64,000 nucleotides of DNA from a bacterium (GCA_963693055.1 OY843751.1:4608001-4672000); one strand, 5' to 3'. Numbered from the stretch's first letter, positions 1 to 64,000 are shown. Numbers and translations: made by a program. The notes: a model not told the origin generated them from the letters alone.

Positions 1-1293
1 GCGATCAACCGTTCTGATGATAACGCATGGTCCCGGACTCAAAAATTTCATACAATGCATGAACCTCCAGTTCAAATTCCAACATGGAATAAATTTTATA
101 CCTCATCTTATTATGTATTATCATGGCTTGAAGAAAACGATCAATACTATATTGACCGGGATGATGTGGTCCTTTCTATCCCAGATCCGTTAAAGGGTTT
201 ACTGTGGTTTAAAACTGCAAATTATGATGCAGATAGAGAATATATCTATCACAAGAGTATCCAATTAGAAACAGCAGCAACTATTTACGTTGGTTTTGAT
301 TCAAGGGCAACATCCCTGCCAGACTGGGTAACAGAAAATTATAGCAACACCGGATTGACTATAACCGTTTCTGATTCAGCAAATGAATTAAATATATGGG
401 CCCGAAATGTTGAAAAAGGCGATGTCGCCCTGATGGCAAACATGGCAGAAGGTGCTGAAAACATTAAAAGTCATTATGTCGTTTTAATAGACACCAACCA
501 GGTACAACCTCTCTCTACTCATTTTGGTTCAGATGTAACCTCGGGAGTACTCCCGTTAACCGTTAATTTCGCAGACAGTTCTCAGGGTTATATAACGTCA
601 TGGTTATGGGATTTTGGTGATGGATCGACCTCTATAGAGCAGAATCCCTCACATACCTATGATACCACAGGCAGTTATACCGTTAGCTTGACAGTTAGTG
701 GTATGGGCAGTTCTGATACCATAACAAAAGAAAATTACATTACAGTTAAAAATGTGATAGCAAATTTTAGTGCGGATGTGACCACGGGAAAAGCACCGCT
801 TTCCGTTAGTTTTACAGACAGTTCACTGGGCGAAATTGACGCATGGTTATGGAAGTTTGGAGACGGACTCACAAGCACGTCGCAAAATCCAACGCATGTA
901 TACACATCCGGCGACTCGTTCACCGTATCGCTGTTCGCGCGCGGACCCGGTGGATCAAATACAATTGTCAAATCGAATTTCATTATTGTAGACCACCCCA
1001 CATCCATAAATGACATGGCCGGGATACCGGAAAAGTTCGATCTGCTTCCCAATTACCCAAATCCATTCAATCCGCAGACCACAATCCGGTTTGCGGTACC
1101 GAAAAAGTCTTTTGTAAAATTAACTATCTATGATATAAACGGAAAACAGGTTCAGGATTTGTTCTCCGGCACCAAAAATCCGGGGCACTATGCCATCACA
1201 TGGAACGCATCAGGATTTTCATCCGGCATGTATTTCATCAAAATGGATACGGATACCTACTCGTCAGTTCAAAAATGTTTGCTTGTTAAATAA
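1..1293 (+). CDS. Secreted PKD-domain protein with T9SS-type C-terminal sorting domain (5' truncated by window edge)
   Basis: Frame is open from base 1; two PKD repeats (SWLWDFGDG, AWLWKFGDG); C-terminal NYPNPFNPQT...GMYFIKM...KCLLVK. Confidence 0.85.
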   Translation, partial: AINRSDDNAWSRTQKFHTMHEPPVQIPTWNKFYTSSYYVLSWLEENDQYYIDRDDVVLSIPDPLKGLLWFKTANYDADREYIYHKSIQLETAATIYVGFDSRATSLPDWVTENYSNTGLTITVSDSANELNIWARNVEKGDVALMANMAEGAENIKSHYVVLIDTNQVQPLSTHFGSDVTSGVLPLTVNFADSSQGYITSWLWDFGDGSTSIEQNPSHTYDTTGSYTVSLTVSGMGSSDTITKENYITVKNVIANFSADVTTGKAPLSVSFTDSSLGEIDAWLWKFGDGLTSTSQNPTHVYTSGDSFTVSLFARGPGGSNTIVKSNFIIVDHPTSINDMAGIPEKFDLLPNYPNPFNPQTTIRFAVPKKSFVKLTIYDINGKQVQDLFSGTKNPGHYAITWNASGFSSGMYFIKMDTDTYSSVQKCLLVK

Positions 1294-1300
1294 ATGTGCA

Positions 1301-1327
1301 CCCCGGGCATCTTGCCCGGGCTTTTTT
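1301..1327 (+). terminator. GC-rich hairpin plus T-tract; the same 20-mer recurs at 4397-4416
   Basis: CCCGGGCA-TCT-TGCCCGGG followed by CTTTTTT just after the stop codon. Confidence 0.7.
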
Positions 1328-1682
1328 CGGACCAAAATCCCAAGTATTCGTAGAATGATAGGATTCTTAATGTGACAACTGCACCAATCCAAACATGTCG
1401 ATCAGGCATTACAAACTCTGCAGGAATTCATACGTTTTCACCAGAATATCAAATATTTTTCATTTAACGAGAACAATAAGTAACGTTATACGTTTATAAT
1501 TAAAACCGACCCGGCATATACAATCGCGATGGGAAAAAAGTATTGAGATAAAAAATCACAATTATAATCAAGACCTTCGTATCAAAATCCTCAGCGCTCG
1601 TTCATACTCTACTCTTAGAATCAAAGGTCAAAATTAAGCCTGCCCGGTGAAACGGGAGTACTTGAAAAAGGAGTAAACACTT

Positions 1683-4349
1683 ATGAAAAAAACACTTTTT
1701 CTTCTCGTCCTTATCCTATTCTTTTCAAATACCCTGACCGCTCAACGACTGCTAACAAGTATAAATTCTGGCTGGAAATTCCATCAAGGAGATATCGACT
1801 CTCAGGTTAATGAGATTAACACAGAAAATTGGGAAATTGTCAACCTGCCTCACACCTGGAATGTTAGTGATGCTTTTAATGAAACCCGGGGTTATTATCG
1901 CGGAGCAGGCTGGTATGTAAAAAAACTGTCAGCACCAATGGACTGGAAGGGCAAACGTGTTTTTTTCAAATTTGAAGGTGCCAACCAAACCACGGAATTG
2001 TTTTTAAATGGAGAACTGATAGGAAAGCATTTAGGTGGGTACACCGGATTTGGATTTGACTTGTCGAATAATCTGAAATATGGTGAAATAAACACGATTT
2101 CAGTTAAAGTAGATAATGCACACGATGGAAATATTCCTCCATTAAGAGCAGATTACACTTTTTATGGTGGTATTTATCGTAATGTATGGCTGCTTGTTGC
2201 AGAGCCCATCCATTTTGACCTTTCAAATTATGCTTCTGACGGTGTATTTATCGATACGCCAGAGGTGAATGAAAAGAAAGCGTTGGTTACAGTACATGGC
2301 AGTTTGGTAAACAATACGTTAGATAAAAAGACGGTCATTATTGAAACCACAGTTATTGATAAAAACAATGCAGTTGTTGCAAACAAATCATCAAAACTGG
2401 TACTTGGACCCAACAGCAAAAGCGAATTCTCTTTAGAAAATATGGAAATTCACTCACCAAACCTCTGGAGTCCTGACAATCCATATCTTTATAAAACCAT
2501 CACCCAAATCAGTGAAGATCGAAAGAATTCCATCATTTTAGACAAGATGGTATTACCCATGGGGCTCAGATGGTTCAACTTTGATGACCAAAATCGTTTT
2601 TGTCTCAATGGCAAGCCCTTAAAGCTCGTTGGAGCAAGTCGTCATCAGGATTATAAAAATTTGGGAAATGCCCTGACCGATGATTATCACTATAATGACT
2701 ATAAACATATAAAAGAGCTGGGCTTTAATTTTGTACGCCTCGCACACTATCCACAGGCACCAGAGGTTTACAAAACATGTGATGAGCTTGGATTATTGGT
2801 ATGGTCAGAGATTCCAATTGTTAGTGGGGTCACCGTATCAAAAGAATTTTCAAATAACTGTATTGAAATGCAAAAAGAGCATATTCGTCAAACACGAAAT
2901 CATCCAAGCGTTGTTTTATATGGATACATGAATGAGGTGATCATTAGCTTGCAGTTCAATAGAAGACTTGAAGAGCAGGATCGTCAAAAAACCGTAAACA
3001 GGATAATTGAATTAGCAAATCAACTCGATGATTTAACCAAAGCCGAGGCGCCAGATCGCTTTACCGTAATGGCAATGCATCATAATACAGGATACAATGA
3101 ATATGGATTGACTGAAATTCCAGATGTTGTTGGCTGGAATCTCTATTTTGGCTGGTATTATAATACCATAGAAGACTTGGGAAAATTTTTAGCTGAACAA
3201 CACAACATGTATCCAAACCAACGCATGATTGTTTCAGAATATGGTCCCGGAACAGATGTACGTATTCACTCTACAACTCCAAACGCAACAGATTTTTCTG
3301 AAGATTTTCAATATGTAATGCATGCATCATATCTTAAACAAATGATGAATTTGCCATATCTGGCTGGATTCGCGGCATGGAATTATGCAGATTTTGGCTC
3401 AAGTGGACGAGCTGATGCAATTCCTTCTATCAATCAAAAAGGGTTGGTAAATTATGATCGCAGCGAAAAAGATGTTTGCGGACTTTACCGTGCCTATTTT
3501 TTGAATGATCCAATCATCTATATTGCTTCACGCAACTTTACTCTGCGTACGGGTATTGAACAGGATAAAGGAACAGGAATTTGCAACGATAATGTAAAGA
3601 TATTTACTAATCAACAAGAAATTGAATTGAAACTTGACGGCAAAGTAATTGGAAAGAAAAAAGTAACTGATCATGAAGTAAATTTTAATGTACCTTTTAA
3701 TAATGGCAAAAATATTCTAACAGCATCTGATAATAATGGACATTCAGATCAGGTTACCATTGAATACAATGTTCTGCCTTTTCACCTTGATTCTGGCGGC
3801 GTTAAAGATCTTGCAGTCAATGTAGGGTCTGATGTGTCTTTTTATGATCCGGGAACCAAAGTCATGTGGATTCCTGACCGCCAATATACAGAAAAATCCT
3901 GGGGATATATTGGAGGAGCTCCCTATACAGTACAGAGAAGACAGCTGCAAACCGGAGTCACCCAAAACATTCTGGGTACAGATTGCAACCCCTTATTTCA
4001 AACTTTTGTTGAAGGCATTACCGGGTATCGTTTCGATGTTCCAGATGGTCAATATAAACTCACACTACTTTTTCAAGAATACAACGATCCCAATGGGCGC
4101 AACAGACTAATATACAACTTGTCAACAGACGATTCTTCTAAAGATCGCAAAGAACGAGAGTTTGACATCACCATTAATGGGGAAAAAGCCATAAGCAAAC
4201 TAAATCTGGAACGGGATTATGGTAGCTTAAGAGCCGTTACATTTGATTTTATAATAAATGCAGAAAATGGCAAAGGAATCAAAGTAAATTTCAATCCATT
4301 ATCCGGCGTCGCACTATTAAGTGGAATTCGCATTACTTGCATCCCGTAA
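1683..4349 (+). CDS. GH2 glycoside hydrolase (beta-galactosidase-like) with C-terminal malectin domain
   Basis: Signal peptide; LPHTWN, YGGIYRNV, RHQD, RLAHYPQ, acid/base YMNE, nucleophile VSEYG; malectin-like YRFDVPDGQYKLTLLF; AAGGAG SD. Confidence 0.9.
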   Translation: MKKTLFLLVLILFFSNTLTAQRLLTSINSGWKFHQGDIDSQVNEINTENWEIVNLPHTWNVSDAFNETRGYYRGAGWYVKKLSAPMDWKGKRVFFKFEGANQTTELFLNGELIGKHLGGYTGFGFDLSNNLKYGEINTISVKVDNAHDGNIPPLRADYTFYGGIYRNVWLLVAEPIHFDLSNYASDGVFIDTPEVNEKKALVTVHGSLVNNTLDKKTVIIETTVIDKNNAVVANKSSKLVLGPNSKSEFSLENMEIHSPNLWSPDNPYLYKTITQISEDRKNSIILDKMVLPMGLRWFNFDDQNRFCLNGKPLKLVGASRHQDYKNLGNALTDDYHYNDYKHIKELGFNFVRLAHYPQAPEVYKTCDELGLLVWSEIPIVSGVTVSKEFSNNCIEMQKEHIRQTRNHPSVVLYGYMNEVIISLQFNRRLEEQDRQKTVNRIIELANQLDDLTKAEAPDRFTVMAMHHNTGYNEYGLTEIPDVVGWNLYFGWYYNTIEDLGKFLAEQHNMYPNQRMIVSEYGPGTDVRIHSTTPNATDFSEDFQYVMHASYLKQMMNLPYLAGFAAWNYADFGSSGRADAIPSINQKGLVNYDRSEKDVCGLYRAYFLNDPIIYIASRNFTLRTGIEQDKGTGICNDNVKIFTNQQEIELKLDGKVIGKKKVTDHEVNFNVPFNNGKNILTASDNNGHSDQVTIEYNVLPFHLDSGGVKDLAVNVGSDVSFYDPGTKVMWIPDRQYTEKSWGYIGGAPYTVQRRQLQTGVTQNILGTDCNPLFQTFVEGITGYRFDVPDGQYKLTLLFQEYNDPNGRNRLIYNLSTDDSSKDRKEREFDITINGEKAISKLNLERDYGSLRAVTFDFIINAENGKGIKVNFNPLSGVALLSGIRITCIP

Positions 4350-4396
4350 ACATCTGATCTTTACAAAATAATTGCACATTATTTTAATCATTTAAA

Positions 4397-4416
4397 CCCC
4401 GGGCATCTTGCCCGGG
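4397..4416. repeat. Second copy of palindrome CCCCGGGCATCTTGCCCGGG
   Basis: Identical to 1301-1320. Confidence 0.8.
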
Positions 4417-4420
4417 GTAC

Positions 4421-4579
4421 TAGTCTGCATTAGGATTTCCAGGATTAACAGGATGAAAAGATTAAAAAAAAACGAACATAATCCAATCCTGTTAATCCTC
4501 AAATCCTATAAATCATAATTCAGACAAACAATCTCTAATCAAGGCAATCCTTAAATCCTGTTAATCTGAGTTCAGACAA
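4421..4579. repeat. Inverted array of ~9-nt AGGATT/AATCCT units with TTCAGACAA ends
   Basis: AGGATTAACAGGAT 4441-4454 is a perfect inverted match to 4486-4499; TTCAGACAA at 4519-4527 and 4571-4579. Confidence 0.75.
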
Positions 4580-4589
4580 GCAACCATCC

Positions 4590-5276
4590 CTAAAAAGCAT
4601 AGCCAATTGAAAACTCGCCCAAAAACGGACCGCTAAACTCATAATCTTTTTCAAATTGGTCCATCGCACTTGAAATCCCAGGAGTCGAAGGATCAATATT
4701 ACGGTCCTGCTTGTAAAAGCCATAACCCAAAGCAAAGTTAATATTAAAACCATTGTTCCAAACCCATCTTTTCCCCACATTCAACCCCAAAGTAAACTCA
4801 GGCATGGTGAAATCAAAATCAGTCCCCTCCAATTGCCCCGTGCCGTTAAACTCGCGGTAGCGTACATATGTACCAAAATAGAGTGACTTTAACTGTTTGG
4901 CCAAATGCCAGCGATAATTTAAAACTATCGCATATCCACTGGCTTCAATATTCGCATCGGTAAAAGTCCCCGGTACACTTTCATAATCCAAACGTACAAC
5001 CAACCCATGCGCCGGAGTAAACAAATGTTCATAATTGGCAGAAAAATAACCAAAAGCCAATGCAAGCGGACACATATTAACAGCATTCGTAAATTGTTCA
5101 ACAGATGTCTCTTTATTAGAATTATCCATACTTGCATTCCCCTGCGCATAGAGATTGACGGCAGAAAAAAGCCCCACCAGCAGCACAATCAAACCAATAT
5201 GACCGAATCGATTTATTTTTACAAAAAAATATTGAATTGCCAGAGTCAGAGTACCATTAGATGTTCGAGTGTTCAT
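4590..5276 (-). CDS. Outer-membrane beta-barrel protein (DUF3575-like)
   Basis: Signal peptide; alternating hydrophobic strands; C-terminal FSIGYAF aromatic BAM motif. Confidence 0.7.
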   Translation of the reverse strand: MNTRTSNGTLTLAIQYFFVKINRFGHIGLIVLLVGLFSAVNLYAQGNASMDNSNKETSVEQFTNAVNMCPLALAFGYFSANYEHLFTPAHGLVVRLDYESVPGTFTDANIEASGYAIVLNYRWHLAKQLKSLYFGTYVRYREFNGTGQLEGTDFDFTMPEFTLGLNVGKRWVWNNGFNINFALGYGFYKQDRNIDPSTPGISSAMDQFEKDYEFSGPFLGEFSIGYAF

Positions 5277-5535
5277 ATATTAATCCTATATAAAGTTATT
5301 TGCCTTGAGTAAAACTCTACACTGTATTTACAACATGATTGAAATGAATTATAAGATCATAATGGCAGATTAAACAGCAGCAATTCGTATTTAATTCCCC
5401 CCCAAAAATAATAAATCCGCAAACAACAACACAAAGTTCAGCCACACCTGTATAACAAAACCCCTCTAATAAATCCAACAAATATGGCTTTACCTCGAGG
5501 GGCTAAATCAATATCTTTTAAAAAAATCAAGAAAT

Positions 5536-7767
5536 CTATTTAAGCAAGAGCATTCTACCTGTCTGTGTTTCTTTATTACCATTTGTAAAAGCAGCAGAAA
5601 TTTTGTAAAAATAAACACCGCTCTGTACGATTACACCCTGCTTATTCATACCATTCCATTTAATCGATTGGTTTCCACTAACAACACTGTTACTCTGTGC
5701 CTGGTAAATTTCTTGTCCCAACATATTATAAACAGAGACAGAAACCTGTGCCGGCTGGCTGAGCGCAAAATGAATTGATGTTTCAGGATTAAAAGGATTG
5801 GGATAATTCCCTTGCAATTCAAAGTTGGTTGCAATATTGCCATTGGAACCTTCATCTGCCACAAATGTGGCGTCATTCACTTTTTTCAATGACAAATTGC
5901 AGATTTTTGATGGTGCCAAAAGGCTTATCGCGTTGCTTGCTACATTATATTGGACCCGGTTCGCAATCACTGTCAGAGTTCCTTTTTCAAGGCCTTCTAT
6001 CCAATACTGTCCCTGGTTATTGGTAAAATCAAATCCAACGGTTTTGCCATTACTATTCTTAACGGATACCAGAACACCACCCAATTCAGCACCATCTTCA
6101 GACACAACACTTCCCATTACTTTACCTGAACTACTGTCTGCAGCAAAAGATGTTAATGTAGCATCAATATTGTTAAGAGATTGTGACAGGTACAGTGCCT
6201 GTGCCTGTTCCCAGTTTTCCACATCATTATAAAATTCAGGGACATAATTTGCTGCGTAAAACTGAATAACATACTTGCCTTCATACAAGTTTGTTAATTC
6301 ATATTTTCCTTCAGAATCTGTTCGAGTTGAAATCACATTCACATCATTAGAATGATAGGCAGAAATTACCGCGCCACTAATTGCTTTTCCTGCTTCCGAA
6401 AGAACAATACCACTTATGGTATTGGTAGAGACTTTTGGTAACGGAGACAAAGAAAAATCAATATTCTCAAATACTGTTTTTTCACCAGGAATTAAAGGAT
6501 CAGCAAGGTAATATTCATTTTTGTTATTGTTAAATTCTTTAAAATATCCTGAAGAAAATGCCGAGATAATAATCTCTGTTAATGGGCTCTTGACATCTTT
6601 TAGTTCAAAGCTATAATTACCATTTGCGTCAGCTGTTGTCTTTTCAGAATAACTGACAGAGTCAGAGCTGTAAAATGATTGTTTAAAGAACAATTCCACA
6701 GTTGCGGCAGCAAGTGCATTTCCCTGGTCATCTGTAACCTTGCCGCTTATTGTTACTTTTGAAATAACTTTTGGTGCAGGAACAGAAAAATCTATATCCG
6801 ACACGGCTTGATCTGTGCTAACTTTGACTAATTTTGCTGCTGCTATATCTTTAGCACCCTCATAATACTCTGCAAAAAATGGAACATCGCTGTCTGAATA
6901 TTGACACATTACAATATATTCACCCGGAGCAACAGACAATTTATATTTCCCATCTACACCTGTCTCAACTTTGGCGTTTTTATAAAATGCATAACCTGTA
7001 TCAGGATCAATTGTAATAAATTCAATAGAGGCACCAACTACTGGTGTGCTTCCATCTCCAAATAAAACCGATCCCGTTATATAACCTTTAGAAATCTCAT
7101 CAGCAGTATAAACAATATCACTGGCTGTTGCTTCCGCATTCGCAAAAACTTGAATCAGTTCATCATTTTCTTTGCTGCCACCAATGGGATGTGAACTGGC
7201 AATATGATATTTACCAGCCATTATCTTTTGAAATGCATAATGCCCGTTAGCATCAGTTGTGGTAAAATAACTAAAAGTGTGTGACTTGTTTTCATCCGAA
7301 TTAACCGTATCGTTTGAATAAGCTTCAACCTCCAGGCCTTCAAGAGGCTGACCAGTATCTGTTTTTACGTACCCGGATAAACCTCCGTTCTCTGATAGAA
7401 CATAAACAAATTCAATCACAACATCCTGTATTTCATTGTTTTGCTCAACATTAATCGGACCGGTCAATTTGCTCCATACATTCATAACAGGCCGGGTTTC
7501 TATTACTGTTTGAGCATCAACATAATACGTTCCGCCTTGCAGATTGTCAAAACTAAATTGACCATTTTCATCACTAGTCCCAGAGTAAAATAACGTATCA
7601 GATGTGCTGGATGCCACACCGTACAGATTTACATTTGCGTTTGTTACATTTTGGTTCTTATCATCAATTACAACTCCACTCAGCTTTGCGGCATATACAT
7701 TTGAAAAAATAAATGCCAGAATCAATGTTAATAATAGAATACGTCTTGTTTGCATAATATGCTCCAT
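5536..7767 (-). CDS. Secreted protein with multiple carboxypeptidase-regulatory-like (prealbumin-fold) repeats and FlgD/T9SS-type CTD
   Basis: Repeated ISGxV...T(T)DxxGxY modules and three E(Y/F)(Y/N)...A motifs; NYPNPFNPET...WNGMN...SGVYFY...MLLLK. Confidence 0.85.
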   Translation of the reverse strand: MEHIMQTRRILLLTLILAFIFSNVYAAKLSGVVIDDKNQNVTNANVNLYGVASSTSDTLFYSGTSDENGQFSFDNLQGGTYYVDAQTVIETRPVMNVWSKLTGPINVEQNNEIQDVVIEFVYVLSENGGLSGYVKTDTGQPLEGLEVEAYSNDTVNSDENKSHTFSYFTTTDANGHYAFQKIMAGKYHIASSHPIGGSKENDELIQVFANAEATASDIVYTADEISKGYITGSVLFGDGSTPVVGASIEFITIDPDTGYAFYKNAKVETGVDGKYKLSVAPGEYIVMCQYSDSDVPFFAEYYEGAKDIAAAKLVKVSTDQAVSDIDFSVPAPKVISKVTISGKVTDDQGNALAAATVELFFKQSFYSSDSVSYSEKTTADANGNYSFELKDVKSPLTEIIISAFSSGYFKEFNNNKNEYYLADPLIPGEKTVFENIDFSLSPLPKVSTNTISGIVLSEAGKAISGAVISAYHSNDVNVISTRTDSEGKYELTNLYEGKYVIQFYAANYVPEFYNDVENWEQAQALYLSQSLNNIDATLTSFAADSSSGKVMGSVVSEDGAELGGVLVSVKNSNGKTVGFDFTNNQGQYWIEGLEKGTLTVIANRVQYNVASNAISLLAPSKICNLSLKKVNDATFVADEGSNGNIATNFELQGNYPNPFNPETSIHFALSQPAQVSVSVYNMLGQEIYQAQSNSVVSGNQSIKWNGMNKQGVIVQSGVYFYKISAAFTNGNKETQTGRMLLLK

Positions 7768-8114
7768 AATTAATTCAATTAAAATTTAATAAAACATGAA
7801 TTCATTTTTTTCACAACATTCAACACAAATTATCCAGGGGATTTTGGGCTTTTGAAACGGTTGCTATGTTCCAACCCAAATCACAACCTATTCCCCGCTT
7901 ACATAAAAAGAACAATCTATATCAGGTCGACCTGTATGTTGAACAATGCTATGTAGATTTTTGCAGTACTTTCCTCCTTTTGTTAATTAGTGTGTTTTGG
8001 ATTTCTGATTATTACTACAAACAAAACGGAAAAAACCCTATCTGCAGGTAAATTATAATTGAAAATAATCCATCTATTCAACCATCATTTTTTCGATCCC
8101 TTTTAAAAAAGCCC

Positions 8115-8149
8115 TTGACCTGTCTAATACTTTATAGCTTATATTAGAC
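8115..8149 (+). promoter_or_regulatory. MerR-type promoter with 19-bp spacer and overlapping inverted repeat
   Basis: TTGACC(8115-8120)-N19-TATATT(8140-8145); GTCTAATA-N12-TATTAGAC; lies upstream of the MFS-MerR operon. Confidence 0.65.
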
Positions 8150-8169
8150 TGATAAAAAAAGAGGAGAAT

Positions 8170-9438
8170 ATGAAAAAGCTATTAAACCGAAATTTTGTGC
8201 TCTTGTGGCAGGGACAGCTCGTAAGCAAGACCGGAACATTTTTATTTGAAATTGCATTGGTATTGTGGATCAAAAACCATACAAACAGCGCGGGTCTGAT
8301 GTCATTAATACTCATTGCCAGTACTATACCTGCAATTTTATTGGCCCCAATCGGCGGGACGTTTAGTGACATTTACTCCCGTAAAAACATCATTATTTTA
8401 TCAGATATCATCAGTGGATTATTAATCATCGTAACTACCCTGATTTTATCCTCAAACAGTTTATCCATCTTTATAAAATTAACAGCGCTGTTCATCTTGT
8501 CTTTAGGCTTAGGTGTGTGCACAGCTTTCTTCCAACCGGCAGTATCTGCTGTTATTCCTCAACTTTCCCCCGCAAAAAAACTAAACGCTGCAAATTCTTT
8601 ATTTCAGGCTACGTCACAATTATCCATGATTATTGGTCAGGGCATTGGCGGATTGCTCTTTGTAAAACTGGGTGCGATATTATTATTCTTTGTGAATGGT
8701 GCAAGTTTCATCTTTTCAGGATTTTCAGAACTGTTTATTAAAATACCCAAAACTAACCATCAATCTAAAATAAACTGGAAAAAATCACCAAGTCAATTCG
8801 TCTCAAACATGCAAAGCGGATTTAAATATTGCCGTTCTCAACAGGGTCTGTTGTATCTGCTGACTATTATTGGTATTTATCACTTTTTTCTCGCTCCTCT
8901 ACCTGTTCTGCTGCCATTTTGGATTTCTGACACGTTGGGTTTGGGCCAGGAGTGGTTGGGGTATTTGATGGCCAGTTTTGCTATAGGTATTCTGACAGGA
9001 TTCACTCTGGCAGGTGTATTAGACTTTTCAACGCTGCCAATTACCCGTCTTATCTCTCTATTATTTTTGTCTTCATCCGTTTTGTTTATTATATTGGGAA
9101 TATCAGGCTCTTTTATATCCAGTGCAATCTGTCTCGCCAGTTTGGGAACAATAATCGGGGTTGTTGTTGTTGTTCATATTACATTTCTACAACAAAAAGC
9201 ACATCCCGAATTTCACGGACGGGTTTTTGGTATTTTAAATACAGTTACGAATGCATCTGTACCAATAGGACTGGGTTTCTATGGATTGCTACTGGATTTA
9301 TTAATCAATTCAGCACTGCAAGTTGATCCGGTAAGGCTCATATTTATATCAAACGGAATAGCAATTTTTATAATTATCTTAGTAATGCTGATAAAAGTAA
9401 ATTTGGATTTTGTTTTTGCACCAACTCCCCAGGAGTAA
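8170..9438 (+). CDS. MFS transporter (DHA3/MefA-like efflux)
   Basis: NRNFVLLWQGQLVS start, GGTFSDIYSRK motif A, ~12 hydrophobic helices, EFHGRVFG; GAGGAG SD. Confidence 0.9.
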   Translation: MKKLLNRNFVLLWQGQLVSKTGTFLFEIALVLWIKNHTNSAGLMSLILIASTIPAILLAPIGGTFSDIYSRKNIIILSDIISGLLIIVTTLILSSNSLSIFIKLTALFILSLGLGVCTAFFQPAVSAVIPQLSPAKKLNAANSLFQATSQLSMIIGQGIGGLLFVKLGAILLFFVNGASFIFSGFSELFIKIPKTNHQSKINWKKSPSQFVSNMQSGFKYCRSQQGLLYLLTIIGIYHFFLAPLPVLLPFWISDTLGLGQEWLGYLMASFAIGILTGFTLAGVLDFSTLPITRLISLLFLSSSVLFIILGISGSFISSAICLASLGTIIGVVVVVHITFLQQKAHPEFHGRVFGILNTVTNASVPIGLGFYGLLLDLLINSALQVDPVRLIFISNGIAIFIIILVMLIKVNLDFVFAPTPQE

Positions 9439-9444
9439 TTAAAA

Positions 9445-9978
9445 ATGGCAGTATATACCATTAGCAAAATCGCTAAAGAATTCGGACTTTCCCGAACGAC
9501 ATTGATTTATTATGATTCAATTGGACTTTTAAAACCCGCCCGGTCAGAAAAAAAGTACAGAATCTATTCCGAATCAGATAAAAAACGCCTGGAGCACATT
9601 TGCACATATCGCGATATGGGGCTGCCTTTGAAAGAAATCCAGATCCTGTTGTCGGAAAGCGATACACAATTCATCAATATTTTAGAAAACCACCTTTCTG
9701 TGCTGTCTGATAAAATCAGACAGCTACGGAAACAGCAGCATTCTATCGTAAAATTATTACAGGACAAATCGTTACTGAAACATACCGGCGTAATGGACAA
9801 AGAAACCTGGGTGTCGATTCTAAGAGCATCCGGGATGAGTGACAAAGATATGGACAACTGGCACAGGGCGTTTGAATTACAGTCACCTCAGGCCCATCAA
9901 GAATTCCTTATTTCACTGGGATTGGGAAAAGCCGAGATCGAACTTATCCGTCGTGACGCGCGTAATGAACTGGAATGA
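9445..9978 (+). CDS. MerR-family transcriptional regulator
   Basis: YTISKIAKEFGLSRTTLIYYDSIGLLKP...YRIYS HTH; C-terminal WHRAFE..SPQAHQEFLISLG domain. Confidence 0.92.
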   Translation: MAVYTISKIAKEFGLSRTTLIYYDSIGLLKPARSEKKYRIYSESDKKRLEHICTYRDMGLPLKEIQILLSESDTQFINILENHLSVLSDKIRQLRKQQHSIVKLLQDKSLLKHTGVMDKETWVSILRASGMSDKDMDNWHRAFELQSPQAHQEFLISLGLGKAEIELIRRDARNELE

Positions 9979-10060
9979 AAAATCATTATCATTTGCAATT
10001 AAAGATTAATATTGTATTATATAGAGATAACAGATTGTACTCATCACTAAAGTGTAAATT

Positions 10061-10246
10061 ATGAGAGATAAAAATCCCAATTATAAAGGCATGTACATTC
10101 TGGGCTTGGCATTATTGGCTTTGGGCTCAAGTTTCATTGCCATTTTTGATGGCAAGCCCACCGGCCCCGTATTTATTGCAATTGGTGGTTTATTTTTGAT
10201 AATCAGCATAAAACATAAAAAAGAATGGCAGAATAAATCCAAATAA
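10061..10246 (+). CDS. Small two-TM membrane protein
   Basis: Two hydrophobic helices and a basic tail. Confidence 0.55.
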   Translation: MRDKNPNYKGMYILGLALLALGSSFIAIFDGKPTGPVFIAIGGLFLIISIKHKKEWQNKSK

Positions 10247-10372
10247 CAAACCTCTTTGCAGCAAATGATCCTGCTATTCTTTAAACAAACCTAAATCCTT
10301 GTTTGCATTTGAGATAAATTCAGACTATCTTTTACCACAGACTGGTTATCACTCCCAACAGCAGGACGTATA

Positions 10373-10780
10373 ATGAAATACTATCGCTACCTCTTTCTTT
10401 TCTACTTTATTGCGCACTTGATGAATGAAATGATTTTTGAATACTTGCCCAATGCAAAAGCCTGGGATCCCAATACAATTCTATATCTGATATTTCTACC
10501 CATCATATTGGCCATCATACTCTCAATCATTTATTTTCTTGAGAAATTCTCTTTCAAACAATATTTAATAGGACTGTTATGTTCCATATTGGGTATTATT
10601 GTGGCAACTATCGTAGCGCTCTTTTTTAACTATATACTGACAGCAGAAAAAAGTTATTACTTTGGAGAACAAATCCCCTGGCTCATAATGTTTTTAATGA
10701 TCGAGTGTGTTATCATTCTTATCTCCACTACAATCCTGTTCCCACTATTCTTTTGGCTTGTTAGAAAAATCAAAAAATAA
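10373..10780 (+). CDS. Hypothetical four-TM membrane protein
   Basis: AGGA SD; four hydrophobic segments. Confidence 0.6.
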   Translation: MKYYRYLFLFYFIAHLMNEMIFEYLPNAKAWDPNTILYLIFLPIILAIILSIIYFLEKFSFKQYLIGLLCSILGIIVATIVALFFNYILTAEKSYYFGEQIPWLIMFLMIECVIILISTTILFPLFFWLVRKIKK

Positions 10781-10941
10781 ATTATTACACTATACCCCAA
10801 GCGACAGTCAATTCCTATCCTACTTACGGATTATACCTTTGCACAATCCACCGAAAAGCACCAATGCCTTAAAAAAACAGTAACCATTGATCAAAAATAT
10901 TTGTATTTTTCATAAACATTCAAAATTCCGGATACAATTTT

Positions 10942-12501
10942 ATGAATATACTGTACGTGCCCATGTTGATATCGGGTATACTGTGTACCTTGTTATCAAT
11001 TATCACTTGGTTGTTTCGTCACCGTGAAAAAATAAACCGTGTCTTTTCCTTTTTCACACTTACCCTGGCAATTGACAGCTTTGCATTCTTTGCATGGTTC
11101 CAGTACGGACATGTTGAGCAAATCAAAAGCTGGATGCGTTTCACATTCACAGCTGGCTTTCTCGTCCCAATTGCCCTGGTAATATTTTTTTATGCGTTTA
11201 CCGGTTATGACAAAAAACCAAACGATACTGTTCTCAAGATCAAAACCGGACTATTTAAAAAAATTGCCATAGGTTTTATCATTCTGAACATGGTGCTTTC
11301 ACAATTAACAGAACTTGTCATAAAAATATCAGACAACCCCCAACACATTTGGGATGTTGAATTTGGCCAAGTAGGAGAATCTCTTTTTACACTTTTTGGG
11401 TTTATCTTTATCTACTTGTTTGCCATGGCAGTTAAAAGCTTTAAAACAGCAAAGGAAAAATCACAAAAACGCTTCATCATACTTATTTCAGCAGGCACTT
11501 TGGTGTGGCTGCTATTTGGGTATATTGGAGCAGCAATTTTCCCGGCCGAGAATGTAATGTGGCAGGGTACAAACTATCTCGGCACAGCGCTCATGGCTGT
11601 ATTCTTTTTCGTGGCAATACTGAACCACCAGATTGAAAAGGTCTATGAACTAAACATCAATCTCGAACATAAAGTGGATGACCGCACCCGTGAACTGCAA
11701 CAAAAAAATCTCGAACTTGAAGATACACTCTTGAAACTCAACCAGATGCAAAAACAGGTCATAGTGCAGGAAAAAATGGCCTCCCTGGGTCAGTTGGTTG
11801 CAGGGTTGACCCACGAACTTAACACACCCATCAGTGCTATCCGCAGTATGAACGATACAAAAGCCAAAGCTGCCGCCAAACTAGTGAACCAGTTACAATC
11901 CCTTGTTAATATTGAAAACAATCCCGAGATTGGCAAAATGATCCAAATTCTTTTGGATGCGGACAATTTGATTACCCAGGGTACCAACCGGTTAAGTGAG
12001 ATTGTTAACAATCTGAAAAATTTTGTCAGACTCGACGAATCAGAAATGATGAAAGCAGACATACATGAAGGATTGAACAGCATACTTTTACTCACCAAAC
12101 ACGATATGCTCAACAATATTAATGTTATCAAAACTTATGGTAATATACCCGAATTTTACTGTAATCCCCGCAAATTGAACCAGGTCTTTTTCAACCTCAT
12201 CAAAAACGCAAGTCAGGCCATTGATGGTACAGGAACAATCACTATCACTACCTCCCTTCAGAATAATAACATTCACATCTCTATTCGGGATACTGGAAAA
12301 GGCATTGAACCGGAAAAAATCGATTCTATTTTTGATCCCGGATTTTCAACCAAAGATGCCACTGTCAGAGCAAGCCTGGGTTTATCCATATCCTCTCAAA
12401 TCGTACAGGAACACAAGGGAGAGATCAAAGTAGAGAGTCAACCGGGGAAGGGATCGGTTTTTACAGTTATACTGCCTATAGATTTAAGCAATAACAATTA
12501 A
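10942..12501 (+). CDS. Membrane sensor histidine kinase with ~7-TM N-terminal domain
   Basis: EKMASLGQLVAGLTHELNTP H-box, LNQVFFNLIKNA N-box, DTGKGI G1, FDPGFSTK F-box. Confidence 0.92.
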   Translation: MNILYVPMLISGILCTLLSIITWLFRHREKINRVFSFFTLTLAIDSFAFFAWFQYGHVEQIKSWMRFTFTAGFLVPIALVIFFYAFTGYDKKPNDTVLKIKTGLFKKIAIGFIILNMVLSQLTELVIKISDNPQHIWDVEFGQVGESLFTLFGFIFIYLFAMAVKSFKTAKEKSQKRFIILISAGTLVWLLFGYIGAAIFPAENVMWQGTNYLGTALMAVFFFVAILNHQIEKVYELNINLEHKVDDRTRELQQKNLELEDTLLKLNQMQKQVIVQEKMASLGQLVAGLTHELNTPISAIRSMNDTKAKAAAKLVNQLQSLVNIENNPEIGKMIQILLDADNLITQGTNRLSEIVNNLKNFVRLDESEMMKADIHEGLNSILLLTKHDMLNNINVIKTYGNIPEFYCNPRKLNQVFFNLIKNASQAIDGTGTITITTSLQNNNIHISIRDTGKGIEPEKIDSIFDPGFSTKDATVRASLGLSISSQIVQEHKGEIKVESQPGKGSVFTVILPIDLSNNN

Positions 12502-12630
12502 TGTTCATGCAAAAACTCTTGCAAATGTATTATTAGTATAATAAATTATACCGGGAACAAAACACTTGCTGTTGAAATTAAACAAACAGGAATCCACAAT
12601 TTATTATTTATCATAAAAATTGAGGGGGAA

Positions 12631-13263
12631 ATGAAAAGCAAAAACTATGTTACATTTTTTGGTATGCTAGTGCTTGTTTGTCAATTATACGCTGAATCTA
12701 ATCGGTTCTCAATGGGAATAAATCTAGGGGATTTATTTTCCAATTATGATCTTGGCAGCGAGATGGCAAACACACTGTACTCACAGATTCAGTACCCGGT
12801 ACTTTACATGTCCTTAACAGAGTCCAAAATCAAAATAGAACCTGAATTCAGTTATTGGAGATATTCTGATGATAGCAACAATGGCATGTACAAGTCTACG
12901 ATGCATTATTCTGTGATTCATTTAGGAATTGGCCTGTCTCCCATCATCTCGCAGACCCATAAAACGACAACCTATATAGGGGCAAAAATAGGATTAGACA
13001 AGCTTTACTTTGAGAATAAATCCAATTACAGTTATGGCTCCGAAACTTCCATCTCCAGCAGGACCGACTTGCTCATAGGGCCTTATTTGGGTATCGAATA
13101 TATGTTAAGAGACAAACTCAGCCTGGGGACTGAATTCCAAATAATGACAACCATACTCGGGAATGAAGACAATACAGGCAGCAGCAATGCAGAAAATTAC
13201 GACAACAAATCAGGATATTTTATAAATAGCGAAGCATTATTATTCTTGAAATGGCATTTTTAA
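12631..13263 (+). CDS. Outer-membrane beta-barrel protein (paralog 1)
   Basis: Signal peptide; IEPEFSYWRYS, RTD...GP.LG.EY...LSLG.EFQ; terminal aromatic residue. Confidence 0.75.
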   Translation: MKSKNYVTFFGMLVLVCQLYAESNRFSMGINLGDLFSNYDLGSEMANTLYSQIQYPVLYMSLTESKIKIEPEFSYWRYSDDSNNGMYKSTMHYSVIHLGIGLSPIISQTHKTTTYIGAKIGLDKLYFENKSNYSYGSETSISSRTDLLIGPYLGIEYMLRDKLSLGTEFQIMTTILGNEDNTGSSNAENYDNKSGYFINSEALLFLKWHF

Positions 13264-13334
13264 AACTCAATAACCTGTTAAAATTCATTTGGTAATATAA
13301 CTATTAACAATATTTACAATATCATGAGGGTAAA

Positions 13335-13970
13335 ATGAAAAACATCACAATTGTTTTATTCGTGTTTTTAGCAGCAACACAATCTTTTGCAGAATCCAAT
13401 AAATATGCAGTGGGTATGAACCTCGTAGAACTCTTTCAAGAATTTGACTTCCCAAACCAGTATGAGAGTGAAATATATGACTATATCAAATTCCCGATTC
13501 TTTATGGAACAGTCATAACAAACAACTTTCGAATTGAGCCCGAATTCAGTTTCTGGAGATATTCTCACAAGGACGATTTTTCTTCTGAATCTTATTCTCA
13601 GGAAAACACCTTGTCAATTTTTCATCTGGGAATAGGTTTTTCAAAGATCCTCAAAAACAATGAAAAAAGTAATACTTATCTAGGAATCAAGTTGGGCATT
13701 AACAGCATGTCATCAACATCAAAGTTTAACGGTGAAGCAAGTAGTAATAAAACCGAAACCAAAAGGACCGATTTTTACACAGGGCCGGCATTGGGGACAG
13801 AATACTTTCTTACAGATCAACTAAGTCTGGGATCTGAATTTCAATTCCTGATAACATTTCTGGGTAAAGATAAAGTAGAGCAAAGTAACCAACAAACCAA
13901 CAACAGACCCGATGAATCCGGCTCATTATCAAAAAGCAAGTTACTATTATATTTACGCTTATATTTATAA
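13335..13970 (+). CDS. Outer-membrane beta-barrel protein (paralog 2)
   Basis: Shares AESN, IEPEFS.WRYS, RTD and LSLG.EFQ with the upstream gene. Confidence 0.75.
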   Translation: MKNITIVLFVFLAATQSFAESNKYAVGMNLVELFQEFDFPNQYESEIYDYIKFPILYGTVITNNFRIEPEFSFWRYSHKDDFSSESYSQENTLSIFHLGIGFSKILKNNEKSNTYLGIKLGINSMSSTSKFNGEASSNKTETKRTDFYTGPALGTEYFLTDQLSLGSEFQFLITFLGKDKVEQSNQQTNNRPDESGSLSKSKLLLYLRLYL

Positions 13971-13999
13971 AGTTTTATTTTAGTATCAAGTCACAATTA

Positions 14000-14031
14000 A
14001 TTGGCCGTATGGCTACTCCCATTCGGCCAAT
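14000..14031 (+). terminator. Hairpin after OMP pair
   Basis: ATTGGCCG...CGGCCAAT inverted repeat. Confidence 0.5.
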
Positions 14032-14280
14032 CTAATTGTATTTCTGTTATTCAAAACTTGAGTATAACTAAAGAGTAGACACAACTGGAAACAATTATTA
14101 TCTTTCAAGTAACATATAATATCTTTTGAAACCAAATGGGGTATCACCATATAAACTGATTTGTTCCTCATTATCAGTTCTCATAAGGTATTTGAATAAT
14201 TCTGCTGCAATTATCAACTTTCCCCCCAAAAAAGACTAAATTTTAATAAATTCATTACGATATATGTGTTATAGCTTGCA

Positions 14281-15627
14281 TTGTATTCAAAAGTATTAAA
14301 AAGGACCCAGCATATCATTCAATCACAAAACAATCCAAGAGGATATATTTTTAAAGCAGCCTTCAAGTTACATGCCAATAGATATTCCAGCCATTTAAAT
14401 GAATTGCAAGAGTACCATATAAATCCTGCAAAGATGGAGTCAAAAACTGCTAAAAAATTGACAGCCCTACTTGAACATGCTGTGCAAACTACGCCTTTTT
14501 ACACCCATTTTGGATTAAAACCAGAATTGAATCATTTTCCGGTTTTGACAAAATCGATCCTGAAAACACAGTATAACGATTTTATTTCGAACGCATTTAA
14601 TCAGGCCCATCTTGAAAAAACAAGCACCAGCGGATCCACAGGAACACCTTTTGTATTTTATATCACACCGAACAAATTATGGCGTCGCACTACAGAAATG
14701 CTGTTTTACAATCAAATTGCCGGATACCTGCCGGGCATGCCATTTGCCTAGGTTCGTACAGATAAATTCAGCAGGTTTTATAAATTCATCCACAATGCGG
14801 TAATCATTAATCCGTCATATATTAATCAGGAATGGCTAAAAAAACAGAGAGAACTGCTTATAACAAAAAAGACTGAATTCCTTGTCGGTTGGCCCAGCGT
14901 TTTATCTCAAATTGCCTCCTATTGTAATGCTAGAGGAGACAATCAAGATACCTTTCATCTTAAAGGTATTGTCACCAGTGCAGAACCATTAACCAGGCAG
15001 CTCAGAAGCCAGATATCAGCCGTTTTGTGTGGCAATCTATATGATAGATACGCTACACAGGAACTCGGTTTAGTAGCACATGAATGTAAAATCTGCAACA
15101 GTTACCACTTGAATACCGCTTCACATTATTTCGAATTCCTGAAACTCGACAATAATGAACCAGCAGAACCCAATGAACCCGCCAGATTGATTGTCACAGA
15201 TCTCTATTCCCATGCAATGCCGCTCATCCGATACGAGATTGGTGATATCGTTACACGTAACACCCAGACAGATAAATGCCCAGGCGCCTTGAAAGTAAAA
15301 AGCATTCAAGGATGCGTGAATGATGTTATCTATAATCCCAACGGTACCATTGTCAACTGGGCTGTTATTGAAGATATTTTAAAAACAGCAGACAATTTTA
15401 TCAGCGATGTGAGTCAATACCAGTTTGTTCAGGAATCTATAGATCAATACAGCTTAAAGGTTATCAGCAAAAATCACAGATCATCAAAAACAGATCTGGA
15501 AAACAAGTTACTGCACCTGTTAGGTCCGCAAGCCAAAGCCAGAATAGAGTTTGTTCAAACAATCCCCAAGCTTCCATCAGGCAAATGCCCGGTAGTGTTG
15601 AACCAGATGACACGCAAATTGGCCTGA
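14281..15627 (+). pseudogene. Phenylacetate-CoA-ligase/CapK-family adenylate-forming enzyme interrupted by one in-frame TAG (14749-14751)
   Basis: TSTSGSTGTP P-loop; the same frame continues without a stop after the TAG (VRTDK...LVGWPS...TSAEPL...YDRYATQELG...MPLIRYEIGD...LPSGK). Confidence 0.8.
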
Positions 15628-15801
15628 ACTATTCATCAAAATATCCCCTGTTTTCCCCTATAACCCGACACCCTGCACCAAGGCAGGAAAAAACATATTG
15701 CTTTTGTGAATGTATCTGTTAATATTGATAACGGTAACGATGCTAACTTTCCACAACGTATTACAATCCATACAGTATTCAATACAACCTCAGGAGTAAA
15801 A

Positions 15802-16617
15802 ATGAAAACCCGATTACTGCCAAATCAAATTTTCAAAATCCTATTTCCCCTCACAATTCTGGTTCTGCTGATATCTGTATTTATCGGTTGTGCGCCCCAG
15901 GAACCGGTTTCACAAAATGATTATTACCAGATCAAAGTCTACCAATTGAGCAGCCAAGCTCAAATGGATCAGATAGAAAGTTATTTAAAAAACGCTTATA
16001 TACCGGCCTTGCACCGCGCGGGAATCCCTCAAGTGGGCGTATTCAAACCTAGAGAACAAGAATCCGAAACCAGCATGCAAGTTTGGGTTTGGTTGCCTTT
16101 TCATTCTTTTGAACAGTTTGAAGGACTTGAACAGATACTGGCAAATGATTCCCAGTATCAAACAGATGGTGCGGATTATATCAATGCGGCTTATGACAAT
16201 CCGCCATATGACCGTATCGAAACTACATTTTTAAAAGCATTTGCCGGAATGCCGCACTATGGCAGTTTTAGCTATGACAACCCGGTTCAGGACAGAGTCT
16301 ATGAACTTCGAAGCTACGAGTCTGCAACCGAAAAAGCCCACATGCTCAAAGTAGACATGTTTAACAGTGGCGAGATTGATATTTTTAAAAACATCGGTGC
16401 CAATCCCCTCTTTTTTGCCAAGGTACTTTCAGGTGCAACCATGCCAAACCTGATGTACATGACAACCTATGCCGACACACTGGCTCGCAAAAACACCTGG
16501 AGCTCCTTTAGCAACCACCCGGATTGGAAAGCCATGAAACAAATAGACAAATACAAAAATACTGTTTCCAAACATGTTCACAATTATCTCTATCCCACAG
16601 AATACTCGGATATTTAA
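15802..16617 (+). CDS. NIPSNAP-family lipoprotein (copy 1)
   Basis: AGGAG SD before ATG 15802; lipobox FIGC; RVYELRSYES, MPNLMYMT, LYPTEYSDI. Confidence 0.88.
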   Translation: MKTRLLPNQIFKILFPLTILVLLISVFIGCAPQEPVSQNDYYQIKVYQLSSQAQMDQIESYLKNAYIPALHRAGIPQVGVFKPREQESETSMQVWVWLPFHSFEQFEGLEQILANDSQYQTDGADYINAAYDNPPYDRIETTFLKAFAGMPHYGSFSYDNPVQDRVYELRSYESATEKAHMLKVDMFNSGEIDIFKNIGANPLFFAKVLSGATMPNLMYMTTYADTLARKNTWSSFSNHPDWKAMKQIDKYKNTVSKHVHNYLYPTEYSDI

Positions 16618-16625
16618 AATTTTTC

Positions 16626-16655
16626 CAGGCAGGGTAAATTTAAATCCCCTGCCTG
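16626..16655 (+). terminator. Hairpin after NIPSNAP copy 1
   Basis: CAGGCAGGG...CCCTGCCTG. Confidence 0.55.
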
Positions 16656-16834
16656 TGTTCCATTTCATGTCTTAATAACACTCTTGTTACACTAATTTTC
16701 AAGATCCAATACAAAAAATCATTGCTTTTAAGGGTGTATCTATTAATTTAATAAATATTCAACACCAGCAAAATCTTTTCCATCATTTTATAAACCGGGT
16801 AACTTGCTTTTCAATTTTAACTTCAGGAGTAACA

Positions 16835-17653
16835 ATGAAAAACAAATTGCTAACAAAACGTTTCTTGAACACTCTACTGGTCATAACAACTCTGGGCCTT
16901 TTATTATCAATGTTTACAGGTTGTACAACAACTCAGAAAGTAGTATCTGATCGTGACTATTACCAGCTCAAAATTTATCAACTCAGCAGTCAAGGACAAA
17001 TGGACCAGGTTGACAATTATTTAAAAACCGCCTATATACCGGCCTTGCATCGTGCGGGAATCCCTCAAGTAGGCGTATTTAAACCCAGACAACAGGAATC
17101 CGAAACCAGCATGCAGATCTGGGTTTGGGTACCATTCAAATCATTAGATCAGTTCAAGGGGCTGGATTTCATTCTTGCTAAAGACGGACAATATCAATCA
17201 GATGGCGACGCTTATATCAATGCCGCTCCGGATAAAGCACCCTATGACCGTATTGAAAGCATCCTGTTACTGGCTTTTTCAGCACAACCGCATTTTGGCA
17301 CATTTTCTTACGACAATCCGGTCAAAGACAGAATTTACGAACTGAGAAGCTATGAATCTCCAACCGAGAAAAAACATGTCAACAAGGTAGACATGTTTAA
17401 CAATGGCGAAGTCCAAACCTTTAACGCTATTGGTTCCAATCCCCTGTTTTTTGGTCAGGTTATTTCCGGGCCATGTATGCCCAACCTGATGTACATGACC
17501 ACATACAAAGACAGTGCATCTCATGCGGTACAGTGGAACAAATTCAGAACTCATCCCGACTGGCTGGCAATGAAAGACCTGCCCGAGTACGCGGACAATG
17601 TTTCTAAAAACACAAAATACTATCTATACCCCACCGAATATTCTGACATCTAG
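16835..17653 (+). CDS. NIPSNAP-family lipoprotein (copy 2)
   Basis: Close paralog of copy 1; lipobox FTGC; identical AYIPALHRAGIPQVGVFKPR and YPTEYSDI. Confidence 0.88.
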   Translation: MKNKLLTKRFLNTLLVITTLGLLLSMFTGCTTTQKVVSDRDYYQLKIYQLSSQGQMDQVDNYLKTAYIPALHRAGIPQVGVFKPRQQESETSMQIWVWVPFKSLDQFKGLDFILAKDGQYQSDGDAYINAAPDKAPYDRIESILLLAFSAQPHFGTFSYDNPVKDRIYELRSYESPTEKKHVNKVDMFNNGEVQTFNAIGSNPLFFGQVISGPCMPNLMYMTTYKDSASHAVQWNKFRTHPDWLAMKDLPEYADNVSKNTKYYLYPTEYSDI

Positions 17654-17663
17654 ACCCATTATT

Positions 17664-17695
17664 AAACAGGCAGGCTATTAATGCCTGCCTGTTTT
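17664..17695 (+). terminator. Intrinsic terminator
   Basis: AAACAGGCAGGC...GCCTGCCTGTTTT. Confidence 0.75.
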
Positions 17696-17802
17696 AATCA
17701 ATCACACCTAATATCCTTGCTACTATTGCAGATGAAACAATTAAACACTATATTGTGTGCAATTGAAATAATTAGCCATGCATCAAAAATCAGGATCCCA
17801 CA

Positions 17803-18450
17803 GTGAAACGTACATCTTTGATTATTTTCATCACGGCAATCATAACCATATCCTTGTACTACTGGGGTCAAAGAATACATGTGTATTTTTTCAAACCCCT
17901 TACAACAGCACTCATTATCTTACTTGCCGCGCAGGGTGCTTTTAAAACTCGTAATAAATATGGATATCTTGTAACAATCGGATTGGTCTTTTGCATTATG
18001 GGCGATGTATTTCTAATGCTTCCCGGTAAAACTTTTATCAAAGGTTTATCCAGCTTTCTAATCGCTCACTTGTTTTTCATCGCTGCGTTTCTCACAGAAG
18101 GATTTTATATTACCTGGTATATTTTGCTGATTTTGGGATTAACCGGAACCATAATATTTGCAATATTTTTTCCATCACTGAACGGCCTCCTTTGGCCGGT
18201 TCTGTTTTATTTATCCGCCATACTTTTTATGGCATGGCAGGCTATTGAACAATGCGTTCACATTCCTGCAAAAAACAAAACCTTTGCAGCAATAGGTTCA
18301 ATACTTTTTCTAACATCCGATTCCTTTTTGGCTTTTAACAAATTTCATACATCACTTCCATTATCTCACTTTTTGATTCTTGCTACCTATTATGCAGCAA
18401 TTTATTTTTTAGCGTTATCCGTTCATGATCCTGCTTTTCAAAAAAATTGA
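17803..18450 (+). CDS. yhhN: Lysoplasmalogenase (YhhN/TMEM86 family)
   Basis: FKPL, GDVFL, GL.SFLIAHL, SDSFLA, TYYAA motifs; multi-TM. Confidence 0.88.
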   Translation: MKRTSLIIFITAIITISLYYWGQRIHVYFFKPLTTALIILLAAQGAFKTRNKYGYLVTIGLVFCIMGDVFLMLPGKTFIKGLSSFLIAHLFFIAAFLTEGFYITWYILLILGLTGTIIFAIFFPSLNGLLWPVLFYLSAILFMAWQAIEQCVHIPAKNKTFAAIGSILFLTSDSFLAFNKFHTSLPLSHFLILATYYAAIYFLALSVHDPAFQKN

Positions 18451-18501
18451 ATAGATACAGATAATTCTTTTTTTATTAAAAATTTTGATTAATTTAATTG
18501 C

Positions 18502-19785
18502 ATGAATATACATAGAGACATAAATAAGCTGCTAAACGCTAAAGTCATTACACCTGAAACAGCGGCAGACATTCAGGCCTATTACCAAAACCGAAAGGCC
18601 AATGCCACAAACCGTTTGTTTGTCATTTTTGGAATTCTGGGTGCATTGCTGGTTGGACTGGGTATCATCCTTATATTTGCCCATAACTGGGACACGCTGC
18701 CACGTTTATTCAAAACCGGTTTGACATTTCTGTTGCTTGTCATTGCCCAACTGATTTGCAGCTATGCAATTACAAAAAAATCAGATAGCATCGCCTGGCG
18801 CGAAAGTAGTACCGTCTTTTTGTTCCTGATCATTGGTGCAACCATAGCCCTGATCGGTCAGATCTATCATTTGCCCGGCAATTTGGGACGGTTTCTATTA
18901 ACATGGATGCTGCTGGGGCTTCCGCTTGTGTATCTGGCAAAATCATCCATTTCATCTATACTGTACATTATCGGAATAACCGCATACGCCTGCGAGATAG
19001 GCTATTGGATGCATCCGGTAGCCGAGTCATGGCTATATTGGATTTTATTACTGGCCATTATCCCCCATTTTATCATATTAATTCGCAATTATCCGGAAAG
19101 CGGATTTACAACATTGCACAAATGGCTATTTCCCCTTTCGCCAATTATTGCACTGGGCACAATAGCGTTCAACAATACTGAATTTATGTTTGTTGCTTAT
19201 ATCAGCATGTTTGGTTTGTATCATATTATTGGCAACACACTATTCAATGATGAGAAAAGAACGATCAACAATGCTTTTACATTAACAGGGATTCTGGGGA
19301 CCCTCTCCCTCTTGTTAACATTGAGTTTTGACTGGTTCTGGAACGAACTGCAAAAAAGTTCATTCCATCCTGAATATATGCTGATATCCAGAGAAGGAAT
19401 TATAGCCATACTCGTCACATTGTCAGCAATCGTTTTAAAAATAATAATGGCTACCCGATATAAAAAAACAGATCTGTCTCCCTTTTCATATGCCTTTATT
19501 CTCTTTTTCTTTATTTTCCTTGCAGGAATGGCAACACCCGGCGCAGTATTTCTAATTAATCTCTTAATATTTGCAATGGGGCTGGGTGGAATTATTATGG
19601 GTACCAAAAATGGTGAAATTCTAGAATTAAATCTTGGCTTGCTGGTCATGTCTGCATTGATCATCTGTCGTTTTTTCGATACGGAATTCAGCTTTGTGAC
19701 CCGGGGAATTATTTTTGTTTTAATCGGCTCCGGCTTTTTTACAGCAAACTATTGGATGTTAAAAAAGAGAAAAGCCAATGCGTAA
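18502..19785 (+). CDS. DUF2157 multi-pass membrane protein
   Basis: GALLVGLGIILIFAHNWD, GATIALIGQIYHL. Confidence 0.85.
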   Translation: MNIHRDINKLLNAKVITPETAADIQAYYQNRKANATNRLFVIFGILGALLVGLGIILIFAHNWDTLPRLFKTGLTFLLLVIAQLICSYAITKKSDSIAWRESSTVFLFLIIGATIALIGQIYHLPGNLGRFLLTWMLLGLPLVYLAKSSISSILYIIGITAYACEIGYWMHPVAESWLYWILLLAIIPHFIILIRNYPESGFTTLHKWLFPLSPIIALGTIAFNNTEFMFVAYISMFGLYHIIGNTLFNDEKRTINNAFTLTGILGTLSLLLTLSFDWFWNELQKSSFHPEYMLISREGIIAILVTLSAIVLKIIMATRYKKTDLSPFSYAFILFFFIFLAGMATPGAVFLINLLIFAMGLGGIIMGTKNGEILELNLGLLVMSALIICRFFDTEFSFVTRGIIFVLIGSGFFTANYWMLKKRKANA

Positions 19786-20341
19786 AAATAAAATCATACT
19801 ATTGTTATTCATAATCGTTGCGATGGTCCAGCTCTTTGTCCCTGCATCCATGATAATCGATCGGGAAAACGTAATAAAGAACGGTAATAAGTTCAATTTC
19901 CTCACCGAACCGGTTGACCCCAACGACCCCTTTCACGGCAAGTATATCGACCTTGCGTTTACTGAAACAGAATTCCCCCTAAATAGTGATACCTCCTGGG
20001 TACCTAATGAAACGGTATTCGTTATTCTTGAAACAGACAAAGACGGCTTTGCCCGGATCCAATCCGTATCCAAGGAAAAGCCTCAAAACTCGACAGACTA
20101 TATCAAAGCTCGGGTTTATTATGTCCGCGCTGACGATGCAAATACAATGGTCATCAATTACCCCTTTAGCCGATTTTATATGCAAGAGACAAAGGCCCAA
20201 AACGCAGAAGACCAGTTCAGAAAAGCCCAACGCAATAATACAAAAAGTACCTATGCCATCATAAGCGTATTAAATGGCAAAGCAGTTATTCTTGATATTA
20301 TGATAGATAACGTCTCTGTTACCAAGCTCGCAAAACCATAA
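19778..20341 (+). CDS. GDYXXLXY-domain membrane-anchored protein
   Basis: PVDPNDPFHGKYIDLAF, RFYMQE; overlaps the DUF2157 gene, its usual partner. Confidence 0.85.
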   Translation: MRKNKIILLLFIIVAMVQLFVPASMIIDRENVIKNGNKFNFLTEPVDPNDPFHGKYIDLAFTETEFPLNSDTSWVPNETVFVILETDKDGFARIQSVSKEKPQNSTDYIKARVYYVRADDANTMVINYPFSRFYMQETKAQNAEDQFRKAQRNNTKSTYAIISVLNGKAVILDIMIDNVSVTKLAKP

Positions 20342-20344
20342 ATT

Positions 20345-22282
20345 TTATTTCAATAACAGCATACGAATTATTTCTTGTTGTCCATTTACTGACAATACCG
20401 CAGTATAAATTCCACTCGAAACAGAATTTCCTGCTCTGTCTATCCCTCGCCAGTCTGTTGTATACGTTCCTGCTGCTAATGCTTCCGAAACAAGCGTTGT
20501 CACTTTTCTTCCTGTAACATCAAAAATATCCAATGTAATAAAGGTATTTTGAGAAATTGTATATTGAATAACAGTTCCCGCATTAAATGGATTTGGGTAA
20601 TTGTTAAACAATTTCCACCCATCCGGATTCATATATTTTTCATCAATTGTAGTATTTGTGGAATTGTCAACACTAGCAGAGACGCCGGCAATTTCAACAG
20701 GAGCTTTATCCATAGCTTGATAAAATACGGAAAAACCTCCAACCTTTTCAGTATCATAAGCATTCAAATCCGCAACAAAGCGAGGTTCCAGGGTCTGGTA
20801 ATACATAGTCACTGAAATATTGTAATTCGTCACCGTATTATCAACATGCATCTTGTATGTAATATAATCACTCCCGGCTCCTTCCTGTCCATCATCATAA
20901 ATATTAAAATTATTATCAGTTAATGCATTTCCACAGATGGCAATATCATTATAATGTTCAACTGTGCTCATGAATCCTGTGGGTGGAATACGATTATCTT
21001 TGGCGTATTCTGCTCCCCGCAGCAAGGTATAGGTAACATCCCCATTTATATCTTTCATAATTGCCTGGTAAATTTGTACCTGATTTGGTTGTCTAATCAC
21101 ATCATGATGAGGTTCATAACCGTCATCAATGCCTGACAGCTCACCATTTTCATCCGGTTTCCCGGATTCGAAAACAATATTTTCATTATGATCTTGAATG
21201 ACAACATGCAACCATGCCCGGCGACTGGGAAATCCGGTGGGGAACTTGTGCCCTGCAAGATTTTCAACAAGCACCCGGATTACCAGGGTATCATCATCAA
21301 TTCGGGCTGTTGCAGATAAATTAACAGACTGCTGCTGTAACAGCCTTTTTGATTTACTCAAAGTACTGTCAAAATTTTGTATTGTTGCCGTTGCGCCAAG
21401 AACATCCAGATTATCTCTTATCAAGGTATTCATAAATATATTACCACCCACAAAATCATGCCCCCAGATGGGTGAACGCTTTGTTGTAAGTGACGGAGGC
21501 CTTGTTGAGATGAGCATCGGTTCTTCTGTAACCGGCATATGACAGGTCTGACATTCAACAGACTCGCCGGGAAAGCTGCTGTTTTCCCATTCCAGATAAG
21601 GTGTCTGTTCCGGGAAATAACCAGCCACCCGGCCTGCGTCATCCACAAAAGGTGTATACAAGGTATGACATGTGGCACATAATTCTGACTTGTGTACATG
21701 CTCAGAATATAAAGGGGTATACCCTGTCATATTAAACATCGGCATTGTTGTTGGATTAGTAAAAGGGCCAAATATGGAATGCGCATTGGTAATATCGTAC
21801 CCCCCGGTAAAACTGGTCTCTGTACCTAAATTGGAATTTTGGATTTGATGACAGAGCGTGCAGCTCACTCCATCCATACTCAAGGGATCAGACAAACCTT
21901 CATCAAATGTAAATCCCTCTGCCCTTATAATAACTGATTCTGTACGTCCCATTGGCATATGACAGGTTGTGCATTTATCCTCAATCACCGCTTGCAATGC
22001 GGGATGGGCTGCAACCTCGGCACTGACTTTTGCCTGCCAGAGTGGGTCTCGTGAAGCATTGGCCATCATGGTTGAGCGCCAAAACGTCGTGGGTGATACA
22101 TCATTTCCACTCTGTGTTGTAAATGCATTTCCATCAAAAATATGACATTGGGCGCAATTACCAGAGCCGGAAAAATGTGTAGAAGTAGAAATTGGCAAAG
22201 CTTGAGAATAAATTGAAAGCGAAAAGAAAAATAAAATTGAAAGAATAATGGGCAGGATTTTGAAAAAATGCATTTTTTTCAT
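20345..22282 (-). CDS. Secreted pentaheme c-type cytochrome with FlgD/T9SS-type CTD
   Basis: Signal peptide; five CxxCH (CAQCH, CTTCH, CTLCH, CATCH, CQTCH); GHKFPTG; NYPNPFN...WRG...SSGIY...MLLLK. Confidence 0.88.
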   Translation of the reverse strand: MKKMHFFKILPIILSILFFFSLSIYSQALPISTSTHFSGSGNCAQCHIFDGNAFTTQSGNDVSPTTFWRSTMMANASRDPLWQAKVSAEVAAHPALQAVIEDKCTTCHMPMGRTESVIIRAEGFTFDEGLSDPLSMDGVSCTLCHQIQNSNLGTETSFTGGYDITNAHSIFGPFTNPTTMPMFNMTGYTPLYSEHVHKSELCATCHTLYTPFVDDAGRVAGYFPEQTPYLEWENSSFPGESVECQTCHMPVTEEPMLISTRPPSLTTKRSPIWGHDFVGGNIFMNTLIRDNLDVLGATATIQNFDSTLSKSKRLLQQQSVNLSATARIDDDTLVIRVLVENLAGHKFPTGFPSRRAWLHVVIQDHNENIVFESGKPDENGELSGIDDGYEPHHDVIRQPNQVQIYQAIMKDINGDVTYTLLRGAEYAKDNRIPPTGFMSTVEHYNDIAICGNALTDNNFNIYDDGQEGAGSDYITYKMHVDNTVTNYNISVTMYYQTLEPRFVADLNAYDTEKVGGFSVFYQAMDKAPVEIAGVSASVDNSTNTTIDEKYMNPDGWKLFNNYPNPFNAGTVIQYTISQNTFITLDIFDVTGRKVTTLVSEALAAGTYTTDWRGIDRAGNSVSSGIYTAVLSVNGQQEIIRMLLLK

Positions 22283-22358
22283 CTTTGTGATCTCCAGTTC
22301 AATTTCAACACATAATTTTTAAACATGGTCACAATTTAATTTCTATTTATATCAAGAT

Positions 22359-22375
22359 AGCAACTTCTATTCCAG
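22359..22375 (-). promoter_or_regulatory. Putative sigma54 (-24/-12) promoter of the cytochrome gene
   Basis: Minus strand CTGGAATAGAAGTTGCT = GG-N10-GC, resembling TGGCAC-N5-TTGCW. Confidence 0.55.
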
Positions 22376-22675
22376 AATCAATCTAAATATATATTTTTAT
22401 GTTAATTAACCATAAAATATTCAAGTCAGATTTATTCATTCATTTCGTTACCAGTAACTTGCAATCTCAAAAAAACAGGCATTTTTTCATCTTTTATGGA
22501 ATTGATTTCACAATCCAATGGTCTAATGGGTGTTTAATGATGGTTAAATCCGGTAGAATTAACCGATAAACTTTTATTAAAATCCATCACAAAATCAAGA
22601 TATCTGCAAACATCAGGCAACGTAATTATTCAAAAACCCCAACCCATCAACAAAATAAAAGGGAGACCCAATATC

Positions 22676-23356
22676 ATGCTTAAGGAATCGACAAGGCCCA
22701 CACTTTTTAAAATTTTGTATATACTATTGTTTTCCCTGGCCGTGTTCTCATTTGTCAATTGCAGCGACGATGATCTCGTTGGCGATTGGACAGAGCTGTC
22801 TGATCTCGATGGAAACGAATGGACCAAAATCATCAGCATTGAGGGTAGTAAGCGTAAAGATGCGGTAGCCTTTGTTGTTGATGGTTTAGGTTATGTGTGC
22901 ACAGGAATAGCAAATGGTTCATATGAAGATGACTTTTGGGCGTATGATCCTCAGGCAGGTAACTGGGTCAAAAAACGTGATATTTATAATGTCTCTGACA
23001 ACGAATACGATGATGATTATACCAACATTATTGGTACCAACAAAGTTGCTTTTTCTGTAAATGGCAAAGGTTATGTTGCTACCGGTGGTCTGAGTTCAAC
23101 CGGTACTGCTGTTTGGGAATATAATCCCGAAACAGATTTATGGACTCAAAAAACCTCACTTGAAGCCACCTCACGTCTCGATGCAGTTGGCTTCACAATT
23201 GGTGATATTGGTTACATAGCCACAGGTAAAGACGGCAGTGCTGAGGATGATGACTTTGACGACCTGTGGGGATTCAAGCCCGGAGCTACACAGGTAGATC
23301 TGAATAAAATTATTGTCGTAGACAATAGCAGTTCTATGCTTATCGTCAATAATTAA
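22676..23356 (+). CDS. Kelch-repeat lipoprotein, apparently with an internal deletion
   Basis: Lipobox VNC followed by SDDD; kelch blades (AVAF...GYV.TG...DFWAYDP); only ~3 blades, jumping from SDLDG straight to NEWTK. Confidence 0.7.
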   Translation: MLKESTRPTLFKILYILLFSLAVFSFVNCSDDDLVGDWTELSDLDGNEWTKIISIEGSKRKDAVAFVVDGLGYVCTGIANGSYEDDFWAYDPQAGNWVKKRDIYNVSDNEYDDDYTNIIGTNKVAFSVNGKGYVATGGLSSTGTAVWEYNPETDLWTQKTSLEATSRLDAVGFTIGDIGYIATGKDGSAEDDDFDDLWGFKPGATQVDLNKIIVVDNSSSMLIVNN

Positions 23357-23438
23357 AATCTGGCCGGCCTGTGCAATCAATACACACAGGCCCCGGTTCC
23401 AGATCAAAAAAACCGATTCATTCTAAAATGAGACTTTT

Positions 23439-24681
23439 ATGAATATAAAGATAAAACAGGTACCCGGTTTTGCAGCGATAGTTTATATTCTGCATACCTT
23501 GATATTGTTCAGTTCCGGATTTTTCTTTCCTGTTCCAAAGATTCGGATACCTCTATGGGTTCAGATTATGTCAATTCACAAACCGGGTACCAGTTGATTG
23601 ACACATTGTCTGTAAACCTCTCCACAATCATCATAGATACACTCAAGGCTCCAAGCTCGGGCAGCATTCTTTTGGGACACCATAGTGATGAAACTTTTGG
23701 AGATGTTTCTTGCAGCAGTTTTTTTCAATTGGGAATTCCGGATACATTGAATATTGAAACGACAGACACATATGACTCACTTGCATTGGTGCTTACCTAC
23801 AACAAATATGCTTATGGAGACACTACACTTTTACAGAAAATTTTGGTCCACCAATTAACCGAGGTTATAGATGAAAAAGACTCGCTCATTACCAATCAAA
23901 CCACTTACGAGTATAATCCCAATCCTATTGGCTCAATTGTCTACACACCTTCTCCTAATAATCCTGTAGACACATTGGTAATAAGAATAGACGATGCAAT
24001 TGGTCGTGATTTGTACACAAAAATCATTCAGGAAAATTCTATTGTTACCAATATAAATGATTTCATCGACTATTTTAAAGGACTCGCACTCATTGTTGAT
24101 GATGCATACAAAGGCTGCATTGTAGGATTTGAAGGCGATGTAGGAAAAGTCAAGCTATCGTTTTTCACTACCCGAAAGGCGTATGATACGGAACACCTGG
24201 TTCATGAATTCAGTCTTTACAATACCTCAAAGCAATTCAATCATATTACACATGATTTTAGTACTACACAATTGAGCGCACTGATTAATCAGAAAAACCC
24301 GCTTCCAAGTACTGAGACCAATGGTCTGGCGTATTTGTATGGTGGAATTGGTCTTGCTATCCGGGTAGATTATCCATCACTGGGAGACTTCTATACCTTG
24401 ATCGCGGAAAGATACTAAAAGCAACACTCTCACTTGCCCCCCTAAAGGGCAGTTATAATGAATATGACCTGCCATCACAGATATATATTTATGAGGCAGA
24501 TATTCTCAACAACTATGATTATACCGGCAATCATTATTCTTCTTACCAGTATTTAGACAATCTCTATCATGAGGAAACCTATTATACTTTTGATTTAACC
24601 GGTTTTATCACTGATAAAGTATCCGATTCTTATATTGATCCTGACAGAGGTCAATTCTGCGGCTGTAAACATAGGTATTAG
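23439..24681 (+). pseudogene. DUF4270-family lipoprotein with two -1 frameshifts and a 3' truncation
   Basis: One base added at T-run 23520-23524 restores signal and lipobox (FLSC) in frame with 23555; a second shift near 24390 continues GKILKATLSLAP...YTFDLTGFI; ILLGH.SDE.FG, YDSL.LVL.Y motifs. Confidence 0.7.
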
Positions 24682-24829
24682 AATTCCCTGGAACCGAATC
24701 AACATTCTCAATCTTGCTCTGGAGTATGGGCAGGAAGGCACACTGAACCGTGAGCTGATCAAAGACAATTACTTTCAAGTATACCTCAACCTCACCATCC
24801 ACGATTTTTGGAATGTTCGCAAAAGATAA
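24650..24829 (+). pseudogene. C-terminal remnant of a FadL/OmpP1-like beta-barrel
   Basis: IGIRIP...LNLALEYGQEGTL...LIKDNY...LNLTIHDFW resembles the last strands of the porin usually found with DUF4270; no N-terminus. Confidence 0.6.
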
Positions 24830-24830
24830 T

Positions 24831-24870
24831 AAAAAAAGGGATTGAGCCAATTTTGCTCAATCCCTTTTTT
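24831..24870. terminator. Bidirectional intrinsic terminator
   Basis: AAAAAAAGGGATTGAGC...GCTCAATCCCTTTTTT between convergent genes. Confidence 0.85.
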
Positions 24871-24892
24871 AACAAATGCACTAAACTAGAAA

Positions 24893-25257
24893 TCAATTTA
24901 TAGGTAACATTCTAATTCTATGTTTGTTGTCATCAATGCTTACAATCGCGCCTTTTTCTAAAAATTCTTTTGAGGAATCTAGAACAAATAATAATCGTCC
25001 ATTTACATTTTCTGGTTTAGCATTAGATAAACGCAATAAAATCACACTTGGCAGTTTTCCCCGGATGCGGCCATAAAGTCCGTAAAATCAAGGTCAAACG
25101 TTAAAACGGATCTATTTTCTTTTATGGCAATATCAAGAATTTCAGTATCAGTAGCTTTCTGCAATCCTCTATCCCGGACATGTAAAATATCACATTTATG
25201 AACACGTAAAAAATTTACTGTACTTGATGAAATACACATATCGGCGAGAAATTTCAC
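24893..25257 (-). pseudogene. DUF5615 PIN-like toxin with a -1 frameshift near 25055-25062
   Basis: MKFLADM...D.EIL..A..E.R.VLTFDLDF; one added base gives EKLPSVILLRL...GAIVSI...RIRMLPIN*. Confidence 0.8.
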
Positions 25258-25490
25258 ACCAAAGCCTCGGGTGTAGTGACAATTTCATCCATTGCTAAAT
25301 AAGCTGCATATTTGAGACATTGTTGAATATCAAGTGGGTCCAAATCAGAATATTCACGCAATATTTCTTCATTCGTTAAACCGTTTGCCAACAAATTCAG
25401 TACCATAGATACAGTAATTCGCATTCCCCTTATACACGCTTTTCCCCCCATAATATGTTTATTGAATGTTATTCTATCCAAAGTGTTCAT
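25254..25490 (-). CDS. DUF433 antitoxin-like protein
   Basis: RITFNKHIMGGKACIRGMRITV...EEILREY..L...DI..CL.YAA; GTGA overlap with the toxin gene. Confidence 0.9.
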   Translation of the reverse strand: MNTLDRITFNKHIMGGKACIRGMRITVSMVLNLLANGLTNEEILREYSDLDPLDIQQCLKYAAYLAMDEIVTTPEALV

Positions 25491-25566
25491 TACATATCTC
25501 CACAACTTGTTTACTGTAACATAAAAAGTTATATCAGATAATGTTAATATTTTTCTAAATAGGTCA

Positions 25567-26814
25567 TTAAATCTTTCCACAGCACTTTTTATATTTCTTT
25601 CCGCTGCCACAGGGACAGGGATCGTTACGTCCTACGTCGGCATGATCTTTACGTATAGTTTTTGTCTTTTGCGGCTCCTTCATGCCCCGCTCAATCATCC
25701 ACGCATCCGCCATTTCACGCAATTTTGTATCTGCATGTTCGAAAAACATTTTATAAGATTGACAAAACTGGTTTGAGCCACCGGTTTCAGGGTTCCCGGA
25801 CCGGTCTTTGGGGCATCCGCCATAACAGTGATTCAACCATTTACAGGTTTCACATTCGAGGGGCCGTTTCAATTTTTCCGCGCCAAACATATTTTGCAAT
25901 GGAGAGTTTAGCAAATCACCCAGATTATCATCCTCAAGTGTACCCAGCTTCCATTCAGGATCTACAAAAAAATCACAGGAATAGACATCACCATTATGTT
26001 CTATAACAGTATATATACCGCATTCTTTTAGCAGGGTACATTCAGGTGCATCATAACCAACATAGGTGTAAAATAATGAATCAAACCATCGTACCGATGT
26101 AGTGGGCATGCCCATTCTAAAATCACTTTGCCATAAATCAAAAATCTTGCACAAGAACTCACCAAAAGCCTCGGGCGTTACGGTATAGGGTGCCGCCTTT
26201 CCGGGATTCAAGGGATCGGGCTCCACACAGGGTATAAATTGCATGTGAGAGAGACCACCCTTTTTATGAAAATCATAGATCTCTTCCGGATATTGAACAG
26301 AATAGTCATTCACAACCACGAGTGCATTCACCTCGGTTCCCACCTCCAGCATAACATTTCGGGCCTTAACAACACGCTCCCAACTGGATTTACCACTGGG
26401 GAATTTGCGGTACTGATCGTGAATATGCTGTGGACCGTCGAGTGATAAACCCACCAGAAACTGTGCGTCTTTGAGAAACCGGGCCCACTCTTTATTGATT
26501 AACACACCATTGGTTTGCAGCCCGTTTCCAACGACCTGCCCCTGCCTGCCATATTTACGCTGATATTCAACAGCTTTTTGATAAAATTCCAATCCCATCA
26601 GAGTGGGTTCGCCACCCTGCCACCCAAAAGAAACACTTTGTCCACCCTGCTGCATAACCTGACGGACCATTTCTTTCAATGTCTCATCCGACATGCGATG
26701 TACCTTTTGAGCTGCAAACATGTCAGCCTTTTCAAGATAAAAGCAATACGTACACCCCAGGTTACAGTCAGGACCAGCAGGTTTAACAAGTACAGAACTC
26801 AGTGTCTTTTTCAT
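25567..26814 (-). CDS. Anaerobic sulfatase-maturating enzyme (radical SAM/SPASM) with C-terminal SEC-C motif
   Basis: [40 protein letters not shown] cysteines, [18 protein letters not shown]. Confidence 0.92.
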
Positions 26815-26830
26815 AATGGGCCTTGGTGAT

Positions 26831-27994
26831 TTATTCAAAATGTGATTTAAAATTCTCTAACAGTTTGTTTAAAACCAATATACCTTGCTCTAATTGAGCG
26901 GTTTCAATAAATTCATCTTCTGTATGGGCCTGCTGCATGTCTCCCACGCCCCATAACAAAGTGTCATAACCGGCACCACTAAACTGTCCGGCATCAGAAT
27001 ACCAGGGTGCGGTTCGTAACACGTGCTCAACTTCCATAGCCTCAAGAGTTTCCTGCAACAATGGCAGTAACCGGGAATCCTCTTTTAATGCAAAGGGCGG
27101 ATATAAAAGGATTTCATTGTATTCTGCACCCCTGACAGTATTGATAAAATTCAACAGACTGCTTTTATATCCCTCAATATCCGAACCCGGACCATAACGG
27201 CAATCTACCGTCACTTCACAACTGTTGGGTATAATATTGATAGCATCTCCCCCTTTAACCAGGGTCATACTCAATGCGTTCCCATCTGTACTTTCAATAA
27301 CGGATTTCAAATCTGATTTTAAAAAATGCATAACATCTGTCATGATATCAATTGCATTGCTTCCCAAATGTGGCGTTGAAGAATGACAGGATTTTCCGGT
27401 TGTCTGGATTTGAAATCGCCACGTTCCATTATGACCGGTAACAATATCCATATTGGTAGGTTCTCCGGACAGCACCATATCCAAAGGTATGGGTCTACGC
27501 ACTAAATCTTTAGCGCCAAATGTACCGCCTTCTTCTCCCATAGTAGCCAAAAAGATCAGGTTAAAAGGCAAATCCTCATACTGGTGTTTTTCAAACCAGT
27601 TTAACATTGCAGTAATCATAACAGCCATCGTACCTTTAACATCTGTTGCACCACGTCCGTACAAGTAACCATTACGGATCTCGGCTCCAAATGGAGAAAT
27701 TGTCATACCCTCGGTACTGACGGTATCCAAATGCGCTTCAAAAGCAAGTGTAGGTAAACCCGGAACAAAAGTCTGGTGCCGGGCCATCATATTGGAGCGT
27801 TTCCCGTCAACGGGGAACAAATTGACCTGAAAATTAAAATTTTCAAAATATTGTTTCAGCCATTGTGCTAAAAAGGCCTCGCCCATCCCGGTTTCACCAT
27901 GGTCAGCGGTGGGGACTGAATTAATTTTAACCAGCTCTACAGCAAGATCAACAACATTTAATATTTCATGATAAATGCACAAACATCTGGCCAT
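26831..27994 (-). CDS. M20 metallopeptidase (ArgE/DapE-like)
   Basis: [36 protein letters not shown]. Confidence 0.9.
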
Positions 27995-28030
27995 TTATTG
28001 CATTCTTTCCTTATGTTAAGATGATAAATT

Positions 28031-30241
28031 TTATTTTCGCAGTATCATACCGCTTGAAGGTGGTATTGTCAGAGATTTTACCTTGATGTCACAAATAGGT
28101 TGGGTGCCCGCGTATTCATGATCTACAACAAGGCACCAGTCTCCTTTGAGAAGATCAACAGCAATACTTTTTTCAGTATTACCATTCAGATATACCAAAA
28201 AATCATTCGTATCACCGGTTTCTGCCTTGTGGAACATGCAACTCACAAACAAAGGATCAGGATGTTCAAAAAACTCTATATTTTCTTCATCACTTTTCCG
28301 AAAAACAGGGTGCTCATGTCTTAAACTTATCAGACCTTTATAATAATCAAAAAGCTCACGATTGATCTCTGCATGTTCAAAATTGATCCAGTTGGTCTCA
28401 TTGTCCTTGTTATAGCTGTTGTGATCAATCCTGCCCATGTGGCTATCAGGAACAAGCGTGGGAGCAATCACCTTGCTGCGAGCAAATTCTTGTCCCTCGC
28501 TGATCATTACAGGCCCCTGACATATCATAAGGATCAATGCACCAAACTTGTTCAATGTCAGTTGTTCAGGCGTCAATAATACCTGATTCGGTGTTCCCGC
28601 AACTACCTTATCATAAAAGGCTTGCCTTAGCCCCAGCCTTACAAAATCACCAAAAGTGTGATCATCATGAGATTCTAGATAGTTAATTGAATGACGTTTG
28701 TCCTGAAACAAACCACCATTATTAACAAGATTTCCGGTTATATATCGTTGTATGGTACTTTTATTATTAAATTCAAAATAATGTCCAAAAATATAGCCCA
28801 AACCATTATCCGGATTTTGGCCTTTTACACCATTCCTCACCTGATCGTTCCAGGCGGCCCAGCCATGTTCAGAAAATTCGGAAGGATTGTAATATCCGCC
28901 ACCCCAGGGTTCAGCTATCAAATGTACGTTTGGATTTATTTTAGTTGCTTCCTCACGGATCAGATCCACAGTTTCCATATCAATCATGGCCGCCAGATCG
29001 AATCTAAAACCATCAATATGATATTCACGCATCCAATACTTTATACAGTCCACAATCATTTTACGCGACATGGCGCGTTCTGTCTTGAAATCATTACCGC
29101 AGCCGCTTGCCGAACAATAGCTGTTATCATCATTCAACCGGAAATAATAGTGTTTATCAATATGCTTGAATGGATTTCGATCATATTGTGAGACATGATT
29201 AAAAACAACATCCAGAATAACTGCAATACCGTCCTTATGGCATGCTTTTACAACCTCTTTAAACTCGGAAACCTGTTTACCATCTAATCCATTGACGTTT
29301 CCTTCTATCATTGTTCCATTGGAAGCATAATAAGATTCAGGAGCAAAAAAATAAGAGGTCATATACCCCCAGTGATTACGGGCATAAGGATTCCAGGTAT
29401 TGGTACTGCCATTTAAATTCTTACCATAAGGATGCTCCATATTACCAAACTCTTGCAATGGCAAAAATTCTACAGTATTCATGCCCAAAGACTTTATATA
29501 CTCTAATCCACCTTTAATTCCAGATTGGATAAAGCCTTTATAACTGCCTTTTATTTTCTCATCCACGCCAGAACTTTTATGCGCTGTCATGTCACGCAGA
29601 TGGCATTCATAGATCATTAAATCTTCAGGAGCAATAGAAACAGGCTTGTCGTTTTCCCAGTCAAATTCATCCGTTTCCATTATCAGCGATTTACCGGGAT
29701 GTAAATACTCATTACGCGTAGCCACTACTTTGCTATATGGATCACAAATCAGAGTGTTTGCATCAAAATATTCCATTCCGTCAACCGGTCGGTCCAGTTT
29801 ATATCCATAAAAGTAGCCTAAATAGTTACCCGGTAAACGGACTTCCCAAACGCCATCGCTATGACGATGCATTTCATGCACCGCACCTTTTTGCTGTTCA
29901 AAAGTCTCAAACAGTTCGAGTTTTACCCACTTGGCACGGGGGGCAAATACTCGAAAAAAAGTCTCACGATGGTCCCAAAAGCATCCCAATTCACTGGCAG
30001 AATAAATCCGGTCAAAAACATCACCGGTTTCCACCAATATTTGATTACCTTTGAATTTTAATTTATATGTTGTTGCTAAATTTATTGATTCTGTACGTAA
30101 AACAATTGCATCATCACGGTTCTCAATTGAAAATATTTTCAAACCAGGTGCAAAAACAAAATCCTGTACTTTACACTCGGGTATTTCATCAGCAAAATAA
30201 ATCCAAATTTGGTCAAAATCTTGTATTTTGGCAGTCATCAC
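28031..30241 (-). CDS. GH13 type I pullulanase/debranching enzyme with CBM48
   Basis: FRVFAP, DPYSK, IYECHLRD, HWGY, DVVFNH, GFRFDL, AEPW, ESHDD. Confidence 0.9.
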   Translation of the reverse strand: MMTAKIQDFDQIWIYFADEIPECKVQDFVFAPGLKIFSIENRDDAIVLRTESINLATTYKLKFKGNQILVETGDVFDRIYSASELGCFWDHRETFFRVFAPRAKWVKLELFETFEQQKGAVHEMHRHSDGVWEVRLPGNYLGYFYGYKLDRPVDGMEYFDANTLICDPYSKVVATRNEYLHPGKSLIMETDEFDWENDKPVSIAPEDLMIYECHLRDMTAHKSSGVDEKIKGSYKGFIQSGIKGGLEYIKSLGMNTVEFLPLQEFGNMEHPYGKNLNGSTNTWNPYARNHWGYMTSYFFAPESYYASNGTMIEGNVNGLDGKQVSEFKEVVKACHKDGIAVILDVVFNHVSQYDRNPFKHIDKHYYFRLNDDNSYCSASGCGNDFKTERAMSRKMIVDCIKYWMREYHIDGFRFDLAAMIDMETVDLIREEATKINPNVHLIAEPWGGGYYNPSEFSEHGWAAWNDQVRNGVKGQNPDNGLGYIFGHYFEFNNKSTIQRYITGNLVNNGGLFQDKRHSINYLESHDDHTFGDFVRLGLRQAFYDKVVAGTPNQVLLTPEQLTLNKFGALILMICQGPVMISEGQEFARSKVIAPTLVPDSHMGRIDHNSYNKDNETNWINFEHAEINRELFDYYKGLISLRHEHPVFRKSDEENIEFFEHPDPLFVSCMFHKAETGDTNDFLVYLNGNTEKSIAVDLLKGDWCLVVDHEYAGTQPICDIKVKSLTIPPSSGMILRK

Positions 30242-30343
30242 TCGCTATTTCTTTCTCTTAATCGATTTCAATTATTGAACCTCTGAAAAACACACATCAA
30301 TTCCGTAATTCCAAATGTAATCAATTTCAAATCTAAATGCAAT

Positions 30344-30784
30344 CTACTTGATTGTCAGTCCACAAGTTGTTTTACTATTTTCAGCAAACAACTCGTAATC
30401 TCTTGACAATAAAGAATCCATTCTTTCTATAAGCAAAAATCTTTCCAAAAGTTTTTCACCCAGCTCCCATGCGATGGCTTCGAAAGCAACTTTTTGCTCT
30501 CCTTTATCTATAGCTAACAGTTTATTGAATTCAGTCAGATTATCATCTTTTTTGTATGCTAACCATTGTAAAACATGGCCCGCTTCATGGAAGAGGAAAA
30601 ACAGAGCGTTACGCAAATCAAAACTGTCAGGATCATAATACACAACGATGGAATGTAATGGAGTATTGGGCGGATAATGCCAGGCTGTATTTTTTTGTAC
30701 CGGTACCAATTGAATTGACAAATCAGAAATTTCATCCCAGCATAAAAACGCTTTTGCCGATTTTAATGTAGAAAATGAGACCAT
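30344..30784 (-). CDS. Small HExxH metallopeptidase-like protein
   Basis: LFHEAGH and downstream EAIAW; likely start is ATG 30784 just after the C10 gene stop. Confidence 0.55.
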   Translation of the reverse strand: MVSFSTLKSAKAFLCWDEISDLSIQLVPVQKNTAWHYPPNTPLHSIVVYYDPDSFDLRNALFFLFHEAGHVLQWLAYKKDDNLTEFNKLLAIDKGEQKVAFEAIAWELGEKLLERFLLIERMDSLLSRDYELFAENSKTTCGLTIK

Positions 30785-30797
30785 AGCACCATCCGGA

Positions 30798-33700
30798 TTA
30801 TCTTGCAAGCACCATCTTTTTAACCGATTCAAAACTGTTCGTTGTTAAACGATAAAAATAGACACCATTCCCTACACTATGCCCCAATACATCCGTACCG
30901 TCCCATTGTACCGCATAATGTCCCGCTGATTGCTCTCTGTCAATCAGGCTGATCACATGCTGTCCCAATACATTATATACATCCAGATTCACATGGGTAT
31001 TTTTCGCAATGGAATATTCAATCTGTGTCTGCGGATTAAATGGATTGGGGAAATTCTGCAACAATTCAAAAGATTCAGGTAATTGAGCAGATTGTGTATC
31101 AACTATTCCAGGCAATGGCGGTGTTTCGCCCCATGTTTGCGCAAAAGATTTTCTTAAAACCGAAGGTCTGAACCTCTCTTTATCACCAAGAGAGGATTGT
31201 GTTGAAATGGTAATCTCGCAATTTTCCTGTACCGCAAACCAATACGCCTTGCCAGGTTCAATAACATCAGTAAAAGTATAAGCAAAACGGACAGGGTCCC
31301 AGGCCCAAATATCTGCGACTGCGCCTGCCGGTTCTACTTGAATTTGAGAAAGTGGGACCGGTTCCGAAACTGAACCCAGTAAATTCCATCCTGTCTCACA
31401 CTGCACTGTTAAAGCATGAATAGGTACACCCGGCACTACCAGCGTACCTGCCTGCTCTGGCTTTACCCAAAATCCACTGACACTGTCAGTTTTATCGTTT
31501 TTAATAAATAATAAATTTTCGGTATCCAGCGTCAACCAGTCATTAACCTTCGGAAACAAAGCTTCAATATCATAACTCTCACAATATAACGGTAGTGAGA
31601 TCAACTGCCATTCAGGGATATCAAAATTATATTGAAATTCTATACATCCCCCGCCACCGGTAGCGCCCATATCATTGACAAGGCCTCCTAATCCAGGTAA
31701 AAAAGTTGTATTATCATAAACGGGATCCGGTACATCGTAATAAACCGGTGAGGGGTTTCCGGCATCTATACAGGGAGAAAAGAGCGATAAATGGTAATCC
31801 AAAGAATCCGCATAATCAGGATCATCAGCAATATTACCGAGGTTCCACAAAAGGTGATTATCGGGGGGGTCTTCAAAAAATATCCAATCCTCTGTTGTAT
31901 CTATACAACTGTAATTAAATTCAATCTCGTTAGCAACCGTTCCCCTGTCCATAAAAAAATTATGCCCGTAACGCCCCTCACTGCTACCGGCAATACAGTT
32001 CATCAATGACAACCGGGTATTTGAATCCAGATACACATTCCCGCCACTGCCAATAGTCGAATTATGTGTCAAAGTCACATTTACCAAAATCGGGGCTGAA
32101 CCATTGTGCATGGAAACTGCACCGCCATCATAACGCCCAAAATTTCTTGCAATCAACACCTGGTGCATTTGTGGAGAGGATGCATCCAGATAAAAGGCAC
32201 CACCGTATCGAGCTGTATTACTAATAAATTGACTCGATTGTATTTCCGGCATAGATTTAACACAGTATACAGCACCGCCAAATTGCCCTGTATTGTTATA
32301 AAAAATACAATTGCTGATTAACGGAAAGGATTTGTCAAGATATAACGCTCCTGCCCGGGCCCGCTCCGTATCACTCTCTCCATTCACATCACGGACTGCA
32401 CAATATATCAGCGCATCATCACCACCGCTCTCGATAAAGCTCAATCCTCCCCATGTTGTATTGCTGTCTATAGCACAAAAATGTACCGAATCTATTGCAG
32501 TACCTTTGCTTATTAGCCTGGCATTCTTTCCAATGGTGAACGTATAGTCTCCGGTAAATTCAACGCGTACCCCGGCCTCAATTTCAAGGGTATGCATAGC
32601 GGGAATCTCTATATCCGAATAGATTCGATAAGGCTGCCCCGCAGCTGTCCAGTTACCCCAAACCCATGCAGTGTCAACAACCGTTCCTTTTTGTACGCTT
32701 GCTAAAAGTGGAACTGACTTGCACAACCCATTATTCATTTGAACAAAAAGCGTATCCATATACATTTGATTATAGGTACTGTTGGTTTCAAAACCTATTA
32801 ACAGGCTGTCTATTGCACCTGAAACAAGTGTATTTGCAGACAGATCGGATAAAATTGTAAAATATGTTGAATCAGCCAGATGGATTGAACCGATTTCTAT
32901 TGTTTGATTCGAGCCATTTTTCAAATACAACCATGCTTGTATAAACTCAAAAGGATCAACCAATCCCATATCCAATGGATCCGGAACCAATGCCAATTCG
33001 AGCCCAGTACTTGTAGCTGCAAGCCTGGTTCCACCAAAAGCGCCCATATTTATGCGAAATCCATGCGGAAAGGGTTCATCCCCCACATCATCATTCGGGT
33101 CACCGGCATCAATACCGGCAGAGTTCTCTTCAAGTCTAAAATCATTTTCCACAGCATCCACAAATCCGGGATCATCAAACATTAAACTCATACTCTCAAC
33201 TCTGCTGTCATCAAGCGACCAGTCGTTGACCAAAGTATCCAGACAAGTATAACGTAATTGAACATCATTATCATTGTTCATCCACAATCCGACACCCGTG
33301 TCAACAGAATTATTATTTATTATAGAATTCCTTATAATGACAGCATTTTCCCCACTGAGGCTCAATAACCCCCTAACTGAACAGGAATTGCCATAAATTG
33401 TACAATTGACAAGATTTAAAGATGCTCCGGCTTGCAAATCTGCAATTGCGCCATAATATGCATTATTATTTATTATCAGACAGTTCCTTAATATCGGGGC
33501 CGATTCTTGTCCGCTAACATATAAAGTACCAATATCTCCACTATTGTGCTCAATTATACTGTTTTCAATCGTTGCATGTGATGCGTTAAACGCAACAGCA
33601 CCACCATAAATCGCGACATTGCTTGCAATTCTTGAATGAGAAATAAAGGGATGTGAACCATTTATATTCAATGCTCCCCCTTTGCCCATCCATTCAACTT

Positions 33701-35543
33701 TTGACCTGCCATCCTTTATAATGCAATAATGCAGCGAATCATCATCACCACTATCATTGAATGTTATACCATACCAGCCATTATCAGAATTGTCAGCCCG
33801 AAACCGTACCGAATCATTTTCAGAACCGTTTACCAAAAGTTGAGCATTCTCTCCCACCTCAAAATATAAAGGCTCCATAAAAACCACATCAACACCCGGT
33901 TCAATAGTCAGTACAGTATTGGTTTCAACCGCAACTGACTGAAAAATATAATATGGGGAACCATTCTGTGTCCATGTACCCCGTATCTGCCCACTGTTTA
34001 CAACTGTACCTTGTCCGGGTACCCCATATCCTACCAGAGATACCTGCTGCCAGCGGTGTTGATTAGAATACTCGATCATCAAACTGCCATCAAACCGACC
34101 GACACTGTCCGGAGTACATCTTATCCAAACTGAGAAACGGGTTTTCGGCATCAATACTTTACCCAAAATCGGTTTGATAAAGGCACTATCAAATGCTGCA
34201 GAAAAGTTAGGACTGGGAACGATCTGCCCTACATACAGCATTTGCTCACTATCATTAAACAAGGAAATTTCAAAAGACTCGGAAGTTTCATTTACCCTTG
34301 CAGGACCAATAATGGCAACGCTATCAGACAAAACCACAGGAGACACCCATTCATCTCCTACCCGGATATCTACCGTACCCGTTTGCACCACATCATATCC
34401 GGCTCCCATATATTCCGGAATATGATACCACATATCGGCTATGGCTTCCGGTTGGCTGGCACCCCAGCCAAAATTAACATGAAAAAAACCGTTTGAATTA
34501 AAACCATCCACCAAAATAGAATGCCCGGCAACCGGAATAGATTGATTTATGGACAAATGCGCAGGAAGTGCATTCATCATATTTTCTTTCAAATGCTGAT
34601 ACAACTTTTCTCCGGGATCCATATATTCTGCACTCTCGTAACCAAAACGTTGTTTCAAGATACGCGGCAGAATCCCTGAAAATGTACCCGAGTTGCCTGT
34701 AGCAAAATCCATATACAACAATTCAGCGCTTACTGCATTCAATGCTGCAATTTCTTCATTATCCAACATCGAATCAGCCGACCAGGCTTGTCTAATAAGA
34801 TCAAGATATCCGTTCAATGTCTGAAAAGAAGGAAAATCCAGTTCCAGGCTGTCCTGATCGATGGCAACTCCGCGGGTATCGGTTACGTATCGATCATCAC
34901 GTCCCAGAGATACCTCACCAATATTTTGATGATAGTTTAAAAGCTGCGCCAAAACAACACCCACACAACCAACAGGTGTCCGTTGTAATGTTATAGGATC
35001 CAAGGGGCAAAAACGGTTATACGGGGCACCCTGCTGCCAGGTGGTACTCACCCATCCACCGGTTACGGTAGTTCCGGCTTCAGGCCATTGCAGAACCGCG
35101 GAATCATTTACCACTCCGGGAGCTAACAATTTATCCCAAAGTTTATGATTTTGAGATATAATTACAGGTGCAAGTAATGATCTGTTTTGTAATCGCTCTT
35201 CAAGATCATATTGTAAAAATCGGTATACATCACTGAAAGAAAAATCAACAGGTTGGGTCTGTCTGATATAAGCAATAACAGGTTCTATATCAGTATCATT
35301 CGATAGAATAGCAAAACCACCATCTGCAAAGTCGGCAATATACCCCACATCATCAATTGCAAATATTTTTTGCAGTTCCAGACTTTTTTTCGACTCGCGG
35401 GATTGGAAGGGGGTAACAGCAATATTCTTTTTATAAAACTGCATTGCAGCAGAACCGGCTTGCTCTATACTAACCGGTTCTGACAAGATGATACCTGACA
35501 GGCCGAAAACAAGGATGAAAAATATTTTAAATAATCGACTCAT
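30798..35543 (-). CDS. C10 (streptopain-family) cysteine protease with duplicated Ig plus beta-helix modules and FlgD/T9SS-type CTD
   Basis: WQQGAPYNRFCP, PVGCVG (Cys), GHSILVDG, HVNFGWG; repeated GGA.../IDAG.P/MGA.GG; QNFPNPFNPQT...WDG...GVYFY. Confidence 0.88.
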   Translation of the reverse strand: MSRLFKIFFILVFGLSGIILSEPVSIEQAGSAAMQFYKKNIAVTPFQSRESKKSLELQKIFAIDDVGYIADFADGGFAILSNDTDIEPVIAYIRQTQPVDFSFSDVYRFLQYDLEERLQNRSLLAPVIISQNHKLWDKLLAPGVVNDSAVLQWPEAGTTVTGGWVSTTWQQGAPYNRFCPLDPITLQRTPVGCVGVVLAQLLNYHQNIGEVSLGRDDRYVTDTRGVAIDQDSLELDFPSFQTLNGYLDLIRQAWSADSMLDNEEIAALNAVSAELLYMDFATGNSGTFSGILPRILKQRFGYESAEYMDPGEKLYQHLKENMMNALPAHLSINQSIPVAGHSILVDGFNSNGFFHVNFGWGASQPEAIADMWYHIPEYMGAGYDVVQTGTVDIRVGDEWVSPVVLSDSVAIIGPARVNETSESFEISLFNDSEQMLYVGQIVPSPNFSAAFDSAFIKPILGKVLMPKTRFSVWIRCTPDSVGRFDGSLMIEYSNQHRWQQVSLVGYGVPGQGTVVNSGQIRGTWTQNGSPYYIFQSVAVETNTVLTIEPGVDVVFMEPLYFEVGENAQLLVNGSENDSVRFRADNSDNGWYGITFNDSGDDDSLHYCIIKDGRSKVEWMGKGGALNINGSHPFISHSRIASNVAIYGGAVAFNASHATIENSIIEHNSGDIGTLYVSGQESAPILRNCLIINNNAYYGAIADLQAGASLNLVNCTIYGNSCSVRGLLSLSGENAVIIRNSIINNNSVDTGVGLWMNNDNDVQLRYTCLDTLVNDWSLDDSRVESMSLMFDDPGFVDAVENDFRLEENSAGIDAGDPNDDVGDEPFPHGFRINMGAFGGTRLAATSTGLELALVPDPLDMGLVDPFEFIQAWLYLKNGSNQTIEIGSIHLADSTYFTILSDLSANTLVSGAIDSLLIGFETNSTYNQMYMDTLFVQMNNGLCKSVPLLASVQKGTVVDTAWVWGNWTAAGQPYRIYSDIEIPAMHTLEIEAGVRVEFTGDYTFTIGKNARLISKGTAIDSVHFCAIDSNTTWGGLSFIESGGDDALIYCAVRDVNGESDTERARAGALYLDKSFPLISNCIFYNNTGQFGGAVYCVKSMPEIQSSQFISNTARYGGAFYLDASSPQMHQVLIARNFGRYDGGAVSMHNGSAPILVNVTLTHNSTIGSGGNVYLDSNTRLSLMNCIAGSSEGRYGHNFFMDRGTVANEIEFNYSCIDTTEDWIFFEDPPDNHLLWNLGNIADDPDYADSLDYHLSLFSPCIDAGNPSPVYYDVPDPVYDNTTFLPGLGGLVNDMGATGGGGCIEFQYNFDIPEWQLISLPLYCESYDIEALFPKVNDWLTLDTENLLFIKNDKTDSVSGFWVKPEQAGTLVVPGVPIHALTVQCETGWNLLGSVSEPVPLSQIQVEPAGAVADIWAWDPVRFAYTFTDVIEPGKAYWFAVQENCEITISTQSSLGDKERFRPSVLRKSFAQTWGETPPLPGIVDTQSAQLPESFELLQNFPNPFNPQTQIEYSIAKNTHVNLDVYNVLGQHVISLIDREQSAGHYAVQWDGTDVLGHSVGNGVYFYRLTTNSFESVKKMVLAR

Positions 35544-35611
35544 TTTGCTTCAAATTGTTAATATCAATATACTATACAAAAGCTGACAGAATCTGCAAAC
35601 AATATGTTTTT

Positions 35612-36121
35612 CTATCCCCGGATTTCTACAATTTCTCCAAAATAAACGCGATGATAATCTTTTTTCGGATACAATTTATCAATATCAGAAGCAACAAACT
35701 GAGATGGTTCAAAATCGGCTTTATACATGGTTACGCATTCAATAACCATATTGGCCTCATTAAAACAAGGGGCCTTTACTCTTGAAGACGCTACAGGAGT
35801 CAAACCAGCTTCTTTAATTTTATCACAATCTTTGCCGGAACGACTTCCCAAAATTTGTAATGCCTTGCGGTAATCGATACTAAATGCATTCAGAGTAAAA
35901 GATTCGTATTTTTCCAGAAATTCAAACGTATAACGAGTGGGCCTGACTACAATCTGGGCAAAAGGTTTGTGCCACATGGTACCAAAACTGCCCCAGGCTA
36001 CAGTCATGGCATTAAATTCATTTTTTTCATAATCACCTGCTACCAGGGCATACCACTGGTTTGCCCATGCATCGTGGGGCTTTACTTGAAACGATTCAAC
36101 AGGTATAGTTTTCAAAGACAT
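35612..36121 (-). CDS. Flavin reductase-like (DIM6/NTAB) protein
   Basis: NAMTVAWG, VRPTRYT, GSRSGKD.DK, YHRVYFGEI; GGAG SD before ATG 36121. Confidence 0.88.
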   Translation of the reverse strand: MSLKTIPVESFQVKPHDAWANQWYALVAGDYEKNEFNAMTVAWGSFGTMWHKPFAQIVVRPTRYTFEFLEKYESFTLNAFSIDYRKALQILGSRSGKDCDKIKEAGLTPVASSRVKAPCFNEANMVIECVTMYKADFEPSQFVASDIDKLYPKKDYHRVYFGEIVEIRG

Positions 36122-36136
36122 AAACACTCCCATTTA

Positions 36137-36409
36137 TCAGGATTTGGACGAATTATCACCTCGAACCAGGTGCAATATCCACACAAATAAAGCGGAACCA
36201 ATAATTGACCATACAATAGGAATACGATAAAAATAGAAAAAATCACGAATTCCCAATTCTCTACTTAACCAGGTTCCAATAATCGCGCCAATAAAGCCCA
36301 GCGCAATATTGGTAATACAGCCATTACGGTTCACACCGGCAATGGCACTACCAATGGAACCGCAAACAGATGCTACAAACAATAATATCAAAAAACCAAA
36401 CAAAGTCAT
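36137..36409 (-). CDS. GlsB/YeaQ/YmgE (transglycosylase-associated) membrane protein
   Basis: NIALGFIGAIIG, SIIGSALFV. Confidence 0.85.
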   Translation of the reverse strand: MTLFGFLILLFVASVCGSIGSAIAGVNRNGCITNIALGFIGAIIGTWLSRELGIRDFFYFYRIPIVWSIIGSALFVWILHLVRGDNSSKS

Positions 36410-36425
36410 GCTAAATCCACCTGGT

Positions 36426-37142
36426 TTAATTTTTCCCTTTCTTTGCAGTCAAAATAGCAATATTTAAAAACCGCCAGGGCATTTCAATTTCTTCAAATCC
36501 TGCATTCTTTAACCATTCAATCTTTTCATTAATTTCACATACATAATGTTGCTGTCTGAGGATATTAGATTCGGTCAGGCTTTCAATCTGCTCTTTACTT
36601 ACCTTGCCCTGCACCATGGCATTCTGAATAATATTTACTTCAATATCATGAAACACCCGGTTTATACGATTATCTTCTGTTGAAAAAAACTCGCAGGAAA
36701 TCCAACGTCCATCCGTATCCAGTTCTTCAATAGCTTCGCTAATCAAATCACGGTGCCGGTCAGTTTCCAGATAATCTAACGTAAAAGACGACATAACCGC
36801 ATGCAGTGGACCCAGATTACTGCACCATTTGGGATCGTTCAGATCTTTATGCATAGGGATAAATTGTCCTTTAAAGTCTTGAAGATTCTCAAGCGCCCGG
36901 TCCAGAATCTCTGTGCGGTTATCCAGCCCCATAATAACAGCTTCGGGGAAAAACTCGTAAATACGTCTGGAGAGTTCGCCAAATCCACAACCCAGCTCCG
37001 CAACCCGAATTCTCTCCTCACGGGGGAAATCCAGCATGGAAACCATAATATCATGGGCTTCACGAAATTTGGGGATTACATATTCATACAGCGATTCCAG
37101 TAAATCAATTTCTTCTAATTGTGTTTGTTTTTTGTCATTCAT
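36426..37142 (-). CDS. Class I SAM-dependent methyltransferase
   Basis: AELGCGFG motif I; WLKNAGF; ATGA overlap with the upstream gene. Confidence 0.85.
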   Translation of the reverse strand: MNDKKQTQLEEIDLLESLYEYVIPKFREAHDIMVSMLDFPREERIRVAELGCGFGELSRRIYEFFPEAVIMGLDNRTEILDRALENLQDFKGQFIPMHKDLNDPKWCSNLGPLHAVMSSFTLDYLETDRHRDLISEAIEELDTDGRWISCEFFSTEDNRINRVFHDIEVNIIQNAMVQGKVSKEQIESLTESNILRQQHYVCEINEKIEWLKNAGFEEIEMPWRFLNIAILTAKKGKN

Positions 37143-39432
37143 TTTAACTCGAAATATATTTTACGTGAATAGTTATCGAGACCTGGTTGAACCCGAGTTT
37201 GCACCGTTAGTTCATAGAGTCCCGGTTCATTATTGGCGAGATCCAAAGCAATATATTCAGCAGAGAATTCATTCTGTGAATATCTTTCAACCGTGTTGGT
37301 TGTCATAGGCATTGATTTGGAAAACATTTCTGTTATTTTGGTAAAAAAATTCTTTTTTGCGCGATCCAACAGTTTTATATGATAATCAATCTGATATCTA
37401 ACTGAATGTTGGTTGTTCAAAGGTAAGTTATAAATTTCAAAATAAACATTCAACAGATCATCCCTGCTGAATTGCAATTCCGGATTGGGAAGTATATACA
37501 ATCCCTTTTGAAAATAACTAAAATCAAATTGATTCTCAGAAATACGGTCAGCAAGCAGCAGTGAACTCATACTTAGGGTTTTACCACTATACGAAGACAC
37601 ACCTGAATTAAATTTAAAAGATCCCAACTTGTTTGTATTTTCCACAACAACCGAAATCCCGGCTTTGTAACTACCGCCGGGAACATTGAACGAAAACATG
37701 TTCTGCCATGCACCCTGTTGTTCTGAGGCATCCACAATCTCTTTTGCGTTTACTATTTCCTCCGCTAAAGCCACCGGGTCCCATTGATTCGTATACAATG
37801 CACAATTAACAACAACATTTTGATCTGCATTATATTCGTTATCTTGCCAAATATCACCGGATTTTAGAGAGTAATAGACTTGAAAATCAGTACTACCCAA
37901 ACTATCTCTAAATGTTGAAGCATAAAAAGGCATATTTATAGAAAATATATCATCTTTCCATGAATGTCTGTCAGAATTTAAGCCTTCATAAACATAATCA
38001 ATGCTTTGTTTGGCAAGCTCATTTTGTAAACGCATCTGGTCAGCTTGCGAGTCAGACGTATACATGTATGAAAAAATGGGGTCCCAATGCAGCCTGCTGC
38101 TAACAAGCTCCAAAGGGATTGTGGGTGTAAGTCGCCAGTTATTACCCGCGGCATTTTTATCGATCACAAAATGAAACATTAACTTTTTTTGAAATTGGTT
38201 TTCTTTATAAAGCCAGGATTCATTCTGCTCCAACTCTCGTACATTTTCCTGCTGGGGAACGGGACCATCAAGACCGTGCATTTCACTGCCTGTTCATCCG
38301 GATTGCCATGCCGAATAAAAATCAAACCTTTATCATTATATTTGTTATTGAGAGAAAAAACAACCGGAAATTCCAGATATTTCAACTTGTCGGGATTATT
38401 CAATGTTGTTCGAAATCCTTCAAAACGAAAATATTTATCTGCAAACAGTTTGCGTCTAACATGCTCCTGAATCCTAAAATTTCGATTATATGCAGGCAAT
38501 GGATTGCGTTGGGTCCACATTCTATAAAAAAAAGTCTGTGCGTCAGATATGGTTTCTAAATTCAGATATTCAGCATATTCGTTATCAGACATAATAAAAC
38601 GTACATCATTAAAATACAATGCGGCATCTATAGCGTTTTTTATGGAATCAATGGCTTCCAAATGGTATGCCTCACATGCGGTATAATCTTCCTGTCTGTA
38701 TTTCAAGCGGGAAAATGAAAGGCAGACCGGAATTTTCGATACAGATAAATCCGGATCATTCAAAAGCAGTTGTAAAAGTGAATCTGCCTTGTTATAGTTT
38801 TCAAAATGATTATAATACTCTGCTAAAAATAAAGTACTGCGTTCATGCTCGTAATTATCAATCCAGCTTTTTATTTGGATCTCGTTTCCTGAATATAAAA
38901 ACGATTCAAAATATTCATGCAATGCAATAGTTGCCTTGTTGTTTTGATCAAAACAATCTATTTGCTGTTGCACAGAATTAAGAGCTAGTTCGTATTTTTT
39001 TTGATAAAAATATAGAATTGACAATTGATAATAGACATCTTTATATGCGGGTGCCAGTTCAATAGCAGATAAAAAATATTCTTCAGATTGGCCCCAGTCC
39101 TGCTGCCTGAAAACCATTGCATGCACTTTGCCAGATTCCCGATAACCAATGGCAAGATAATAGTGAGCTATAAAATCATTCGGATCAAGTTCAAGGGCTG
39201 TTTCCATCCAATCTATTGACTGCCCCCAATCATTTCGTTCAGCTTCAATTTGACCGATCATTTTAACAATTTCAATATTTTCGGGATCCTGTTCATGTGC
39301 AAATTTCAATTGCTGAATTGCTTCTTCAAACTCTCCCGCTCTAAACATTTGTATACCCTGATCATAACAATCCTGACCAAAAATATTGACATGTATTAAA
39401 AATAGTATTATAATGTATTTATATGTTGACAT
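37139..39432 (-). pseudogene. TPR plus GWxTD-domain secreted protein split by a -1 frameshift near 38281-38283 (possibly a sequencing error)
   Basis: Signal peptide, TPRs, W...NP.P...N...EH..R...AD..F, DKGLIFIRHGNPDE; one added A joins to MHGLDG...NESWLY and a C-terminal Ig-like region. Confidence 0.75.
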
Positions 39433-39578
39433 AAAATTATATTGGTTTAACTTTCTTTTTCATTATATAAAAAAATTATACAAATTACAAGTGCCAATAA
39501 AGTTTGTCAAAATTTCAGGAATAAATCACCACTCAAATTTTATTATAATCTTTTAAATATTATACTGGAGCTAAAAAA

Positions 39579-40202
39579 ATGGAATTACAACAAGCAATTG
39601 AAACACGAGCAAGTGTTAGGACCTTTACTGAAAAAGCAGTTCCCGTTAACGATTTAAGAGAAATGGTGCGCCGTGCCGGACTTGCACCCAGTATTAACAA
39701 CTCGCAACCCTGGAAGTTTTATGCCATTACTGATCAAAACATACTAAAAGCAATGGCCAACAAAGTTCAGTTAAAAATTGATGAACTGTTCCCGGATGTT
39801 GTTGAAGACTCTAATGTAAAATCAACTGTAAACTTTTTTTCAACAATTTTTGTTAAAGCACCGGCTGTAATTGCCGTTGCCATTGAACCGTATAAAAGCA
39901 TTTCAGACAAACTCTTGAATCATTCTGATCTGACGCATGATGATATGAATGCGTTAAGGAATTTCCCTGATATTCAAAGTATGGGTGCAAGCATCCAAAA
40001 CCTCATTTTATCGGCTGTTGACCTGGGGTATGGCGCGTGCTGGCTGAGTGGTATGCTGGTTGCCAGAGAAGAGCTTGAAGAAATATTAAAAATTGAAAAA
40101 CCATATCGGCTGGTAACATTTGTTGCCGTTGGCCACCCCGAAGGGGTAACAAAACCCAAGCCTAAAAAAGATGTAGATGAAATTTTCTCGGTTATTGAAT
40201 AA
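39579..40202 (+). CDS. Nitroreductase family protein
   Basis: RASVRTF, APSINNSQPW, QNLILSA..LGYGACW, AVGHP. Confidence 0.92.
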   Translation: MELQQAIETRASVRTFTEKAVPVNDLREMVRRAGLAPSINNSQPWKFYAITDQNILKAMANKVQLKIDELFPDVVEDSNVKSTVNFFSTIFVKAPAVIAVAIEPYKSISDKLLNHSDLTHDDMNALRNFPDIQSMGASIQNLILSAVDLGYGACWLSGMLVAREELEEILKIEKPYRLVTFVAVGHPEGVTKPKPKKDVDEIFSVIE

Positions 40203-40207
40203 CCCCC

Positions 40208-41467
40208 TCAATCCGTTTTTGGGGGGTGTTTTAAACGCAATTCAATGATCTGGGGCCGGTGATCAGAAGCATCAAACTTTTTCACTTTGGCACTGCAAAC
40301 ATTAAATTGATCTGAATAAAAAACATGATCTATTCTTAAAAAGTCAAACAATAAAAAGCGTGCTTTTTCAGGTACGCTTTTTACCAGACTTGAGTAACCG
40401 AATGTTCCGCCAATTCCCCAGCCTGCCTTTGCATATGCATTATTTAACGTACTAGAAAACGTTTTATAACTTTTGCTGTTGGGTGTATCATTAAAATCTC
40501 CGGCAAGAATCAACGGTGCATTGACAGGCAATACCTGTTCAGCAATCTTGGCGGCTTCTGTCAAATGACGATTATGCGCAATGGTGACCTGCTTTTTAAA
40601 TGTCTCATAATCCATTTTACCCAAAGCAAACCGGATAAACAAATTCCCACTATTGTACAAATGACAGTTGAACAAATGAACATCCTGACCATAATAATCT
40701 ATAATAGCATGATTCATATTAATGTGCCCGGACATGTACTGGGTTTTGATGTCATAATTCTTTCTAAATTTCAAGGGTAACCGGGAAAAGATAACACCAC
40801 CATTATAGGTTTCAAACTTGTCAGACCAGATTTGATGGGGATACAGGTCCATGAGTTCTTCTTTAAGCAAAACACGGTCCTGCAGATTAATTTCCTGCAA
40901 GAATACAACATCGGGTTTTTCACGCCGAATAAAATCAATAACTGCTCTGCGTTTCTCTCCGGTTTCACTCACCAAAATATTATAGCTCATGAGCTTGAGC
41001 GTGTCTTTTCTATACATGGGTTTAAAACTGGGTAACAACTGCGAGCGGTAATGCAACACCAACGCAAGCAATACCAGTGTATAAACCAGTATATTAACAC
41101 GGATTGTTTTAAAAGTGGTTATATAGTAAACAAACAATGCAAAAAACGGGACAATCATGTAAAACTGATACTTGAAAAACTGTTCAGGGTTACTCACACC
41201 CAACGCCAATATGCAAAGTCCGGCAAGAAAAAATAAAATTTTGATCCAGGTAAATTTGGTTACCTTAGTCAACAAGGCTGAAAGATAAAGCGGCAATGTA
41301 AATGCAATTGGTAACCAGATTGTATCATTGAGTACATTGGCAATAATCTCAACTACCGGATTGATGGAAAACACCAATGAACGGAGCGCGGGCATCCAAA
41401 CCAAAAGCTCAAAAACAAAGTAACAAACCCAAATTACAGTTAAAAATATAAATAATGTCTTTTTCAC
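40208..41467 (-). CDS. Membrane-anchored endonuclease/exonuclease/phosphatase family protein
   Basis: N-terminal TMs; MSYNI, FLQE, AGDFN, RIDHV, SDHRP. Confidence 0.88.
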   Translation of the reverse strand: MKKTLFIFLTVIWVCYFVFELLVWMPALRSLVFSINPVVEIIANVLNDTIWLPIAFTLPLYLSALLTKVTKFTWIKILFFLAGLCILALGVSNPEQFFKYQFYMIVPFFALFVYYITTFKTIRVNILVYTLVLLALVLHYRSQLLPSFKPMYRKDTLKLMSYNILVSETGEKRRAVIDFIRREKPDVVFLQEINLQDRVLLKEELMDLYPHQIWSDKFETYNGGVIFSRLPLKFRKNYDIKTQYMSGHINMNHAIIDYYGQDVHLFNCHLYNSGNLFIRFALGKMDYETFKKQVTIAHNRHLTEAAKIAEQVLPVNAPLILAGDFNDTPNSKSYKTFSSTLNNAYAKAGWGIGGTFGYSSLVKSVPEKARFLLFDFLRIDHVFYSDQFNVCSAKVKKFDASDHRPQIIELRLKHPPKTD

Positions 41468-41521
41468 AAATCCGCTCTATTTTTACCAAATCATATAATT
41501 GCATTATCCAAAAAGTGCAGA

Positions 41522-41554
41522 AAATGCCGATCATAACTTGCATGATCGGCATTT
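41522..41554 (-). terminator. Hairpin after pmbA
   Basis: AAATGCCGATCAT...ATGATCGGCATTT. Confidence 0.7.
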
Positions 41555-41559
41555 ATTTT

Positions 41560-42882
41560 TTACAGTCCGCTAAAATGAACCCCACTAAACAACATGGACG
41601 GCATCTTGTATGAGGAATAAGGATACGGATCATTTCCCACCTGCTCCAATTTTTGCCAGAATTCTTTAGAATTTCCGGAAATATTCATTTCATTTACAGG
41701 CTTTACAATTTTTCCGTTTTCAACCAGCAGGCCTACAATACCAAATGAAAAATCACCTGTGGTAGAATTGGAATTCCCGCCAATAAAACCAGTCACCAAA
41801 ATACCTTTATTAACATTTTTGATCATATCATCACCACTCTGATCACCATAATCAAACAAAACATTCGATGTAGAGCCTGAATTGGGTTCCCAGCCCAGTT
41901 TATTGCCATAATAATTATCTATCAAATATTCTTTCAATACACCCTTTTCAATCAAAACTCTTTTTTCTGTTTTAAGGCATTCTCCATCAAAAAGTTTAGA
42001 GCCCAAACCACGTTGAATAAATGGGTCATCAATAACAGTTAAAAGAGGTGAAGCAACCGGTTTATCTAGCATATCTTCAAGATAAGAGTTTTTTTGCTGT
42101 ATGGATTGAGCAGACATGGGCCCCAGCAGCAATCCTAATAGACGGCCCGAGGTCCGGTTTTCTACAATCATATCATATTGTCCGGATTCGATTTTGTCCT
42201 GACCTACTTTGCGTAACGCGCGTCGAACAGCATCTTTACCCAGGCCTTCAGGTTTTGTAAGGTCCTGATAATATCGGGAAACCGCCCAGGCCCAATCAGA
42301 GGGTCTGCCGCCGTTTGCATCTTTGACAGTCACTTCGGCACCGCAGTCAAACAAGGTAGATTCTGATTCACCAACAAAACCGTTGCTGCTCATCTTTAAA
42401 TTGTTATAGCGTGTATCAGAGTAACCGGCCGTAACCGAAATAATCTGATCGCTTTGCTCAAGAGCAACAGCCTCTATTGCAGAGGCAATTTCTACACGCT
42501 GCTTGGAATCGATCTTTTCATAGACAGGATCAACCAAATCCAGATTTTTATCAAGAGCTTTAGGATAATATTTTTTATCTGGCAAGGCTCTGAATTTATC
42601 CGGCGTAAGATACTTGGTACTGGCTACCGCTTCTTTTATAAAAGCTTCCAGCGAATCTTTACGCATATCATTTGTAGAATGGCTTGAATATTTCTGTTCT
42701 GTAAATATTTTTAATGACAAACCGTTCTGTGTAGACTCTTCCAGTTTTTCTAGTTTACGGTCACGGATTTCTATACCCACTTCACGCTGGTTGGAAATAG
42801 ATACCAAAGTCTCGCTTGAACCGTACTTTTTTGCCGTTTCAATAACCCATTCGGCAAGATTTATTCTTTCAGATGTTTTCAT
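41560..42882 (-). CDS. pmbA: TldE/PmbA non-catalytic subunit
   Basis: DDPF...LGSKLFDGE, NSTTGDFS, PVNEMNISGN; lacks HExxxH; follows tldD. Confidence 0.9.
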   Translation of the reverse strand: MKTSERINLAEWVIETAKKYGSSETLVSISNQREVGIEIRDRKLEKLEESTQNGLSLKIFTEQKYSSHSTNDMRKDSLEAFIKEAVASTKYLTPDKFRALPDKKYYPKALDKNLDLVDPVYEKIDSKQRVEIASAIEAVALEQSDQIISVTAGYSDTRYNNLKMSSNGFVGESESTLFDCGAEVTVKDANGGRPSDWAWAVSRYYQDLTKPEGLGKDAVRRALRKVGQDKIESGQYDMIVENRTSGRLLGLLLGPMSAQSIQQKNSYLEDMLDKPVASPLLTVIDDPFIQRGLGSKLFDGECLKTEKRVLIEKGVLKEYLIDNYYGNKLGWEPNSGSTSNVLFDYGDQSGDDMIKNVNKGILVTGFIGGNSNSTTGDFSFGIVGLLVENGKIVKPVNEMNISGNSKEFWQKLEQVGNDPYPYSSYKMPSMLFSGVHFSGL

Positions 42883-42906
42883 AATTTTAATTCCTGTTCC
42901 TTTTTT

Positions 42907-44448
42907 TTAAGAGACGCCACCAACAGTAATTTTAGAAACCTTGACTGTGGGCAGTCCCAGAGATACCGGTACACTCTGACCGTCTTTACCACAAACCCAG
43001 CCACCTCTGTCCAACTCAAAATCATCTGCCACCATGGTTATGTCCTTGAGTACCTGGGGTCCGTTGCCAATAATATTGACATCTTTGACGGGGCGTGTCA
43101 GTTTACCGTCTTCAATGAGATAACCGGACTTTACATAAAATGTAAAATCTCCGGCGCCAATAAATACCTGACCGTTGGTAAAGGATTTTGCATAAAGACC
43201 TTTTTTCACACTGCCAATGATCTCATCCTTTTTATGAGGTCCGGGCAGCATATACGTATTTCGCATTCGCGGCAGGGGCGCGTGTCTGAATGACTGCCGA
43301 CGGCCGCTTCCGGTCGGGTTTACTTTATAGTATTTTGCGCTTATACGATCATGTAGGTAGCTGCGTAAAACACCATCCTGTACAAGGAACGTCTTTTCTG
43401 TATCGTTGCCTTCATCATCTATATTAATGGAACCCCGAATATTGGGATTGGTTCCGTCATCTACTATATTGACAATGTTCTCTGCAACAGGTTTGTTAAT
43501 TTGATCTGAAAAAATTGAAATTTCTTTGCGGTTAAAATCCGCTTCCATACCATGGCCAATAGCTTCATGCAACAATATTCCGGAACCACCAGCCGCTAAA
43601 ACCACTTCCATCTCACCCGCTTCGGGTTTGACAGCCTCAAACAGTGATACGGTGCGCTCAACAGCTTCGGTTGCAAGCTCTTCAATACGGTCCGGAGTAT
43701 AAAACTCGATGCCGTACCGACCCGATAGGTTATAACCATTCTGCTCCTTTTTACCATCCTGTTCAGCTGTACAATATACTCCCATATAAGTCAGAGGCTG
43801 ATAATCATAAGCAATCTTGCCTTCTGATGTGGCAATGAGAATCTTGGACACTTCGTTAGTAAACGTAATTCGGGACTTTATAATTCGCGGATCTTTAGCA
43901 AACACCTTGTCGTTTACGGTTTGTAACAGCGGGATCTTGCGATCAATGCTAACATCCTGCCAGGATGTTTTAATAGGATAATAATTCGGGGTTTTTTGTA
44001 GATTAAATTCTACAGGCGCTATAGTCTTTGAACTGTTGGCAATATTTGCCGCTGTTTTTGCAGCCAATAGCATGGCATCTCGGGTCAATTCCTCGGTAAA
44101 GGAATAACCGGTCTGGTCTCCTTTTAACACACGAATACCCACACCCAGATCAATGTCTGAATAGGCACGATTCACAGCCTTGTCTTCAAGACCGACATAA
44201 TTGTATATCTTGTTTTGAAAATACACATCACAATAATCACCACCCATTGACATGCCGGCAGCAATGATTTCTGAAATCAGTTTTTCATCAACGCCAAACA
44301 ATGCAAAATAATCGTTCAAAGATTGGGTTTCCATAGCCATCACCTTTTCTACATCACCCGAAATGATCAGAGGAACACTCAACGAGGCCGCAGCCACCCC
44401 GGTTGCGCTGTTTTTAATAAACTCTCGTCGCGTAAATTTTGGACACAT
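42907..44448 (-). CDS. tldD: TldD metalloprotease with N-terminal twin-arginine signal
   Basis: LLHEAIGHGMEADFNRK, PRMRNT, CGKDGQSVPV; N-terminus TRREFIK followed by a hydrophobic stretch. Confidence 0.92.
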   Translation of the reverse strand: MCPKFTRREFIKNSATGVAAASLSVPLIISGDVEKVMAMETQSLNDYFALFGVDEKLISEIIAAGMSMGGDYCDVYFQNKIYNYVGLEDKAVNRAYSDIDLGVGIRVLKGDQTGYSFTEELTRDAMLLAAKTAANIANSSKTIAPVEFNLQKTPNYYPIKTSWQDVSIDRKIPLLQTVNDKVFAKDPRIIKSRITFTNEVSKILIATSEGKIAYDYQPLTYMGVYCTAEQDGKKEQNGYNLSGRYGIEFYTPDRIEELATEAVERTVSLFEAVKPEAGEMEVVLAAGGSGILLHEAIGHGMEADFNRKEISIFSDQINKPVAENIVNIVDDGTNPNIRGSINIDDEGNDTEKTFLVQDGVLRSYLHDRISAKYYKVNPTGSGRRQSFRHAPLPRMRNTYMLPGPHKKDEIIGSVKKGLYAKSFTNGQVFIGAGDFTFYVKSGYLIEDGKLTRPVKDVNIIGNGPQVLKDITMVADDFELDRGGWVCGKDGQSVPVSLGLPTVKVSKITVGGVS

Positions 44449-44518
44449 AGGCCCTCCAAATTCTGTATTCGTTACGATGCTTTCTATTTTAAATATTTAC
44501 GTAAAAACGGTCCAGGGG

Positions 44519-45658
44519 TTACAATTTGTCCCGTTTAATCAACAATCCGGTAATATTTCTTGTAATTTTATAAATCAGATCACCGGCATTCTGAATTGCT
44601 GCTTCCAATGACATTGGGCCATTGCATATTGAAAAACAACCGCTTAGCCCTGTTTCTTCCAGAGATTTTTGTGACGCGGTTACACTTCCCGCAACAGCAA
44701 TTACCGGCACGTTATATTTTCCCGCAACGTTGCAGATGCCTGCAATAGTCTTGCCAAAAACGATCTGATCATCAATCCGTCCCTCGCCGGAAATTATATA
44801 ATCCGCGTCTTGAATACGCTCCTCAAAACGGCACTCGTTCAAGACCAGTTCCACACCGGATTTTAATTCCGCATCCAAAAATGCTACCAAACCACCGCCC
44901 AGCCCACCGGCTGCGCCAGCACCCGGTATATTGCGAACATCTTTGTGCGCTTGAAGGATATTGGCAAGATGTTTCATATTTCCTTCCAGTTCATCACACA
45001 CTTCCGGTGACGCGCCTTTTTGCGGAGAATAGACATATACCGCACCATTTTCACCCAACAACGGATTGGTTACATCACAAGCGGCAGAGATGTGAATATG
45101 GTATGTATCCAGCTCCAGCCCACTGTTATCCACCCGGCTTACCCTGCCCATCAGGTGTCCGTTCATTTTTTCGGTAATTTCTTTATCTTTAGAGTCAAAA
45201 AATTTCACACCCAATGCCTGCGCCATCCCCGTACCCAGATCTGTGGTGGCCGAACCGCCAATGCCCATAATAATGCGCTTGCAGCCACGCGCTATAGCAT
45301 TACGCACAAGCTCTCCGGTACCAAAAGTAGTAGTTTTCAAAGGATTCCGTTGTTCAACCGGGACCAGCATCAATCCGCTTGCGGCAGCCATTTCAATAAT
45401 GGCAGTTTTACCATCACCCAATATGCCCCATTGCGCGTTTACAGGTTCTCCCAAAGGCCCTGTTACCATCGAGTTCTGCATAGTACCATTCGTTGCCGTA
45501 ACCAGGGTTTCTACAGTGCCTTCTCCTCCATCCGCAACGGGGATGGATTCGGTAATTATAGATGCATCCTGCGCATGGATCGCTTTTTCAATAACCGCGC
45601 ACACCTCTACAGCGGAAAGACTGTCTTTAAAAGAATCCGGCGCAATAATTATCTTCAT
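44519..45658 (-). CDS. glxK: Glycerate kinase (class I, GlxK/GarK)
   Basis: IAPDSFKDSL, ADGGEGT, IEMAAASG, GIGGSAT, PQKGA, GAAGGLG, GEGRID. Confidence 0.93.
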   Translation of the reverse strand: MKIIIAPDSFKDSLSAVEVCAVIEKAIHAQDASIITESIPVADGGEGTVETLVTATNGTMQNSMVTGPLGEPVNAQWGILGDGKTAIIEMAAASGLMLVPVEQRNPLKTTTFGTGELVRNAIARGCKRIIMGIGGSATTDLGTGMAQALGVKFFDSKDKEITEKMNGHLMGRVSRVDNSGLELDTYHIHISAACDVTNPLLGENGAVYVYSPQKGASPEVCDELEGNMKHLANILQAHKDVRNIPGAGAAGGLGGGLVAFLDAELKSGVELVLNECRFEERIQDADYIISGEGRIDDQIVFGKTIAGICNVAGKYNVPVIAVAGSVTASQKSLEETGLSGCFSICNGPMSLEAAIQNAGDLIYKITRNITGLLIKRDKL

Positions 45659-45830
45659 ATGTTATCCTCGGTTTAAAGAAAAGTTAGTGTTTTTACTGCA
45701 AATTGCAAGCAAATAATCTAAAACATTGCTTATAAACAAGATAATAACCGTAATCCTATTCAATAAAAAAAACTTGATATTTTTACTTTTTTCGCTTATA
45801 CTAAAACAGGGTCATTATAGGGGAGTAGAT

Positions 45831-46844
45831 ATGAAATTTTATTATTATATCACAATCATTGGTATTTTATTCGTTTCCTGCTGGAACAAACAAAAACATG
45901 ACATAACCCGCCCTGTTGTGCCGCATTATAATTTTTACGGTACCACTCTGGATTATGTAACCGGGGAACCGGTTCCCAATGCAACTTTAAAAGTCACCGG
46001 GCAATATATGCTTTATGATATTGAATTTCCTACCCAAATTGTACAATCTGACAGTATGGGAAATTACAGCATTGATCCCATTTACCCCGGTACTTATACC
46101 CTGAGTTTGAATATTGATGACTGCTGGTTAAATGAATTCAGGTTACAAATTGACCATGAGGACCGACTCATGGATATAAATATACCGGAAACATTTATTA
46201 CCAAAAATTTTGAAAACGATCCTACATCAATATACAGATATGTGAATGCGAGTTATCCCTGTTTCGCTATAAACAGCCTTACCGGTGTTTTACCCGTCAA
46301 AACTGTGAATAGATCAACAGGTGAAGCAAGATATTTTTTCAGCAAACTATCATTAAAATACGGAGTAGGTATATTTCGTTCCGCCCGGGAAACTGAAACG
46401 GACTTGTCTTTCACTCATCAGCTCTCTATAGGAAATGGATTATACTATACCTTTAAACATCCGGATTCTATCAAAGTATTCGATCAGGTCCAGTGCACCT
46501 TTATACAATCCATTGCAACCGGTATCAATATTAAAGATATTGCTTTTAATATATATGACAGGACCTTGTACGCCTGCACGGACTCACTCCTCTATTCTAT
46601 AGATCCAGACTCGTACGAGCCTACGGAAGTCGCTCCGCTGCCCCTGACCGGTGTGTCTTTATTTACATGGCACAGGAATACTTTATATTTACTCAAAGAT
46701 GATTTGTTATTCAGACTGGATGAGAACCTGGCAATTGACAAGGTTATGGCACTCGTAGACAAGGATTATACCAGTCAATATGTTAGCATTTACGATATGG
46801 CATTTGATGGGTACGATAATTTGTGGGTCAGCATTCAGGAATAA
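45831..46844 (+). CDS. Hypothetical lipoprotein (carboxypeptidase-regulatory-like domain plus beta-propeller-like region)
   Basis: GGGGAG SD, lipobox FVSC, TGEPVPNA...SDSMGNY, AFDGYDNLWV. Confidence 0.65.
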   Translation: MKFYYYITIIGILFVSCWNKQKHDITRPVVPHYNFYGTTLDYVTGEPVPNATLKVTGQYMLYDIEFPTQIVQSDSMGNYSIDPIYPGTYTLSLNIDDCWLNEFRLQIDHEDRLMDINIPETFITKNFENDPTSIYRYVNASYPCFAINSLTGVLPVKTVNRSTGEARYFFSKLSLKYGVGIFRSARETETDLSFTHQLSIGNGLYYTFKHPDSIKVFDQVQCTFIQSIATGINIKDIAFNIYDRTLYACTDSLLYSIDPDSYEPTEVAPLPLTGVSLFTWHRNTLYLLKDDLLFRLDENLAIDKVMALVDKDYTSQYVSIYDMAFDGYDNLWVSIQE

Positions 46845-46946
46845 AATTTTGGATATATCAAACGGATTCATATTTCCGCAAATCCTGAAATAATCCTATA
46901 ATATGTATATGTTATACAGATAACATTTAACAACAGGGGTATTTCA

Positions 46947-47900
46947 ATGCATTATGAAGCCATATCCAAAACAGAAAAGAAAAAACTGGAAAAACTGCGC
47001 GAGATCATCCACGATCATAAACTGCCGAGAAAGACACTGGACAGTAATCTTTTAATCTCTACGTTCAACATTCGCAAGTTTGGCAACAAACCACGCGAGA
47101 GCTATGCTATAAACGCTCTGGCAGAGATCTGCTCAAATTTTGATATCATTGCCATACAGGAGCTGCGCTCGAATCTGGATGATTTGGACCGCCTCATGAA
47201 AGTACTGGGTAACCATTGGAAAGCCATATTCAACGATCCTGCCGGTGAGGCCATGAATCCCGGTAACGATGAACGATTGGGATATCTTTACGACAGCCGC
47301 AAATTGACCTTTACCGGTATGGCCGCGGAATTGATGGTAACGGACGATTTCCTGAAAACCGCCGGCATTCCGGATGATCACATGAGCGTGCCCTGGCGGG
47401 TCCCCTATATGGTTTCGTTCAAGACCAGTACTTTTGATTTTGTGCTGCTGACCGTGCACATTCAGTGGAATTCCAAAGGCGGCATTACCGCCCGCTCCAA
47501 AGAGATTGAAATGATCACCAATTGGATTGGTAATCGGGTTAACAAGGCCAAGATCTATGATCCCGATATCTTTGTATTGGGAGATTTCAACATCCCTTCA
47601 ATCCGCAGCAAAACTTTTAAAGCGCTGGAAGAACACGGACTGGTGGTGCACAAAAAGCTGCGCAAAATCAAAACCAACCTGAAACAGAACGCGCATTACG
47701 ACCAGATTGCCTATTACGAACAAAACACGGATTGCGAGGTTTCAAAGGCCGGTGTGATCAATTTTTACGACGCCTTTTTCAAAGACGATATGCCAGACTC
47801 GGCATACAAGGCCCTCACTTTTCAGCTATCCGACCACCTTCCCCTCTGGGCCGAATTCAAAATCAACGAGGTTGAGCTGGACAAGTATGTGTATCAATGA
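46947..47900 (+). CDS. DNase I-like endonuclease/exonuclease/phosphatase
   Basis: FNIRKFG, IAIQE, R.PY...F, GDFN, YDQI, SDHLP. Confidence 0.88.
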   Translation: MHYEAISKTEKKKLEKLREIIHDHKLPRKTLDSNLLISTFNIRKFGNKPRESYAINALAEICSNFDIIAIQELRSNLDDLDRLMKVLGNHWKAIFNDPAGEAMNPGNDERLGYLYDSRKLTFTGMAAELMVTDDFLKTAGIPDDHMSVPWRVPYMVSFKTSTFDFVLLTVHIQWNSKGGITARSKEIEMITNWIGNRVNKAKIYDPDIFVLGDFNIPSIRSKTFKALEEHGLVVHKKLRKIKTNLKQNAHYDQIAYYEQNTDCEVSKAGVINFYDAFFKDDMPDSAYKALTFQLSDHLPLWAEFKINEVELDKYVYQ

Positions 47901-47965
47901 TAAAAAACATGAGTGGATTACAATATTTCCCCCCTCACATTGATCGCAATGCAGATCCCTTCATC

Positions 47966-48070
47966 GCGGAATATTTTACCGGGATATATATCCCGCTATA
48001 TTTCTTTTAGTACCAGGACAAATATCCTGAAAAATATTCCGCCCGGTACCCGCAATCAAGCAGATACCGG
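47966..48070. repeat. Inverted pair of REP-like hairpin units forming a multibranch structure
   Basis: GCGGAATATTTT (47966-47977) and AAAATATTCCGC (48031-48042) enclose CGGGATATATATCCCG and CAGGA-CAAATA-TCCTG; then CCGGTA...TACCGG. Confidence 0.55.
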
Positions 48071-48226
48071 ATGATCATACATTCACAAAATCTTATTTGA
48101 TGAACAAAACCTTTTCAACCAACGTCCGGTGCTCCGCATTCATTTTTACAAAATAATCATATGAGGGCAAAACTGCTGACAGTATCATCGGGCAAAAACC
48201 GCAAGAATTCGATTTGGTTTCGAATA

Positions 48227-49540
48227 TTAAAATCCTTCCCAATCTACTGCCGTATCATCCAGACGAATGGCTTCCTGGATGGCCCCCGAATACCCCGGTT
48301 TGATCAGGTTCACATAGTCCCACACAATACGCTTTACCGGAGTAACTTCAAACACCCGGCCTTTGGTAGTCTCGGTTATAAGCAGGTTTCCGTTCGCAAG
48401 CCACTGGTGCTTGCCCATAAGGTTCGAATAAAATGGTCCGTTCTCGCTCCCCTCGTACCAGACCTCAACACTGCCGTCAGTCACATCTTCTATCAGAATC
48501 CGACTTTTGCCTGCAGGACTCTCATCCGGCAGTTGATTATTATTATCATAAACGGATATATGGTTACCATCAATAAAATCGGGATCATGTTGCCGCACAT
48601 ACTTGCCGGTACTGATATATTTAATTTTCAACGTTACCGGATCAAAAACCAGTACCGTATTGATATTTCGTAACGACACCATCACATCCCCGGGTACAAA
48701 CACTCCCGGCTGCATTGAAGACGGGAAAATCTCAACATCGTTCAGATGCAAAAGGTCTCCGGTTACATTTGTATGTTCGTTATCAATATTGGACATGTTC
48801 AACAGTCCCATATAACCATTGTCTTTTAACAGCGAAAACAGTCCAATCTGTCTGAGAATCTCACCTGTATCCGGTGCAATCTTTAGTACAAGCGGTTCAA
48901 TCAGCCACGGCAACAGGTTTGGAAATCCATCTATTGGCTCATCATGATCAATCTGTCCACACACCCATATAAATCCATCTTCATCCACAAAAACCGAGTG
49001 ATGGGTACGGTGCGCCAGTTTCCAAATCACTTTACCTTGCAGGTCCATTCGCACCAGTCCCAAATGATCAAAATTAAATACTATATCGCCATTGGGCATT
49101 AATTTTATGCCGTGTATCTGGGTGCCGGGCAGGGATTTGGGAACAAACTCGTTTTTTACATGTTCACAATCCGGCCAGATTTCAAACCAGTCAATACGCC
49201 ATTGATGGACTATCTCTCCCTCAAAATCTATGCTCTTGACACTCAGAACCTTGTCCGCGTCAATAGAAGATATCAACGTCAATCCCGGCTGGACCGCTGT
49301 ACTGTCATAAACCTGAACAGGCTTGTCTAATTCGGTTTCATGAAAAAACCATGTATCCTGTCCTGTAATTTGGTCTTTAAAATCACTGGCAGTAGTAAAG
49401 GCATTTCTGATCAATGGATACGGAAAAATTTTCATTCGCTGGGTTAAAAATCCATATACAAAAAACAGAAAACACAATGAAAAGATAAATAATAAGAACG
49501 GCAGGTGTTGGAAAAATCGATTTGCGGATTTTGGAGACAA
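48227..49540 (-). CDS. Arylsulfotransferase (ASST)-family beta-propeller protein
   Basis: Membrane anchor; THHSV, DLLHLNDVE, VSLRN, QHDPD, NGNLLITE..GRVFEV. Confidence 0.8.
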   Translation of the reverse strand: MSPKSANRFFQHLPFLLFIFSLCFLFFVYGFLTQRMKIFPYPLIRNAFTTASDFKDQITGQDTWFFHETELDKPVQVYDSTAVQPGLTLISSIDADKVLSVKSIDFEGEIVHQWRIDWFEIWPDCEHVKNEFVPKSLPGTQIHGIKLMPNGDIVFNFDHLGLVRMDLQGKVIWKLAHRTHHSVFVDEDGFIWVCGQIDHDEPIDGFPNLLPWLIEPLVLKIAPDTGEILRQIGLFSLLKDNGYMGLLNMSNIDNEHTNVTGDLLHLNDVEIFPSSMQPGVFVPGDVMVSLRNINTVLVFDPVTLKIKYISTGKYVRQHDPDFIDGNHISVYDNNNQLPDESPAGKSRILIEDVTDGSVEVWYEGSENGPFYSNLMGKHQWLANGNLLITETTKGRVFEVTPVKRIVWDYVNLIKPGYSGAIQEAIRLDDTAVDWEGF

Positions 49541-49650
49541 AACATTACCTCATCATCTACTAGGAGACAATGTAACAGGTTTGACAAGAAATTGCAAGTA
49601 CAATGTAGGCGGCCTATATAAAAAAATTCACCAAAATTCGCAATTTTAGG

Positions 49651-49679
49651 TTGACCGGCTTGAATATTTTCGTTATAAT
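49651..49679 (+). promoter_or_regulatory. Sigma70-type promoter of the sulfatase operon
   Basis: TTGACC-N17-TATAAT. Confidence 0.75.
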
Positions 49680-49719
49680 TCAAAATACACATTTTACAAT
49701 TACAACCGGAGAATCCCAA

Positions 49720-51189
49720 ATGGCCAGGCAAATTAACAGACGCAGTTTTATGAAACAGACGGGTGTACTTGCGGCAGCATCCTTGACGCTCACCCATTGT
49801 TCCAAATCCAGCAAAAAACCCAATATTATTTTTGTTATGGCAGACGATCTGGGTTATGGTCACCTGGGGTGCTATGGACAAAAATATATCAAAACCCCCA
49901 ATATCGATACAATGGCAAAAGAGGGCCTCAAATTTTCTCAGGCATATTCCGGTTGTACAGTTTGCGCGCCCTCACGCAGTGCGCTCATGACCGGTACCCA
50001 CACCGGCCATACATCTGTACGAGGCAACGGCGGTGGTGCTTCGCTTCAGGCCAATGATGTTACTGTTGCACAACTGTTACAAAAATCCGGCTACAAAACC
50101 GGACTCTTTGGCAAGTGGGGCCTCGCTGATGAAGGCAAAGCAGGTATCCCTAATAAAATGGGATTTGACCAGTTCTTTGGTTACCTGCACCAATTGCACG
50201 CTCAATTCTATTATCCCGAGTTCCTTTGGAACAATGAGAAAAAACATCACCTGCCCGAAAATGCAAATTTTGGACGTAAAACCTATTCTCCCGATCTGAT
50301 CATGGAAAAAGCCTTTGAATTTGTACGTCAAAATAAAGACAATCCGTTTTTTCTCTATCTGCCTACCACCATTCCGCACCACGAGTTTATCGCTCCGGAA
50401 GAAGATTTAAAAGAGTATCGCGGCAAATTCCCCGAAGTCAAAGTAGCCCATTGGCGCGACAATTACGCTCTGCCCGAAGAACCCAAAGCCACCTTTGCGG
50501 CCATGGTCACCCATCTGGACAAACAAGTGGGTAAACTGTTTGCCTTGATACAGGAACTTGGGCTCGATGATAATACCATCATCTTTTTCACATCGGACAA
50601 TGGCGGCGCGCAGGGCCCGCTTGAAAACGCGGAATTCTTTGAAGCCAATAAATCTTTTCGCGGATACAAAAGAGATCTGTACGAAGGCGGTATCCGTATC
50701 CCCATGATTGTTCGCTGGCCGGGCAAGGTCCAATCCTCTGCCGAAACCGACCAGGTTACCTATTTCCCGGATATGCTGCCCACTTTTCTTGAGCTGGCCG
50801 GAGCAAAATCCATGGTCCCGGCAGATACGGACGGACTCTCGATTGTACCTACTATCCTGAACACTGGCGAGCAAAAACAGCACGATTTTCTCTACTGGGA
50901 AGACGCGGAATATAAACGCACCGGATCATACCTGGAAGAACCGGGCACACTCATGCAGGCCGTACGCATGGGTAACTGGAAGGGCGTTAAAAACAATCCG
51001 GGTGCGGACATTGAATTGTATGACCTCGGTAAAGATATTGAGGAAAAGAACAACATTGCCGATAAACATCCGGATGTGGTAAACAAGATCGCAAACATCA
51101 TGAAAACCGAGCACAGACAAGCTCCCCCACAAGTGGACTTGACCGTTGCCGAAGCCAAAGATCTCTATATACCCAAACCGGCGAAATAA
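49720..51189 (+). CDS. Cys-type formylglycine arylsulfatase (S1), Tat (lipo)protein
   Basis: NRRSFMK Tat motif; ADDLG, CAPSRSALMTG, GKW, SDNG, LYEGGIR; GGAG SD. Confidence 0.93.
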   Translation: MARQINRRSFMKQTGVLAAASLTLTHCSKSSKKPNIIFVMADDLGYGHLGCYGQKYIKTPNIDTMAKEGLKFSQAYSGCTVCAPSRSALMTGTHTGHTSVRGNGGGASLQANDVTVAQLLQKSGYKTGLFGKWGLADEGKAGIPNKMGFDQFFGYLHQLHAQFYYPEFLWNNEKKHHLPENANFGRKTYSPDLIMEKAFEFVRQNKDNPFFLYLPTTIPHHEFIAPEEDLKEYRGKFPEVKVAHWRDNYALPEEPKATFAAMVTHLDKQVGKLFALIQELGLDDNTIIFFTSDNGGAQGPLENAEFFEANKSFRGYKRDLYEGGIRIPMIVRWPGKVQSSAETDQVTYFPDMLPTFLELAGAKSMVPADTDGLSIVPTILNTGEQKQHDFLYWEDAEYKRTGSYLEEPGTLMQAVRMGNWKGVKNNPGADIELYDLGKDIEEKNNIADKHPDVVNKIANIMKTEHRQAPPQVDLTVAEAKDLYIPKPAK

Positions 51190-51205
51190 TACAGGACCCC
51201 AACCC

Positions 51206-52207
51206 ATGAAACGTCGAAACTTTATCAAATCAATATCATTGGGTTCAGCCGTGGCTGCTTCCCCTTTTGCCATTAGCGGATGCAGTAAAAAATCTGCCCC
51301 GGCCATCCAAATGACGCACAGCTCTAATGATTATAATGCTACTATCCGTTTTGCCGCATTGGAAAAACCATTGACGGTTATGCATATTGCGGACTCGCAC
51401 ATAACCAAACTCGATGATTCGGAAAAAGAGTTCCATGCTTATGGCAAGCGAATGGACAATGCTTTTCACAAAGTTGAGCATTACCAAACGGGCAAGACCG
51501 CCAGTTCGACCGATCATTTTCTGGAGCTGTTATCTACAATCGACAAGGACATCATCGACCTTTTGGTTCTCACCGGAGATATAGTCAACAATCCTTCCAA
51601 ATCCAGTGTCAACTATGTATGCAGCTTGCTTAAGGATACCGGAGTGCCGTATCTCTATATTGCGGGTAATCACGACTGGCATTATGAGGGCATGCAAGGT
51701 TCCGCGAACAAACTGCGCAAAACCTGGACGCAGAACAGTCTGCTGCCTTTTTTTGATGGATTGGATCCCATGAATTACGCCAAACAGATCAATGGCATCA
51801 ATTTTATTGGTATCGACAATTCTACCTATCAGGTCAATGCGGAACAATTGGCTTTTTTCAAGAACGAACTTGACCGGGGTCTGCCAGCAGTGCTGATGGT
51901 GCACATCCCCATTTACACCCAAGACCACAGGGGTGCCTCGTGCGGTAATCCCCACTGGGGATGGGAAACGGACAGAGGCTACGAGATTGAACGGCGTGAG
52001 CGCTGGCCCAAAAGCGGCAACCTGCAGTCTACACTGGACTTTGTACAGTTGGTCGAAAACAGTCCATGCCCCTTGACAGTACTGGGCGGACATAACCACA
52101 GACCCATCACCGAGGTTATATCGCCATCAACCGTCCAATATACCACAAACGCCGCCAAAGGCGGCGCCGCAAGAGTATTAAAATTTTTACCCATGAATCA
52201 AATTTAA
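51206..52207 (+). CDS. Calcineurin-like metallophosphoesterase, Tat lipoprotein
   Basis: MKRRNFIK, ISGC lipobox; DSH, GD, GNHD, GHNH. Confidence 0.88.
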   Translation: MKRRNFIKSISLGSAVAASPFAISGCSKKSAPAIQMTHSSNDYNATIRFAALEKPLTVMHIADSHITKLDDSEKEFHAYGKRMDNAFHKVEHYQTGKTASSTDHFLELLSTIDKDIIDLLVLTGDIVNNPSKSSVNYVCSLLKDTGVPYLYIAGNHDWHYEGMQGSANKLRKTWTQNSLLPFFDGLDPMNYAKQINGINFIGIDNSTYQVNAEQLAFFKNELDRGLPAVLMVHIPIYTQDHRGASCGNPHWGWETDRGYEIERRERWPKSGNLQSTLDFVQLVENSPCPLTVLGGHNHRPITEVISPSTVQYTTNAAKGGAARVLKFLPMNQI

Positions 52208-52215
52208 CAACGACT

Positions 52216-52243
52216 CCCCCCGATATAAAAGTATCGGGGGTTT
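52216..52243. terminator. Hairpin between convergent genes
   Basis: CCCCCGATA...TATCGGGGG. Confidence 0.65.
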
Positions 52244-52254
52244 AAGATATCCCC

Positions 52255-53526
52255 TTATTTTGTCAGCACCATCTTGATCGTTTGCTCTTCGGTGCCGCTT
52301 TTCAACGTACAGAAATAAACACCAGACGGCAGTTCTTTTGCAGAAAACTGAATCTGATATTGCCCGGGTTCCTGGTAACCATGGATCAATGGCTCAACCT
52401 CTTTTCCCAGGGCGTTGTAAACTTTCACATCCACCAATCTGCGTTTTTCCAGAGTATAGGTTATAGATGTTGTGGGATTAAAAGGATTGGGATAATTCTG
52501 CATTAACCGCATTTCCGTTGGCACCGTCACCCCACTCTCAATTACTGTTTCGTTTTGCATTCGCTCGATTTGAAGCTGCTGTAAATCCGCCCAGCCAATG
52601 AGATGTATGCCTTCACTCTCGATCAGGTTCCGCATTTCTGCCGAGTCAAACACACGGTAATCATAATCCCGATTGCGCCACCGGCTGGTAATGGCCTTGA
52701 TCTCGTCTGATTCCACCGCTGCATGTATATACAACTCGGTCACACCCGGTTCTAAATTTTTAATCATATTACTGTATGCGTTCAGGGCATCCTCATAAGA
52801 ATCGCCATAGTCAGAGATCACTTTGAGATAATCGGGCAATACAAATCCTTCATTCACCATCGAATCCGCCAGGGCTATTAGTTCAGCTTGTCGTGCTTCT
52901 GGAATCGCTTCTGTCCAGGGTGGGGATAATTTCCTCGGCAAACGAAACGGCAGATTGTATTCCCGACTGATGTTAAAAATTGCGTCAAAGAAATCCTTAC
53001 CAAATGCCAGTCCGTAAACACTGCCCATATGATTGTCAATATGAGTGGGGGTAATACCAAAAGTAATGGCCTTTTCCACCTGTGCGGTAAGTTCGGTTTT
53101 TACTTCATCCGCATCACCATGCAGCTCCACATACAGCTCGCTTTCCGGGAAAAAACCTTCCCAGGTCAATAGAGATGGAATAGCGCTCGATGACGCAACG
53201 CCGCCCCATTTGTAATCTCCCCATTCTGCGGTTAGTGTCAAATGCACGCCTACATCCAGTGTAGGATTCTCGACACAAAATTTGGCGGCTTCCCTGAACC
53301 ACCCACACGGCACCATGATTGTTGACGAGGATATCCCACCGCTTTGTAGCAGATCCATAGTTGCCTCGTTCTCGGCATGACACATACCAAAGTCATCCGC
53401 GTTAATGATCAACACCCGGGCATCACTGTCATACCCCAGCATCTCGGCAGTGGACAATCCAAAGCTCATTTGGGGAATTAAAGCACATATAATTACAAAA
53501 ACAATCAAATTGATATCTTTTCGCAT
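52255..53526 (-). CDS. ChbG/YdjC-family deacetylase with signal peptide and T9SS-type CTD
   Basis: IINADDFG, GVHLTL, THIDNHMG, ELYIH; QNYPNPFNPTT...LPSGVYF...KMVLTK. Confidence 0.88.
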   Translation of the reverse strand: MRKDINLIVFVIICALIPQMSFGLSTAEMLGYDSDARVLIINADDFGMCHAENEATMDLLQSGGISSSTIMVPCGWFREAAKFCVENPTLDVGVHLTLTAEWGDYKWGGVASSSAIPSLLTWEGFFPESELYVELHGDADEVKTELTAQVEKAITFGITPTHIDNHMGSVYGLAFGKDFFDAIFNISREYNLPFRLPRKLSPPWTEAIPEARQAELIALADSMVNEGFVLPDYLKVISDYGDSYEDALNAYSNMIKNLEPGVTELYIHAAVESDEIKAITSRWRNRDYDYRVFDSAEMRNLIESEGIHLIGWADLQQLQIERMQNETVIESGVTVPTEMRLMQNYPNPFNPTTSITYTLEKRRLVDVKVYNALGKEVEPLIHGYQEPGQYQIQFSAKELPSGVYFCTLKSGTEEQTIKMVLTK

Positions 53527-53713
53527 CCTACATCCGATCCTGTTTTTTTTAAGCTCTTGATGAATTAATTCAATTAAAATAAGCGAAAACCCTCAAAAGC
53601 ACAATCTCTTTTTCTGTCAACTCGGGATTATTCTTTTACTTGCTGAAAAGACTTTTTTCCCTCTCGGTTGCCCGAAACAAAATTAAAATTATGATTATTA
53701 ATTAGGAGGTTCT

Positions 53714-53809
53714 CTTTGCGCCCCTCGCGAATCCTTTGCGTTCCCTGCGTTGTGTTTTAAGATTAAAACACATAACGCAGAGGGTGCAGCGTGAGCAAAG
53801 GTCGCAAAG
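53714..53809. repeat. Palindromic element with 9-nt-period GCAGAG/GCAAAG arms
   Basis: Central TGTGTTTTAA-GA-TTAAAACACA flanked by CTGCGTT/AACGCAG and CTTTGCG/CGCAAAG. Confidence 0.75.
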
Positions 53810-53970
53810 TATTGAAATGAATTTAAACATTGCTTAAATTTTTTAATTATTGCTATCTTGATAGATTAAAATTCAATTATTAACATTGAATATATAAGTG
53901 ACTTTTACAATGGAACATATCTTTACGCCAATCATAAAATAAAATACTGAAAATCAGGGAGGAATGTCCG

Positions 53971-54336
53971 TTGCTGCTCAGAAAAATCCTGGCCATCTTT
54001 TTATTTATCTGCATGCTTTTAAATATTTCCTGCTATACCTATAAAAAAACCGCATATAATGAACATTACAAGCCCTATTACTGGCCGGCAACTTTTCATA
54101 AGGGACAAAAAGTTTTAATTACAACTCATGATGATCAAAAACATTTCTTTAGGATCAAATCTATAACAAAAGAATATATAGAAGGAAAAGATACCCGCGT
54201 TTATTATAAAGATATTAAAGATGTCAATACACGAAAATTCGATCTCAAGACTACGCTTTTACTGTCCCCCGTTTTTGCAATTGCTTTTACATTTGTTTAT
54301 TTCCAACTAAACCCCATAGACTTTGGGGAACTCTAA
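53971..54336 (+). CDS. Hypothetical lipoprotein with C-terminal hydrophobic segment
   Basis: GGGAGG SD, TTG start, ISC lipobox. Confidence 0.65.
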   Translation: MLLRKILAIFLFICMLLNISCYTYKKTAYNEHYKPYYWPATFHKGQKVLITTHDDQKHFFRIKSITKEYIEGKDTRVYYKDIKDVNTRKFDLKTTLLLSPVFAIAFTFVYFQLNPIDFGEL

Positions 54337-54414
54337 TGGATAATTCCAATTTGCAGAATAGCAAAATCCGGTCTACTTGAATACTATCCTGATCAGCAAA
54401 CCGGATTCCTAAAA

Positions 54415-56052
54415 TTATTCGTAAATTTTTAAAATGGGTATCAATGCAGGGTCAACATTGAACAACTGACGCGAATCACCTTTTTCCGCCACAAAGACGC
54501 GGATCTTGTGTCCCTTGTTGGTGGTAAATGTACGGATGCCGTCCTTGAACTCATATTTGATCTTGGGCGCTTTGACTTTTTCACCTTTTTCCGCCAGTAC
54601 TACATACATACCAAACCACATGGGTCCATCAGGGAATACATATTCATCATACTCGCGGGGACGTGGATGATAGCGTCCGCTCGAACAGGTATTGTCACGG
54701 TGTTTAAGCTCCAGCTCACAGGGTTCAATCTTTTCATTGCGGACTGTGAACGGAAACAGATGCAGGTCATAACCATATGCTTCCAGCACAATGTGTCCCG
54801 CTGCATTCTCTTTTTCCTGCCAGTCCCCGGAGATACCCATCCCAAAATCATCAATGGTTTCCAGATAGGTGGACATGTCCCCACGCCATTGCGTGAACTG
54901 CCAGTAGGTCGGTAAACGATTATACACACAAAAAGTTGAAGTTTCGATCTGGTCGGTAAATCCGTTTACCGGGGTAAAAGAGCCCTGCAAAAACGCCTCG
55001 GCACGCTCTTTTTCATTTTCACCAACCGCAACCATGCAATGGATCTGCTGTTCATAACAGTTGCCGCCGGTCATGCTGCCCATGCCCGCGTTCGGTAATT
55101 GATAGGTTTGATAGATAAAGGGATTGATAGCCGCTTTTCCTACTGCTTTAAAGGGATATTTACGGTGCTCATTGATCTTTACTGCTTTTGCCGGCGGTGT
55201 ATACCCGTCAATCGGATCTGTGACTACACCGGAACGGACATCATCATTGATGGTAAAGTTGCGGTAATCCCGGCTGATACCGGTTATAGGAATTTTTAAC
55301 ACCGGATGATTGAGCGCAGATTGCAGCAGATAGAGATGGTCCATTACTTCATGCACTTCGCGTTTAATTCGCTCATCGTGGATGCATTCGGCAATATTGG
55401 GCAAATGACGAAAGATCAAATGATTGTAATTGGGTGACGCAAACTCGTCCACGCCAAAAAACTGGATGTGATTATACCAGCGTGTCCATTGACTTTTTGC
55501 CATTTTTTGCAAACGGTAATCATCAAAGCGTTCGCCCGCCAGCGCAAAAGTCTCTACATAGAGAGCAAAAATATTGCTATAGGCAGTAAAATCCCTTCCA
55601 ATATCAAACACCTCGGTTTCCCATCGCCGTACCGCTGCTTCTGTCAGCCGGTTACATGCAATCATGAACTGCTTGCGCGTTTCAGAAGACATTTTACTTT
55701 GCTGTACCCACAGCAGATTAAAAAACCTGTCTGCGCTAAACAACGCATTGTTAAAATCCACTACTTTTTCACCGTTTTCCCATCTCCAACCCCATTGTCC
55801 AAAAGTAATGGATTCCGGATCGGGATCCTGTTTGGCGATATATTTTTCAAGAACAGCATCGGCTGTAACATGGTCAGTCACATCTTCCGAACGGTACAAA
55901 TACCATGCAAGCTCCCACGATACAGCATTGGGATCGGCTTTATAGTTTTGAATTTGGCTTTCAAAACGTGATTGCTCAGCCGGGGATAATGATTGTGCGG
56001 AAACATAAACAGAGGACAACAGTAAACAAGTCAACAACAGCAATTTCTTCAT
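54415..56052 (-). CDS. Secreted hypothetical protein (helical N-terminal half, beta-rich C-terminal half)
   Basis: Signal peptide, GGGAG SD, 545-aa ORF. Confidence 0.75.
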   Translation of the reverse strand: MKKLLLLTCLLLSSVYVSAQSLSPAEQSRFESQIQNYKADPNAVSWELAWYLYRSEDVTDHVTADAVLEKYIAKQDPDPESITFGQWGWRWENGEKVVDFNNALFSADRFFNLLWVQQSKMSSETRKQFMIACNRLTEAAVRRWETEVFDIGRDFTAYSNIFALYVETFALAGERFDDYRLQKMAKSQWTRWYNHIQFFGVDEFASPNYNHLIFRHLPNIAECIHDERIKREVHEVMDHLYLLQSALNHPVLKIPITGISRDYRNFTINDDVRSGVVTDPIDGYTPPAKAVKINEHRKYPFKAVGKAAINPFIYQTYQLPNAGMGSMTGGNCYEQQIHCMVAVGENEKERAEAFLQGSFTPVNGFTDQIETSTFCVYNRLPTYWQFTQWRGDMSTYLETIDDFGMGISGDWQEKENAAGHIVLEAYGYDLHLFPFTVRNEKIEPCELELKHRDNTCSSGRYHPRPREYDEYVFPDGPMWFGMYVVLAEKGEKVKAPKIKYEFKDGIRTFTTNKGHKIRVFVAEKGDSRQLFNVDPALIPILKIYE

Positions 56053-56318
56053 ACCTAATCTCCCGATTTAACGTAAACAAGGACCATTCTGCGTATAATG
56101 TAATTACCAGATTACATTTCGAATTTTACTGCGTATAATATATAAATGTCTGTCCCCCAAATATCATATTGTATCGTAATGATAAAGCGAATAAATAGCA
56201 AGAAAATTATATTTAAAAGTTTCACCGGGATTTCTTTTTCATTCGGAAAATCATGGTACCTGATTCCTACCAACATGGCTGATTGTCGTAACTGTTCTAC
56301 CTATCAATAGGTTAGAAT

Positions 56319-56427
56319 CCACCAACCGCTCCGCTTGTGGATACACCCGTGGGCAGACACGCGCAGATAAAAAGAGCAAAAGATTTTTCTTTTTATCTTC
56401 GTTCATCTGTGTTTATCTGTGGTTAAT
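56319..56427. repeat. Inverted 10-nt-period CACAGAT/ATCTGTG element
   Basis: AGATAAAAAGA/TCTTTTTATCT; right arm ATCTTCGTTC-ATCTGTGTTT-ATCTGTGGTT. Confidence 0.7.
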
Positions 56428-56443
56428 TTTCTTTACCAATGTG

Positions 56444-57442
56444 TCAACTAGATTTTTCCCAGTTATTACTTTCCGCACTGGCAAAAATCGCGTCAATGAC
56501 TTTCATATTATTGATGGCATCGTCAAAGGATACAGGTACCGGTGTATCATTCAGGATTGAATCCGAAAACTGTTCTGCCTGTATCTGGTACTGGTCCGCA
56601 GCATCAATTTTCAACTCCCGGGTTTCATCTTGCGTTACCAGCAAAACTTTTGCTGCTTGATCGGGAGGTACGTTCACCGGGATTTCAATCTCGATCCTGC
56701 CCGTTGTACCCACAATTTGCGCGCGCTGAAACGGCATCATTTGTGTTGAGCAGGTAAACACGGATGTAATACCTTTGGAAAAATCGAGTATCCCGGAGGT
56801 AATTCGATCCGTTTTCATTTCCGGATCCCTGTCGATGATCCCCATCACCCGCTCGGGTTCCTGACCAAAAATAAACCGCGGAAACGAAATGCAGTAACAA
56901 CCGATATCCATCAGGGCGCCGCCACCGATATCTGCCATATTGCGAATATTTTCCGGATCGTTATTAAAATATGAAAAATGGGACTGCACGGTCTTGACCT
57001 CGCCAATGGCCCCCGAGTCGGTCAGGGATTTTACCTTTTGCCATTGCGGATGAAAACGGTACATGAACGCTTCCATCACCTTGAGCTCGGGATGATTATT
57101 GATCTCCGCAGCAAGCAGTTCAGCATCCTGTACATTCAATCCTATGGGTTTCTCGCATAATACATGTTTGCCCGCCTGCATGGCCCTGATCGTCCAGGAT
57201 ACATGCAGATGATTGGGCAATGGGTTATAAATAGCATCGATATCCAGGTCCTCTAACAAGGCTTCATATGAGCCATATGCTTTTTCAATACCCAGCGTTT
57301 TTGCCGCAGCTTGCGCGGTTTCCGAATTACGAGAAGCAATCGCCGTCACCTCGCAATTGGATGCCTTTTGAATGGCAGGTATCACCTTTTGTGTACCGAT
57401 ATTCGCCGTGCTTAGAATTCCCCATCGTATTTTTTTTGACAT
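56444..57442 (-). CDS. Gfo/Idh/MocA oxidoreductase
   Basis: WGILSTANIG, YNPLPNHLH, HVLCEKP, EAFMYRFHPQ, GGGALMDIGCY. Confidence 0.93.
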   Translation of the reverse strand: MSKKIRWGILSTANIGTQKVIPAIQKASNCEVTAIASRNSETAQAAAKTLGIEKAYGSYEALLEDLDIDAIYNPLPNHLHVSWTIRAMQAGKHVLCEKPIGLNVQDAELLAAEINNHPELKVMEAFMYRFHPQWQKVKSLTDSGAIGEVKTVQSHFSYFNNDPENIRNMADIGGGALMDIGCYCISFPRFIFGQEPERVMGIIDRDPEMKTDRITSGILDFSKGITSVFTCSTQMMPFQRAQIVGTTGRIEIEIPVNVPPDQAAKVLLVTQDETRELKIDAADQYQIQAEQFSDSILNDTPVPVSFDDAINNMKVIDAIFASAESNNWEKSS

Positions 57443-57537
57443 TTGTCCTTCTCTCATTATGTGTGTTTTATTTAAAAATGAAACAGCAATATTGTAAGAA
57501 AAATTCATCTAACATTGAAATAACATTCTGCTCTTAT

Positions 57538-57912
57538 ATTAACCACAGATGCACGCAGATAAAATGTTATCTATTTTTACTTTGTTCATCCATACATTTC
57601 CCATCTGAGGGATGAAATCTATAAAAATTATTTCTTCGTGATCTTTGTGCGCTTTGTGGTAAAAATAAAAAACTATTGAACCACGAAGAAAAGAAGAACA
57701 CGAAGACAATCTACTTATAATCAGCTTTTATAAACTATCTTGTTAACTTTTCGCAGCTATTTTTTTAATGAGCCACAGATCATCACGGATAAACACGGAT
57801 CGAATGTGTTCATTTTTTTATTAAAATTTATTTACAAGTATTAATCATCTTTTTTAAATAATATCTATTTCTAAATTTATTTCTTTGCGCTCTTTGTGTG
57901 CTTCGTGGTTAA
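57538..57912. repeat. Cluster of five short-period arms (CCACAGAT and CCACGAAG types)
   Basis: Arms at 57538-57560, 57634-57660, 57679-57705, 57771-57800 and 57883-57912. Confidence 0.75.
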
Positions 57913-57918
57913 AATAAA

Positions 57919-60867
57919 TTAATCCCCCTCACTCCACGCTACCCGTCCCTGTGCGTCCCAGGCGACGACCATCCAGTCGGCTGTTGACGCGGGCGGCAGG
58001 GCAATTTCGGTATGATGCTGTTTCGCTTCATCGGACATCTCGACCCGCTGCCAGTCGTCGGTGCCGAGCAAGCGGTACCACACCACAGCATGGGATTCCC
58101 GGTTGCTCTTTACATCCACGGTCAATACCTGAGCGGATTGCTCTCCTTTTGCCGCTACAATTTCAAGTAGGGATTTCTCTCCCAACTCTAGCGCCTGCTC
58201 AACAAATCCATCTGTAACCTGACGTGATAATCCCAGATCGCCGCCGTTTTCAGCAACGCGAGTGATCTCATGGCTAATTTCTGCCAACGCGGATTTGTCG
58301 TTTGCCAGACATCTCTGCAATAATCGGATGATCTGCCACTGTTCAATGCCTTCCCGCCAGGCTTCCCAACGACGTGAGGTAACTGGAGCATGATTGCCGT
58401 TATAGATCGCGCCACAGTCCGCGTAAAATGTTCCTCCTGAGAGCGGACCGTCATAGTCGTTCCAGGGATCTCCCCGCCACGAGTTGTAGGCCCAGTAGCA
58501 TACACCGTCAAGGTCCAGCATGGCTGCACGCCAGGGTTTGAGCAGGTAATAATCATAAGCCGATTGCGATTTCATCCGGGTGGCACAGGTATATCCATAT
58601 ATCGGTTCATCCATGCTTTTGTAAAGCGCCAGAATCTCTTTGCTGTTTTTATAATTTTGTAAAAATCCAAGGTCCGGAATCCACACATCAATCCAGGGTT
58701 CCAGACGTTTGATATCATTATATTTTTGCGTACCATCCATCACCAGACGCACATTGGGATCAATCTCGCGCATGAGCTTGCATCCCTCAATGGTATAATC
58801 CAGTTCCTCCATCAGGGCTTCATCCCATACCTGCACGCTATAATCGTCATAATCCAGACCCAGTTCTTTTAAATGCGCCAGCCAGTGACCATAGGTATAC
58901 CGAAACGCTTGGTCCCAGGCGTCACTACGATACTCGAACTTTAATTCTTTTTGAATTGCGGTGTTGAACGATTCCAACAGTCCGTACGAGAATAAAATCT
59001 CTCCGCCAGATTTCTCGGCGTATTTCATCTTTATACGGAGCAGCCGATCATAAGCGCTATAATCAATCTCGTTCAGGGCATTGCCGGAGTCGTCAAATTC
59101 CGGTATGGGAATACTGGTTGTCACCAGAAACCGGTTCACCTTGTGCTCGTACAGATCGCGGGCATAGGCGTCTTCGCTGGCATAGTCCCAGTTATAAACG
59201 GCAAAATCAGGACTCGTGCTCAGGCGCAATGGATCCACCTCTAGCTCAATAGCCACAGTCTTGGCTACTGCAGGACCTCCAAGCTCATGCGAGCCAATGG
59301 GCGTACAGCTCAATTGGCATTGGTATTTTCCCGGGGGCAGATCAAGCGCCGGGAACCGCATCCACACCTGTCGGCTCTCCCCTACCGGGATGTCCAGCCG
59401 GCTAGACACTCCCAGCGGCAGCAAGGGATCCGCCATTGTCGTGTCGGTCACCAGATCCTGCCAGTCCGCTACAAACAACTCGGGAGTAATGCCGAAAAAC
59501 TTGACTCGGGTACTGTCATTCTGTACCCATTCATAATCGGTACAGCTCACCCGCAAACGCATGGGTTTTGCGGTCAGGTTCGAGATAATGACATTGCTCT
59601 GTTCAATATCATTCACCAGGGATTTTAACTGAATGGATTCTACATCGCCAAAATCCGCAGGAAATTCTGCTTGTCCCAAATCATCCCAGTTGTTCTTTTG
59701 CCACAACACCCACTGCTTGTCATCCAGATCGGCTATTGCGGATTTGACCTTGTCATTCAGTTCCTGATATTGTGTCAAAGGCATGGCTTTACGGGATTTC
59801 ATGCTGCTTTCAATTGCAGTCTCTAAACTCTCTTTACTTGCAAGCGCCTTTTCCAATCCGGCTTCTAACTTGGATTTTAAAGCGCCATTGTTTAATTGTC
59901 CCGGTATTTCTTTTAACAACGCGTAAACATTTTGCAGTTTTTCCAAAGCCGGTGTATCACCCAAATCCGCCGGAAACACCGATCGCCAAACGATTTTCCC
60001 ATCCATCTCTGCGTTCAATACAATTTCTGTATCTTTCAGTCCCAGGGGATATTCCAACGCAAGCGGACGTTTCGCTCCCGCCTTCATCTCGACAGGTTTT
60101 CCATCCTGTCCACAGAGTTTAGCGGATTCATTCCCTGGTACATCCAGTAAAACTTTGGCAGTATTGTATCCCGGAACAGGAGCGTTAACCTGCAATTCTT
60201 TTTGAATGACCGGTTTCCTCGCAAAACGAATTTGTCCGAATCGTGTGGCATTGGTAAAGGTGCCGTATGTGGCATTCCAGGCAGATCGTTCAAATTCAAC
60301 CTTGCGTTGACGGGTAAAATTGATATTCCAAACATCGCCTTCTTTGGGTGCGCCATCCAAATCAGTCCAGGGAATAGCGACTTCAACACCCCATTGCTTT
60401 TTATCAGGATTCACAAATGTCTTTAAATCCAATTGAGGGTCCCAACCGGCATTTTTAAAACGAGAGTCACTGGTTACGCCTTTACTGTTTATCAGGACAT
60501 GATAAATGCTGATATCTCCCGGTTTCTGCATAAAGATTTCCACACAATCATCCCGCCACACATCCTTGTCCCGCTCGGTATGATCCACTACAAGTTTTTC
60601 CGGTTCCGGTTCGTCGCAGGTAAAGAATGCGTACAATGCATCGCTGTCGTAATACACCCGCACCTGGGTCTGTTCATTTGCGATTCCTGTTCCCATGTTC
60701 TCATAAAAGGGGAATATACGCGCGCAGGACTGCCATGCCTGCTCTTTCATCTCACCATCTACAACAGGTTTTTCATCCATTCCAATCTGCACAAAAGGCA
60801 CAGCGGCGTTCAACTGCAATACAACGCAACATACAAGTACAGCAACTGCAGCGGTCCTACGGAACAT
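57919..60867 (-). CDS. Secreted CBM9-like plus DUF4091/GH123-like putative glycoside hydrolase
   Basis: Signal peptide; PVVDG...AW, YDSDALY, DDCVEIF, VEVAIPW; VWDE; TSRRWEAWREG. Confidence 0.7.
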   Translation of the reverse strand: MFRRTAAVAVLVCCVVLQLNAAVPFVQIGMDEKPVVDGEMKEQAWQSCARIFPFYENMGTGIANEQTQVRVYYDSDALYAFFTCDEPEPEKLVVDHTERDKDVWRDDCVEIFMQKPGDISIYHVLINSKGVTSDSRFKNAGWDPQLDLKTFVNPDKKQWGVEVAIPWTDLDGAPKEGDVWNINFTRQRKVEFERSAWNATYGTFTNATRFGQIRFARKPVIQKELQVNAPVPGYNTAKVLLDVPGNESAKLCGQDGKPVEMKAGAKRPLALEYPLGLKDTEIVLNAEMDGKIVWRSVFPADLGDTPALEKLQNVYALLKEIPGQLNNGALKSKLEAGLEKALASKESLETAIESSMKSRKAMPLTQYQELNDKVKSAIADLDDKQWVLWQKNNWDDLGQAEFPADFGDVESIQLKSLVNDIEQSNVIISNLTAKPMRLRVSCTDYEWVQNDSTRVKFFGITPELFVADWQDLVTDTTMADPLLPLGVSSRLDIPVGESRQVWMRFPALDLPPGKYQCQLSCTPIGSHELGGPAVAKTVAIELEVDPLRLSTSPDFAVYNWDYASEDAYARDLYEHKVNRFLVTTSIPIPEFDDSGNALNEIDYSAYDRLLRIKMKYAEKSGGEILFSYGLLESFNTAIQKELKFEYRSDAWDQAFRYTYGHWLAHLKELGLDYDDYSVQVWDEALMEELDYTIEGCKLMREIDPNVRLVMDGTQKYNDIKRLEPWIDVWIPDLGFLQNYKNSKEILALYKSMDEPIYGYTCATRMKSQSAYDYYLLKPWRAAMLDLDGVCYWAYNSWRGDPWNDYDGPLSGGTFYADCGAIYNGNHAPVTSRRWEAWREGIEQWQIIRLLQRCLANDKSALAEISHEITRVAENGGDLGLSRQVTDGFVEQALELGEKSLLEIVAAKGEQSAQVLTVDVKSNRESHAVVWYRLLGTDDWQRVEMSDEAKQHHTEIALPPASTADWMVVAWDAQGRVAWSEGD

Positions 60868-60895
60868 ATTTCTCTCCTAAAATATTGATTGAATA

Positions 60896-62227
60896 CACTA
60901 CTGTCCCAATATTAGTTGAATAAATTCAATTGGTTATCATTTTGTAAGCCATGAGTAAGATTATCATTGTTGCTAAGTAACTGTAAAATAGGAGTTCTTT
61001 GAAACATATTAACGCTTAATATTTGTAAAAAAGTGTAGAGCGGAATCGCAATATTCAAACGTTTCTTTATTATCGCTATAAGCACGTATATACATATTGC
61101 AATCCATATTTGCGATTTAACGGCATTGACTGAAGTGCCATAAAAGGACTTAATTTTTAGGTTTTGTTTTATCCATTTAAAAAACAATTCAATTTGCCAG
61201 CGGCATCTATATAGTTCAGGAATAGTTAATGCCGGCAAGTTAAAAATATTTGTCAACAAAACGAGCGTTCGTTTTTGATCAGTTATGTATATTTTAACGC
61301 GTCTGAGTCTTTCAGGATAATCTCGTGATGCATAGTAATTCACTAAAGAAACTGTTTGATCACATCGAAGACCTGTACTTTTATTAACCGGATGTGAATA
61401 GACCCTTTTAGCTTTAAGGTTCGACTTTGCCGGAATGACAAAAAAGGCTCCAGCTTGATGGAATCTATACAGACGCTCAAAATCTATGTAACCCTTGTCT
61501 AGCAAATATATGGCGCCAGGCTCAGGAATCAACATATCAAGAATGTTAACATCGTGGATTTTCCCTTCAGTTATCTCTATAAAAGTTGGTATGTTACCAC
61601 GAAGGTCCATTTGAGTATGCACTTTTATAGCACCTTTTGATTTTCTAAATCTGGCCCATGGAAATAAAGAAAGGCACAAGTCAATTGTTGTTGAATCTAA
61701 TGCGTAAACCATTTCTTTTAATTCAAGGCCGAATTTTTCATCACGATATAACTTGCGGGCCTGATTAATAAGTATTTGAGCAAATTCAGCATAGATGCGC
61801 CAGTCTCGATGTTCATTTGCATTAGCCAAAGTATTTCGAGCAACTATGCTGCGAAAACCCATGTGGTAAAGTAGTTTTCGTTGTGATCTTAAACAAGCTT
61901 CTATATCTCTCAAACTATCTCGGAAAGTGAGTTGGGCAAAAGCCATGCAATAAAATTGATCAAGACACGAGAAGGATTTAACTTTATACTCTCCTCTGTA
62001 TTTGTGGACGCAACGATGGAATGCCTTTAAAGGCAGGAATTCCATTATTTGAGAAAAAACAGTTTTCCCTTCGTGCATTTCGCCATTCCTCCGCCATTGT
62101 TTTGTTGTGATAGAATGGTGAAATGTAATAATTTAATTCAAATCGTTCCCGTTAAAAATGATAGCGTAAAGATATAATTAACAATTAAATACAATCACTA
62201 CTTTTCCCTAACGTTGGGACAGTAGTG
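60896..62227 (-). mobile_element. Complete IS4-family insertion sequence (1332 bp) with 9-bp target duplication
   Basis: Terminal IRs CACTACTGTCCCAA(TA/CG)TTAG; direct repeat GATTGAATA at 60887-60895 and 62228-62236. Confidence 0.95.
60912..62078 (-). CDS. IS4-family DDE transposase (DUF4372 N-terminus)
   Basis: FSQIM, SLRDIE, LDSTTIDL, DKGY, YRCRWQIELFFKWIKQ (YREK); GGAGG SD. Confidence 0.95.
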   Translation of the reverse strand: MHEGKTVFSQIMEFLPLKAFHRCVHKYRGEYKVKSFSCLDQFYCMAFAQLTFRDSLRDIEACLRSQRKLLYHMGFRSIVARNTLANANEHRDWRIYAEFAQILINQARKLYRDEKFGLELKEMVYALDSTTIDLCLSLFPWARFRKSKGAIKVHTQMDLRGNIPTFIEITEGKIHDVNILDMLIPEPGAIYLLDKGYIDFERLYRFHQAGAFFVIPAKSNLKAKRVYSHPVNKSTGLRCDQTVSLVNYYASRDYPERLRRVKIYITDQKRTLVLLTNIFNLPALTIPELYRCRWQIELFFKWIKQNLKIKSFYGTSVNAVKSQIWIAICIYVLIAIIKKRLNIAIPLYTFLQILSVNMFQRTPILQLLSNNDNLTHGLQNDNQLNLFN

Positions 62228-62264
62228 GATTGAATAATAAAAAAATTGACAACCCTACGCTCTC

Positions 62265-62293
62265 ATAATATTGAATATTGTGTACAATTTCAA
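62265..62293 (-). promoter_or_regulatory. Sigma70-type promoter, probably the native promoter of the 57919-60867 gene
   Basis: Minus strand TTGAAA-N17-TATTAT just outside the IS. Confidence 0.55.
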
Positions 62294-62392
62294 GTAACAT
62301 TTTTACAGCAAAAGAACACAAATGAAACAAATTGTAATCAATTACCATGCGGTGATAGAAAAAAGATTATTTCCCTTGAATCGCAATCAATT

Positions 62393-62822
62393 CTCCGTCC
62401 CAAATTCCCAGGTTGTGTAAAAAACAAGAAAAATTGTTATGTTTTTGGAGTGCATCGCCTTTATGCGATGCGTCGGGCCGAAGGTCCGATTTAAACCCGC
62501 CTGTTTTTCAAATATTATAGATTTATTATTGTGATGTAAGTTCAATATTCTTATGCAAATATAATTGAGTAGAGGCCGTCTCCGACGACCCGCATTGCAT
62601 AAAGGTAATGCACTCCACGTCTTTTTTAAATTTTGCTCATAAATAACATTTATTTGTTTAAAATTTAATTCATTTTCACACAGTCTGTCCGATTTGGGAC
62701 GGAACTTGGACGCGAAGCTTTGCTTTGCAATTATCAATAAAAAAGAGATTTAAAAACTTTTAAATTTTCCCCAAGCATAACCTGGAACTAACCTTCCTGC
62801 CCAAATTCAATTTAGACAGGAG
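62393..62822. repeat. REP-like multi-hairpin element (CTCC...GGAG ends) interrupted by a MITE
   Basis: TCCGTCCCAAAT/ATTTGGGACGGA arms; related hairpin TCCTGCCCAAATT-C-AATTTAGACAGGA at 62795-62821; inner hairpins at 62712-62728 and 62771-62785. Confidence 0.65.
62409..62687. mobile_element. 279-bp putative MITE with TCC target duplication, carrying an inverted GGAG-type REP pair
   Basis: Ends CAGGTTGTGTAAAAA and (reverse complement) CAGACTGTGTGAAAA; TCC at 62406-62408 and 62688-62690; internal 27-mers 62446-62472 and 62591-62617 are inverted with 3 mismatches. Confidence 0.7.
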
Positions 62823-63070
62823 AGCAAAATCAATCAATTTGCACTCAACTAATAGTCCCGTTAGGGACGAAATATTTTAAGAAACGTAAAAGAAAAATAT
62901 TCGCATGCCGTTAGGTATGCAATAGTATTGTAATTTAATCGATTAATAAAAAACCCGAGTACCCTGCACATTATCTGCTTGAGTATTGAAAGATTTTTAT
63001 GTATCATTCAATACCCCCTTTTGGGAAAAACAGCACATTCTCTTTTGCAATAATCATATAGGATAGTTTT

Positions 63071-64000
63071 ATGAAACGCAGAGAGTTTTTCAAAACAACC
63101 GGAGTTGCCGCACTGGGCAGTCAACTGGCTTGCACTAAACCCGGACAATCTCCGTCCCCCAATCAAGGATACAAAATCAAACCCTTTCCCCTGCTCGAAG
63201 CAACCATCACCGATTTACAGCAAGGAATGCAATCTGGTGAATACACCGCCCATTCCATTACGCAGCTCTATCTTGAACGCGTTGACGAAATCGACAAAAA
63301 CGGTCCTTCACTCAATGCAATCATTGAACTAAATCCTGATGCTTTGGAAATCGCGCAAAAACTCGATCAGGAGCGTAAACAGGGCAACGTCCGCAGTCCC
63401 ATGCACGGCATTCCGGTGCTGATCAAGGACAATCTCGACACTGCCGATAAAATGATGACCACTGCCGGCTCTCTGGCACTTGAAGGATCTATCACATCAC
63501 TGGACGCCCACACCATAACCCAATTGCGCAAAGCCGGGGCAATCATTCTTGGTAAAACCAATCTCAGCGAGTGGGCCAATTTCAGGTCCATGCGTTCTAC
63601 CAGCGGCTGGAGCGGACGCGGCGGCCAGACCCGTAATCCCTACGCACTGGACCGCAATCCCTGCGGATCCAGCTCGGGTTCAGGAGCAGCGGTAAGCGCC
63701 AATCTCTGTGCTGTAGCCATTGGTACGGAAACCAACGGATCTGTTGTCTGTCCCAGTAACTCCAATGGTGTTGTGGGTATCAAACCTACATTGGGACTCG
63801 TCAGCCGTTCCGGCATCATCCCCATTGCGCATTCACAGGATACAGCCGGACCCATGGCGCGCTCCGTTGCCGACGCTGCCCTTCTGCTCAGTTTCATGGC
63901 AGGAGCGGATGCAAAAGATCCCATCACGCAAAACAGCAATACACTTATCGATTATACGCAATTTCTCGATCCAAACGGATTGCGGGGCAAGCGCATAGGT
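63071..64000 (+). CDS. Amidase-signature family enzyme, Tat lipoprotein (3' truncated by window edge)
   Basis: Read manually, as it is absent from the ORF track: MKRREFFK...QLAC; MHGIPVLIKDN, GKTNLSEWAN, PCGSSSGSG, GTETNGS. Confidence 0.9.
   Translation, partial: MKRREFFKTTGVAALGSQLACTKPGQSPSPNQGYKIKPFPLLEATITDLQQGMQSGEYTAHSITQLYLERVDEIDKNGPSLNAIIELNPDALEIAQKLDQERKQGNVRSPMHGIPVLIKDNLDTADKMMTTAGSLALEGSITSLDAHTITQLRKAGAIILGKTNLSEWANFRSMRSTSGWSGRGGQTRNPYALDRNPCGSSSGSGAAVSANLCAVAIGTETNGSVVCPSNSNGVVGIKPTLGLVSRSGIIPIAHSQDTAGPMARSVADAALLLSFMAGADAKDPITQNSNTLIDYTQFLDPNGLRGKRIG

Follow-up and report, generated by a model that had tools for sequence, protein, structure and literature searches.

A pentaheme PHC-family cytochrome with a type A T9SS C-terminal domain: a candidate exported redox protein from a genome assigned to KSB1

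The 64,000-nucleotide stretch of DNA analysed here (the window; OY843751.1:4608001-4672000) encodes, in a single protein, a predicted signal peptide, a five-heme cytochrome core of the PHC family and a type A T9SS C-terminal domain. We consider it quite probable that the holo-protein is exported by a T9SS-like route. Our main reading goes one step further, and in it the exported, folded protein would be a surface redox terminal linking an outside substrate and porin-cytochrome conduits, a proposal for which belief and doubt are evenly balanced; once export is granted, wiring of the protein to a conduit seems rather likely. The host genome is closed and consists of a single contig of 6.54 Mb. 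Judged by the labels on homologues, the host belongs to the phylum KSB1: three KSB1-labelled GTDB loci end in the same residues as the orthologues of the same order or class.

Gene and domain organization

Major features of the gene are summarized in Table 1. The open reading frame contains no internal stops, and the span and strand given in an earlier note on this DNA, made by a model from the sequence, proved exact. The five CxxCH motifs and the GHKFPTG loop listed there are all present, and its Sec signal is borne out by sequence inspection and hydropathy. The N-terminus is basic, then hydrophobic, and reads IYS-QALP at the putative cleavage site; hydropathy over 19 residues has its maximum of 2.3 at residue 6 and does not exceed 0.82 beyond residue 30. 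Judged by inspection, it fits a Sec/SPI signal, with a predicted mature protein that starts at Q27 and lacks a lipobox. The first Cys of the protein is residue 43, and C450 is the only Cys outside the heme motifs. When the protein was shuffled 20,000 times, at least one CxxCH occurred in 110 shuffles with a maximum of two, so the five motifs are not a product of chance. The AF2 model, built from 117 homologues (pLDDT 93.5), has a heme domain, an Ig-like domain that holds the conserved R354, H392 and KDNR (428-431), and a tail that forms its own beta-sandwich behind a flexible linker. The linker is where PorU would be expected to cut.

Table 1. Features of the pentaheme gene; positions are counted from the first letter of the window and residues of the protein are in brackets.
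Feature	Position	Strand	Remarks
Whole gene (645 aa)	20345..22282	-	Signal peptide, pentaheme PHC-family core and type A T9SS C-terminal domain
Sec/SPI signal peptide (1-26)	22205..22282	-	Predicted from sequence and hydropathy; putative cleavage site
Heme motif 1, CAQCH (43-47)	22142..22156	-	Sequence
Heme motif 2, CTTCH (104-108)	21959..21973	-	Counterpart is the catalytic heme of MccSep
Heme motif 3, CTLCH (141-145)	21848..21862	-	Sequence
Heme motif 4, CATCH (202-206)	21665..21679	-	Sequence
Heme motif 5, CQTCH (244-248)	21539..21553	-	Sequence
E225-Q226	21605..21610	-	Near-invariant; E225 probably at the heme-2 Cys position of 5ZE8 and MccSep
GHKFPTGFP loop (344-352)	21227..21253	-	GHKFPTG is 344-350; F351 at the MccSep U325 position
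Ig-like beta-sandwich of PHC core (about 319-540)	20663..21328	-	AF2 model, conservation and fold comparison
Flexible linker (541-555)	20618..20662	-	pLDDT <50 at 545-553; predicted PorU cleavage region
Type A T9SS C-terminal domain (556-645)	20348..20617	-	YPNPFN...GIY...LLLK, with FlgD-like insertion

The neighbouring genes encode GDYXXLXY, DUF2157, YhhN, Kelch and DUF4270 proteins. An operon context was rejected: the pentaheme gene converges on the GDYXXLXY gene with 3 bases between them, and clustering of the best 80 of 571 GTDB loci yielded no conserved neighbour gene in the FCB loci. Promoter and terminator counts at the locus are no higher than chance.

A PHC core with a changed heme 2

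The best structural match of the core is PDB 5ZE8, the low-potential pentaheme cytochrome c552 of Thermochromatium tepidum, with a Foldseek E value of 4.8e-17 (TM 0.71 on the target) and, by VIA, a Z score of 25.4 (rmsd 3.0 A, 351 aligned residues, 23% identity). The heme domain alone also aligns with it (Z 14.0, rmsd 2.8 A, 200 residues), and NrfA-type proteins come next with Z 7-9. The two proteins share the overall fold, five CxxCH motifs, the Ig-like domain and an H-x-x-PTG loop, whereas 5ZE8 has a Cys in G-x3-C-Q-T where the pentaheme protein has Glu, a His in W..S.H where it has Met, and no T9SS tail. According to PMC11976967, the 5ZE8 protein has no assigned function. The core has five CxxCH motifs and, behind them, an Ig-like beta-sandwich that opens with a GH-x-x-P-x-G loop, which makes it a member of the pentaheme PHC family (5ZE8/ExtKL/Gsu2801). 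A search of the ESM Atlas with the core as query returned unnamed clusters only. AvECN (8E5G) and MccSep (9WT8) are absent among the fold matches listed, in a kind of search that cannot exclude a family.

Digel et al. place ExtKL in the PHC family (PMC11976967). This protein of Geobacter sulfurreducens, also named MccSep (PDB 9WT8; NF040886), is a periplasmic polysulfide reductase whose catalytic heme is heme 2, with His/Cys ligation (C239) and a selenocysteine, Sec325; the exchanges C239H, U325A and U325C each strip it of most activity (PMC13510729). It resembles the pentaheme protein in its five hemes, its Ig-like stem and a GH..P.G-x-P loop. A role for the pentaheme protein as such a reductase of polysulfide or selenite, acting after export, would agree with the shared family and loop (hhalign probability 96.2), with the tRNA-Sec of the host genome and with a cluster of rhodanese, barrel and multiheme genes in it, but the residues on which MccSep activity depends are those that are missing. 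F351 aligns with U325 in the profile alignment; none of the 214 full-length cores has Cys or Sec at this position, which is taken by Y, F, I, H, L or V instead; the stretch from heme 4 to heme 5 of the pentaheme protein is free of Cys, and so a heme-2 Cys ligand is missing; and the protein reaches 18.1 bits on NF040886, far under the cut-off of 250. We regard an MccSep-like activity as highly improbable. The pentaheme protein would function like a PHC enzyme whose site has changed and is not an MccSep.

What replaces the MccSep site can be read from conserved residues. The G-x3-C-Q-T of 5ZE8 corresponds to G221-YFP-E225-Q-T, so Glu225 probably takes the place of the heme-2 Cys ligand; this assignment is motif-based because in a MAFFT alignment with MccSep C239 lies two columns off E225. 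E225 is kept in 212 and Q226 in 213 of the 214 full cores, and the set of E225, Q226, R354, H392 and K346 is conserved in 210-213 of them; H345 is invariant or nearly so and H275 near-invariant. A His of MccSep-type proteins, and of one paralogue, is the MAFFT counterpart of M73. M182, which MAFFT aligned with no His, stands at the same distance from a conserved Gly as a His in two paralogues. The two Met residues thus probably replace His ligands, and H195 (186/214) and H392 (213/214) could be spare ligand candidates for these sites. On such sequence comparisons, two hemes would likely be bis-His, two His/Met and the fifth His/Glu or open. His/Met ligation would raise the heme potential above that of low-potential relatives.

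Other kin of 5ZE8 with five hemes and a beta-sandwich are sPHC and lPHC of cable bacteria, Gsu2801, PtdA, which adjoins a porin gene, and AvECN (PMC11976967, bioRxiv 2023.11.21.568154). By description, they are periplasmic or lie in operons, and the passages on them mention no T9SS tail. The family is reportedly kin to the archaeal nanowire AvECN, four of the hemes superposing (PMC11976967), and on this kinship the pentaheme core might polymerise outside the cell once its tail is removed, the tail blocking assembly in the periplasm. We think such a nanowire very unlikely: over the 351 aligned residues the core retains the complete Ig-like domain of the soluble 5ZE8 together with its branched fifth heme, and the active-site-like conservation suits a monomeric or oligomeric enzyme better.

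The C-terminal domain

The tail scores 33.2 bits on TIGR04183 (cut-off 23, residues 562-641) and 32.2 on Pfam FlgD_ig (cut-off 27), which upholds the FlgD/T9SS-like domain of the earlier note; on Pfam Por_Secre_tail (PF18962) it scores 20.4, below the cut-off of 27. Its best fold match is the C-terminal domain of Porphyromonas gingivalis PorU (Z 12.6 and rmsd 1.8 A over 88 residues); FlgD fits less well (Z 9.3 and rmsd 1.9 A over 74 residues), and the mirolase domain is also among the matches. A role as flagellar FlgD was rejected: the match is limited to the last 90 residues, 238 proteins of the genome share it, and the T9SS domains fit the tail better. Among these 238 terminal tails, which include those of peptidases and adhesin-like proteins, the pentaheme tail ranks 176 of 242 with an HMM made from the genome itself. 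This HMM misses short tails of the Bacteroidota type, and 15 of 148 representatives pass it; TIGR04183 is passed by 23 of 37 hand-picked others.

A model of the tail with the best PorV of the genome scores 0.92, against 0.00 for the best control. Of solved complexes, 116 of 157 attain that mark, as do 2 of 215 mismatched pairs. Between runs at least 96% of contacts are the same, with a partner pLDDT of at least 87. The pass shows likeness only and may come from the memory of the model, because similar complexes were probably in its training set (a 75-residue C-terminal domain chain, 8glk_D, surfaced).

Like type A T9SS cargo such as gingipains, PorU and mirolase, the pentaheme protein has a Sec signal and a terminal domain above the TIGR04183 cut-off. 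Unlike them, its passenger is a covalent multiheme cytochrome and its host phylum has no detectable GldM.

Secretion and maturation genes

The earlier note named the lack of a T9SS-like translocon as grounds for refuting its proposal and suggested a check for heme maturation genes; the host genome encodes a translocon and heme-attachment proteins. SprA is found at 661.7 bits (cut-off 200), 22 of 32 PorV-family matches lie above the cut-off, with the best PorV reaching 311 on NF033709 and 242.6 against a cut-off of 250 on NF033710, and there are two PorU and three PF01578 heme-attachment proteins. Across the phylum, SprA is present in 120 of 121 KSB1 genomes and a PorV orthologue in all 41 sampled. 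GldM was found in none of the 121 genomes, and GldN and GldL in neither the host nor its congener, whereas GldL, GldM and GldN were all detected in the positive control, a Bacteroidales genome. TonB/ExbB/ExbD genes that lie 4-6 kb from sprA are candidates for a substitute motor. The Bacteroidales control also encodes SprA and the same cytochrome with a 37-bit tail, so the fusion occurs alongside a complete T9SS as well.

The T9SS transports folded proteins (PMC9251779), and in Bacteroidota the ejection of the PorV-cargo complex depends on the Gld energy chain (PMC12635249). A T9SS without its motor might fail to export, or the tail might just tether the protein at the outer membrane, which would leave a periplasmic carrier. 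The failure to find GldL, GldM and GldN, the periplasmic location of MccSep (PMC13510729), the two tail-less PHC paralogues of the genome and the many tail-less members outside FCB lineages are consistent with such a carrier. They are opposed by the same tail ending the 238 proteins of the genome, peptidases and adhesin-like proteins included, by SprA and PorV being near-universal in KSB1, and by the same fusion occurring where the motor genes are complete. On balance we find a periplasmic carrier improbable and favour export.

Distribution of the tail and other outward signals

The family is large, with 7,227 of 7,999 scored candidates found at E values up to 1e-10, and with 689 clusters at 50% identity when E is limited to 1e-30. 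The tail motif occurs in 113 of the 121 closest proteins. An orthologue of the pentaheme protein is present in 18 of 121 KSB1 genomes; of the 18 non-self KSB1 copies fetched, 16 are tailed, one is cut, and one, a second copy, has no tail.

In a survey of the best 80 of 571 GTDB loci, the tail tracks FCB lineages: 24 of the 26 FCB-labelled loci are tailed and two are cut or broken, while none of the 51 loci with other labels has a tail; two unlabelled loci and one labelled Lentisphaeria are also tailed. On a quick, midpoint-rooted IQ-TREE of 77 rows, from which 4 partial-core loci were left out, the tail changes 3 times, against a shuffled mean of 21.9. One tail-less copy is nested inside a tailed clade, and SprA was not detected in its genome. 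SprA is present in five of five tailed genomes versus one of five tail-less ones; a counter-example is a Gemmatimonas genome that has SprA and a tail-less copy.

Outside the FCB lineages the core carries other attachments. A lipobox pattern is found on the core in 15 of 20 Chloroflexota loci, and other members have a JDVT-CTERM anchor (above its cut-off), a Solibacter C-terminal domain, or Big_9, cadherin, Calx-beta or dockerin domains. The core is fused to a GSDH (PQQ-type) propeller in 3 of 25 scanned proteins. In 9 non-FCB loci among the best 80 of 571, it lies behind a monoheme cytochrome whose C-terminus is barrel-like, a partner that matches PF13557 in one of four scanned cases and was not found in the host genome. 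Numerous non-FCB members bear a plain signal peptide without any tail; therefore the core can function as a periplasmic protein too. Taken together, the core is a mobile module that is addressed outward often, though not always.

Conduits and other tailed cytochromes

The host genome contains 20 open reading frames with at least four CxxCH motifs, and multiheme clusters with 49, with 20/28/10 and with 9/12 hemes, each of which adjoins a barrel-like gene with an aromatic terminal residue. The barrels have no matches in Pfam or NCBIfam, and an ESM Atlas search with barrel 1 returned unnamed clusters only. A multiheme gene adjoins barrel 1 in all 30 fetched loci; adjacency of barrel 2 to cytochromes was inspected at 4 loci.

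The link between the pentaheme protein and these conduits is weak, with carriers modestly enriched for barrels. Barrel 1 is present in 9 of 18 carriers versus 23 of 103 other genomes and barrel 2 in 14 of 18 versus 48 of 103 (Fisher p about 0.02 for both, with related genomes that are not independent). Four carriers have neither barrel with the queries used, and in none of the 18 carrier genomes does the pentaheme gene lie within 20 kb of barrel 2.

A stronger case for a conduit link is made by a nine-heme cytochrome with a T9SS tail, encoded at C1:5112407-5115103. It occurs in 45 of 121 KSB1 genomes and is tailed in all 30 orthologues fetched; it coexists with barrel 2 in 40 of the 45 genomes and lies less than 20 kb from it in 17. 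At one of the four loci inspected, the nine-heme gene is directly upstream of barrel, 14-heme and 6-heme genes. A third tailed cytochrome of the host is a fusion of GSDH and a diheme domain. From these sequences, T9SS export of cytochromes looks like a general feature of KSB1, where it would play the part that the T2SS has for MtrC and OmcA (PMC7096707).

Proposed mechanism

In the mechanism that we propose, the protein would be exported by Sec and lose its signal peptide, as its sequence suggests, and would receive its five hemes in the periplasm, for which the genes are present. PorV would then bind the tail at the SprA translocon, the genes for both being present and the binding having been modelled, and PorU would cut the tail, so that the protein is released or surface-anchored by analogy with type A cargo of Bacteroidota. 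The substrate site would be heme 2, where neither the Cys ligand nor the Sec of MccSep is present and where Glu225 is probably the facing residue. Electrons would travel between this site and a porin-multiheme conduit, whose genes lie elsewhere in the genome, by way of the remaining four hemes, of which M73 and M182 probably make two His/Met. Given the potentials expected of His/Met hemes, a high-potential partner (oxidised metals, O2/H2O2, Fe(II) uptake) would be favoured over polysulfide.

On its own, the pentaheme protein is unable to pass electrons through the outer membrane; it is no membrane-spanning wire. The earlier note saw in it a path to surface redox chemistry different from porin-cytochrome conduits. 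Of this view, T9SS-like export is well supported by computation, through the tail, SprA, PorV and PorU; the opposition to conduits does not, since the genome holds barrel and multiheme clusters and the protein is unable to span the membrane. Like MtrC, which the T2SS exports, it more likely forms the outer end of such conduits than an alternative to them.

A free-standing extracellular enzyme, such as a peroxidase or oxidase with an open heme 2 flanked by Glu225 and Gln226, would dispense with conduits and take its electrons from co-secreted dehydrogenases or outside reductants. A distal Glu/Gln pair occurs in bacterial cytochrome c peroxidases. The near-complete conservation of E225, Q226, R354, H392 and K346 is active-site-like, some cores are fused to a GSDH propeller, the host encodes a tailed GSDH-diheme cytochrome, and the pentaheme gene is unlinked to barrel genes. 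But Q226 is also found in 5ZE8 and may be structural, the Pfam and NCBIfam profiles give no peroxidase family match, and the non-FCB copies in 9 loci follow a cytochrome-barrel gene. We judge the free enzyme unlikely and retain the conduit terminal as the main reading.

A broader reading, which we offer tentatively and doubt somewhat more than we believe, is that in FCB bacteria the T9SS is a general route for surface holo multiheme cytochromes, that KSB1 is electroactive by way of a motor-less T9SS, and that the pentaheme protein has a His/Glu or open catalytic heme. As part of it, at least three unrelated KSB1 families (pentaheme, nine-heme and GSDH-diheme) would leave the cell without GldL, GldM or GldN as conduit terminals. 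If this were true, a large uncultured phylum would be electroactive and the catalytic heme would be new to characterised relatives of the pentaheme protein.

Comparison with known surface cytochromes

Known outer-surface cytochromes are either lipoproteins exported by the T2SS or filaments. If the reading is true, multiheme cytochromes that bear a T9SS tail would represent a further surface route. It raises the questions of whether the T9SS can move a holo-pentaheme of roughly 60 kDa and what powers it in phyla with SprA, PorV and PorU and no detectable Gld motor.

The holo-cytochromes MtrC and OmcA of Shewanella are secreted via the T2SS (PMC7096707). They are probably alike to the pentaheme protein in periplasmic heme attachment, secretion as a folded holo-protein and an outer terminal role, but they have ten hemes rather than five, another fold and T2SS export in place of a T9SS tail. 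The pentaheme protein lacks a lipobox and adjacent porin-cytochrome genes. It scores 25.2 bits on TIGR03507 (MtrC/OmcA type, cut-off 209.3), and no barrel or periplasmic multiheme genes adjoin its gene, as they would in a porin-cytochrome operon.

In the open-access literature we found no description of T9SS-exported cytochromes, going by titles or abstract openings. The words cytochrome, heme and redox never occur in a 2024 review of the T9SS (PMC11205867). By term look-up in three further sources, secretion and FCB terms are absent from PMC11475568, secretion and multiheme terms from the Zhuqueibacterota paper PMC11683472, and the T9SS goes unmentioned in bioRxiv 2025.05.29.656830. The pentaheme protein belongs to a large family with a conserved, changed active site, of which we found no characterised member.

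The combination of CxxCH motifs and a T9SS tail could serve as a simple sequence marker of surface redox proteins across FCB phyla, and screens based on a lipobox or on known porins would likely miss such proteins. Databases already name them "T9SS type A sorting domain-containing protein".

T9SS-tailed multiheme cytochromes in the phylum

The source genome encodes a nine-heme cytochrome with a type IX secretion (T9SS) tail (Table), whose orthologues occur in 45 of the 121 phylum genomes. The tail is present on all 30 orthologues that were fetched, and in 17 genomes a barrel gene lies within 20 kb of the orthologue. This protein is the best candidate for a T9SS-exported counterpart of MtrC, the outer-surface decaheme cytochrome of Shewanella. 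The three barrel and multiheme clusters of the source genome have heme counts of 9/12 (with a rhodanese), 49 and 20/28/10. A GSDH-diheme fusion is a third tailed c-type cytochrome. In another phylum genome, G103, two T9SS-tailed multiheme genes stand in tandem (L213:49-5125), with at least 8 hemes in the fetched part of one and 9 hemes in the other; the pair lies upstream of a 9-heme/rhodanese/barrel/12-heme cluster.

Features of the source genome (C1, its single closed contig), the window and the fetched loci of tail-less relatives
Feature	Location	Strand	
Barrel and multiheme clusters (L089, L090, L091)	C1:1.143-1.148, 2.004-2.009, 3.833-3.840 Mb		
GSDH propeller, SO2930-like diheme cytochrome and T9SS tail, 916 aa (L093)	C1:1644302-1647052	-	
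Nine-heme cytochrome with T9SS tail, 898 aa (L092)	C1:5112407-5115103	+	
Two PHC paralogues without tail	L096:133-1473 and L097:93-1217		
Two small OMP beta-barrel genes in tandem	window 12631-13970	+	
Short ORF pairs	window 14281-15627 and 22676-24418	+	
Two similar genes in tandem, NIPSNAP match in second	window 15706-17653	+	
Peptidase C10 with I69 inhibitor prodomain and T9SS tail, 1581 aa	window 30798-35543	-	

Secretion machinery

In a set of 121 phylum genomes, the source genome and 120 others, the SprA translocon was found in 120 and the motor protein GldM in none, and the PorV carrier was found in 41 of 41; by gene content, the T9SS of this phylum is one without a recognised motor. 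With 22 PorV-family genes above the cut-off genome-wide, and two PorU sortase genes in tandem plus additional PorU-like genes, the source genome has an expanded carrier set. At a distance of 4-6 kb from its sprA are genes resembling TonB, ExbB and ExbD (L095:4150-6154), which may have a link to this T9SS.

Tail-less relatives and other C-terminal ends

The heme-2 ligand position is Lys in one of the two tail-less PHC paralogues and Ile in the other. Next after the L096 paralogue comes a gene of 418 aa that contains a single CxxCH and has a barrel-like end; the library gave no match for it. At L082:4811-5998 and 8 further loci, the gene immediately 5' of a tail-less pentaheme gene encodes a fusion of a monoheme cytochrome with a barrel-like domain (genomes labelled Acidobacteriota, Gemmatimonas, Deltaproteobacteria and Verrucomicrobiota); such pairs may form a two-gene conduit. 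In the Sumerlaeota-labelled members L026 and L033 the C-terminus is a short W-x-x-aromatic tail, which may serve that phylum as a sorting signal.

Sec-type homologues of the polysulfide reductase MccSep, called by an in-frame TGA and a score over the NF040886 cut-off, occur in 4 of 5 Desulfobacterota-type genomes with a Glu-type pentaheme (L119-L122); in these four genomes the two subfamilies coexist.

Within the window, the 14281-15627 ORFs look by eye like pieces of one CoA-ligase-like gene. The 22676-24418 pair, Kelch and DUF4270 genes both under model length, look like fragments of a single gene.
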